Shown: positions 1 through 40,453, counted from the first letter of the stretch. The stretch: DNA of 40,453 nucleotides from Acidobacteriota bacterium (GCA_021296535.1 JAGWAG010000012.1:10152-50604); one strand, 5' to 3'. Numbers and translations: made by a program. Notes: generated from the letters alone by a model not told the origin.

Positions 1-1872
1 CGGGCTCGGCCGGACCGAGAACTCGAAGTCGAGGCCTCGGATGCGGGCGTTGGCCGCGTTCTCGACCACCGAACGATCCGGGTAGAGCACGGCCACTTGG
101 AGGTCGTCGTAGTCGTAGTGGAAAGCCGCTGCGTTGATGCGCACCTTCCGGTCGGCAACGGAGGACTTGATGCCGATTTCGAAACTGGTGACGGTCTCCT
201 CGTCGAAAGCGGGCTGGAGCGAAAGTGAGTTGTAACCGCCGCTCTTGTAACCGGCGGTCAACGCCCCGTACAGCATCACGTCGTCGCTGGGGCGAATCTC
301 GAGGCCCAGCTTGGGGGTCAGCGCGCTCCAACTGTCCTTCAGGACCTGAAGCTCCGGCAGGAAGGTCTGGAAATTGAGAGCGGCCTGGTCGTTCTCCTTC
401 TCGTCGGCGGTATAGCGCGCTCCGGTGGTCAGCGTGAGGCGGTCGCTCAGGTGCCAGTCGACCTGGCCGTACGCGGCGTAGAGTGACGAGTCGAGGTTCG
501 TCTCGAACGGCAGCGGCGTCACGACTCCGGGCAGGGGCAGGCCGAGGAAAGGCGCCACGGCGTTGTAATAGTTCGGCCCGCACAGGAACGGAGGCGCCAG
601 GATGCCGAGAGAGCAGTAGTTCGTCGGGTCGAACAGGAACGTCTGCGGACTGTTCGCGAACAGCCAGACGCCGAGCAAGGCCGTGTCGGTGATGTTGTCG
701 AGCTGTGTTCGGCTCTCCTCGCTGAAGGCGTACGCCCCGGCCACCCAGTTGGCACGCTCGTTGGCGCCATGGAACTGGAATTCCTGAGACCACCACTGGG
801 ATCCGAAGGTGCCCGAGTTGGTGATGAAGGCGTTGGGAGAAGCGTCGATGTCCGTGTCGCGCATCGAATCGAACTCACGCCAACTGCTGATCGACGTGAA
901 GCTCGTGCCGCCCGCCATCGCCTTGTTCACGTTCAGCGAGAAGCCGGACTCTTCGTAGCGTGACGCAGGCGTGGTGTCCGTGGAGATGCGGTGGATGTCG
1001 TCCGGGTCGGAGTAGCCGTAGAAACGGTTCAGGGTCCCCACTGTGCTGTAGGGGGACACGTCGAACGGCTTGAAGGGAAAGTTCGCGTGCGCATCGTCGT
1101 CCGTGCTGTCGGCCCGAATCGTGAAGGTCAGGGAGTCCGAGGGCAGGAAGGTGAGCGCGCTCCGGAGCGTCACGCCGTCGAAGTTGTCGGCGCTGGCGTC
1201 CAGGAAGTCGTTGTAGGTGGGGTCCTCGACCTGGGCGGTGGCGCCGGTGAAGCGTGCCCAGACCTTCCCCGACACGGGACCGGTGAGCGTCAGACCGTAG
1301 CGGCGTCCCTCGGCCGACTCGCTGGAGTCGAACTCGGAGAGGGATGTGAAGAGGCGCCCATGGAATTCGCTCTCCGGCGCCCGGGTGATCACGTTGACCG
1401 CCCCGGCAGTCGAGTTCCGTCCCCAGAGCGTGCCTTGGGGGCCGCGCAGGACCTCGATTCGCTCCAGGTCGAGGAATGGGTTCACCGCCGCCTGCGGCCG
1501 CGGCATGTAGATGCCGTCCACGTAGTAGCCGACCGTCGGCTCGGTGCCGATGCCGAGCGTGCTCGAGCCGATGCCGCGGATGTAGATGGCGACTTCGCCC
1601 GTGGTCGGGCTCTGGCCCGAGATGACGACGCCGGGGGCGGCCTCCGCCAAGGCGTGGATATCGCCGATCGCCTGCCGCTCAAGTTCCTCGCCCGAACGGG
1701 TGACGATCGAGATCGGCACGTCCTGGATCGCCTCCTCGACGCGTTGGGCGGTGACCGTGATCTCGTCGGTGACGGTCGAATCCGGCTCATCCGGTTCCTG
1801 CGCGACCGCGCCGATGGCGACGAGCGGCAACAGGGCGCAGACGACCAACGGGGCGACAGGAGTAGAGCGCAT
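1..1872 (-). CDS. TonB-dependent outer membrane receptor (3' end runs off the left edge)
   Basis: Not in the ORF track because it has no stop inside the window; translated by hand from ATG at 1872. Signal peptide MRSTPVAPLVVCALLPLVAIGAVA, TonB-box-like DEITVTAQR, plug motifs IYIRGIG, VGYYVDG and LERIEVLRGPQGTLWGRNSTAGAVNVIT, then barrel strands (YAAYGQVDW, GYKSGGYN, FEIGIK). Confidence 0.93.
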   Translation of the reverse strand, partial: MRSTPVAPLVVCALLPLVAIGAVAQEPDEPDSTVTDEITVTAQRVEEAIQDVPISIVTRSGEELERQAIGDIHALAEAAPGVVISGQSPTTGEVAIYIRGIGSSTLGIGTEPTVGYYVDGIYMPRPQAAVNPFLDLERIEVLRGPQGTLWGRNSTAGAVNVITRAPESEFHGRLFTSLSEFDSSESAEGRRYGLTLTGPVSGKVWARFTGATAQVEDPTYNDFLDASADNFDGVTLRSALTFLPSDSLTFTIRADSTDDDAHANFPFKPFDVSPYSTVGTLNRFYGYSDPDDIHRISTDTTPASRYEESGFSLNVNKAMAGGTSFTSISSWREFDSMRDTDIDASPNAFITNSGTFGSQWWSQEFQFHGANERANWVAGAYAFSEESRTQLDNITDTALLGVWLFANSPQTFLFDPTNYCSLGILAPPFLCGPNYYNAVAPFLGLPLPGVVTPLPFETNLDSSLYAAYGQVDWHLSDRLTLTTGARYTADEKENDQAALNFQTFLPELQVLKDSWSALTPKLGLEIRPSDDVMLYGALTAGYKSGGYNSLSLQPAFDEETVTSFEIGIKSSVADRKVRINAAAFHYDYDDLQVAVLYPDRSVVENAANARIRGLDFEFSVRPSP

Positions 1873-2014
1873 GTGCGGGTACCTTTCGAGACTCTGGGCC
1901 GGCGCGCCTGGAACCTCGCGTTCGTAGATTGTCTGAAGATCTCAGGCTACAACAAACGGGACTACGGGCGGGAGGTCGTCCAGGTTGCGGGTGGCCGGCA
2001 TCGGCTCCCTGCCG

Positions 2015-2020
2015 TAGACT
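2015..2020 (+). promoter_or_regulatory. Putative -10 hexamer TAGACT, 7 nt upstream of the GTG start (leaderless-type)
   Basis: TAGACT-cccggcg-GTG, with no SD; the same arrangement recurs at several genes in the window. Confidence 0.5.
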
Positions 2021-2027
2021 CCCGGCG

Positions 2028-3320
2028 GTGTTCGCAGCGTCTTCTTACGATCTGATCGTGATCGGCGCCGGCCCGGGCGGCTCGGCGGCCGCGGCGATTG
2101 CGGCCCGCGGGGGCCTGCGCACGTTGCTGCTCGAGCGGGAACCCGTGCCGACCTTCAAGATCGGCGAGTCCCTGATGCCGGACACGCACGGCGTGTTCGA
2201 GAAGATGGGGGCGCTGGAGCGGATGAAGAGCAGCCACTTCGTGGAGAAGCACTCGGTGCAGTTCTTCACCAGGACGGGCAAGGCGTCCATGCCGTTCTAC
2301 TTCGAGAAGGAAAGGCCGGGAGACGACAGCGCCCGGACCTGGCAGGTGCGCCGCTCGGAGTTCGATCAGCTCCTGATGGAGACGGCCGCCGGGCAGGGCG
2401 CCGAAGTACACCGCGGGGTCAACGTCCGGGACGTGCTCTTCGAGGACGGTCGGGCGCTCGGCGTACGCGTCACGGCCGCGGACAGCGGGGGCCCAGTGGA
2501 GCTCGTGAGCCGGGTCGTCATCGACGCCACCGGCCAGAGCGCGTTGCTGGCACGACGGCTCGACCTGGGCCGTGTGGACTACGGCCTGCGACACGCCTCG
2601 ATCTACACCCATTTCCGCGGCGCGATCCGGGACGAGGGGAAGGACGAGGGCGCGACCCTGATCCTGCACACGGAGTCCGGCGAATGCTGGTTCTGGTACA
2701 TCCCGCTGGCCGGGGATGTGGTCAGCGTCGGGGTCGTCGGACCGATGGATGCCCTGGTTCGAAACCGTGACGGCAGACCGCACGAGATCTTCTTCGAGGA
2801 AGTCGGGAACTGTGCGGAGATCGAACGCCGGATCGCTCCAGCCCACCAGTGCCGTCCGGTGTCCGTGATGAAGGACTTCTCCTATCGGATCGACAAGATG
2901 GCGGGTGACGGCTGGATCGCGATCGGCGACGCGTTCTCCTTCATCGACCCCGTGTACTCGTCCGGCGTGTTCCTGGCTCTCAAGTCCGGCGAGATGGCGG
3001 CGGAAGCGTCGATCGATGCGATCGCCGCCGGTGATGTCTCGGGTGAACGGCTGGGAGCGTTCCAGCCACTTCTGATGCGCGGCGTCGAGGCGGTACGTCA
3101 GTTGGTCAATGTCTTCTACGACCCGAACTTCAGCGTCGGTTCGTTTCTGCGGCTGTATCCCCAGCACCAGAGCAAGGTGACTCGCATCCTGATCGGCGAC
3201 GTGTTCGAAGTGGATTTCACCTCCATGTTCGAGGACATGGCGGCGTTCGCCGCGGCCGGGGGCGGCAAGACCGTTCCGCCGGCGGTGGACCAAATGGCCC
3301 GGGCCGCACCCGCGTCCTGA
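2028..3320 (+). CDS. Flavin-dependent halogenase-like NAD(P)/FAD-dependent oxidoreductase (Trp_halogenase/geranylgeranyl reductase superfamily)
   Basis: YDLIVIGAGPGG FAD motif, KIGESL, FVEKHSVQF (position of the halogenase Lys), WFWYIP (WxWxIP), GDAFSFIDPVYSSGV. Start moved from the track's 1929 to GTG 2028, just before the Rossmann motif. Confidence 0.85.
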   Translation: MFAASSYDLIVIGAGPGGSAAAAIAARGGLRTLLLEREPVPTFKIGESLMPDTHGVFEKMGALERMKSSHFVEKHSVQFFTRTGKASMPFYFEKERPGDDSARTWQVRRSEFDQLLMETAAGQGAEVHRGVNVRDVLFEDGRALGVRVTAADSGGPVELVSRVVIDATGQSALLARRLDLGRVDYGLRHASIYTHFRGAIRDEGKDEGATLILHTESGECWFWYIPLAGDVVSVGVVGPMDALVRNRDGRPHEIFFEEVGNCAEIERRIAPAHQCRPVSVMKDFSYRIDKMAGDGWIAIGDAFSFIDPVYSSGVFLALKSGEMAAEASIDAIAAGDVSGERLGAFQPLLMRGVEAVRQLVNVFYDPNFSVGSFLRLYPQHQSKVTRILIGDVFEVDFTSMFEDMAAFAAAGGGKTVPPAVDQMARAAPAS

Positions 3321-3352
3321 CCGGCGTCTGAACGGGGAACGAGGCGGAGTCC

Positions 3353-3637
3353 ATGGCGACGACGGCGACTCGGCGGCTGGCGTACGCGACCCTGGCCGTC
3401 CTGTACCTGCTCCACAACGACCTCTGGTTCTGGTACGACGGAGACCGGTTCCTCGGGCTGCCGATCGGATTGACGTACCACCTCCTCTTCGCTGGCGCGG
3501 TCGTGCTGACCATGGCATGGCTGGTTCGTAGCGCCTGGCCGGTCGCCGAACTCGATCGCCTGGCGACCGGCTCCGGCTCGGCGCAAGCCGCGAACGGCGG
3601 TGAACGCGAGGCCAGGGCTCCCGAGGCCAAGGGATGA
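3353..3637 (+). CDS. Small two-TM membrane protein, DUF3311-like (symporter accessory subunit)
   Basis: LYLLHNDLWFW...LGLPIGLTYH pattern, two hydrophobic helices, SD GGAG, ATGA overlap with the SSS gene. Confidence 0.75.
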   Translation: MATTATRRLAYATLAVLYLLHNDLWFWYDGDRFLGLPIGLTYHLLFAGAVVLTMAWLVRSAWPVAELDRLATGSGSAQAANGGEREARAPEAKG

Positions 3638-5091
3638 CCCTCACGATCATCCTCGGCTATCTGCTGGCCGTGCTCCTGATCGGTGCGTGGAGCAGCCGGC
3701 GCCTGGCCGCAACGGGCGAGGACTTCTTCGTCGCCGGACGGACGATCGGTCCCTTCGTGCTCCTGATGACCCTGTTCGGCACCCACATGACGTCCTTCGC
3801 CTTGCTCGGCGCGTCGGCGGAGTCGTACCGGGTCGGGATCGGTGTGTTCTCCCTGATGGCGTCGTCCTCGGCGTTGATGGTGCCTATCGTGTTCTTCTTC
3901 GTCGGCACCCGGGTCTGGGCGGTCGGCAGCCGCCTGGGGCTTCTGACCCAGGTTCAGTTCGTTCGCGCCCGCTGGGGCTCCGACGGGGTCGGCCTGCTGC
4001 TGTTCGTCGTCCTCGTCGTGCTGCTGGCCCCCTACCTGCTGATCGGCGTGATGGGCGGCGGCATCACGCTCCAGCAGATCACCGACGGCGCCGCGCCGCC
4101 GTGGCTGGGCAGCTTGCTCATCTGCGGCGTCGTGATCGGCTACGTGACGAGCGGCGGTCTGCGCGGAACGGCCTGGGTGAACACCTTCCAGACCGGGATG
4201 TTCATGGTGCTCGGCGCCGTCACCGCGATCCTGATCGTCACGAAGCTGGGCGGCGTCGGCGCGGCGCTCGACCGGGTGGCCGCGAGCCGGCCGGATCTGC
4301 TGATTCGAGGCGACGCGATCGACCCGCTGCGGCTGCTCAGCTACACCCTGATCCCGTTGTCGGTGGGCACCTTTCCTCACATCTTCTCGCACTGGCTCTC
4401 CGCCCGGCAGGCGGCGACCTTCAAGGCCCCGATCGTGCTCTACCCGGTGTGTATCGCCGTGGTATGGATCCCGAGCGTGTTGTTGGGCGTGTTCGGGAAC
4501 ATCGACTTTCCGGGGCTCGAGGGGCCGGCGTCCAACTCCGTCCTGATTCGGATGATCGCCCTCTACACTCCCGATCTGCTCGCCGGGTTGCTCGGCGCCG
4601 GCGTCTTCGCCGCGATCATGTCGTCGCTCGACTCACAGTCGCTCTCCCTGGGCACGATGTTCACCCAGGACATCGTGCGCCACTACCGTTGGGGTGGCGA
4701 GCTCAGCGAGTCCCGCCAGATTCTGCTGGGCCGGCTGTTCGTCGTGGGCGTGGTGGCGGCCGTTTTCCTCGTTTCCCTGGTCGCTGAACGGAGCATCTTC
4801 GCGCTCTCGGTGTGGTCCTTCACCGGCTTTGCGTCGCTGTTGCCTGTCGTCATAGCAGCCCTCTACTGGCGTCGCAGCACGGCCACCGGCGCCGCCGCTG
4901 CGATCGTCACCGTGATCGTCCTCTGGATCTGGTTCTTTGTTCGCGGGGTCGGTCAGCCGGACTACAGCGTGGGCGGGACCGGCGTGATGCCGGTGGCGGT
5001 CATCTTCGCCGGCTCGGTCGCGGCGCTGGCTATCGGTTCCCTGCTCAGCAAACCGCCCGGTACCGAGCGGGTGGCGCGCTTTATCCCATGA
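3634..5091 (+). CDS. Sodium:solute symporter (SSS) family protein
   Basis: EDFFVAGRTIG, GGLRGTAWVNTFQ, FAAIMSSLDSQ and ALYWRR motifs; about 13 hydrophobic segments. Confidence 0.92.
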   Translation: MTLTIILGYLLAVLLIGAWSSRRLAATGEDFFVAGRTIGPFVLLMTLFGTHMTSFALLGASAESYRVGIGVFSLMASSSALMVPIVFFFVGTRVWAVGSRLGLLTQVQFVRARWGSDGVGLLLFVVLVVLLAPYLLIGVMGGGITLQQITDGAAPPWLGSLLICGVVIGYVTSGGLRGTAWVNTFQTGMFMVLGAVTAILIVTKLGGVGAALDRVAASRPDLLIRGDAIDPLRLLSYTLIPLSVGTFPHIFSHWLSARQAATFKAPIVLYPVCIAVVWIPSVLLGVFGNIDFPGLEGPASNSVLIRMIALYTPDLLAGLLGAGVFAAIMSSLDSQSLSLGTMFTQDIVRHYRWGGELSESRQILLGRLFVVGVVAAVFLVSLVAERSIFALSVWSFTGFASLLPVVIAALYWRRSTATGAAAAIVTVIVLWIWFFVRGVGQPDYSVGGTGVMPVAVIFAGSVAALAIGSLLSKPPGTERVARFIP

Positions 5092-6425
5092 CCGGCACCG
5101 ACCAGCCCCTACGAATCGCCTACCTGGCGGCAGGCGCCGGCGGCATGATCTGCGGAAGTTGCATTCACGACAACGCCCTCGTGCGCGCGCTCCAGCAACG
5201 AGGCCACAACGCGGTCCTGCTGCCGATCTACACGCCGCTGAGGACCGACGAGGAGAACGTCAGCTACGGCAGAGTCTTCTATGGCGCGGTGAACATCTAC
5301 CTGGAGCAGAAGCTGCCGCTCTGGAGCCGGGCGCCCGTGGGTCTGCGCCGGCTGCTGGACAATCCGCGTCTCCTGGCGCGAGTGACGCGTTCCGCGGCAG
5401 CGACGGACGCCCGCGAGCTGGGGGAACTGGCCCTCTCCATGGTGCGCGGCGAGGCGGGACGCCAGCTCGCGGAGCTCCAGGGTCTCGCCAAGTGGCTCGG
5501 GGACGAGTTCCAGCCCGATGTCGTTCACCTGACGAACTCCATGCTCCTGGGCATGGTCCACCACCTTCGCGAAGTGCTGCCTCGAGCGCTCATCGTTTGC
5601 GGCCTCCAGGGCGAGGACATTTTCCTCGAGGACCTGGAGGACCCCCACAGGTCGGAGGTCCTTGCCGAAATGCGGACCCGGGTTCGCGAGGTCGACGTCC
5701 TCGTCGCGCCGAACGAGTACTACGCGGCGACGATGACCAAGCTGCTCGACCTGCCGCCGTCCCGCATCGACGTAGCCCGTCTCGGGATCGACCTCGAAGG
5801 TCACGGAAACCGCACCGCGGAACCCGCGGAGTCGCCGCTGATCATGGGGTACCTGGCCCGGATGTGTCCCGAGAAGGGCTTCCATCTCGCGGCTGAGGCG
5901 TTCAAGGAACTGAGCGATCGTCTCGGGCCCGGGCGCGTCCGCTTCCGTGCCGCGGGCTACCTGGGAGGCCGCGATCGGGTGTACTTCGAACTCCAGCGGC
6001 GGCGCATCGCCGACTGGGGCCTGGAACCCCACTTCGAGTGGCTCGGCGAGGTGGACCGGCAGCAGAAGATCGATCTCCTTCACGGTGTGCACGTGCTCGT
6101 CCTGCCGACGGTCTACCGGGAGGCGAAGGGATTGCCGGCGCTCGAGGCAATGGCGAACGGCGTACCGGCCGTTCTGCCCGACCACGGCGCGTTTCCCGAG
6201 ATGCTCGAGATGACCGGAGGCGGCACGCTGGTGCCGGCCGGCGACGTGTCGGCGTTGGCGAGCGCGGTCGAGGAGTTGGGCTCCGATGCGGATCGCAGGG
6301 CCCAGCTCGGGCGCTCGGGCCTCCAGGGCGTGCGGAGGCACTACACAGCCCAGTTGATGGCCTCAGACACGCTCGCGTCGTACCGCCGGGGCCTGAGTCG
6401 ACGAGCGGCGGGTGCCGCTACCTGA
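5088..6425 (+). CDS. Glycosyltransferase family 4 (GT-B) with an N-terminal CGSC motif
   Basis: ATG 5088 overlaps the SSS stop (ATGA); LRIAYLAAGAGGMICGSCIHDN, YLARMCPEKG, EAKGLPALEAMANGVP (E-x7-E). Confidence 0.9.
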   Translation: MTGTDQPLRIAYLAAGAGGMICGSCIHDNALVRALQQRGHNAVLLPIYTPLRTDEENVSYGRVFYGAVNIYLEQKLPLWSRAPVGLRRLLDNPRLLARVTRSAAATDARELGELALSMVRGEAGRQLAELQGLAKWLGDEFQPDVVHLTNSMLLGMVHHLREVLPRALIVCGLQGEDIFLEDLEDPHRSEVLAEMRTRVREVDVLVAPNEYYAATMTKLLDLPPSRIDVARLGIDLEGHGNRTAEPAESPLIMGYLARMCPEKGFHLAAEAFKELSDRLGPGRVRFRAAGYLGGRDRVYFELQRRRIADWGLEPHFEWLGEVDRQQKIDLLHGVHVLVLPTVYREAKGLPALEAMANGVPAVLPDHGAFPEMLEMTGGGTLVPAGDVSALASAVEELGSDADRRAQLGRSGLQGVRRHYTAQLMASDTLASYRRGLSRRAAGAAT

Positions 6426-6440
6426 GCCGGTCAGGAACTT

Positions 6441-6478
6441 GCGCGGCAGAAACTGGGGGCGCCGGCCGTCTGGCCGGC
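6441..6478 (+). repeat. REP-like palindromic repeat, copy A
   Basis: gcgcggcagaaactgggggcgccggccgtctggccggc matches 36155..36192 at 34 of 38 positions; hairpin gccggcc-gtct-ggccggc. Confidence 0.8.
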
Positions 6479-6483
6479 CGCGC

Positions 6484-6489
6484 TAGCAT
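6484..6489 (+). promoter_or_regulatory. Putative -10 hexamer TAGCAT, 9 nt upstream of the ATG
   Basis: TAGCAT-ctcgccgcg-ATG, no SD. Confidence 0.4.
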
Positions 6490-6498
6490 CTCGCCGCG

Positions 6499-7200
6499 AT
6501 GACTGACGCGCTCCACTTCGATTCCGTCACGAAGTCCTACGAGACGGAGGCCGGGGTCGTCGAGGTCCTGCGGGGCATCTCGGTGGCGCTGGGCGCGGGG
6601 GAGGCTATGGCGGTAACCGGTCCCTCGGGCAGTGGCAAGAGCACTCTCCTGCACCTCGCCGCGACGCTCGAGGCGCCGACGTCCGGCAGCATCCGGATTG
6701 CGGGCCAGGCCGCCCACGACTTACCCGAACGGGAACTGGCGGCGTTTCGTAGCCGGAGTGTCGGCCTGGTGTTCCAGGATCACTATCTGCTGCCGCAGTA
6801 CACGATGCTGCAGAACGTACTTCTTCCTACCGTGGCCGCTGGTGGCGGCGGGGACGGAGGAGAGGAGCGGGCCCGGAGCCTGCTCCAGGCCGTCGGCCTC
6901 GGTACGCGCATCGACCACCGACCAGCGCAGCTCTCGGGGGGAGAGAGGCAGCGAGCGGCCATCGTGCGCGCACTGATCAACCGGCCGAGTCTGCTCCTTT
7001 GCGACGAACCGACCGGCAACCTGGACGCGGAGACCGCCACGTCCGTGGCCGACCTGCTCCTCGACCTCCACGCCGAAGGCGACAGCGCCCTGATCGTGGT
7101 CACTCACAGTCTGGAGCTGGCCGCGCGCCTGCCGCGGCAGGTAGAGCTGCGGGGAGGACTGCTCAGCGAAGCGCCGCCACGACAGGCGGCCGGAGGCTGA
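6499..7200 (+). CDS. ABC transporter ATP-binding protein (LolD/MacB-type)
   Basis: Walker A GPSGSGKST, Q-loop VFQ, signature LSGGERQR, Walker B LLCDEPTGNLD, H-loop VTH. Confidence 0.95.
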   Translation: MTDALHFDSVTKSYETEAGVVEVLRGISVALGAGEAMAVTGPSGSGKSTLLHLAATLEAPTSGSIRIAGQAAHDLPERELAAFRSRSVGLVFQDHYLLPQYTMLQNVLLPTVAAGGGGDGGEERARSLLQAVGLGTRIDHRPAQLSGGERQRAAIVRALINRPSLLLCDEPTGNLDAETATSVADLLLDLHAEGDSALIVVTHSLELAARLPRQVELRGGLLSEAPPRQAAGG

Positions 7201-7204
7201 AGCC

Positions 7205-10200
7205 GTGAGTGCGGCCAGGCCCGGCGGACCCCTGCCCAGTCTGCGGCACTACTGGCGCTCCAACGTCGCCGTCGTGCTGACTGCCGCCGTCGCGGCGTCC
7301 GTGCTCACCGGCGCCCTGATGGTTGGCGACTCGGTGCGAGGAAGCCTGCGCGACCTGACCCTGGACCGGCTCGGCGGTATCGACCATGCCCTGCTCGGCG
7401 CCGGTTTCTTTCGGGAGGGCTTGCGGGACGAGCTGGCGGAGGATTCAGAGTTCGGGTCCCGCTACGGGTTGGTATCGGCGGCAATCCTGATGCAGGGGAG
7501 CATGGTGGACCCCGAGAGCGGCCGGCGCGCCGCGCGGATCAACGTCCAGGGGATCGACGACGCCTTTGCCGCGTTCTTCCGGGGCACCGAAGAGGCTCTC
7601 GACCTGTCCCGGCGCGACGGTCAACTGTTCGCGTCGATCGCGGTCAACCGATCGCTCGCCTCGTCTCTTGCGGTCGACGAGGGCGACTCCGTTCTGCTCT
7701 ACCTGGAACGGCCGAGTGAAGCCCCGCGCGCCAGCCTGATGGGAGAAAAGGACCCCGCGGACCAGTTGGAGAGCGTGCGGCTCAGCGTGGTGTCGGTGCT
7801 GGAAGACGTCGGCGCGGGTCGGTTCCAACTCGCCCCGCACCAGAGCCAGCCGCTGGTTGCCTATCTCCGCCTGCGCGACCTCCAGCGGGAACTCGATCGC
7901 CGCAACCTCGCCAACACGTTGCTGGTGGGGGAACGAGCGAGGACCGGTTCCGGCCCGGTGGCTGACCCGGAGGCTGACCCGGAGGCCTCGGCAGCCGATG
8001 TCGAGCGCCGCATCCGTTCCCAGGCCGAAGTGGCCGATTTCGGGCTCACCCTCGAGGCGACGGACGATCACCTGCTCGTGACGACATCCCAGATCATTCT
8101 CGGTGCCGAGTTGGCCCGGGAAGTTCAGGCCGCGGCCTCGGAGGTTGGCGCGGAGACGATCGAAGTCTCGACCTATCTGGCCAATCGGGCCGCGGCCGAC
8201 AGCGGCGCGGCCGCTCCGTACTCGACGATCACGGCACTTGATGTGGCCCGCGCTGGTGAAATTGGCGTCCTGCGTCTGACGGACGGCCGACCGGCTCCCG
8301 GGCTCGGGCGTGGTGAAGTGCTGGTCAATTCGTTCCTGGCCGAAGATCTCGCGGTCGGAGCGGGCGACCGGCTGGCAATCGACTACTTCCAGCTTGGCGA
8401 CCGGGAGCAGTTGATCGAACAGACCGTCGAGACCACGGTGGCCGGGGTCGTCGAGATGAGGGATTGGGGCGTCGACCGAACGCTGACACCGGACTTTCCC
8501 GGCGTCGCCGACGCGGACAACATGAGCGACTGGGATCCGACCTTCCCGGTCGATCTGAGCCGGATACGGGATCAGGACGAGGCCTACTGGGACGAGTTCC
8601 GCGCCACCCCCAAGCTCTTCGTCGGTCTGGACTACGGCGCCGGGCTCTGGTCGAGCCGGTTCGGCCACCTGACCTCCCTGCGACTTCTGCCGCCGACGGG
8701 CATGACACCGGCGGAGCTCCGGGAGACGCTCGAAGAAGGGTTGCCGGACCGGGTCGCGCTCCACGCGGCAGGCCTCGCGGTGGAGCCGGTCAAGGCCAGG
8801 GGCCTGCGCGGCGCCGCGGGGGCAACGGACTTCGGCGGCCTCTTCGTGGGTTTCAGCCTCTTTCTCATCGTGTCGGCGGCGTTGCTGGTGGGGCTCTTCT
8901 TCCGCCTGGGAACGGAGGGCCGCGCGAACGAGATGGGACTTCTGCTGGCGCTTGGCTACGGTGTCGTGCGGGTCCGGCGCCGCTTCCTGGTCGAGGGGGC
9001 CCTGCTGGGCGGCGGCGGCGTGATTCTCGGCCTGGCCGGTGCGGTGCTCTATGCCGGCGCGATGATGGCCGCACTGCGGACCCTGTGGCGCTCCGCGGTC
9101 GGCTCGAGTCACCTCTATCTGCACGTCGAACCCCTGACGCTGGTGTCGGGCGGCGCGGCATCCGTTCTGGTCGTGCTGTTCGCGATCCGGGGCGCCGTCG
9201 GTCGCCTTGCCGCGGTCTCGCCGATCCGGCTGCTGCGCGGAGAGACATCGGATCCGCCGCCTGCCGCCCGCGCAAAGGGGCGACGGGCCCGATGGACCGC
9301 GAGCGTCGGCGGCGGGATCGCCGCGGTGCTTCTCGGCGCCTCAGCGGCGGCGCCGGCGTCCATCGCTGCCTACCTGTTCTTCGGCGGCGGCGCCTGCCTC
9401 CTGATCGCCGGCCTGGCGGGTTTTGTGCTCTGGCTCCGGAAGCGTCCGGCGGCGCCGCTCGAGAGCTGGTCCTTGCGGGCCGGTTCAAGGATGGCCGCGG
9501 CCAACGCGTCCCTGAATCCGGGCCGGAGTCTGCTCTGTGCGGCCCTGGTAGCCAGCGCATCGTTCGTGATCGTCGCCGTCGGCGCCTACGGTTTGCGCTT
9601 CGGCGAGGAAACACGCGCCCTGGACTCGGGCGCCGGCGGCTTCGACCTGGTAGCGGAGGCGGACGTTTCGATTCTGGCCGATCTCACCACGGTGGATGGC
9701 CGGTACGATCTGGGTTTCGGGGAAGAGGCGTCCACGCTCATCGGACAGAGCCAGGTTGTCGCCTTCCGGACCGTGCCCGGCGACGACATCAGTTGCCTGA
9801 ACCTCTTCCAGCCGGAACGACCGCGGTTGCTGGGAGCGCCACCGGAGTTGATCGAGCGGGGCGGCTTCAGGTTCCAGGCGCTCGCGGAGAACGCGGGGGA
9901 TGAGCCTTGGAGACTGCTGGAAGAGGATCTCGGGCCGGGAGTCATTCCCGCGATCGGCGACTTCAACTCGGTCATGTGGATCCTGCACTCGGGGCTGGGG
10001 CAGGGGATCGAGATCGAAACCGAACGCGGAGACACCCTGGAACTCAGGCTGGTCGGGCTGCTTCGCAAGAGCGTCTTCCAGAGCGAGCTGGTGATCTCCG
10101 AAGCGAACCTGGCGAAGCACTTCCCGAGCCGCACCGGTGCCTCCTACTTCCTGCTGCGGACGCCGCCGGGCGAGCAGGACCGCACGATGCAGGAACTGGA

Positions 10201-10657
10201 ACGCACGCTCGGCGGCTTCGGCTTCGACGCAGTTCCCACAGCCCAGCGCCTGCAGGCTTTCCAGGCCGTCGAGAACACCTACCTCGGCACCTTCCAGACC
10301 CTTGGCGGACTCGGCCTGCTGCTGGGCACGCTGGGGCTGGCGGTCGTCCTGCTGCGGAACCTGCTCGAACGCCGCGGCGAGCTGGCCACCATGCAGGCGA
10401 TCGGATTCTGGCGACGAGCGCTCGCCTGGCTCGTCGTGGCCGAGAACGGCCTGGTCCTGACCGCGGGAGTTGCCGTCGGCGCCGCCTCGGCGCTGGTCGC
10501 GGTGAGCCCGCACCTGCTCGGAGGCCACGCGCTGGTGCCGTGGCTCTCCCTCGCCCTCACCCTGCTTCTGGTCATGGCGGCCGGAACGCTGGCCAGCCTG
10601 GCCGCGGTTCGTCGGGTCACACGCGAGGAACTGCTGCCGGCGCTCCGCGGTTCCTAG
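7205..10657 (+). CDS. Large FtsX/MacB-type ABC permease with two tandem permease units
   Basis: N-terminal TM followed by GDSVRGSL, a large periplasmic domain, FtsX-like RANEMGLLLALG, a second periplasmic domain and a second FtsX-like ERRGELATMQAIGF; adjacent to a LolD-like ATPase. Confidence 0.9.
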   Translation: MSAARPGGPLPSLRHYWRSNVAVVLTAAVAASVLTGALMVGDSVRGSLRDLTLDRLGGIDHALLGAGFFREGLRDELAEDSEFGSRYGLVSAAILMQGSMVDPESGRRAARINVQGIDDAFAAFFRGTEEALDLSRRDGQLFASIAVNRSLASSLAVDEGDSVLLYLERPSEAPRASLMGEKDPADQLESVRLSVVSVLEDVGAGRFQLAPHQSQPLVAYLRLRDLQRELDRRNLANTLLVGERARTGSGPVADPEADPEASAADVERRIRSQAEVADFGLTLEATDDHLLVTTSQIILGAELAREVQAAASEVGAETIEVSTYLANRAAADSGAAAPYSTITALDVARAGEIGVLRLTDGRPAPGLGRGEVLVNSFLAEDLAVGAGDRLAIDYFQLGDREQLIEQTVETTVAGVVEMRDWGVDRTLTPDFPGVADADNMSDWDPTFPVDLSRIRDQDEAYWDEFRATPKLFVGLDYGAGLWSSRFGHLTSLRLLPPTGMTPAELRETLEEGLPDRVALHAAGLAVEPVKARGLRGAAGATDFGGLFVGFSLFLIVSAALLVGLFFRLGTEGRANEMGLLLALGYGVVRVRRRFLVEGALLGGGGVILGLAGAVLYAGAMMAALRTLWRSAVGSSHLYLHVEPLTLVSGGAASVLVVLFAIRGAVGRLAAVSPIRLLRGETSDPPPAARAKGRRARWTASVGGGIAAVLLGASAAAPASIAAYLFFGGGACLLIAGLAGFVLWLRKRPAAPLESWSLRAGSRMAAANASLNPGRSLLCAALVASASFVIVAVGAYGLRFGEETRALDSGAGGFDLVAEADVSILADLTTVDGRYDLGFGEEASTLIGQSQVVAFRTVPGDDISCLNLFQPERPRLLGAPPELIERGGFRFQALAENAGDEPWRLLEEDLGPGVIPAIGDFNSVMWILHSGLGQGIEIETERGDTLELRLVGLLRKSVFQSELVISEANLAKHFPSRTGASYFLLRTPPGEQDRTMQELERTLGGFGFDAVPTAQRLQAFQAVENTYLGTFQTLGGLGLLLGTLGLAVVLLRNLLERRGELATMQAIGFWRRALAWLVVAENGLVLTAGVAVGAASALVAVSPHLLGGHALVPWLSLALTLLLVMAAGTLASLAAVRRVTREELLPALRGS
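7960..7986 (+). repeat. 12-bp in-frame tandem duplication (ADPE-ADPE) in a permease loop
   Basis: ggctgacccgga twice, followed by ggc. Confidence 0.8.
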
Positions 10658-10828
10658 CAGTCTGTGCGACTGACTGCGTAGCCTCGCCGCTTCGCGGCTC
10701 GGCCCGGTGCGGACCAGAAGGTCCGCGCACCCAGAGATACGGCGTTGCTGCTCGCAGACTCTCTACTGTAATTGCGGGTCCATCGCTTTGGACTCGCGGG
10801 CGCCAACGCAGTTCAGTCGCACACACTG
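10658..10828. mobile_element. MITE-like 171-bp element with 22/23-bp terminal inverted repeats
   Basis: Left end cagtctgtgcgactgactgcgt; right end reverse-complemented is cagtgtgtgcgactgaactgcgt (1 mismatch, 1 indel). Fills the gap between two convergent stop codons exactly. No clear TSD and no transposase in the window. Confidence 0.6.
10681..10734 (-). repeat. REP-like palindromic repeat, copy B (inside the MITE-like element)
   Basis: Minus strand ctgggtgc-gcggacc-ttct-ggtccgc-a, then gccgc-gaa-gcggc; same layout as 36168..36211. Confidence 0.65.
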
Positions 10829-13309
10829 TCAGGGCTTCAGGTGGGTCTCGAAGAGCTTGAGAACGCGGCGGTACTCGTCGAGCCAGCTTGACGGTTCGAC
10901 GAAGACGGCCAGTTCCCAGTCCTCCTTGCCGAGTTCGATCAGGCGCTGGACGAGCCGAACGGAATCCTGGAAGAGGACGTTGTCGTCCAGCATGCCGGTG
11001 CAGATCAGGAGCGGCTTCTCCAGGCCCTCGGCGAACTCGATCGGCGAACTGCGCTCGTAGGCCTCGGGGTCGAGTTCCGGTGTGTTCAGGATGTTCGACG
11101 TGTAGCCATGGTTGTAGTGGGCCCAGTCGGTGACCGGGCGTAGCGCAGCGCCGGCAGCAAACAGTTCCGGCCGGCGGAACATGGCCATGAAGGTGACGAA
11201 CCCGCCGTAGGAGCCGCCGTAGACGCCGACCCGCTCGCGGTCGACACCGTGTTCGGCGACGAGGTAGTCGATGCCGTCCGCCAGATCCTCGAGTTCCGGG
11301 GTTCCCATCTGGCGGTAGATCGCGGTGCGCCAGTCGCGCCCGTAGCCGGAGGAGGCACGGTAGTCCATGTCCAGCACGACGTAGCCGCGACGGGTGAGCA
11401 GGGTGTGGAACATGAACTCCCGGAAGTAGGAGGACCAGCCCTGGTGCGCGTTCTGCAGGTAGCCGGCACCGTGCACGAAGACGACGGCGGGACGGGGGCC
11501 TCCGCCCGGTTCCCGGGGCAGGTAGAGCCGAGCGTGAATCGGGCGATCCACATGGCTCGACGGCACTTCGACGAACCGGGGCGCGGCCCAGTCGATCTCC
11601 AGGAACTCCTGCGAAACGGTGTCGGTCAGGCGGACTGCCGCGTTCCCCGGCCCGGTCTCCTGGAGCCACAGTTCAGCGGGCCGCGTAGCAGTCGAATGAA
11701 CGATCAGGAGTTTGCCGTCGTCCGGTGAGAGCCGGAAGGAGTTCAGGCCGCCGAGGCTGGTGATCTGCTCCAACTCCCTGGCGCCGGCTTCGGAAGTTCC
11801 GGTGCGATAGACCTCGAAGACACCGGTGTGGTCCCGGTTCGCCTCGAAGTAGATGTGACTGCCGTCAGCCGATACCTGCGGCGAACGGACGACGAACGGA
11901 CCTTCTGTGACCTGGACGCGCTCGCCCGTCACGGTGTCCATCAGCGTCAGGTGGGAGTAGCCCGTCTCCTCGGACAGGAAGAAGACCGTCTGCCCGTCCG
12001 GCAACCAGCCGAGATCCCGGAAGGCGTAGTTGATCCAAGCCGGATCGGACATCCGGTGCAGGGGACGCAACGCGCCTTCCTCGAAGTCGATCGCCGCGAT
12101 CCACCGGTCCTTGTTGTCGGTGGAGTAGGCCTGGACGACGGCCCGGGTACCGTCCCGGTTGAACGAGACGAGGCCGAAGCGGACGCTGCGGGGCTCCGGT
12201 TCGTCCTGCTTCGCTTCACCCTCGGGAGCTTCCTCGTCCGTGCCATCCTCACCCGGGTCCGCGGCGTCGTCCGCCTGATCTTGCCGCGCGGCGGCCTGGC
12301 GCTGTTGCTTGCGCTCCCGGGCCGCCTCGCGCAGCTCCGCCAGGGGATCATCGGCGATGCCCGGAAGGACCGACGCATCGAGAGCGGTCGGCTCGGTATC
12401 GCCGCGCCGAAGGAGTACAAGTGTTTCGCCGGTCGGTTCGGCCGTGCCGACCTTCATGCGGACCTCTTCGAGTTCGACCAGGCCGGTGCGCGTCACGTAG
12501 TTCGGCATCCTGTCCCTGAGCCCCTCGTCCTGCTGGCCGGGTCGCTGGCGGACGACCAGGTGATCCAGCGCCGGTGACAGCCAGGAACCCGCGGCCTCGA
12601 CGTCCTTGCCGAGGTAGTGGGGCAATGCCAGGCGGCTGGGATCCGCGGCCCGGCGTTCACGGGACACTTCCTCCCGGCGCTCGTCGCGCTCCCGCCGCAG
12701 CCGGACGATCTCGAGCAGGCGCGGCTGCTGGCGCTCCAGATAACCGGCCTCAAGATCCTCGTTGGCGCGGGCGGTTTCGGGAGCCTCCGCCGCGCGGACA
12801 TCGAACGGCTGCCAGATCAGACCGGTGGCCCACTCACGCACGAACCAGGCGCCCTCGCGTTCAAAGGCGACATCTCCCGTGGCGGTAAAGAAGGGGGCTC
12901 CCTCGTAGGCCGCAGTGCGGGTGATCTGGATCAGGCCGCCGTCCGTCTCCAGATCGCGGACGAAGATGTCGCCCGCCTTGACGAAGGCGCGACGTCGCCG
13001 CTCGAGGTCCCAGTTGCCGCCGGGGGCGTCGGCCGCTCCGCGGTCAACGTCCGCCACGGGGCTGGCCTGACGGTCTTCCAGATCGACACGGTAGAGGTCG
13101 CGGGTCTCTTCGCCGGCCCGCTTGCGCAGGAAGTAGATGCTGCGGCTGTCGCTACTCCAGTACGGTCCTTCCGGCTGACGCCCCAGCCAGTCCGGGTCGG
13201 CCATGATCCGCTCGAGGTTCAGGTCCTCCTGAGCCTCGACGGAAAGCGCGAGCAGGAACCCCGCCGCCAGGATCGCGCTGGCGGCCGCCGCAAAGGCTAC
13301 TCGAGGTAT
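10829..13309 (-). CDS. S9 family (DPP IV/prolyl oligopeptidase-like) secreted peptidase, possibly inactivated; start uncertain
   Basis: Beta-propeller N-terminal region, VFVHGAGY, DYRASSGYGRDW, nucleophile GGSYGG, acid GMLDDNV. The expected His motif is absent. The first ATG is 13204, but the frame stays open upstream through a signal-peptide-like stretch to ATA at 13309. Confidence 0.85.
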   Translation of the reverse strand: MPRVAFAAAASAILAAGFLLALSVEAQEDLNLERIMADPDWLGRQPEGPYWSSDSRSIYFLRKRAGEETRDLYRVDLEDRQASPVADVDRGAADAPGGNWDLERRRRAFVKAGDIFVRDLETDGGLIQITRTAAYEGAPFFTATGDVAFEREGAWFVREWATGLIWQPFDVRAAEAPETARANEDLEAGYLERQQPRLLEIVRLRRERDERREEVSRERRAADPSRLALPHYLGKDVEAAGSWLSPALDHLVVRQRPGQQDEGLRDRMPNYVTRTGLVELEEVRMKVGTAEPTGETLVLLRRGDTEPTALDASVLPGIADDPLAELREAARERKQQRQAAARQDQADDAADPGEDGTDEEAPEGEAKQDEPEPRSVRFGLVSFNRDGTRAVVQAYSTDNKDRWIAAIDFEEGALRPLHRMSDPAWINYAFRDLGWLPDGQTVFFLSEETGYSHLTLMDTVTGERVQVTEGPFVVRSPQVSADGSHIYFEANRDHTGVFEVYRTGTSEAGARELEQITSLGGLNSFRLSPDDGKLLIVHSTATRPAELWLQETGPGNAAVRLTDTVSQEFLEIDWAAPRFVEVPSSHVDRPIHARLYLPREPGGGPRPAVVFVHGAGYLQNAHQGWSSYFREFMFHTLLTRRGYVVLDMDYRASSGYGRDWRTAIYRQMGTPELEDLADGIDYLVAEHGVDRERVGVYGGSYGGFVTFMAMFRRPELFAAGAALRPVTDWAHYNHGYTSNILNTPELDPEAYERSSPIEFAEGLEKPLLICTGMLDDNVLFQDSVRLVQRLIELGKEDWELAVFVEPSSWLDEYRRVLKLFETHLKP

Positions 13310-14355
13310 TGCAGCATCTCCCGGGCGGTAGGAGCGTCCGCGTGATCCGGCGCTAGCTGCAAGAACTTCTCGAACTGCACCTTCGCCTTGGCCGGGTCGC
13401 TCCCGGCGTAGCAGATGCCGAGCATGTAGTTCGCCTCGGGATGGTTCGGATCCGCGGCGAGGAGCTTCTCAAGCTCGACCTGCGCTTCCGGAATCTGGCC
13501 CGAGTTGAACAGGTCGGCGGCCTTGTTGAACATGTTCTTGCCGGCCTTGCCCATGTCCGACGCCTGGAGCGCCTTGAGGGCGGTTTCGGCCTTGTCGTCC
13601 ATGCCGAGGGCGTCGTAGCCCGCGTAGAGGATCTGGTGCATGTTCTCGAGGTCTTCGCCTTCCGCCGCGACCTTCTCCGCGTACTCCACCGCTCTGACGT
13701 GGTCGCCCCGGTGGGAGTAGACGCGCGCCAGTCCGCCCATCGCGGAAACCAAGTCGGCCTTCTTCTCGAGGGCATTCACGAACATGAGTTCGGCGGTGTC
13801 GTAGTCGCCGGAGTTCAGGGCGTTGCTACCTTGGTTGTAGAGCTTGATCGCACTGCCGCGCGCCTGCGCTTCGAGGTCGATTTCCGGCGCCGCGCCCAGG
13901 TCGCCGCCCAGGGCTGCCTGAGCCTGCTGGGCGTTCTCGATCGATGTGAGATTCCAGTCGCCGCCTCCCGAGAGCTGGCTGAGCCTCGTCTCCTGGCGAG
14001 CAGGAATCCGCACGTTGCCGACGCGTCGGGTGACGTAGCCTTCCTTCTTCAACTCGACGCTGAAGCCCGAGCGTTCGTGCTTGACCACGTTCTTCAGCAT
14101 GATCCGGAAGCGGCCGTTCTTCCCCGACAGGTGTTCCGCGCGGAAGCTCGGAGCCTCCGGGTCGGTGAAGATGATCTGGACGCCTTCGAGCGTGTCGCCC
14201 GTGTGGGCGTCGAAGATCTGTCCGTACACGGTACCCGGCAGTTGTGCCGCCACCGGTCCGGCCAGGACCAGGGAAAGACCGGCAACGACCGCCGCGAGCA
14301 CGATGGCGCCCCGCGCCGTCGTCTCGATGGTCCACGATTCGCGAATCGACTTCAT
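13297..14355 (-). CDS. Secreted carboxypeptidase-regulatory-like domain plus TPR protein
   Basis: Strong SD AAGGAGG before ATG 14355 (the track's 14694 start is too long). Signal peptide ...AGPVAA|Q, GTVYGQIFDAHTGDTLEGVQI and KKEGY beta-sandwich, C-terminal TPRs (LYNQG, ANYMLG, FEKFLQLAPD). Confidence 0.85.
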   Translation of the reverse strand: MKSIRESWTIETTARGAIVLAAVVAGLSLVLAGPVAAQLPGTVYGQIFDAHTGDTLEGVQIIFTDPEAPSFRAEHLSGKNGRFRIMLKNVVKHERSGFSVELKKEGYVTRRVGNVRIPARQETRLSQLSGGGDWNLTSIENAQQAQAALGGDLGAAPEIDLEAQARGSAIKLYNQGSNALNSGDYDTAELMFVNALEKKADLVSAMGGLARVYSHRGDHVRAVEYAEKVAAEGEDLENMHQILYAGYDALGMDDKAETALKALQASDMGKAGKNMFNKAADLFNSGQIPEAQVELEKLLAADPNHPEANYMLGICYAGSDPAKAKVQFEKFLQLAPDHADAPTAREMLQYLE

Positions 14356-14425
14356 GGTTTCCTCCTTCGCCCGCTCACACTGCTCGACGATCTCCCGAAG
14401 ATCTCCCGCAGCCAGGATCGCCCCG

Positions 14426-14432
14426 TAGAATA
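14426..14432. promoter_or_regulatory. Overlapping putative -10 hexamers: TAGAAT on + (9 nt before the cca GTG) and TATTCT on - (toward the TPR gene)
   Basis: AT-rich patch gtagaataac in the 85-bp divergent intergenic region. Confidence 0.5.
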
Positions 14433-14440
14433 ACAGAGCC

Positions 14441-15898
14441 GTGGTTCGGGATCCTGGCTCAGGCTTCGAGCATAATCCGGCCTGGCCGAGGGTACTGGAG
14501 ATATGCCGGGCCACGGCGGCGGGAGGCGGATCCATGCACCTCGTCGGGGGCTGCGTTCGGGATGCTCTCCTCGGCCGCGAGTTCCACGAGTTCGACCTGG
14601 AGGCGTTCCGGCTCACACCGGAGGCATTGCAACGCATGCTGAGGGGTCTGGGCTTCCAGGTCGACCAGGTGGGACGCGCGTTTTCCGTTGCCAAGCTGCG
14701 CGGCCTCCCGATCGATATCGCCCTGCCGCGGCGAGAGCGGAAGGTGGGGAGGCGTCACCGGGACTTCGTAGTCGACGCGGATCCGAACATGGGAGTGGAG
14801 GAGGCGGCCGAGCGCAGGGACTTCACGGTCAACGCGATCTCGTACGACCCCCTGACCGGACGGGTCGACGACCCCCTGAACGGCCGGGCGGACCTGGAGA
14901 GACGGCGGCTTCGTCACGCGTCGCACCGCTTTGCGGAGGACCCGCTGCGGGTGTTGCGCGGGATGCAGTTCATCGCCCGGCTGGGGCTTGAGTCCGATCC
15001 GGAAACCGAGACTCTCTGCTCCCGCATCGACTGGAGGGACCTGAGCATCGAGCGGGTGTTCGGGGAGTGGCGCAAGATGCTCGTCGACGGCGTCGAGATC
15101 GGACGCGGGCTCCGTTTTCTGCAGGCGGTAGGGTGGTTGCCGGCCTACCCTGAGTTGGAAGCCCTGGTCGCCTGCGAGCAGGATCCGGAATGGCACCCTG
15201 AAGGCGACGTCTGGACCCACACCGGGCACGTCCTCGACGCCTTCGCCCGGGACCGGCTCGATGACGAAAAGGAGGATCTCGTGGTGGGACTTGCCTGCCT
15301 GTGCCACGATCTGGGAAAGCCGGCGACCACCCGGTTCGTCGACGGTCGGGTGCGGTCTCGTGGACACGAGGCCGCGGGCGAGGGGCCGACCCGCACGTTC
15401 CTCGCGCGGCTGACGAACCGCCCTCGACTGGTCGACGACGTGGTGCGCCTGGTCGTCGATCACCTGAAGCCGCGCCAGCTCTACCAGGGCGGTGCGGGCG
15501 ATGCCGCCGTCCGCCGTCTTGCCCACCGGGTCAAGCGGATCGACCGACTCGTCCGGGTGGCCCGGGCGGACGCTCTCGGACGGCCCCCCCTCCAGCCTGA
15601 CGAGTGCCGCGACTGCGACTGGTTGCTGGCGCGCGCGAAGGCGCTGCGGATCCGCGACCAGGCGCCGGAGCCGATGGTCCGTGGTCGGGACCTCATCGAT
15701 CGCGGGATGGCGCCGGGACCGGCGATCGGCGCCATGGTCGATCGCTGCTACCAGGCCCAGTTGAACGGCGACATCGGGTCCAGGGGCGAGGCCCTGCGCT
15801 ACCTCGACCGGATGCTGCGCCGGGAGTCCGCCGGGAAACTGCGGGAGACGCGAAACGACCCGACGGCGCGCCAGGCGAACCCGCCGGTAACCCGATGA
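14441..15898 (+). CDS. cca: Class II tRNA nucleotidyltransferase (CCA-adding type) with HD domain
   Basis: LVGGCVRDALLG, RRDFTVNAI, EDPLRVLR, HPEGDVWTH, LCHDLGK, GRDL...PGP. CCA versus A-adding specificity cannot be fixed from motifs alone. Confidence 0.88.
   Translation: MVRDPGSGFEHNPAWPRVLEICRATAAGGGSMHLVGGCVRDALLGREFHEFDLEAFRLTPEALQRMLRGLGFQVDQVGRAFSVAKLRGLPIDIALPRRERKVGRRHRDFVVDADPNMGVEEAAERRDFTVNAISYDPLTGRVDDPLNGRADLERRRLRHASHRFAEDPLRVLRGMQFIARLGLESDPETETLCSRIDWRDLSIERVFGEWRKMLVDGVEIGRGLRFLQAVGWLPAYPELEALVACEQDPEWHPEGDVWTHTGHVLDAFARDRLDDEKEDLVVGLACLCHDLGKPATTRFVDGRVRSRGHEAAGEGPTRTFLARLTNRPRLVDDVVRLVVDHLKPRQLYQGGAGDAAVRRLAHRVKRIDRLVRVARADALGRPPLQPDECRDCDWLLARAKALRIRDQAPEPMVRGRDLIDRGMAPGPAIGAMVDRCYQAQLNGDIGSRGEALRYLDRMLRRESAGKLRETRNDPTARQANPPVTR
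15834..15859 (+). promoter_or_regulatory. Possible ECF-type autoregulatory promoter (GGAAAC-N16-CGAC) in the 3' tail of cca
   Basis: An AAC-containing -35 and a CGnC -10 with a 16-nt spacer, 35 nt before the sigma ATG; the motif is short and could be chance. Confidence 0.25.
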
Positions 15899-16572
15899 AC
15901 GAAACAAGGACCGGAGGCGGGTCGTCCCTGCAACCAGAGGACGATGACTTGCCAGCACAGAAACCGCGGGGCCAGGAACCGGCCGGTGGAAAAGCCGATG
16001 GCCCCGAAGACGGGGAACTCGTTCGGCGCACCGCGGCCGGCGATCAGCAGGCGTTCGAGAACCTCGTCGTGCGATACGAGGTACCGCTGCGCAAGCTGGT
16101 CTACGGCTACGTGCTGGACTGGGAGACCGCGGAGGACGTGGCCCAGGACGCCTTTCTGCTTGCCTTCCGGAAACTCGACCGTCTCGACGAGCACGCGGCC
16201 TTCAAGAGCTGGCTCTACCGGATCGCGATCAACCGGGCACACGACGAGCTGCGGCGCAAGTCGCGCTGGAGACGGCGGCTGGACAGCAACGTGGGGGACG
16301 AAGCTCTCGCCGAACTGCCGGCGGTGGGCGCCGAATCGGCGGTCGAGGCACGGCTGCTGCGGCGTAGCATCGTTAGGGGTTTGGCAAGGTTGCCGAAGGC
16401 GCAGCGTTCGGCGGTCGTGTTGAAGGATGTGGTGGGGATGAAGTACGTGGAGATCGCGGAGCTCCTGGACTGTCCGATCGGAACCGTGCAGATTAGGGTC
16501 CATCGGGGCCGGCGCAGTTTGCGGCGTTTGATCGGCGAGGCGGGCTCCAAGGCGGGAGGAGGTAGACGATGA
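15895..16572 (+). CDS. ECF RNA polymerase sigma factor
   Basis: Region 2 AEDVAQDAFL and FKSWLYRIAIN; region 4 GMKYVEIAELLDCPIGTVQIRVHRGRRSL; ATGA overlap with cca. Confidence 0.93.
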   Translation: MNETRTGGGSSLQPEDDDLPAQKPRGQEPAGGKADGPEDGELVRRTAAGDQQAFENLVVRYEVPLRKLVYGYVLDWETAEDVAQDAFLLAFRKLDRLDEHAAFKSWLYRIAINRAHDELRRKSRWRRRLDSNVGDEALAELPAVGAESAVEARLLRRSIVRGLARLPKAQRSAVVLKDVVGMKYVEIAELLDCPIGTVQIRVHRGRRSLRRLIGEAGSKAGGGRR

Positions 16573-17021
16573 GGGAGGTTGAGAGGGCAGGACGACCTGT
16601 CGAATCCGGTGCAGACCTGGACTCCTTGTTCGAAGGACTGCGGGAAGAGTGTGCGAGGCCGCCGGCGGCGCCGGGCTTTCTGGCCGGTTTTCGCGCTCGC
16701 CGCGACACCGAGAGCGCTTCCGCAGGAAGCGGCAGAGAAGGGCTCGAGCGGAACGATCAGGCCGCGCCATGGCGGTTGCTGGCCCTGCGCCTGGCGCCGG
16801 CCGGAGCACTGGCAGCCATTGTCGCGATGGCCATGACGCTGGGCATGGGGAATTCTTCAACCGCGCCGGAAGCCGCGGTTGAGGCGCCTGACCTCGTGGA
16901 GTATCCGGATCCCTTCGCGGCCGGGATGGAAGAGGCCGGCGTGGCAAGCGTGGGAATGAGCGACGACGAGGCCGGCTATGAACTCGTGGCCGTGCTCTAC
17001 GACCCGCTGGGGACACGGTGA
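16569..17021 (+). CDS. Putative membrane-bound anti-sigma factor
   Basis: ATGA-coupled to the ECF gene; cytoplasmic N-terminus with PPAAPGFLAGF, one TM helix, acidic C-terminal tail; no HxxxCxxC. Confidence 0.65.
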   Translation: MREVERAGRPVESGADLDSLFEGLREECARPPAAPGFLAGFRARRDTESASAGSGREGLERNDQAAPWRLLALRLAPAGALAAIVAMAMTLGMGNSSTAPEAAVEAPDLVEYPDPFAAGMEEAGVASVGMSDDEAGYELVAVLYDPLGTR

Positions 17022-17584
17022 TGGCGAACGGACCCACGCGACTGTGGATGGGGCTGGCTCTGGGCTCGGTGCTGATCGTAGGACTGAGCGCCGGCCTGCT
17101 GGCGGACCGGCTCCTGGCTGAGCGCCAGGTAGTTGATGTCGAGCAGGCGGCTCCGGAGAAGACCAGAGACGCCCACCCACCGACGTTCCACTTCGATTGT
17201 CCCGACTCGGAAGCGACTCCCGCCGCGACGACCCGGAACGCCGATTCGCAGGAGCATCTGGACGCGGCTCGTTCCGAGGAATTCCGGAAGCACCGATCGA
17301 GGACGACCCGTCGCATGGCGCGGCGTCTGGATCTCGAAGCTGAGCAGGTCGAGGCGCTCGAAGCGATCGTCGAACAGGCGATGTTGAGGGGGCTCCGGTA
17401 CTGGAGCGGCGCGCGCGACGAGTTCTGCTCCATGCAGCGTGAGTTCCACAGGCAGGTGAGCGAGTTGCTCAGCCCCGATCAGGCCGTTCGCTTCGACGAG
17501 ATGCGGCTCGAGTTGACGGAACGGGGCCGGCGCCACCGGGGTCGGAACGACGGCGATCACCGTGAGTCGGGAGAGTGCCACTGA
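17018..17584 (+). CDS. Membrane-anchored periplasmic helical protein (Spy/CpxP/CnrX-like)
   Basis: N-terminal TM, MARRLDLEAEQ and LLSPDQAVRFD (LTxxQ-like repeats), two mid-protein Cys; third gene after ECF and anti-sigma. Confidence 0.6.
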   Translation: MMANGPTRLWMGLALGSVLIVGLSAGLLADRLLAERQVVDVEQAAPEKTRDAHPPTFHFDCPDSEATPAATTRNADSQEHLDAARSEEFRKHRSRTTRRMARRLDLEAEQVEALEAIVEQAMLRGLRYWSGARDEFCSMQREFHRQVSELLSPDQAVRFDEMRLELTERGRRHRGRNDGDHRESGECH

Positions 17585-20500
17585 TGACAACGGAGGAACA
17601 CGTGGACGCGCGGACAGGTTCGTCCCAGAATCCGGAGCGGCCGGAGTCGTCTCCGCCGGAGGTCGAGGCGCACCGCCACGTCCACCCGCTCATCCGCTTC
17701 GCGGTAGAGCGCAGGGTGACGATGTTCATGGCGACCCTGGGCGTGCTGGTGCTCGGCTGGCTGTCCCTTACCCGGCTGCCGCTGGAGTTCCTGCCCCTTT
17801 TCCAGTCGTCCAACATCTCGGTCCGGGTGCCCTACCAGTCGTCCTCTCCGGAGGAGGTCGCACGGTCGATCGTCTGGCCCCTCGAAGACAGCCTGGGGAC
17901 GATCAACGGCGTCCGGCTGCTTCGCTCACGGGCCAGCGGCAACTCGGCCTCGGTCGACATCGAGTTCCAGGACGGGACGGACATGGAACTGGCGGCCGTC
18001 GACGTCCGCGACCGGATCGACCGCGTGCGCAACGAACTGCCCAGCGACGTGGAGCAGGTCTACGTCCGCCGTTTCGAGAGCACCGACATTCCGGTTCTCC
18101 GCAGCAGTCTCAGCGCGACCTGGACGCAGGACGAGCTGAACGACTTCGTGGAGGACGTACTCCTGCCGCGGATCGAGCGGCTGGAGGGCGTGGCGCAGGC
18201 TGAAGTCTGGGGCATGCTGAGCCGGGAACTGCGGATCGAGTTGCTGCCCGACCGCATGGCAGCGCACGGTGTGGACATTCGTGAGCTACGCCAGGTCCTT
18301 CAGAGCAACCACGTCAACGTGTCGGGCGGGTACCTGCGCGAGGGGAGCCGCCGCCTGCTGGTGCGGACCGTCGGCGAGTTCCGAACGCCCGACGAGATCC
18401 GGCGCCTGCCGATCCGCGGCGATGGCCTGCGGGTGGCCGATATCGCCGACGTGAAGTTCGGCTATCCGGACAAGTACGAGTACAGCTTCCTCAATGGGAC
18501 CGAGGCGATCAGTCTGAGCGTGAACAAGGCCTCCGACGCGAATCTGCTGGATGTCGTCAACCGGGTCAAGGAGGAGTTGGAGGCGATCCGGCAGACGCCC
18601 GAGGGCGAAGGCCTCGAGTTCCGCCACTTCCACGACACCTCGGTCGACGTGCGCCAGGGGCTGACGGAGCTGGGCCGTAGCGGCCTCATTGGCGGCGGTC
18701 TGGCGATCGTCTTCATGTTCCTCTTCCTTAGGAAGTTCCGGACCACGCTGTTGGTGGCCCTTGCGGTTCCGCTCTCCCTGGTCATGACCTTCGTCATGAT
18801 GTACCTCGGCCGGCAGGCCGGAGTCACCGAGATCACGCTGAACGTGATGAGCCTGATGGGGCTGATGCTCGCGATCGGGATGCTCCTCGACAACTCGATC
18901 GTGGTCATCGAGTCGATCTTCCGTCACCGTCAGGAACTCGGCGCCAGTGCGAAGGAAGCCGCCCTGCGCGGCGCCAGCGACGTCGCGATGCCGATCATCT
19001 GCTCGACGATGACCACGATGTGCGTGTTCGTGCCGCTCATCTTCTTCGGCAGCGGCGGCGGCGGGCCAGGCAGCTTCTCGCGCTTCATGGGCGACATCGG
19101 CACGACCGTGTGCGTGGTCATGCTCGGGTCCCTGGTCATCTCCCTGACCGTGGTGCCCATGATCGCGGCGATCCTGCTCAAGTCGGAGAGCAAGCGCCGG
19201 TTCAAGCTCCTCGACCGGATCAGCGAGTGGTACGGGGCGACGCTGGGCTTCACCCTGCGCCACCGCTTCGTGTTCACGGTGGTGATCGGCACGCTGCTCT
19301 ACGGTTCCTGGGAGCTGTACAACAGCATCGAGCGGAGTTTCAACCAGCCGTCCCAGGGCAGGGCGCTGACCATCTTCGTCGACACGCCGCGGCAGATGGG
19401 AATGGACGATCGCCTCGCCCTTTACGACGAGGTCTACACGCTGCTCGATTCCAGGCGCGACGAGTGGGAAATCGCCGACATCGCCCACGAGGTGCGCCGG
19501 GGCGGCGGCCGCAGCCGGGGATACGGCGGCGGCAACCGCTTCGAGGTCTATCTCAAGCCGGAGGAGGTCTCGGAGCTTTCCACGGACGAGGTCACGGAGC
19601 TCATCCGGGAGGCGATGCCGCAGCGGGTGGGCGTGCTGTTCAAACTCGCCCGCACCGAGTTCGGGCCGCCGGGTTCGGGGAGATCCGGAATCGAGGTGGA
19701 ACTGATCGGCGACGACATGGGCACACTCGAGCTCCTGGTGCCGCGAATCACCCAACGGCTGCGCCAGATTCCCATCGTCGGCGATATCGACAACTCGTTC
19801 GAGAGCGGCGACGACGAGATCCGGGTGTCGGTGAACCGCGAGCGGGCGCTCCAGGGCGGCCTGTCGAGTCAGGCGGTGGCGATGACGGTCAACGGAGCGC
19901 TGTCAAGCCGTTCGCTGGCGTACTTCAAGACCGCGGAGCGCGAGATCGGCATGGTCATGCAGTACCGCGAGGAGGACCGCGAGACGCTCGATCAGTTGCG
20001 GAAGATGCCGGTCCTCGTGTCGGACCCGAACGGCGAGTCGGGAGGGGTCACCCTGCCGATATCGAGCCTGGCCTCGTTCCAGGTCCAGAGCGGCCCGTCC
20101 GAGGTCGAGCGTGAGAATCGCCGCGCCAAGGTGGAGATTGACGCGACGGCCGCTGGCGGTGTCCCGGGCTTCATGCTGCGGCGGCCGGTCCAGATGGCTC
20201 TTGCCGACGTGCCGCTGCCGCCGGGCTACGAGTGGTCGCTCGGCAGGAGGTTCATGGAGGCCGAGGAGGACGCATCGCGCGCCGTCCTGGCGATGATCCT
20301 CGCCGTCGTGCTGATCTACATGATCATGGCGGCCCTGTTCGAGGACTTCCTCCAGCCCTTCACGATCATGCTGTCGATTCCCTTCGCCTTCATCGGTGTC
20401 GGCCTGATCATGTACCTCGCCGGCCAGCCGAGGGACGACTCGTCGAACATGGGGCTTCTCATCCTGGCCGGAATCGTGGTGAACAACGCGATCGTCCTGA

Positions 20501-20847
20501 TCGACCACATCAATCGACTGCGCCGCGAGGGCCTCTCCCGCTACGACGCGATCGTCCTGGGCGGCAAGCACCGGTTGCGGCCGATCCTGATGACGGCGGT
20601 CACGACGATCCTGGGCCTGTCGCCCATGGTCGCGCCGTTCTTCCTGCCCGAAGTGTTCGGGCAGCCCGAGGGTCGGGCGGCCTTCTGGGCGCCGGTGGGT
20701 CTCGTGATTCTGGGCGGTCTGACCACCTCGACCTTCCTGACTTTGCTCGTGATTCCGACGGTCTATTCCCTGGTCGATGACGTGAAGCTCTTCGTCCAGC
20801 GGGTTGTGCGAGCGGCAGTCGCCGTTCCGCGGAGAAAGATGGCATGA
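17584..20847 (+). CDS. RND efflux transporter permease subunit 1 (AcrB/MdtB-like)
   Basis: About 1087 aa; RLPLEFLP, GMLLDNSIVVIE (TM4), GIVVNNAIVLID (TM10), RLRPILMT, GGLTTSTFLTL; TGATG overlap with the upstream gene. Confidence 0.95.
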   Translation: MTTEEHVDARTGSSQNPERPESSPPEVEAHRHVHPLIRFAVERRVTMFMATLGVLVLGWLSLTRLPLEFLPLFQSSNISVRVPYQSSSPEEVARSIVWPLEDSLGTINGVRLLRSRASGNSASVDIEFQDGTDMELAAVDVRDRIDRVRNELPSDVEQVYVRRFESTDIPVLRSSLSATWTQDELNDFVEDVLLPRIERLEGVAQAEVWGMLSRELRIELLPDRMAAHGVDIRELRQVLQSNHVNVSGGYLREGSRRLLVRTVGEFRTPDEIRRLPIRGDGLRVADIADVKFGYPDKYEYSFLNGTEAISLSVNKASDANLLDVVNRVKEELEAIRQTPEGEGLEFRHFHDTSVDVRQGLTELGRSGLIGGGLAIVFMFLFLRKFRTTLLVALAVPLSLVMTFVMMYLGRQAGVTEITLNVMSLMGLMLAIGMLLDNSIVVIESIFRHRQELGASAKEAALRGASDVAMPIICSTMTTMCVFVPLIFFGSGGGGPGSFSRFMGDIGTTVCVVMLGSLVISLTVVPMIAAILLKSESKRRFKLLDRISEWYGATLGFTLRHRFVFTVVIGTLLYGSWELYNSIERSFNQPSQGRALTIFVDTPRQMGMDDRLALYDEVYTLLDSRRDEWEIADIAHEVRRGGGRSRGYGGGNRFEVYLKPEEVSELSTDEVTELIREAMPQRVGVLFKLARTEFGPPGSGRSGIEVELIGDDMGTLELLVPRITQRLRQIPIVGDIDNSFESGDDEIRVSVNRERALQGGLSSQAVAMTVNGALSSRSLAYFKTAEREIGMVMQYREEDRETLDQLRKMPVLVSDPNGESGGVTLPISSLASFQVQSGPSEVERENRRAKVEIDATAAGGVPGFMLRRPVQMALADVPLPPGYEWSLGRRFMEAEEDASRAVLAMILAVVLIYMIMAALFEDFLQPFTIMLSIPFAFIGVGLIMYLAGQPRDDSSNMGLLILAGIVVNNAIVLIDHINRLRREGLSRYDAIVLGGKHRLRPILMTAVTTILGLSPMVAPFFLPEVFGQPEGRAAFWAPVGLVILGGLTTSTFLTLLVIPTVYSLVDDVKLFVQRVVRAAVAVPRRKMA

Positions 20848-22409
20848 AACGAGAACGACTCGTGGGCGCGGGCCGCCAGGCTGGCGCCGTCCTGTTGATC
20901 GCGGCACTAGGTGTCGCCGGCATCGGCTGCGGGCAGTCGAACGCCGAACCCAGCGGCGAGAACCCCCGCGCCGGGCAAGGCGGGCCGGGCGGCGGCCGGC
21001 CGGGCGGCGGTCCCGGAGGCCGTGGCGGCGGTCCTCCCGGGGGCTTTCCGGGTGGCATGCCGGGTTTCGGCGCTCCCGCTTCCGTGATTCCGGTCAGGGT
21101 AACGAGCGTCATTCGCCGCGACATCGCGGACTACCTGGAAACGAACGGTTCGCTCGAAGCCGAGAACGAGGTCGACATCGTGGCCCGGACGGACGGCCCT
21201 ATCGTCGAACTGAACGTGGAGGAGGGTGACTTCGTCCGCGCCGGCCAGGTGCTGGCGCGCATCGACGCGGCGGAGATCGAGGCCCAGCTCGGGATCGCCC
21301 GCGTCAACCTGGCCGAGGCGGAACTGGTGTGGAACCGGGCCCAGTCGTCCTACCGCGAGGAGGTGATCAGCCAGGAGGCGTACGACCTCGCGAAATCGAA
21401 CTTCGACGCCGCCGCCGCCCAGATCGTGGGCACCGAGATCCTCCTGGATTACACCGTGATTCGAGCACCCTTCGACGGCCTGATCATCGAGAGGGTGATC
21501 AAGAATGCCGAGCACGTCTCGAACAACGCGAGGCTGTTCCGGATCTCCGATTTCGATCCGCTGCTCTGTCCGATCCAGCTTCCCGAGAAGGATCTGCCGC
21601 GGCTCGAGCTCGGTCAAACCGCGTACCTCACGGTCGAGGCGTATCCCGGGGTGCGCTTTCCGGCCCGCGTGCTGCGGATCAGCCCGGTCGTCGATCCGGC
21701 GACGGGTACGGTCAAGGTCACTCTGGAAGTGCAGGCCCAGGGGCGCCTGCGTCCCGGAATGTTCGCCAGCGTATTCGTCGAGACGGATATCCACGAGAAC
21801 GCGCTCGTCGTGCCGAAGCAGGCTCTGGTCCTGGAGAGCACGTCCGACACCGTGTACGTGGCGATGGACGACGGGGAAGGCGGCACCGTCGCCCGGCGTC
21901 GTTCACTCGAACTCGGCTACGAGGAGAGCGACAGCCTGGAGGTGCTCTCCGGCCTGAGCGAGGGGGAGGACGTCGTGATCGTCGGTCAGGACAGCCTTTC
22001 CGACCAGACGCCGGTGACGATCGACGAACGAGAGGGACCGGCGGCGGGGCCCACGACGTTCACTTCATTGCCGGCCCCGGGCGCCGGGAGCCCCGCCCGG
22101 GTCGCCAACGCTCAAGCAGCGCCGGCTGCCGGCGGCGCGACAACCGCCGAGCAGGCCGCGCCGCAGGCCCGCCCGCCGGGCGGTCCCGGGGCCCTACGCG
22201 GCGGCCCTCCGGGCGGATTCGATCCGAGTCAACTGACGCCGGAACGGATCGAGATGATGAAGGCCCGCATGAAGGAACGGGGCATGAGCGAGGAACAGAT
22301 CGACCAGATGATCGAGCGGATCCGGAGCGGGCAGGGGCCGCCGGGAGGACCGCCAGGCGAGCAGCAGGGTGGACCGCCAAGTCGGCCGCAGAATCGGCCG
22401 CAAGGTTGA
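20844..22409 (+). CDS. RND periplasmic adaptor (MFP) lipoprotein with Gly/Pro-rich extensions
   Basis: Lipobox GIGC, VEEGDFVRAGQVLARID, IRAPFDG, ISPVVDPATGT, LRPGMF. Confidence 0.93.
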   Translation: MKRERLVGAGRQAGAVLLIAALGVAGIGCGQSNAEPSGENPRAGQGGPGGGRPGGGPGGRGGGPPGGFPGGMPGFGAPASVIPVRVTSVIRRDIADYLETNGSLEAENEVDIVARTDGPIVELNVEEGDFVRAGQVLARIDAAEIEAQLGIARVNLAEAELVWNRAQSSYREEVISQEAYDLAKSNFDAAAAQIVGTEILLDYTVIRAPFDGLIIERVIKNAEHVSNNARLFRISDFDPLLCPIQLPEKDLPRLELGQTAYLTVEAYPGVRFPARVLRISPVVDPATGTVKVTLEVQAQGRLRPGMFASVFVETDIHENALVVPKQALVLESTSDTVYVAMDDGEGGTVARRRSLELGYEESDSLEVLSGLSEGEDVVIVGQDSLSDQTPVTIDEREGPAAGPTTFTSLPAPGAGSPARVANAQAAPAAGGATTAEQAAPQARPPGGPGALRGGPPGGFDPSQLTPERIEMMKARMKERGMSEEQIDQMIERIRSGQGPPGGPPGEQQGGPPSRPQNRPQG

Positions 22410-22443
22410 TCCGACTCCGGAGTTCCTGACCAGGTAACACAAC

Positions 22444-25400
22444 ATGAAGGTCGTTTCCTTCGCCACCCGGCGACCGGTCACCGTGTTCATCTTCGCCCTC
22501 GCGGCGGTGGTGTTCGGCGGCGTCGCCTTCCGCGATCTCGCGGTCGACCTGCTGCCGGACATCACCTATCCGTCGCTGACCGTTCAGACGGAGTACGAAG
22601 GCGCGGCGCCGGTCGAGATGGAGAACCTGATCACGCGGCCGGTCGAGGACGCGGTCGGCGTGGTGAACGGCGTCAACCGGGTTGTCTCCAGTTCGCGGGC
22701 CGACATCAGCGAGGTCACCCTGGAGTTCTCCTGGGGAACGAACATGGACTTCGCGTCGCTCGACGTGCGCGAACGGCTGGATCAGGTGCGGTTGCCGATC
22801 GAGGCCGAACGGCCGGTGCTGCTGCGCTACGACCCCTCTCTCGATCCGATCCTGCGGATGGGCCTGGCCGCCGGCGGGAGCGACCTGATCGCGCTGCGCC
22901 TGCTGGCCGAGGAGGACCTGAAACGGAAGCTCGAGCGCCTGGAAGGGGTGGCCGCGGTCGTCGTCAGCGGCGGCCTGGAGGAGGAAATCCAGGTCGAGAT
23001 CGACGAACGTCGCCTGACGAGTCTCGGGTTGACGATGAACCAAGTGATGAACCGCCTGGCGCAGGAAAACGTGAACCTGACCGGCGGCCGGCTGCGCGAC
23101 GGTCAGACGGACTACCTGGTGCGAACGATCAACGAGCTGCTGCGTCCGGAGGAGATGCGGGAAATCGTGATCGATCGATCCCAGGGCGCGATCGTGCGCC
23201 TGGAGGACATCGCCCGCGTCTACCAGGGCGCCAGGGAACGGGAGGTGATCACCCGCATCGACGGCCGGGAGGCCGTGGAGATCGCGGTCTACAAGGAGGG
23301 CGGCACGAACACAGTGACCGTCGCATCCGCCGTCCTCGATCGGGTGGAGGAGCTCGAGGAGAATCTCAGGCAGATCGATCCGCAGCTCGAGCTCACGGTG
23401 CTCACCGACCAGTCGCGCTACATCCGCGACTCCGTGTCTGCCGTGATCGAAACAGCCCTGATCGGCGGCTCGCTCGCGATCGTCGTCCTGTTCCTGTTCC
23501 TTCGCAGTGCGCCCAAGACGCTGATCATCGGGATCTCGATCCCGGTCTCCGTCGTGGCGACCTTCTTCCTGATGTACGTCGCCGGCGTGTCGCTGAACAT
23601 CATGTCGCTGGGCGGGATCACGCTCGGCATCGGCCTGCTGCTGGACAACTCGATCGTCGTCCTGGAGGCGATCCAGCGGCGCCGTGACCAGGGCGTGGGC
23701 GTCGTCGAGGCCGCCCGTGGCGGTGCCTCCGAGGTAGGCCGTGCAGTGATCGCGAGCACGATCACTACCGTCTGCGTGTTCGTGCCGATCGTGTTCGTCG
23801 AGGGCGTCGCCGGCCAGATGTTCGGCGATCAGGCACTGACCGTGACCTTCTCCCTGCTCGTCTCGCTGGGGGTCGCGCTGACCGTGATTCCGATGCTCGC
23901 CTCCCGGAAGTTCTTCGCCGGCGGCGAGAAGATCGAGACCGTCGATCTGGCCGGACGATCCAATCCGATCACCCGCGGCCTGGCGGCTTTCTTCAACGCG
24001 ATAGGGGTTGGAGTCGCGCTGACGGTCAAGACGGTGGTCGGTGGCGTCGCCATGGTCATGTCATGGCTCCTGCGGCCCGTGCTTGCCGGTTTCGACGCCT
24101 TGCTGCGGGGAATCACCGCGGTCTACGCCCGGATCCTCCGCGGCGCGCTGCGCCATCCCGCTCTGGTCGTCCTGGTGGCCATCGTGCTCCTGGCCGGCAG
24201 CGTGCAACTCGTCGGCTCGCTGGGCAGCGAACTCGTGCCGGAGCTGATCCAGGGCGAGTTCTACGTCGACGCCGAACTGGCGCCGGGCAGCCGGCTCGCA
24301 GTAACGGACCGGCGGCTGGCGGTCATCGACGAGCGCGTGCGCGCGTTTGCCGATGAGTTCGGCGTGCAGTCGGTCTACACCGTGGTCGGCACCTCGAACG
24401 AACAGGGTGGCGCCGCCGGCGAGAGGCGGGAGAACATCGGTCAGGTCAACGTGCGGATGGAACCGCCGATCGACGCCGAGCGCGAGGAGTTCGTGATGAG
24501 CTGGATCCGGGACCTGATCGACGGGGAGAATGCGTCCTTCGCCGGTCAGGCGCCGCCCGTCGCGGGCGCGGCGGCGGTTCCGGTCGGCGCGGGCGCCGTC
24601 GACGCCGGTTCGGCGCTCGGAGACGATTCGCTGAAGTACAGGTTCGGCCGTCCCACGTACTTCAGCTTCAGGAGCCCGGTCGAAGTCCAGATCCGTGGCC
24701 ACAATCTCGCCCTGCTGGAGGTGTTGGCCGACCAGGTGGCATCGCGAATGCGCGAGGTCGAGGGTCTCGTCGACGTCAAGTCGTCCACCGAGGGCGGCAA
24801 CCCGGAGTTGCAGATCGTCTTCGACCGGGAGCGGCTGTCGGCATTGAACTACACCGTCGCCCAGCTCGGCGCCGTCATCCGGTCCAAGGTGCAGGGCGAT
24901 ATCGCGACCGACATCGTCCGCGAGGACCGCAACATCGAAGTGCGGATGCGGACCGACGAGGGCTACCGTGACTCCGTTCGCGACCTGCGCAACCTGAACA
25001 TCCGCCAGAGCGGCGCCACGCCGCTGCCCCTGTCGGCGGTGGCGGATGTGATCGAGACGGAGGGGCCGGCCGAGATCCGCCGCAGCGACGGCGGCCGGGT
25101 CGCGCTGATCGAGGCGAACATCGTCGGCCGTGACCTGGGCAGCGTCTCGGACGACATTCAGTCGATTCTCGATTCGACCCGGTTCCCGGTCGGCTTCGAC
25201 TACTCGGTCGGCGGCCAGCGCCAGGAGATGGAGCGCTCATTCGACAGCATGCGGCTCGCGATCCTGCTGGCGGTGTTCATGGTCTACCTCGTCATGGCGT
25301 CCCAGTTCGAGTCCCTGCTGCACCCCTTCGTCATCCTGTTCGCGGTGCCCTTCTCGGTCATCGGGGCGATCGGCATCCTCTACCTGACGCGTACCCCGGT

Positions 25401-25758
25401 GAGTATCGTCGTTTTGATCGGCGGCATCCTGCTGGCCGGAATCGTCGTCAACAACGCGATCATCCTGATCGACTACACGAACCGCCTGCGCCGCGCCGGC
25501 AAGGCGAAGATCGATGCCATCCGTGAGGCCTGCCTGGTGCGGCTGCGGCCGATCCTGATGACGACCTCGACCACCGTGCTGGGGCTGCTGCCGATGGCCC
25601 TGGGGTTGGGCGAGGGAGCGGAACTCAGAACGCCGATGGCGCTGACCGTGGTCGGCGGGCTGTTGACGTCGACGCTCCTGACCCTGATCGTGATTCCGGC
25701 GCTCTATCTGCTGCTGGACCTCCACAAGCATGAGGCCGTCGCCGAGGCTGCGGGTTAG
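22444..25758 (+). CDS. RND efflux transporter permease subunit 2
   Basis: LAVDLLPDITYP, GLLLDNSIVVLE, MASQFESLLHP, GIVVNNAIILID, RLRPILMT. Confidence 0.95.
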   Translation: MKVVSFATRRPVTVFIFALAAVVFGGVAFRDLAVDLLPDITYPSLTVQTEYEGAAPVEMENLITRPVEDAVGVVNGVNRVVSSSRADISEVTLEFSWGTNMDFASLDVRERLDQVRLPIEAERPVLLRYDPSLDPILRMGLAAGGSDLIALRLLAEEDLKRKLERLEGVAAVVVSGGLEEEIQVEIDERRLTSLGLTMNQVMNRLAQENVNLTGGRLRDGQTDYLVRTINELLRPEEMREIVIDRSQGAIVRLEDIARVYQGAREREVITRIDGREAVEIAVYKEGGTNTVTVASAVLDRVEELEENLRQIDPQLELTVLTDQSRYIRDSVSAVIETALIGGSLAIVVLFLFLRSAPKTLIIGISIPVSVVATFFLMYVAGVSLNIMSLGGITLGIGLLLDNSIVVLEAIQRRRDQGVGVVEAARGGASEVGRAVIASTITTVCVFVPIVFVEGVAGQMFGDQALTVTFSLLVSLGVALTVIPMLASRKFFAGGEKIETVDLAGRSNPITRGLAAFFNAIGVGVALTVKTVVGGVAMVMSWLLRPVLAGFDALLRGITAVYARILRGALRHPALVVLVAIVLLAGSVQLVGSLGSELVPELIQGEFYVDAELAPGSRLAVTDRRLAVIDERVRAFADEFGVQSVYTVVGTSNEQGGAAGERRENIGQVNVRMEPPIDAEREEFVMSWIRDLIDGENASFAGQAPPVAGAAAVPVGAGAVDAGSALGDDSLKYRFGRPTYFSFRSPVEVQIRGHNLALLEVLADQVASRMREVEGLVDVKSSTEGGNPELQIVFDRERLSALNYTVAQLGAVIRSKVQGDIATDIVREDRNIEVRMRTDEGYRDSVRDLRNLNIRQSGATPLPLSAVADVIETEGPAEIRRSDGGRVALIEANIVGRDLGSVSDDIQSILDSTRFPVGFDYSVGGQRQEMERSFDSMRLAILLAVFMVYLVMASQFESLLHPFVILFAVPFSVIGAIGILYLTRTPVSIVVLIGGILLAGIVVNNAIILIDYTNRLRRAGKAKIDAIREACLVRLRPILMTTSTTVLGLLPMALGLGEGAELRTPMALTVVGGLLTSTLLTLIVIPALYLLLDLHKHEAVAEAAG

Positions 25759-25768
25759 GCCGGACGCA

Positions 25769-28084
25769 CTACGGGAAGGCCTCTTCGAGTTCCGGGGCCG
25801 TCCAGGGATCGACCCGGTCGCTCGTCCGCTGGCGAACGTTGGTCACGAGTTCGGGTGAGACCGGATCGGCCGCGTTGCCCCAGCTTCGGCGGATGTAGGT
25901 CAGCAGGGCGGCGACCGCGGTGTCGGGCAGGCGAGGATCGGGGGCGAAGCCGGGCATCAGGTCGTCCCAGGTTTCGCCGTGCACCTCGATCGGCCCCTCG
26001 ATTCCCTGGAGGACGAGGGCAATGAGGCGCTCGGGGGAGCCGAGGACCCAGGGCGAGTCGACCAGGCTCGGGCCGAGACCTTCCTGCCCCTGACCGTCGT
26101 TGTTGTGGCAGGAGCGGCAGGCGCGGTAGTGACGACGGCCGCTGTTGAACTGGGCTGCCTCGGCGGCGGTCAGGGCGGGTGCTTCGGCTCGTGCCTCCGG
26201 TGGACCGGCGGCGTCGGCAGCGTTCAGGTTCGCGGCGAGTGCGACCTGGCGGTGGAAGGGATCGTCGGGGCTGGCGGCGACCCGTTCAGTCAGAGTGCTT
26301 CTTGCCCAGGGTGTTTGACGGGCCACCGCGCCCAGACTCAGCAGGGCCTGGGCGCGGACCTGTGGAGACGAGGAGTCGAGCAGTTCGCCGAGCACGGCAG
26401 GTCCGTCGCGGCTGCCACCGGCGAGGTAGGTTTCGCCGACTCGCAGGCCGTGGGCGAGGAGCCAGGGATCCCCGGCCCCAAGCGCGTCATGCACCAATTC
26501 GTCGTCCAGCTCCCCGCGGCCGTGGAGCGTCCACAGGGCGTGTATTCGTGCGAGCGGACCGGCGCCTGAACGGGCCAGTTCCCGCAGTGCATCCCGGCCG
26601 GCGTCGTCGAGTTCGTTCTCGACCAGCAGGCGCTGGGCCGTGTCGCGGTGCCAGCCATTCGGGTGGGACAGGGCGGCGATCCGGTCGGCTGCGGTCCCGA
26701 GGCTCGGGGTGGCGCGACGAACCGGGGCCGCCTCCTCGGCATCGCCCTCCCAGACCACACGATAGATACGGCCCATGCCGATCGGCCGGTCCAGCCCGTG
26801 CTCGAGGATGTACTGGCGCAGGTAGGTCGTGACGTACCTCACGTGCTGCAGGATGCCGCGGTACATGTCGATCACGTACAGCGCCCCGTCCGGCCCGATC
26901 GTCGCGTCGACGGGCCGGAAGCGCTCGTCGGTCGAGGCCAGGAACTCGCGCTCGACCCACTCGGGATCGCCGTAGCGACGGTGCTCGGCGACCAGGGTCG
27001 GGATCCCGTTCTCCACCGCACCGGGGGCGAGATCGAAGTGCGCCACCGCGTTGCCAGCCGGCTCCGGCACGAACACGTCACCCCGGAAGGTGGCGGGGAA
27101 CTGGTCGCCGCGATAGACCGTCAGCCCGCTGACCGAAGTGGTCACGGCGAGCCTGCCGTCGTCGCGCAGCATGCCCTTCACGTAGCCGCGGTTGATGCCG
27201 GGATTGACCCGGATCGAGTAGACGGACTCGTCGTGGACAAGGCGTTCGCTGGCGCCGATGCCGCCGCCCCGCGGCTGGTGCTCCGGGTTGGCCAGGGCGT
27301 AGTCGGCCGGGATGAGATCGGCGAAGAGGTAGCGTGAGTTCGTGTTGTAGTAGAGGCGGCCGACGTCGTCCTGAGCGATGCCCCACTGACCGCGAAACAG
27401 GGTCGAATCGACCTCAACCGAGAGGCCACCGGCATCGCGCCGCAACCGGAAGCGGCGATCGGACTTCGCGTTGTAGATCCAGTTGTCGAGCGCCCAGAGC
27501 AGCCCGTTCTCCGTGTGCTCGAGCAGGTCGGGGTCGGGATCGCCGTAGTCGAGCAGCCGCTCGCGGCTCGCGCAGTGGGGCAGAGCTCCATCGTCCGCCT
27601 CGCTCCGGCACAGCCACAGGTTCGGCGGTTCGCCGATCAGGATCCCGCCGGAGACGGCGGCGATGGCCCGCGGACTGACCAGTCCGTCCAGGTAGACCCC
27701 GTGGCGATCCATCATGCCGTCGTGGTCCGTGTCCTCGAGCACGACGATCCGGCCTATCGGCTCCTGCTCACCCTCGCCGTCGACTGTCGGCATGAAGCCG
27801 CGCATCTCGACCACGTAGAGGAGGCCGCGCTCGTCCCAGGCGATCGCCACGGGATCCTCGACCAGGGGTTCCGCGGCCACGAGTTCGAGGCGGAAACCCG
27901 GGGCCACGCGGAAGCTCGCCATCGCCTCCGCCGGAGACAGGGGAGGGGCACCGGGCACCTCGAACTGGCGCCACACCTGGTCCATGACATGGCCTTCGCG
28001 GTCGCCGCGTTGGGCGGCGACGGGGACCGAGGCCGAAGCCACGCCAATCAGGGCCGCCGCGGCCATCAGTGATCTCCCGCCCAT
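25769..28084 (-). CDS. Secreted PVC-type putative dehydrogenase: beta-propeller, HEAT-like repeats and C-terminal cytochrome c
   Basis: Signal peptide; GFRLELVAAEPLVEDPVAIAWDERG, RIVVLEDTDHDG, DERFRPV...GPDGALYVIDMYRG; HEAT-like ALSHPNGWHRDTAQRLL; heme motif CRSCH with distal MPGF. Confidence 0.85.
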   Translation of the reverse strand: MGGRSLMAAAALIGVASASVPVAAQRGDREGHVMDQVWRQFEVPGAPPLSPAEAMASFRVAPGFRLELVAAEPLVEDPVAIAWDERGLLYVVEMRGFMPTVDGEGEQEPIGRIVVLEDTDHDGMMDRHGVYLDGLVSPRAIAAVSGGILIGEPPNLWLCRSEADDGALPHCASRERLLDYGDPDPDLLEHTENGLLWALDNWIYNAKSDRRFRLRRDAGGLSVEVDSTLFRGQWGIAQDDVGRLYYNTNSRYLFADLIPADYALANPEHQPRGGGIGASERLVHDESVYSIRVNPGINRGYVKGMLRDDGRLAVTTSVSGLTVYRGDQFPATFRGDVFVPEPAGNAVAHFDLAPGAVENGIPTLVAEHRRYGDPEWVEREFLASTDERFRPVDATIGPDGALYVIDMYRGILQHVRYVTTYLRQYILEHGLDRPIGMGRIYRVVWEGDAEEAAPVRRATPSLGTAADRIAALSHPNGWHRDTAQRLLVENELDDAGRDALRELARSGAGPLARIHALWTLHGRGELDDELVHDALGAGDPWLLAHGLRVGETYLAGGSRDGPAVLGELLDSSSPQVRAQALLSLGAVARQTPWARSTLTERVAASPDDPFHRQVALAANLNAADAAGPPEARAEAPALTAAEAAQFNSGRRHYRACRSCHNNDGQGQEGLGPSLVDSPWVLGSPERLIALVLQGIEGPIEVHGETWDDLMPGFAPDPRLPDTAVAALLTYIRRSWGNAADPVSPELVTNVRQRTSDRVDPWTAPELEEAFP

Positions 28085-28107
28085 TGCGGTGGAGTAGCCT
28101 AGCCGAG
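28085..28107. promoter_or_regulatory. 23-bp divergent intergenic region with overlapping TAGCCT (+) and TAGGCT (-) hexamers
   Basis: TAGCCT 28095-28100 is 7 nt before ATG 28108; TAGGCT (complement of 28096-28101) is 11 nt before ATG 28084. Confidence 0.45.
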
Positions 28108-29529
28108 ATGCCGGAGACCCTGTCTGCTGCCGAGCGGACCGACCTGCAGGTCGGGCTTCGCATGGCCCACCCGCCTGATCCGGGTGCCCTTGCCGAGGAG
28201 CGGCAACGCCTGGCGGAGCTCGATTCGGCGCCTCGAAGGACCCGCTGGCGCGCCTTCGCTGGGCTGATCGGACCCGGCTACATGCAGAGCGCGATGACGC
28301 TCGGCAGCGGCACCGCGGCCTCCGCTCTCTTCGCGGGAGCAGTGTTCGGTTACCAGCTCCTGTGGGTGGCGCCGCTGGCGATGCTTCTGGGCCTGGTCAT
28401 GCTGTCGGCCGTTGCCCACCAGACGCTTTCGACCGGCGTCCGGCCATTCGACGCGATGCGGCGCTTCGCCGGCGCTCCGCTGGCCTGGAGCTGGGCACTG
28501 GGGGCGCTGATCGCCTCGATCGTCTGGCACTTCCCGCAGTACGCGCTGGCGTCCGCCGTGCTGGTCGATCTCGGCGAGGCCGCCGGCGTCGAGGGCCTGC
28601 CGGCGTCCGCGCTCGGCTTCGTCGTTCTGTTCTGGGCGATCCTCATCTCGTCGCTTTACGGACGCCGGCCGGAACTCATCCGCGTTTACGAGCGCCTGCT
28701 GCGGTACATGGTGTGGGGAATCGTCTTCTGTTTCGCCTGGGTCGTGCTCCGCACGGGAGTATCGGACTGGGGAGCGCTCTTCCGCGGCTTCGTCGGCTTC
28801 GCGGTGCCGGGAGAACGCAACGGCGTGCTCGGCGTGACGGTGATCCTGAGCGGCCTGTCGGCGGCGGTCGGCATCAACATGGTGTTCCTGTACCCGTACT
28901 CGCTGCTGGCGCGCGGCTGGTCGCGGGAACACCGTTCGCTGGCGCGATTCGATCTCTGGACCGGTACGTTCGTGCCCTACGTTCTCGCCGCCAGCCTGAT
29001 GGTCATCGCGGCGGCGAACACGATCCACCTCGACCCCGCCTACGACGGCACGCGGCTGGGTCCGGTGGAAGCGGCGAAGTCCTTGGCCGCGGTCGCCGGC
29101 CCGGCGGTAGGCCGCGTGGTCTTCGACCTCGGCGTGCTCGGAATGGCGCTGTCCACGATCACCCTCCACATGCTGGCCACCGGCTTCGTCGCCTGTGAAC
29201 TCTTCGGTTGGCGGTTCGGCGGCCGCAAACACCGCCTCGCCATGCTGCTGCCCGCTCCGGGCGTGCTGGGACCTGTGTTCTGGGGCGATATCGCGGTGTG
29301 GCTGGCGGTGCCCACAAACATCATCTGCGGCCTGTTTCTACCCGCTGCGTACATCGGCTTCGTGATCCTGCAACGCAAGCGGGGCTACCTGGGAGACGAC
29401 CGGCCGGAAGGGACCCGCGGCTGGTTGTGGTGGGGACTGATGGTCGGTGTGACCGTCTTCCTGACCGCTTTCATGGCTTGGTACGTCTTCACCCAGGGAC
29501 CGGGCTACTTCGGACGCCTGACCGGCTGA
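28108..29529 (+). CDS. NRAMP-related (APC-fold) transporter lacking the canonical DPGN motif
   Basis: IGPGYMQSAMTLGSG, FGYQLLWV, AAVGINMVFLYPYSLL; about 11 TMs. Start placed at ATG 28108 to avoid overlap with the divergent gene. Confidence 0.75.
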   Translation: MPETLSAAERTDLQVGLRMAHPPDPGALAEERQRLAELDSAPRRTRWRAFAGLIGPGYMQSAMTLGSGTAASALFAGAVFGYQLLWVAPLAMLLGLVMLSAVAHQTLSTGVRPFDAMRRFAGAPLAWSWALGALIASIVWHFPQYALASAVLVDLGEAAGVEGLPASALGFVVLFWAILISSLYGRRPELIRVYERLLRYMVWGIVFCFAWVVLRTGVSDWGALFRGFVGFAVPGERNGVLGVTVILSGLSAAVGINMVFLYPYSLLARGWSREHRSLARFDLWTGTFVPYVLAASLMVIAAANTIHLDPAYDGTRLGPVEAAKSLAAVAGPAVGRVVFDLGVLGMALSTITLHMLATGFVACELFGWRFGGRKHRLAMLLPAPGVLGPVFWGDIAVWLAVPTNIICGLFLPAAYIGFVILQRKRGYLGDDRPEGTRGWLWWGLMVGVTVFLTAFMAWYVFTQGPGYFGRLTG

Positions 29530-29547
29530 AGGCCACGTTCCTGCTCC

Positions 29548-30282
29548 ATGCTCCAGCTCCGATCGGTCGGTATGCAGTTCGGTGCGGTCGAGGCGCTTCA
29601 GTCCGTCGACCTGGATCTTGCGCCCGGCGAAGTCGTCGGGCTGATGGGCGACAACGGGGCCGGGAAGTCGACGCTGCTCAAGATCGTCGCGGGGAACTTC
29701 GCGCCAACGTCGGGCGAGGTTCGCCTGGACAAGCGCGCCGTGGAACTCACGCCGCTGTCGGCGCGGGAGCACGGGATCGAGGCCGTTTACCAGGACCTCG
29801 CCCTGTGCGACAACCTCTCGGCGGCCGCGAACGTGTTCCTGGGCCGCGAGTTGAGCCGCAGGCTACTCGGGGTCCTGCCAGTGCTGGATCACGCCGCCAT
29901 GCGCCGGAGATCGGCGGAGTTGTTTGTTGAACTTGGTTCCGACACACGCCCGGCTGACCTCGTGCGAAGGATGTCGGGGGGGCAGCGGCAGGCGGTCGCC
30001 ATCGCCCGCGCGCGTCTCAGTTCGCCTCGACTCATGCTGCTCGACGAACCGACCGCGGCGATCAGCGTGCGCCAGATCGCGGAGGTCCTGGAACTGATCC
30101 GCGGCCTGCGCGAGCGGGGCGTCTGTGTGCTGCTGATCTCCCACCGGATGTCGGACGTGTTCGCGGTCGCGGACCGCGTCGTCGTTCTGCGACGGGGACG
30201 AAAGGTGGCCGACAAGGCAACCACGGATTCCTCGCCGGAGGAGGTGACCGCGCTGATCACGGGTGCGATCGAAGCGGCGTGA
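29548..30282 (+). CDS. Monosaccharide (CUT2) ABC transporter ATP-binding protein, single NBD
   Basis: GDNGAGKST, VYQDLALCDNL, MSGGQRQ, LLDEPTAA, ISH. Confidence 0.95.
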   Translation: MLQLRSVGMQFGAVEALQSVDLDLAPGEVVGLMGDNGAGKSTLLKIVAGNFAPTSGEVRLDKRAVELTPLSAREHGIEAVYQDLALCDNLSAAANVFLGRELSRRLLGVLPVLDHAAMRRRSAELFVELGSDTRPADLVRRMSGGQRQAVAIARARLSSPRLMLLDEPTAAISVRQIAEVLELIRGLRERGVCVLLISHRMSDVFAVADRVVVLRRGRKVADKATTDSSPEEVTALITGAIEAA

Positions 30283-31232
30283 AGAGCCTGCGCCGGACGC
30301 CCCAGTCGCTTTGGGTGATGTTGACGGTCGCCGCTCTGGCCGGCGTGATGAGTCTCGTCTCGGAGCCGTTCGCGAGCGCCGACAACATCTTCAACGTCAG
30401 CCGCAACTTCGCCTTCATCGGTCTGGTCGCGCTCGGCCAGACGGCGGTAATCGCCACGGGTGGGATCGATCTCTCCGTCGGCTCCGTGATGGGCCTTTCC
30501 GGGATCGTGACGGGACTCGTTCTGGGTTCGGGCCAGCCTCTCGTGCTTGCCGCGGCGGCTGGACTCGGCTGCGCGTTCCTGTGCGGACTGACCAACGGCG
30601 CGCTCGTGGGGTATCTCCGATTGTCGCCCTTCGTGGTGACTCTCGGCATGCTGAGCGTCGCGCGCTCCCTGGCCCTGGTGATTTCCAACAACAAGATGAT
30701 CCACGACTTCGGGCCCGACGAGGGTCTCGTGCTCGCCCTCGGCGGCGGACGCTTCCTGGGACTCGCCAATCCGGTCTGGTTGCTCCTCGTCGCCGCGCTC
30801 GGCGCCGCGGCGTGGTTCCGGTACAGCCGCCTGGCCCGTCACGTGCTGGCGGTCGGCGGTAACGAGAACTCGACCCGGCTGGCCGGGGTCCCCGTGGCCC
30901 GGGTCAAGCTCACGGTCTATGTTCTGAGCTCTCTCTTGGCCGGCGCTTCCGCGATCCTGATGATCGGGTGGCTGGGAGCGGTCACGAACGCGCTGGGCCA
31001 GGGTTACGAACTGCGCGTCATCGCGTCGGCCGTGATCGGCGGCGCCAACCTGATGGGCGGCGAAGGCGGCGCCTTCGGCGCGGTCGCGGGTGCGGCTCTG
31101 ATCGAGCTGATCCGGAACAGTCTTCTGCTGCTCGGCGTCGACCCCTACTGGCAGGGAGCCTTCGTCGGGGGCTCGATCATCGTCGCTATGCTCGTCGAGC
31201 GAGTCCGGCGCGGAAGCCGAACCGCTGGCTAG
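30279..31232 (+). CDS. Monosaccharide ABC transporter permease (RbsC-like)
   Basis: GGIDLSVGS, PFVVTLG, AVGGNE, GYELRVIASAVIGG. Confidence 0.95.
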   Translation: MKSLRRTPQSLWVMLTVAALAGVMSLVSEPFASADNIFNVSRNFAFIGLVALGQTAVIATGGIDLSVGSVMGLSGIVTGLVLGSGQPLVLAAAAGLGCAFLCGLTNGALVGYLRLSPFVVTLGMLSVARSLALVISNNKMIHDFGPDEGLVLALGGGRFLGLANPVWLLLVAALGAAAWFRYSRLARHVLAVGGNENSTRLAGVPVARVKLTVYVLSSLLAGASAILMIGWLGAVTNALGQGYELRVIASAVIGGANLMGGEGGAFGAVAGAALIELIRNSLLLLGVDPYWQGAFVGGSIIVAMLVERVRRGSRTAG

Positions 31233-31290
31233 AGCCGGGGGCCGGGGCGTGGGTGCGCTCGGGAATCCCGAAGCCGGAACGGAGTTGCAT

Positions 31291-32346
31291 GTGAGTCTTG
31301 AGAGAGAAGCGCCGAGCCTCGGAACCGACCCCTACAGGGCGTGTCTGGCGTCCGTTCTGGCCGTTGTCCTCTCCGTTTTGGCCGTAGGCGGCTGCGCCCG
31401 GGAAGGGACCGGCTACACCTTCATGAACAACCCCTTCTTCGACTTCGCCCGCGAGGGCTGCATGCAGGCGGCCGCGGACCTCGAGGATGTCGAGTGCCTG
31501 TACATCGGGCCCAGCGAACACACGGAGGCGGACCAGATCCAGGTGGTCGAGGACCTGATCACCCGCCGCGTGGACGGGATCGCCGTGTCGCCGTCGAACG
31601 CGACCGCGATGGCGCGGGCGCTCGCGCGGGCAAACGAAGTCGGTATTCCCGTGATCACGTGGGATTCCGATCTGCTCGCCGAGGACGCCGGGTTGCGGAC
31701 GACCTACATCGGCACGGAGAACCGGGCGATGGGGGTGGAGCAGGCGAAGCTGCTGCAGAAGCTGAAACCGGACGGGGGCACGATCTGCATTCAGTCGGGC
31801 GGTGCCGCGGCGATGAACCACAACGAGCGGATGCAGGGCTTCCGGGACACGCTCGCCGGCGCCGACTCCGGGGAGCCTCCCGGCGAGCGACTCGAAGGCG
31901 CGAACGGATGGGCGGAAGTAGCGGCCTGCCCGCTCTACACGAACGACGATTTCCCTCTGGCCGTACAGCAGATGGCGGACATCCTGGCCTCGGAGCCGGA
32001 CCTCGACGTGTTCTCGATCACCGGAGGATTCCCCCAGTTCGTCGACCAGGCCTACCGGCAGGCAGTTGAACCGTATCGGGAACGAATCGAGTCGAAGGAC
32101 CTCGTGATCATCGGCGCCGATGTCCTGCCGATGCAGTTGGACCTCCTCGCCGAGGGCCTGAGCCACGGCCAGGTCGGGCAGCGGCCATACGCGATGGGCT
32201 ACCGGTCGATGGAGGTGCTGCTCCAGCTGGTCGCCGGCCAGAGCGTCGAGGACCCGATCTACACTGGCCTGGACGTGCTGACCAGCGCCGGGGACGTAGA
32301 GGTCTTCCGGGCAGGGCAAACGGCAGAGGCCGCCGACAGCCGGTAG
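31291..32346 (+). CDS. Sugar ABC transporter substrate-binding lipoprotein (PBP type 1)
   Basis: SD GGAG 6 nt before GTG 31291; lipobox-like VGGC; NNPFF, VDGIAVSP, GIPVITWDSD, TYIGTEN, GQRPYAMGY. The first beta-strand appears truncated. Confidence 0.88.
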   Translation: MSLEREAPSLGTDPYRACLASVLAVVLSVLAVGGCAREGTGYTFMNNPFFDFAREGCMQAAADLEDVECLYIGPSEHTEADQIQVVEDLITRRVDGIAVSPSNATAMARALARANEVGIPVITWDSDLLAEDAGLRTTYIGTENRAMGVEQAKLLQKLKPDGGTICIQSGGAAAMNHNERMQGFRDTLAGADSGEPPGERLEGANGWAEVAACPLYTNDDFPLAVQQMADILASEPDLDVFSITGGFPQFVDQAYRQAVEPYRERIESKDLVIIGADVLPMQLDLLAEGLSHGQVGQRPYAMGYRSMEVLLQLVAGQSVEDPIYTGLDVLTSAGDVEVFRAGQTAEAADSR

Positions 32347-32349
32347 GCC

Positions 32350-34137
32350 TCAGGGCAGAGCGATCTCTCTCACCAGGTAGCTGCCGCGGCCGGATGCCTC
32401 GTCCCGGACGCCGACCGCAAATGCGAAGTCGCCCGGCGGCAGATCGACGTTCACGACCACCAGGCCCTGCTCCCCGTCCGCCGCGAGCTGGGCCCCTCCG
32501 ACGTTCAGGGTCTTCTGGCGCATGGGTGTGCGTTCACCGTCTTCGTTCTCGGCGACCAGGAAGATGCGGACCGCGCCCGCTGAACCGACCGGACCTGGCA
32601 GGAGAGCGACTTCGGAAAGCGGCACGCGTACCTCGACCGGAACCGTGGTCCGGGTGGAGGCCGCCTGCGTCGCAAGCTCGCCAAACGTCACATCGACGTT
32701 CAGTGGATTGCTCTGCTCGTTCAACTTCAACGCGGCGTACAGCCGGTCCGCCAAACGTTGCTCCTCGGACTTCACGATGTACGAACGGCGGTAGCGCACC
32801 CGCCACCCCTTCTTGGGCCTGGTGAGCCGGACGTCGATCTGGCGGATGGGGTGGCGGCGATTCACCGGAGCGCTGTAACCCAGGGAGTAGTAGGAACCGA
32901 AGTCCGCGGCGATCTCCTCCAGAGCTTCTTCAGGGTGCGCCTGGTTGAATACGGCTCGACCACCCGTTTCATCCGCGAGCAGGCTCAATGTCGCCTGCAG
33001 GTTGTCGATCCTCAGGCGGTCGTTCTGATTGCTGGGAACGAGCACGGTCGAGAGGCGCAGACCGCCCGCTCCGCCCCCGTCCGCGGCGCCAACCGGACCG
33101 GCCAGACTCGGATCCACTGACGAAGAGGCCCGGATGCCGCCCGCGTCCACCGGGTAGAGCGTCACGCGACTCGCATTACTGAAGGCGCTGAAACGATTGA
33201 AGCGCGTCGTCTCGTCCCACTCGAGCTGCCGCGTGTCGGTTTCGGACTGGCGTTCCGGGCAGATGTCGCCGAGGTAGTGGAACAACTCGGCCCCGGGCCT
33301 CTGGGGCAGCCCGTCGCTGACGTAGATCAGCGCCTTCGGCCCGGGCAGACCGCCCAGCGCGGTGACCAGCTCGCCGAGGGCCGAGATCGAGGCCGCGGCC
33401 CGGGATTGCATCTCCGCCGCGTACTGGTTCGCCGATCCGAGGAAGCTCGACCACATATCCACGCAGGGTACGCAGCCAGGTACGTTGGGACTTGCCGTGG
33501 GTTGGGCGCACGCCTCGTAGGCTCGCCGGACCTCCCTCAGGATCTGGAGGCGGAACAGACCGTCGTCGTGGGCAGGGGATCTGGGCTCGGCGCGCAGTTC
33601 GTCCAGCGCGTTCATCAACTCGCCGGGATCGGTCGTGAACGGCACCCGGACGTTGAGCTCCGGATCGCCGCTGGCAAGCAGGAAACGTATCCCGGCGCCC
33701 TGATCCCGGCGGGCGCTCAGGAAGCCGGCGAGGTCCCGCTCGATGCGCAGCAGATTGGCATGGCGGGTGCGGTAGCGGTCGATGTAGAGCGCCACCATCA
33801 ACGGCGGGTCCACACCGTCGACTTCCTCCAGGTCGGCACCCTCCAGCCACTCCCGGTTGTCTCGCGAGGAGGCGTTCAGGAAGTTCGTGACTTCCATCGA
33901 CTCGCCCTCTTCGAAGACCTCGAAGTCCTCGACCGAGAGGTCGGAGATCGGTCGCCCCCTGCGGTCCGTGACGTGAACGTCGATGTTCACGATGTTCACC
34001 GTCACCTGTTCGACGATGGTCGCGGCCGGGGTGGCCGGAGGACGCTCCTGGGCACCGACGCCGGCGATCGTCAAGCCGGATGATGACGCAAACACGAGCC
34101 CGGCGAGCCGCGACGTTCGCTGGACGAACGAATACAT
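32350..34137 (-). CDS. VWFA-related Acidobacterial domain protein (secreted)
   Basis: True start ATG 34137. Signal peptide, then VTVNIVNIDVHVTDRRGRPISDLSVEDFEVFEEG, PGPKALIYVSDG, LADETGGRA, SYYSLGY, VRYRRSY, VGVRD. Confidence 0.85.
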   Translation of the reverse strand: MYSFVQRTSRLAGLVFASSSGLTIAGVGAQERPPATPAATIVEQVTVNIVNIDVHVTDRRGRPISDLSVEDFEVFEEGESMEVTNFLNASSRDNREWLEGADLEEVDGVDPPLMVALYIDRYRTRHANLLRIERDLAGFLSARRDQGAGIRFLLASGDPELNVRVPFTTDPGELMNALDELRAEPRSPAHDDGLFRLQILREVRRAYEACAQPTASPNVPGCVPCVDMWSSFLGSANQYAAEMQSRAAASISALGELVTALGGLPGPKALIYVSDGLPQRPGAELFHYLGDICPERQSETDTRQLEWDETTRFNRFSAFSNASRVTLYPVDAGGIRASSSVDPSLAGPVGAADGGGAGGLRLSTVLVPSNQNDRLRIDNLQATLSLLADETGGRAVFNQAHPEEALEEIAADFGSYYSLGYSAPVNRRHPIRQIDVRLTRPKKGWRVRYRRSYIVKSEEQRLADRLYAALKLNEQSNPLNVDVTFGELATQAASTRTTVPVEVRVPLSEVALLPGPVGSAGAVRIFLVAENEDGERTPMRQKTLNVGGAQLAADGEQGLVVVNVDLPPGDFAFAVGVRDEASGRGSYLVREIALP

Positions 34138-34158
34138 CCGTTCACTATACTGCCGGCA
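34138..34158. promoter_or_regulatory. 21-bp bidirectional promoter with overlapping TATACT (+) and TATAGT (-) -10 hexamers
   Basis: cat-ccgttcactatactgccggca-atg: TATACT 34146-34151 is 7 nt from ATG 34159; TATAGT (complement of 34144-34149) is 6 nt from ATG 34137. Confidence 0.65.
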
Positions 34159-35040
34159 ATGGTCTGTACGGGCGGGAGAGCCCCGGTTCACGCGCTTCCT
34201 GCCAGGGCAGGGGTTCTTGCTGTCGTCTGTTCCATGGGCGTCGCGTTCGCGACCGCGGACGCCCAGGTGTCCCGCGCAGACCCGGAGTACACGGGCCCGG
34301 ACCGGATCGAGGAGTGGTCCGACCGCCGCATCCTCGTCGTCACGCCGCATCCGGACGACGAGACGTTCACCTCGGGCGGCACGCTTGCACTGCTGGCCGC
34401 CCGGGGGAACGACATCCAGGTCGTCGTCTACACGACGGACAACGCCGGTTCCCGCGATCCGGAGATGACGAAGGACCGCCTGAAGGCGATCCGCCGGGCC
34501 GAAGAGGAAGAAGCCTGCCGCATCCTCGGCATTCCGAAGGAGAACATCCACTGGCTGGGGCACGACGACGGCATGCTCGAGTACGTCGACCGCCGCGAAC
34601 TGACGCGACAGGTAGCCCGTGAGATCCGTCGCTTCAAGCCTCACGCCCTGTTTTCGGTCGACCCGGGATCGCCGTCGGAGCAGTACCACAAGTCGGATCA
34701 CCGTTCGGGCGCCATCATCACGGTCGACGCGATCCGGGCGGCACGCTGGCGGCTCTACTTTCCGGAACTCGAGGCGGAGGGCTTCGACGCCTGGAGCGTG
34801 CCGCTCGTCTTCTTCTACTACAGTGCGAATCCGAACTACACGGTCGACATCACCGAAGTCGCGGAAAAGAAGGCGCGCGCCTCGGCGGCCCATATCAGTC
34901 AGTTCGGTTCCCTGGTCGACCGTTACGATCCCGGAAAAGTGGACGAGCAGCGAAAGGTGTGGGCGGCCCGTCTGCTGGAACGCGCGGAGCGCGAGAACGA
35001 CAGGGTGGTAGAGCGATTCCGGCGCTCCGAGGCCTACTGA
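34159..35040 (+). CDS. PIG-L/LmbE family Zn-dependent deacetylase with a signal-peptide-like N-terminus
   Basis: ILVVTPHPDDE, RRAEEEEACRILG, HKSDH, VDIT...K...AHISQ. Confidence 0.9.
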   Translation: MVCTGGRAPVHALPARAGVLAVVCSMGVAFATADAQVSRADPEYTGPDRIEEWSDRRILVVTPHPDDETFTSGGTLALLAARGNDIQVVVYTTDNAGSRDPEMTKDRLKAIRRAEEEEACRILGIPKENIHWLGHDDGMLEYVDRRELTRQVAREIRRFKPHALFSVDPGSPSEQYHKSDHRSGAIITVDAIRAARWRLYFPELEAEGFDAWSVPLVFFYYSANPNYTVDITEVAEKKARASAAHISQFGSLVDRYDPGKVDEQRKVWAARLLERAERENDRVVERFRRSEAY

Positions 35041-36132
35041 GTGGCGGCCGCGGAACCGGCTTCGAGCCGGGACCTCCCGCCGGCATCGCCCTCGCCTGCC
35101 CTCGCGTTGAGCGTTCTGGACCAGTGTCCGATACGGGCCGGGATGACCGCGGCGGATGCGATCCGGGAGGCGGTCAAGTTGGCTCAGGAGGCGGACCGAC
35201 TCGGCTACCGCCGTTACTGGCTGGCCGAACACCACAACTCGGAGTCCCTCGCCTGTGCCGCTCCCGAGGCACTGATCGGACAGGTCGCCGCCGCGACGAA
35301 GCGGATGCGGGTCGGTTCGGGCGGTGTGATGCTGAGTCACTACAGCGCGCTCAAGGTAGCGGAGGTCTTCAGGATGCTGGAGACCCTGTACCCCGGACGA
35401 ATCGATCTCGGCATCGGTCGGGCGCCGGGTTCGGACCGCCTGACCGCCCGGATTCTCGCGCACGGCCCTGGCCGACTGGGTGTTCAGCACTACCCGGAGC
35501 AGGTCGCCCATCTGCTCGGGTACCTGGGCCGCGGCCACGAGGACGAGCGACTGAACGGCGTCCGCGCCATGCCCCAGGGCAACACGCAGCCGGACGTGTG
35601 GCTGCTCGGCTCCAGTCTCGGGTCGGCGCGTTTCGCAGCCTGGTTCGGCTGCCCCTACAGCTTCGCCCACTTCATTCAGCCACGCGACGCCGAAGCCGCG
35701 CTCGACCTCTACCGGAGCGAGTACCGGCCGTCCGAGCGTCATCCGGAACCTCAGGCAAGCGTCGGCGTGAGCGCGATGGTGGCCGAGACGGAGGACGAGG
35801 CGCGCCGGCAGTCGCTCAGCCGGTTCCTCTGGTGGATCCGGTTGACCCAGGGGCGTCCGGGGCCCTTCCCGAGCCTGGAGGAGGCTGAAGCCTACGAGTT
35901 CACGAAGAGCGACCGGCGCGTGATGGAGAAGATGCGGGCCCGAAGTCTGATCGGATCGCCGGGCGCCGTCCGGCAACGGGCTGAGGAATTGGCCGGGCGA
36001 CTGGGTGTGGAAGAACTCGTCGTGCTGACGATCTGTCCCGGTTTCGAGGCCAGGGTGCGCTCGTACGAACTGCTGGCGGAGGCGGTTGGCATGACCGGAC
36101 TCCCAGTTGACATCGCCGCCCCTCAAGCCTGA
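35041..36132 (+). CDS. Luciferase-like (LLM class) flavin-dependent oxidoreductase, group 1 (YhbW-like)
   Basis: LSVLDQCP, GYRRYWLAEHHN, RVGSGGVMLSHYS, RIDLGIGRAPG, WLLGSS, FAHFI. Confidence 0.92.
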   Translation: MAAAEPASSRDLPPASPSPALALSVLDQCPIRAGMTAADAIREAVKLAQEADRLGYRRYWLAEHHNSESLACAAPEALIGQVAAATKRMRVGSGGVMLSHYSALKVAEVFRMLETLYPGRIDLGIGRAPGSDRLTARILAHGPGRLGVQHYPEQVAHLLGYLGRGHEDERLNGVRAMPQGNTQPDVWLLGSSLGSARFAAWFGCPYSFAHFIQPRDAEAALDLYRSEYRPSERHPEPQASVGVSAMVAETEDEARRQSLSRFLWWIRLTQGRPGPFPSLEEAEAYEFTKSDRRVMEKMRARSLIGSPGAVRQRAEELAGRLGVEELVVLTICPGFEARVRSYELLAEAVGMTGLPVDIAAPQA

Positions 36133-36154
36133 GGATGGATCGAGCCAGCAGAGT

Positions 36155-36232
36155 GCGCGGCAGAAACCGGGTGCGCCGGCCTTCCGGCCGGCATCCGGCG
36201 CGAAGCGCCGGCTTCCGGACCTTCTGCCGCGC
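36155..36232 (+). repeat. REP-like composite palindromic element, copy C (78 bp)
   Basis: Perfect 11-bp outer inverted repeat gcgcggcagaa/ttctgccgcgc enclosing hairpins gccggcc-ttcc-ggccggc and ccggcgc-gaa-gcgccgg. Confidence 0.8.
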
Positions 36233-36301
36233 CAGGAGATGACGACGCCATTGCATCTCGCATGAACGGACCCACGCGGTCCCGACTCCGGAGACAAAGA
36301 C

Positions 36302-37837
36302 ATGACTCTCGCAGACAGACGGATCGAGGCCGCCCCGGCGGTAGACGAGTTGGCGCGCAGCGCGGCTTCGGACCTGTTTCGGGCGGCGAGCGGCCTGGAC
36401 CACCGGGTCGCCGACCTGTCCCTCGCCGACGCCGGTCGGCGGCAGATCGAACTCGCCGAACACGAGATGCCGGGGCTGATGGAGCTTCGCCGCCGCTATC
36501 GCTCGGAACAGCCGCTCGCCGGAGCGCGGATTACCGGCAGCCTGCACATGACGGTGCAGACGGCCGTGCTGATCGAGACTCTGGTCGACCTCGGCGCCGA
36601 GGTGCGCTGGGCTTCCTGCAACATCTTCTCGACCCAGGACGAGGCGGCCGCGGCGGTAGTGGTCGGCAGGCCCGAGCGGGGCGGTACCGCGGCGGACCCC
36701 AAGGGCGTATCCGTCTTCGCCTGGAAGGGCGAGACGCTGCCGGAGTACTGGTGGTGCACGCTGCGTGCACTGGACTGGCCGAACGAGGGTGGCCCGACTT
36801 TGATCGTCGATGATGGCGGCGACGCCACGCTACTCATCCACCGGGGCGTCGAGTACGAGCGAAGCGGCGTCGTGCCGGACTTCGATGCCGACACCGAACC
36901 GGAGGAATGGGGCGTCATCCTGGAGCTGATCCGTCGCGTCCGAACTTGGGACGAGCAGTACTTCACGCGGCTGGCCGAGGGTCTCCGGGGGATCAGCGAA
37001 GAGACGACGACCGGAGTCCTCCGCCTGTACGAACTGCAGGACGACGGCGCGCTGCTCTGCCCGGCGATCAACGTCAACGACTCGGTGACCAAGTCCAAAT
37101 TCGACAACGTCTACGGCTGCCGGCACTCCCTGATCGATGGGATCAACCGGGCGACGGACCTGATGATCGGCGGCAAGTCGGCGGTCGTCTGCGGCTACGG
37201 CGAAGTCGGCAAGGGCTGCGCCCAGTCCCTGCGGGGTCAGGGCTGCCGCGTGATCGTCACCGAGATCGACCCGATCTGCGCGCTTCAGGCCGCGATGGAG
37301 GGCTACCAGGTGGCGCGCCTCGAAGACGTCGTGGAGACCGCCGACATCTTCGTCACCTGTACCGGCAACAAATCGGTGATCACGGCGGAACTCATGAGCC
37401 GGATGAAGGACAAGGCCGTGGTCGGCAACATCGGCCATTTCGACAACGAAATCGACATTGCCGGACTGAAGCGAATTCCTGGAATCCGCGCCCGCAACAT
37501 CAAGGACCAGGTCGACGAGTGGATCCTCCCGGACGGCCGCAGCCTGTTGATGCTCGCCGAGGGACGCCTGCTGAACCTCGGGTGCGCCACCGGACACCCC
37601 AGTTTCGTCATGTCGACCTCGTTCGCCAATCAGGTACTCGCCCAGATCGATCTGCACCGTGGCGACGAGGACAGGGAGCGGGTCGTGTCGCTGCTGCCGC
37701 GGCACCTCGACGAGGAAGTGGCCCGTCTTCATCTCGACCACCTCGGCGTTGGCCTGACCGAGTTGACCGAGGAGCAGGCCGAGTACATCGGGGTAGAGAA
37801 GGGCGGCCCCTATAAGCGGCACGACTATCGCTATTGA
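36302..37837 (+). CDS. ahcY: Adenosylhomocysteinase (SAH hydrolase)
   Basis: [70 protein letters not shown], terminal YRY; SD GGAG. Confidence 0.98.
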
Positions 37838-37941
37838 CCTTCCAGCACTTGCCGGGTCCGGCCCGGCTTCCCGGCCTGCGTCCACGACAGCGAACGGCGA
37901 GCGGGGGCGTCGCGGCTGCTGCACAAGTCGTTGTTTCTCAG

Positions 37942-37947
37942 TAAGAT
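37942..37947 (+). promoter_or_regulatory. Putative -10 hexamer TAAGAT, 9 nt upstream of the ATG
   Basis: TAAGAT-acgggcctc-ATG, no SD. Confidence 0.45.
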
Positions 37948-37956
37948 ACGGGCCTC

Positions 37957-39753
37957 ATGATCAAAACTCGCAGTAGCTTGCCCTGGATTCCTGCGCTTGC
38001 TTGCAGCGCCCTCCTGACACTCGCGGCGTTCGGGGCCCAGGCCCAGGAGCGCTACCACCCGGCCATCGATCCAGACCTGTTCCCCGTGCCGGAAAGCCTG
38101 GAGCCGGCGGTGGAGTTCTGGAAGAAGGTCTTCGTCACCTACACCAGCGACCAGGTCGTTCTCCACGACGAGAGACACCTGGACGTCATCTACAGCGTGG
38201 TCGACATGAGCGACCTGCGCACGCTGGGCTCCTCGGAGTTGCAGATCGACCGCGCCCGGATCAAACGGGTCCGCGCCGAGATGAGCCGCGTCTCCAGGGC
38301 TCTGCGGGATCTTGCGGCGGGCCGGCCGGTGATGAACCTGCCTGCGGACCTCCGGTCCATACCCACCCGGATGGAGCATGTGGCGGGTGGCAGGTCCAAG
38401 TACCGGCGCGCCGCGGGGATGGTCCGAGGCCAACGGGGACTGCGGAACCGCTTCGAGGAGGCGATCGAGACTTCCGGCATGTTCATGCCCGGTATCGAAA
38501 GAACGCTCTCGGAGTACGGTCTGCCGCTGGAGATCCGCTGCCTGCCGTTCGTGGAATCCATGTTCAACTACCGGGCACGCTCGAAGGTCGGAGCTTCCGG
38601 CGCATGGCAGTTCACCGCCTCGACCGGCCGCGCCTTTCTGCAGATGGACGAGGCGGTCGACGCACGCTCGGACGTACTGCTGGCTGCTGCCGGCGCGGCC
38701 CGCAAGCTGCGACGGGACTACGAATCTCTCGAAGCCTGGCCGCTGGCCCTGACCGCGTACAACCACGGCGCGGGCGGTATGGCGCGGGCCGTGCGCCGTC
38801 TAGGCACCAGGGATATCGCCGTCGTGGTGGAGAAGTACAAGTCGCGCACGTTCGGTTTCGCGTCGCGCAACTTCTACGCCGAGTTCATCGCCGCGGTCAT
38901 CTCGTACGTCGAGCGCGAGAGTCATTTTCCGAACGTCGAACCGTTCCCCGAGATCCGCTTCGATGTCGCCCTTCGGGATCGCTACGTGGCCCTGACCGAC
39001 CTGGCGACGGCGACCGGCGTGGACATGGATCGGCTCGCGGAACTCAATCCCGCACTGGACCGGACCGTCCTCGCGGGCTCACTCCTCGTGCCGCCGCGCT
39101 ACCCGCTCCGCGTGCCGCATGGCATGGGCGCACAGTTCGAGCGGGCGTACGCCGCCCTGCCGCCGGATCGCAAACCGGACCGCCAGGCCGCATTCGGTTA
39201 CCGGGTACGGCGGGGCGACACCCTGGGCGGTATCGCGCGCCGCTTCGGCTCCAGTGTTGCCGAGCTCCAGCGCGCGAACCGACTGCCGAGGGCGGACCGC
39301 ATCTACATCGGCCAGCGGCTCCGTATCCCACAACGCGGAGCGGGCCGCTCCGCGCCGGCTCCGGTCCAGAGAGCCGCGCTCGAGGCGCCCGGGGCGACGG
39401 CACCGCCGTCCTCCGGCCCCGAGGTGGCGAGCAGCGTCGGGCAGACGATCAAGGAGACGGTTCACGTGGTCAGGAGGGGTGAATCCCTGCACCGCATCGC
39501 CAGGAAGTACGGCACTTCGGTCCAGGTCCTGACGGCGGCGAACAACCTGCGACGGCCCGATCTGATCCATGCAGGACAGCGCCTGGTGATTCCGGCGGAC
39601 GGCAAGGAAGTCCTGTACCGCGTGCGGCAGGGCGACACGCTGAGTCAGTTGGCGCGCACCTTCCGAACCTCGGCAGCCCGGATCCGCCAGGTGAACGGAC
39701 TGCGCGGCAATCTGATCGTCGTCGGACAGACGCTCCGCATTCCAGCGGGATGA
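37957..39753 (+). CDS. MltD-like lytic murein transglycosylase with three clear LysM domains
   Basis: Signal peptide; SLT motifs PFVES (catalytic Glu), GAWQF and AYNHG; LysM repeats YRVRRGDTL, HVVRRGESL and YRVRQGDTL. Confidence 0.92.
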   Translation: MIKTRSSLPWIPALACSALLTLAAFGAQAQERYHPAIDPDLFPVPESLEPAVEFWKKVFVTYTSDQVVLHDERHLDVIYSVVDMSDLRTLGSSELQIDRARIKRVRAEMSRVSRALRDLAAGRPVMNLPADLRSIPTRMEHVAGGRSKYRRAAGMVRGQRGLRNRFEEAIETSGMFMPGIERTLSEYGLPLEIRCLPFVESMFNYRARSKVGASGAWQFTASTGRAFLQMDEAVDARSDVLLAAAGAARKLRRDYESLEAWPLALTAYNHGAGGMARAVRRLGTRDIAVVVEKYKSRTFGFASRNFYAEFIAAVISYVERESHFPNVEPFPEIRFDVALRDRYVALTDLATATGVDMDRLAELNPALDRTVLAGSLLVPPRYPLRVPHGMGAQFERAYAALPPDRKPDRQAAFGYRVRRGDTLGGIARRFGSSVAELQRANRLPRADRIYIGQRLRIPQRGAGRSAPAPVQRAALEAPGATAPPSSGPEVASSVGQTIKETVHVVRRGESLHRIARKYGTSVQVLTAANNLRRPDLIHAGQRLVIPADGKEVLYRVRQGDTLSQLARTFRTSAARIRQVNGLRGNLIVVGQTLRIPAG

Positions 39754-40453
39754 CCTTCCCGCCGGGGCACTCGAAACGTACCGCGTCACTGGCGGCGGTC
39801 GCTGCATTCGTCCTGGTCGGTTGCGGCGACGAGGTGCAGCCGACCGCGGATCTCGTTCTGGTGGGAGGTCGGCTGGTCACCCTGAGCGAAGACGCGGAAC
39901 GGGCTCCCGCCGAAGCGGAAGCGCTGGCCGCGGTGGACGGCCGCGTCGTGTTCGTCGGTTCCGACGAAGAGGTCAGCCGTTGGATCGGCCCTGACACGGA
40001 AGTGCTCGACCTGGAGGGGCGTCTGGCCGTTCCGGGTTTCATCGAAGGGCACGGCCACTTCTGGGGCCTCGGCGAGTCGAAGCTCCAGTTGAGCCTCGAG
40101 TCCGCGTCATCCTGGGACGAGATCGTCGCGCAGGTTGCCGCGGCGGTCGAGGAGACGGAACCGGGAACCTGGATCCTGGGCCGCGGTTGGCATCAGTCGA
40201 AGTGGTCGGCGCCGCCCGTTCCGGGCGTGCAGGGACTCCCGGTTCATGCTGACCTGAGCGCGGTGTCGCTTCAACATCCCGTACTCCTGACGCACGCGAG
40301 CGGTCACATGGCCTTCGCCAATGCCCGCGCGATGGCGCTCGCCGGCATCGACGCGGCGACTCCCGACCCGGAGGGGGGCGAGATCGTGCGCGACGCGAAT
40401 GGGCAACCGACCGGGGCGCTCAGGGAAACGGCGGAGAACCTCGTCGCGGGGCT
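39750..40453 (+). CDS. Amidohydrolase_3 (YtcJ-like) lipoprotein, cut by the right edge
   Basis: Translated by hand from the ATGA overlap: MTFPPGHSKRTASLAAVAAFVLVGC, ADLVLVGG, LDLEGRLAVPGFIEGHGH (HxH), WILGRGW, HASGH, PDPEGGEIVRD...PTG. Confidence 0.92.
   Translation, partial: MTFPPGHSKRTASLAAVAAFVLVGCGDEVQPTADLVLVGGRLVTLSEDAERAPAEAEALAAVDGRVVFVGSDEEVSRWIGPDTEVLDLEGRLAVPGFIEGHGHFWGLGESKLQLSLESASSWDEIVAQVAAAVEETEPGTWILGRGWHQSKWSAPPVPGVQGLPVHADLSAVSLQHPVLLTHASGHMAFANARAMALAGIDAATPDPEGGEIVRDANGQPTGALRETAENLVAG

What the first reader, a model, noticed from the sequence alone, without database searches (positions are those of the whole stretch)
1..10657. Candidate undescribed system: halogenase-like enzyme, SSS importer, CxxC GT4 and giant MacB-type ABC, divergent from a TBDR
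Seen: six co-oriented genes, three of them joined by ATGA overlaps and the last two 4 nt apart, opposite a TonB-dependent receptor. Established: GxGxxG, WxWxIP, the Lys and FxDPxxSxG are features of flavin-dependent halogenases; GT4 enzymes are retaining nucleotide-sugar transferases; LolD/MacB-type ABCs act on the periplasmic side. Inference: an import, modify (halogenate or reduce, then glycosylate), export pathway for a small molecule or lipid. No scaffold synthase, carrier protein or flavin reductase is present, so the substrate may be imported or made elsewhere. I recall a similar uncharacterised gene set in Planctomycetes/Verrucomicrobia, sometimes with prenyltransferase genes, but this is unverified.
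Basis: partly seen in the sequence, partly recalled or inferred. Interest (0 to 1): 0.72.

Follow-up and report, generated by a model that had tools for sequence, protein, structure and literature searches.

The report
Conserved halogenase, glycosyltransferase, exporter cluster
This is a real gene set, inherited together in many bacterial phyla, that most likely halogenates a hydroxybenzoate-type aromatic acid, attaches a sugar and moves the product out through an unusual ABC machine; its product is unknown.

Summary
Six co-oriented genes lie at 2028-10657 opposite a TonB-dependent receptor, with two ATGA overlaps and a 4-nt gap.

The genes are a flavin-dependent halogenase, a DUF3311 protein with an SSS symporter, a GT4 glycosyltransferase with an invariant CGxC, a LolD-like ATPase, and a 1150-aa, 10-TM FtsX permease.

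The halogenase is CndH/PltA/Bmp2-like. Its WxWxIP motif and catalytic Lys are kept in all relatives examined. It is 47% identical to the only such enzyme of Planctomycetales strain 10988. By position, that enzyme is BaaB, the proposed 4-hydroxybenzoate brominase of the 3,5-dibromo-p-anisic acid producer.

The genes are co-inherited. Counts in 251 sampled Acidobacteriota genomes:
- The permease is in 76.
- The GT4 is in 74, all of which have the permease.
- The halogenase is in 60, all with the permease and 58 with the GT4.

The same gene order recurs in Gemmatimonadota, Latescibacterota and other Acidobacteriota. The window shows only part of a larger cluster, which also includes FeADH, periplasmic propellers and a HemN-like radical SAM enzyme. 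Relatives add a PaaK-like ligase, a 4HBT thioesterase and a chorismate lyase.

No product or function has been shown. Only BaaA/BaaB and a general 'Halo_AMP' orphan class are in print. I rate it an orphan, widespread variant of halogenated-aromatic biosynthesis with an unusual export module.

The parts
1..1872 (-). TonB-dependent receptor. The window holds the N-terminal 624 aa; the full gene is 797 aa and continues upstream on the contig. It is divergent from the halogenase gene.
   Evidence: Pfam Plug and TonB_dep_Rec_b-barrel; full ORF L136:9630-12023. It is not orthologous to the roughly 700-aa receptor that sits just upstream of the halogenase in 24 loci of other lineages: 41 bits to L121's, while those share 41-53% identity with each other.
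1873..2027 (.). Divergent intergenic region between the receptor and the halogenase operon.
   Evidence: Sequence read. No Rfam match and no sigma-70-like site.
2028..3320 (+). Flavin-dependent halogenase of the CndH/PltA/Bmp2/BaaB type, 430 aa from GTG 2028. The ORF opens at TTG 1929, so the start codon is inferred.
   Evidence: PDB: 8zop 8.7e-58, Mpy16 5buk, CndH 3e1t, PltA 5dbj, Bmp2 5bva. NCBIfam: CmlS 181.7 bits, below cut-off. K74 and WxWxIP conserved. 47% identity over 94% of its length to the single halogenase of strain 10988.
3353..3637 (+). Small DUF3311-like membrane protein, the partner of the symporter.
   Evidence: Pfam PF11755 E 4.9e-4, below cut-off. One hydrophobic segment. 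ATGA overlap with the SSS gene. The same pair occurs in other phyla.
3634..5091 (+). Sodium:solute symporter family transporter, 485 aa.
   Evidence: Pfam SSF 126.5 bits. NCBIfam sss 137.6, PanF 109.5 and PutP 95.4 bits, all below cut-offs. About 13 hydrophobic segments.
5088..6425 (+). GT4 glycosyltransferase with an invariant C22-G-x-C25 after strand beta-1 and a roughly 90-aa helical insert.
   Evidence: Pfam Glycos_transf_1 and Glyco_transf_4. 34-sequence alignment. Model pLDDT 89.2. Best folds BshA, GlgM and MshA.
6499..7200 (+). ABC ATPase of the LolD/YbbA/MacB/DevA type.
   Evidence: NCBIfam LolD 238.7, YbbA 192.4, FtsE 191.4 and DevA 159.7 bits, all below cut-offs.
7205..10657 (+). 1150-aa FtsX-type permease. 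It has about 10 TM segments and two periplasmic domains (about 40-540 and 795-1031), so it reads as a single-chain type VII ABC permease.
   Evidence: Pfam FtsX at two sites, 59.7 bits. ADOP 37.7 bits, far below cut-off. Hydropathy. No solved relative beyond FtsX at E 0.0046.

Best explanation
The six genes are the downstream half of a conserved, co-inherited pathway that makes and exports a halogenated, glycosylated derivative of a 4-hydroxybenzoate-type aromatic acid.

Proposed steps, all inferred:
1. The aromatic acid comes from chorismate through a BaaA-like lyase encoded elsewhere in this genus. It may also be taken up through the TonB-dependent receptor and the DUF3311/SSS symporter.
2. 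The BaaB-like two-component flavin halogenase uses FADH2, O2 and bromide or chloride to halogenate the ring ortho to the phenol. The substrate is either the free acid or a CoA thioester made by a PaaK-like ligase, which in this genome sits on another contig. A flavin reductase is also encoded elsewhere.
3. The GT4 transfers a sugar from a nucleotide sugar to this small acceptor or to a partner molecule.
4. The LolD-like ATPase and the single-chain 10-TM FtsX permease, a type VII ABC machine, move the amphiphilic product from the inner membrane or periplasm outward. Signal-peptide-bearing beta-propellers encoded upstream are possible periplasmic partners.
5. The upstream FeADH and HemN-like radical SAM enzyme would tailor the molecule by reduction and C-methylation.

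Shown: the gene content, the motifs, the co-inheritance and the homology to BaaB. Inferred: the substrate, the order of steps, the acceptor of the GT4 and the direction of transport.
For: Halogenase identity:
- Best PDB matches are halogenases, E 1e-58 to 1e-41, against 1e-16 for a GG reductase.
- K74 is kept in 34 of 34 and WxWxIP in 37 of 37 relatives from several phyla.

Link to 4-hydroxybenzoate:
- The window enzyme is 47% identical over 94% of its length to L041:9989-11254. That is the only homologue in the strain 10988 genome at E<=1e-5.
- Directly upstream of it lies a 183-aa protein with a chorismate-lyase fold. The model has pLDDT 90.4. Foldseek gives DUF98 2nwi at TM 0.67-0.78 and UbiC 1g81 at E 5e-6. 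PF01947 scores E 0.005.
- This matches the BaaA/BaaB pair proposed for 3,5-dibromo-p-anisic acid (bioRxiv 10.1101/723874, passages read).
- The lyase gene sits within 1 kb upstream of the halogenase in 6 loci, and in a seventh it is separated only by 4HBT and PaaK genes.
- The PaaK-like ligase occurs in 13 of 43 halogenase loci and 0 of 50 loci without the halogenase.

Co-inheritance in 251 Acidobacteriota genomes:
- Permease 76; GT4 74, all with the permease; halogenase at E<=1e-90 60, all with the permease and 58 with the GT4.
- GT4 and permease lie within 15 kb in 54 of 74. Halogenase and GT4 lie within 15 kb in 38 of 58.
- Without the unpublished genomes G153, G050 and G025 the counts are 74, 72 and 58 of 248.

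Other support:
- The order receptor-[PaaK]-halogenase-DUF3311-SSS-GT4-[small membrane protein]-[4HBT]-ATPase-permease recurs in 14 loci outside the window's family. These are 2 Gemmatimonadota, 8 other Acidobacteriota, 3 Latescibacterota and 1 unclassified.
- Strain 10988 keeps all modules although they are dispersed.
- The GT4 fold is nearest to GT4s with small soluble acceptors: BshA, MshA, GlgM.
- One PF01613 flavin reductase lies at C14:15962-16402.
- The lyase is present in 4 of 4 other genomes of the genus.
Against: - No chemistry is known for any member except the correlation in strain 10988, where BaaA/BaaB were never knocked out or assayed.
- The GT4 and the permease occur without the halogenase in 16 of 76 Acidobacteriota genomes. 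None of the 31 Poribacteria GT4 loci has a halogenase within 10 kb. The sugar transfer and export therefore need not act on a halogenated substrate.
- Foldseek E-values for the GT4 are nearly flat across many GT4 enzymes, so the acceptor class is only a leaning.
- In this genus the cluster-type 4HBT thioesterase is missing.
- In this genome the ligase and the small membrane protein are unlinked, and the lyase was not found. The assembly is 86% complete.
- SSS transporters usually import, and strain 10988 has both the lyase and the SSS-GT4 pair. The symporter's substrate is therefore open.
- In Planctomycetota, polyprenyl synthase and cyclase-like genes join the cluster, which points to a lipid part that this model does not explain.
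- Genome counts come from related genomes and are not independent.
Confidence: 0.45

Rival explanations
1. Envelope glycolipid system. The always-co-inherited core (GT4 plus the type VII ABC machine, with the small 5-TM membrane protein and a YbgC-like thioesterase in relatives) makes a membrane glycolipid, possibly isoprenoid-based, and moves it to the outer membrane. This would resemble the way DevBCA serves heterocyst glycolipids or YbbAP extracts hydrophobic compounds. The halogenase branch only decorates it or supplies a head group in some lineages.
For: - GT4 and permease share an identical profile in 74 of 74 genomes, while the halogenase is missing from 16 of the 76 permease genomes.
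- GT4 and the 5-TM protein are adjacent in 53 loci, including 31 of 31 Poribacteria loci that have no halogenase.
- An MFS transporter replaces the SSS upstream of the GT4 in some Planctomycetota.
- Polyprenyl synthase/DUF116 and cyclase-like genes are adjacent in Planctomycetota.
- The ATPase scores with LolD, YbbA and DevA models.
- YbbAP-TesA pairs such a transporter with a thioesterase (PMC12646458, listing and abstract only).
Against: - No lipid synthase, acyltransferase or membrane fusion protein lies in the cluster.
- The GT4 has no hydrophobic segment, and its nearest folds use soluble acceptors.
- DevC scores 25.8 bits against a cut-off of 290.
- The 4HBT thioesterase has no signal peptide, unlike TesA.
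Confidence: 0.25
2. The flavoenzyme is not a halogenase in vivo. Instead it is a hydroxylase or reductase in a quinone- or prenyl-aromatic-modifying pathway. The chorismate lyase, polyprenyl synthase, a HemN-like methyltransferase of the MenK type and a thioesterase would build or alter a prenylated hydroxybenzoate.
For: - The fold is shared with GG reductases and UbiH-type hydroxylases: GG-red-SF 121.7 bits, MenJ 59.7 bits.
- The lyase, polyprenyl synthase and HemN-like radical SAM gene are neighbours in Planctomycetota.
- MenK-type quinone methylation by HemN-like enzymes is recalled, not tested here.
Against: - WxWxIP and the catalytic Lys are invariant, and these features mark halogenases.
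- All best matches are halogenases.
- Strain 10988 makes a dibrominated hydroxybenzoate derivative and has only this one halogenase homologue.
- No UbiA-type prenyltransferase was seen in the loci examined.
Confidence: 0.1
3. Uptake and processing of an external, possibly halogenated, aromatic acid. The receptor and symporter import it, CoA chemistry and the flavoenzyme transform it, and the GT4 and ABC pair detoxify and expel the conjugate.
For: - A receptor sits directly upstream of the halogenase in 24 loci of other lineages. In the window's family a non-orthologous receptor holds the same place.
- The receptor occurs in 21 of 43 halogenase loci against 3 of 50 others.
- A DUF3311-SSS pair is the monocarboxylate permease MctP locus in Sinorhizobium (PMC9100948, passages).
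- The PaaK-like ligase and 4HBT thioesterase resemble aromatic-acid catabolic enzymes.
Against: - No ring-cleavage, dehalogenase or beta-oxidation genes were seen in the cluster.
- The flavoenzyme has biosynthetic halogenase motifs.
- An endogenous lyase exists in the genus and is fused into the cluster in Planctomycetota.
Confidence: 0.1
4. The genes are unrelated neighbours kept together only by recent common descent.
For: 38 of the syntenic loci are from one family at 72-96% identity. A 4-4.5 kb restriction-modification insert splits GT4 from the ATPase in 7 relatives without loss of the genes.
Against: The same order recurs in three other phyla at 43-63% identity. The genes stay co-present in genomes where they are unlinked: 20 of 58 halogenase/GT4 pairs and 20 of 74 GT4/permease pairs.
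Confidence: 0.03

Closest known systems
BaaA/BaaB locus of Planctomycetales strain 10988 (proposed route to 3,5-dibromo-p-anisic acid; Panter et al., bioRxiv 10.1101/723874)
   Same: - The halogenase is 47% identical over 94% of its length.
- The FeADH, propeller and HemN-like radical SAM block lies upstream in both.
- The strain also carries the DUF3311-SSS-GT4-4HBT module and the giant permease.
   Different: - In the window the lyase is not adjacent; it lies 300-430 kb away in the genus.
- In the window the halogenase is fused into one operon with the symporter and GT4, and a receptor lies upstream.
- The paper considers only BaaA, BaaB and an unlinked O-methyltransferase, and gives no genetic or enzymatic proof.
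Carrier-dependent ('variant B') flavin halogenases: CndH, PltA, Mpy16, Bmp2, CmlS
   Same: GxGxxG, the Lys aligned to CndH K76, WxWxIP and FxDPxxSxG are all present. Matches have E 1e-41 to 1e-52 over nearly the full length.
   Different: No carrier protein, NRPS or PKS lies in the cluster. The protein is short (430 aa) and lacks the C-terminal domain of CmlS; the match covers CmlS positions 4-328 of 570. A CoA ligase and thioesterase in relatives suggest a CoA-bound or free acid substrate.
YbbAP-TesA and other type VII ABC systems (MacAB, LolCDE, FtsEX; DevBCA glycolipid exporter)
   Same: - A LolD/YbbA-like ATPase sits next to an FtsX-domain permease with large periplasmic domains.
- The single-chain 10-TM layout resembles YbbP.
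- A thioesterase gene is adjacent in relatives.
   Different: - At 1150 aa it is far larger than those permeases, and it has no sequence match to solved ones beyond E 0.0046.
- There is no membrane fusion protein.
- The thioesterase is a cytoplasmic hotdog enzyme, not a periplasmic SGNH enzyme.
- All curated models score below their cut-offs.
'Halo_AMP' orphan gene clusters of sponge symbionts (Loureiro et al., bioRxiv 10.64898/2026.08.03.742642)
   Same: That survey reports clusters with a flavin halogenase, a phenylacetate-CoA-ligase-like enzyme, PQQ-like domains, GT, thioesterase, radical SAM, TonB-dependent and ABC transporters. They occur in Acidobacteriota, Latescibacterota and Poribacteria (section 13 part 1 read).
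   Different: - Its search rule needs an AMP-binding gene in the cluster, which this window lacks.
- It names no product.
- It does not describe the GT4-permease co-inheritance, the link to BaaAB, or the occurrence outside sponges.
- Its supplementary tables could not be read.
BshA/MshA-type GT4 enzymes
   Same: The GT-B fold is shared, with TM 0.68-0.83 to BshA, as is the E-x7-E region (E345...E353).
   Different: Scores are 48.7 and 46.4 bits against cut-offs of 273.7 and 462.5. A CGxC replaces the usual glycine-rich loop residues, there is a 90-aa helical insert, and no thiol-pathway partner genes are present.

Membership tests
Flavin-dependent halogenase (two-component, CndH/PltA type) | N-terminal GxGxxG FAD-binding motif | tested here: met
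   GAGPGG at residues 13-18; the Gly positions are kept in 34 of 34 ungapped relatives.
Flavin-dependent halogenase (two-component, CndH/PltA type) | WxWxIP motif | tested here: met
   WFWYIP at 221-226, with W, W, I and P kept in 37 of 37.
Flavin-dependent halogenase (two-component, CndH/PltA type) | Catalytic lysine (CndH K76 position) | tested here: met
   K74 aligns with the Lys in CndH 'FPIKRGG' and is kept in 34 of 34. The residue number in CndH was counted from the printed alignment.
Flavin-dependent halogenase (two-component, CndH/PltA type) | Halide-dependent halogenation with FADH2 from a separate reductase | not testable with these tools
   One PF01613 reductase gene lies elsewhere in the genome. 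No activity data exist.
baa pathway (BaaA lyase plus BaaB brominase) | BaaB orthologue | tested here: met
   47% identity over 94% coverage to the single homologue in the strain 10988 genome. That this gene is BaaB is inferred from its position beside the lyase gene and from the paper's description.
baa pathway (BaaA lyase plus BaaB brominase) | Adjacent chorismate-lyase-like gene | tested here: not met
   None lies in the window or in the own genome, which is 86% complete. It is present but 300-430 kb away in 4 of 4 genomes of the genus.
Type VII ABC transporter (MacB/LolCDE/FtsEX/YbbAP) | FtsX-type four-helix TM domain with a large periplasmic domain between TM1 and TM2 | tested here: met
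   Pfam FtsX at two sites. Hydropathy shows TM1 at 21-39, a roughly 500-aa loop and then TM segments, and the same pattern again at 776-1135.
Type VII ABC transporter (MacB/LolCDE/FtsEX/YbbAP) | Cognate LolD/MacB-type ATPase | tested here: met
   The adjacent gene, 4 nt upstream, scores LolD 238.7, YbbA 192.4 and MacB 190.9 bits, below the equivalog cut-offs.
Type VII ABC transporter (MacB/LolCDE/FtsEX/YbbAP) | Periplasmic or adaptor partner (MacA, LolA, EnvC, TesA) | tested here: inconclusive
   No HlyD-type gene lies in the cluster. Three secreted beta-propeller genes lie upstream, but binding was not tested.
DevBCA glycolipid exporter | DevC permease and DevB fusion protein | tested here: not met
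   DevC scores 25.8 bits against a cut-off of 290.35, and there is no DevB-like gene.
GT4 retaining glycosyltransferase | GT-B fold with Glycos_transf_1 C-domain and E-x7-E region | tested here: met
   Pfam 86.3 and 44.8 bits. E345 is kept in at least 90% and E353 in all of 34. The model is nearest to BshA, MshA and GlgM.
'Halo_AMP' pseudoclass (Loureiro et al.) | Halogenase and AMP-binding enzyme in one cluster | tested here: not met
   No AMP-binding gene lies within the window cluster or 12 kb upstream. The PaaK-like gene is on contig C136. The feature is met in relatives such as L037, L050 and L112-L123.
DUF3311-SSS monocarboxylate permease pair (MctP type) | Small DUF3311 protein encoded directly upstream of an SSS gene | tested here: met
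   ATGA overlap. PF11755 E 4.9e-4, below cut-off. MctP scores only 46.9 bits against a cut-off of 625, so the substrate is not assigned.

The most novel reading that the evidence does not exclude
A widespread, so far unnamed envelope system found in about 30% of sampled Acidobacteriota and in at least five further phyla. In it, a halogenated hydroxybenzoate-derived glycoconjugate is built in the cytoplasm. A dedicated single-chain type VII ABC machine hands it to secreted beta-propellers, and a dedicated TonB-dependent receptor and symporter take it (or its cargo) up again. This would be a secreted-and-recaptured halogenated metabolite, working like a siderophore or signal cycle. On this reading the 3,5-dibromo-p-anisic acid of strain 10988 is only a shunt product of the larger pathway.
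Probability: 0.2. Interest if true: 0.8.

Novelty: new variant of a known kind. Interest (0 to 1): 0.6.

Why it matters
- Flavin halogenases of this type are usually tied to NRPS/PKS carrier proteins in a few producer lineages. Here one sits in a compact operon with a symporter, a sugar transferase and an unusual ABC machine.
- The set is inherited together in roughly a third of sampled Acidobacteriota and recurs in Gemmatimonadota, Latescibacterota, Planctomycetota and others.
- That would make biological halogenation of simple aromatic acids far more common in soil, groundwater, marine and sponge bacteria than the handful of known products suggests.
- It gives a testable origin for small brominated aromatics in sponges and on algae.
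- It places the only planctomycete halogenated product known in 2019 inside a larger, unrecognised pathway.
- It offers a new, very large type VII ABC permease with a defined genetic partner set.
- Strain 10988 is cultured and carries all modules, so the question can be tested directly.

Tried and rejected
- **Receptor and symporter replace the lyase.** One search suggested this: 21 loci had the receptor, 7 the lyase and only 1 both, and 0 of 26 Planctomycetota loci had a receptor. I rejected it for this genus because the lyase is present in 4 of 4 other genomes of the genus. Strain 10988 also has both the lyase and the SSS-GT4 pair. The pattern also follows phylogeny.
- **The receptor is an orthologous cluster member.** Rejected. 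The window's receptor matches the cluster-type receptor at only 41 bits. The cluster-type one forms its own family at 41-53% identity across phyla.
- **LuxC/LuxE fatty-aldehyde reading of two upstream genes in relatives.** Not supported. Only weak AMP-binding and Aldedh matches were found.
- **Heme degradation (ChuW-like) reading of the radical SAM gene.** HutW, STM4012, HemN and HemW all score alike and below their cut-offs, so no assignment is possible.
- **Other searches:**
  - The NCBIfam scans gave no match above a curated cut-off for any cluster protein.
  - The protein atlas returned only generic GT4 clusters.
  - Rfam and promoter/terminator scans found nothing above chance.
  - The PDB code 8zop (best halogenase match) and 'Candidatus Multivorans' were not found in the paper library. 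'BaaB' occurs in one paper only.
- **RNA evidence.** Two RNA libraries, X1 and X2, gave identical tables and may be one data set. They hold 150-300-nt contigs at 91-99% identity over parts of the receptor, halogenase, ATPase and permease genes. Contigs cannot show strand or level, and DNA carry-over is not excluded. No cover was seen on the symporter and most of the GT4, which proves nothing.

Full report
**Observation.** The window is 65-70% G+C. Its close relatives in public genomes are Thermoanaerobaculia (Acidobacteriota) MAGs, many labelled 'Candidatus Multivorans'.

- A TonB-dependent receptor on the minus strand. It starts at 1872 and runs off the window; the full gene is 797 aa.
- Six plus-strand genes after a 155-nt divergent spacer:
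  - a flavoenzyme (GTG 2028..3320; the ORF opens at 1929);
  - a DUF3311-like protein (3353..3637);
  - an SSS symporter (3634..5091);
  - a GT4 glycosyltransferase (5088..6425);
  - an ABC ATPase (6499..7200);
  - a 1150-aa FtsX-type permease (7205..10657).
- The DUF3311/SSS and SSS/GT4 junctions are ATGA overlaps. The ATPase stop and the permease GTG are 4 nt apart. GT4 and the ATPase are 73 nt apart.

Pfam and NCBIfam confirm the families, but no curated equivalog cut-off is reached for any of them. Downstream genes are unrelated: an S9 peptidase, a TPR protein, RND pumps and others. The cluster therefore ends at 10657.

**The flavoenzyme is a halogenase-type protein.**
- Its best solved relatives are halogenases: 8zop at 8.7e-58, then Mpy16, CndH, PltA, Bmp2, ChlB4 and CmlS down to 2.7e-41. 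A digeranylgeranylglycerophospholipid reductase scores 1.5e-16.
- I aligned it with 36 relatives from loci outside its own family. WxWxIP is invariant in 37 of 37. The Lys that aligns with CndH K76 (K74 here) is kept in all 34 sequences that cover it. The Lys of 'FKIGES' (K44) is variable.

**The window shows only part of a larger cluster.** On the same contig, upstream of the receptor, lie these genes:
- a glyoxalase/epimerase fusion;
- two PQQ_2-type beta-propellers with signal peptides;
- an iron alcohol dehydrogenase;
- a third propeller;
- a HemN-like radical SAM enzyme.

Searches with the halogenase and with a GT4 alignment returned 135 loci, of which 93 lie outside the window's own family. 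tblastn of family representatives against all loci shows a recurring order: receptor, [PaaK-like ligase], halogenase, DUF3311, SSS, GT4, [5-TM membrane protein], [4HBT thioesterase], ATPase, permease.
- This order occurs in 14 loci outside the window's family: 2 Gemmatimonadota, 8 other Acidobacteriota, 3 Latescibacterota and 1 unclassified. In the two I compared directly with the window proteins, L037 and L050, the six proteins are 34-62% identical to the window's.
- FeADH and the radical SAM gene are often found upstream.
- In the 42 loci of the window's own family the six genes are syntenic, but the ligase, the thioesterase and the 5-TM protein are never in the cluster.
- In the window's genome the ligase, a second adenylating enzyme and a 5-TM homologue lie on other contigs. 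The cluster-type thioesterase was not found in the genus.

**Modules differ in how tightly they are linked.** Among the 93 loci outside the family:

| Gene | In the 43 halogenase loci | In the 50 loci without it |
|---|---|---|
| Receptor | 21 | 3 |
| Radical SAM | 21 | 2 |
| FeADH | 15 | 2 |
| PaaK-like ligase | 13 | 0 |

The SSS, the 5-TM protein and the thioesterase go with the GT4. All 31 Poribacteria loci have GT4 plus the 5-TM protein and no halogenase within 10 kb. These loci were found through the halogenase or the GT4, so the counts are conditional on that.

**Phylogenetic profile.** I searched the same 251 sampled Acidobacteriota genomes with three proteins (parsed).
- Permease at E<=1e-80: 76 genomes.
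- GT4 at E<=1e-70: 74 genomes, all of which have the permease.
- Halogenase at E<=1e-90: 60 genomes. This threshold drops five genomes that hold only a weaker paralogue at 32-40% identity. All 60 have the permease and 58 have the GT4. The two exceptions are 75% and 83% complete.
- GT4 and permease lie within 15 kb in 54 of 74. Halogenase and GT4 lie within 15 kb in 38 of 58. In the rest the genes are far apart or on different contigs, yet still co-present.
- Three of the 251 genomes are unpublished (G153, G050, G025). Without them the counts are 74, 72 and 58 of 248.
- Related genomes are not independent, so no probability is attached. The pattern spans 42-49 of 161 genera.

**Link to a studied organism.** Locus L041 comes from the complete genome titled Planctomycetales bacterium 10988.
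- Its halogenase (L041:9989-11254) is 47% identical to the window's over 94% of its length. It is the only homologue in that genome at E<=1e-5.
- Directly upstream lies a 183-aa protein that Pfam barely recognises: PF01947 'Rv2949c-like chorismate pyruvate-lyase', E 0.005.
- A profile of seven homologues finds the DUF98 structure 2nwi at E 4.7e-4.
- An AlphaFold model (pLDDT 90.4) matches 2nwi at TM 0.67-0.78 and E. coli chorismate lyase 1g81 at E 5e-6.
[quoted passage not shown] They propose that the pair makes 3,5-dibromo-4-hydroxybenzoate on the way to 3,5-dibromo-p-anisic acid, which they isolated from the strain. They report no knockout or assay (bioRxiv 10.1101/723874, passages read). 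That L041's genes are BaaA and BaaB is my inference from position and uniqueness.
- The lyase gene lies within 1 kb upstream of the halogenase in six loci (Planctomycetota, one Lentisphaerales, one labelled Deferribacteres). In a seventh it is separated only by thioesterase and ligase genes.
- In strain 10988 the BaaA/BaaB pair is preceded by an adenylating enzyme, an ALDH-like gene, FeADH, a propeller, a HemN-like radical SAM gene, a GcvH-like gene, a cyclase-like gene and a DUF116/polyprenyl synthase fusion.
- The strain also has DUF3311-SSS-GT4-4HBT about 172 kb away and the giant permease 1.2 Mb away.
- The published two-gene locus is therefore part of the same larger gene set.

**Where the aromatic acid comes from here.** The lyase profile found nothing in the window's own assembly, which is 86% complete. 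It found clear matches (E 1e-26 to 1e-47) in 4 of 4 other genomes of the genus, 300-430 kb from the halogenase and among housekeeping genes. In two of them the match is in two pieces. The scaffold can therefore be made in the cell. My interim idea that the receptor and symporter stand in for a missing lyase had to be dropped.

**The receptor.** Outside the window's family a roughly 700-aa receptor family (41-53% identity across phyla) sits co-oriented just upstream of the halogenase or ligase in 24 loci. The window's receptor is a different, 797-aa protein in the opposite orientation; it scores 41 bits against L121's. A receptor at this place thus seems to be selected for, but the window's is a non-orthologous replacement. 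What it carries is unknown.

**The GT4.**
- C22 and C25 are invariant in 34 of 34 sequences from at least six phyla.
- In the model (pLDDT 89.2) they lie in the loop after the first strand and at the start of the first helix. Other GT4s carry their glycine-rich motif there, so the cysteines face the active-site cleft. This is an inference from secondary structure; the coordinates were not inspected.
- A roughly 90-aa helical insert follows (residues 50-141, lower confidence).
- The best folds are BshA, GlgM and MshA, which use small soluble acceptors. E-values are nearly flat across many GT4s, so this is only a leaning.

**The transporter.**
- The permease has about ten hydrophobic segments in two FtsX-like halves, with periplasmic domains of about 500 and 235 residues.
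- It has no solved relative beyond E 0.0046.
- This is the layout of a single-chain type VII ABC permease such as E. coli YbbP, whose complex with TesA was recently described as extracting hydrophobic compounds from the inner membrane (PMC12646458, listing and abstract only).
- There is no membrane fusion protein. The 4HBT thioesterase of relatives lacks a signal peptide.
- The DUF3311-SSS pairing is also that of the MctP monocarboxylate permease locus of Sinorhizobium (PMC9100948, passages). The window's SSS scores far below the MctP cut-off.

**Most likely mechanism (confidence 0.45).** A 4-hydroxybenzoate-type acid is halogenated by the BaaB-like enzyme, either as the free acid or as a CoA thioester. 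It is then tailored, glycosylated by the GT4 and moved outward by the type VII ABC pair. The receptor and symporter supply a precursor or recapture the product. Only gene content, motifs, homology and co-inheritance are shown; every chemical step is inferred.

The main rival (0.25) takes the always-co-inherited GT4-permease pair as a glycolipid system, with the halogenase as an optional branch. This fits the 16 of 76 genomes and the 31 Poribacteria loci without a halogenase, and the prenyl genes in Planctomycetota.

Lesser rivals:
- a non-halogenating role of the flavoenzyme in prenyl-aromatic or quinone modification (0.1);
- uptake and detoxification of external aromatic acids (0.1);
- mere synteny (0.03, contradicted by the data).

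**What is in print.**
- Searches for 'BaaB', 'dibromo-p-anisic acid' with planctomycete and halogenase, and halogenase with Poribacteria, Acidobacteria, sponge and glycosyltransferase found the Panter preprint.
- They also found a 2026 preprint by Loureiro et al. It lists orphan 'Halo_AMP' clusters (halogenase plus AMP-binding enzyme, with PQQ-like, GT, thioesterase, radical SAM, TonB and ABC genes) in sponge-associated Acidobacteriota, Latescibacterota and Poribacteria, without products (section 13 part 1 and passages read). Its supplements were closed.
- I found no paper that describes the GT4-permease-halogenase co-inheritance, the CGxC GT4 or the giant permease. The library lacks most subscription journals, including the journal version of Panter et al., which I only recall.

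**Weak expression hint.** Two RNA libraries with identical tables hold short contigs at 91-99% identity over parts of the receptor, halogenase, ATPase and permease genes. This does not prove transcription.

**Verdict.** The halogenase step has a studied, though unproven, relative. The rest is an orphan, widely distributed gene set built from known protein families. I rate it a new variant of a known kind, with interest 0.6.

Noticed in passing
L001:14671-19029 and the same junction in L009, L015, L019, L021, L024, L035: In 7 of the 38 same-family loci fetched with the halogenase, a 4-4.5 kb insert sits between the GT4 and the ABC ATPase. In L001 it encodes an Eco57I/N6-type methylase, an N4/N6 methylase and a PLD-like protein, so it reads as a restriction-modification island. 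The 73-nt GT4-ATPase gap of the window is therefore a recurrent insertion site.
   Followed up: partly
G000:C136:50000-66000 (L138): The PaaK-like ligase of this genome sits beside F420-type cofactor genes (CofD, CofC and a CofG/H-like radical SAM fusion of 838 aa), a luciferase-like monooxygenase, a DctM TRAP permease, a propeller 50% identical to the one next to the permease in Gemmatimonadota, and an M16 peptidase.
   Followed up: no
G197:C1:3220706-3221287 and G187:C1:696101-696679: In two complete genomes of the genus the chorismate-lyase-like match comes in two pieces within one 325-aa open frame. In G237 it lies at the end of a 626-aa frame that begins with RNase D-like domains. Fusion, frameshift or a mis-set start was not resolved.
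   Followed up: no
L041:3503-3955: In strain 10988 a glycine-cleavage-H-like (lipoyl-carrier-type) protein lies between the HemN-like radical SAM gene and the cyclase-like gene of the extended baa locus. It could be a carrier, but I did not see it in the window's contig.
   Followed up: no
window:32350-36303 (-): A 1317-aa ORF has no Pfam match and a lower third-position G+C (0.76) than its neighbours.
   Followed up: no
window:17575-25758: Two AcrB-type RND pumps flank a HlyD-type fusion protein gene. They are unrelated to the finding.
   Followed up: no
Poribacteria loci, e.g. L076:12374-12970 and L077:13137-14552: In 25 loci, Poribacteria-type by the example members I looked at, the GT4 and 5-TM protein pair is followed by an ECF-type sigma factor and a 471-aa protein without Pfam match.
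   Followed up: no
L110:7673-8161, L111:8042-8464: In two Planctomycetota loci (L110 is labelled Gemmataceae) a secreted bacterial-globin-like protein lies between the chorismate-lyase-like gene and the MFS transporter upstream of the GT4.
   Followed up: no
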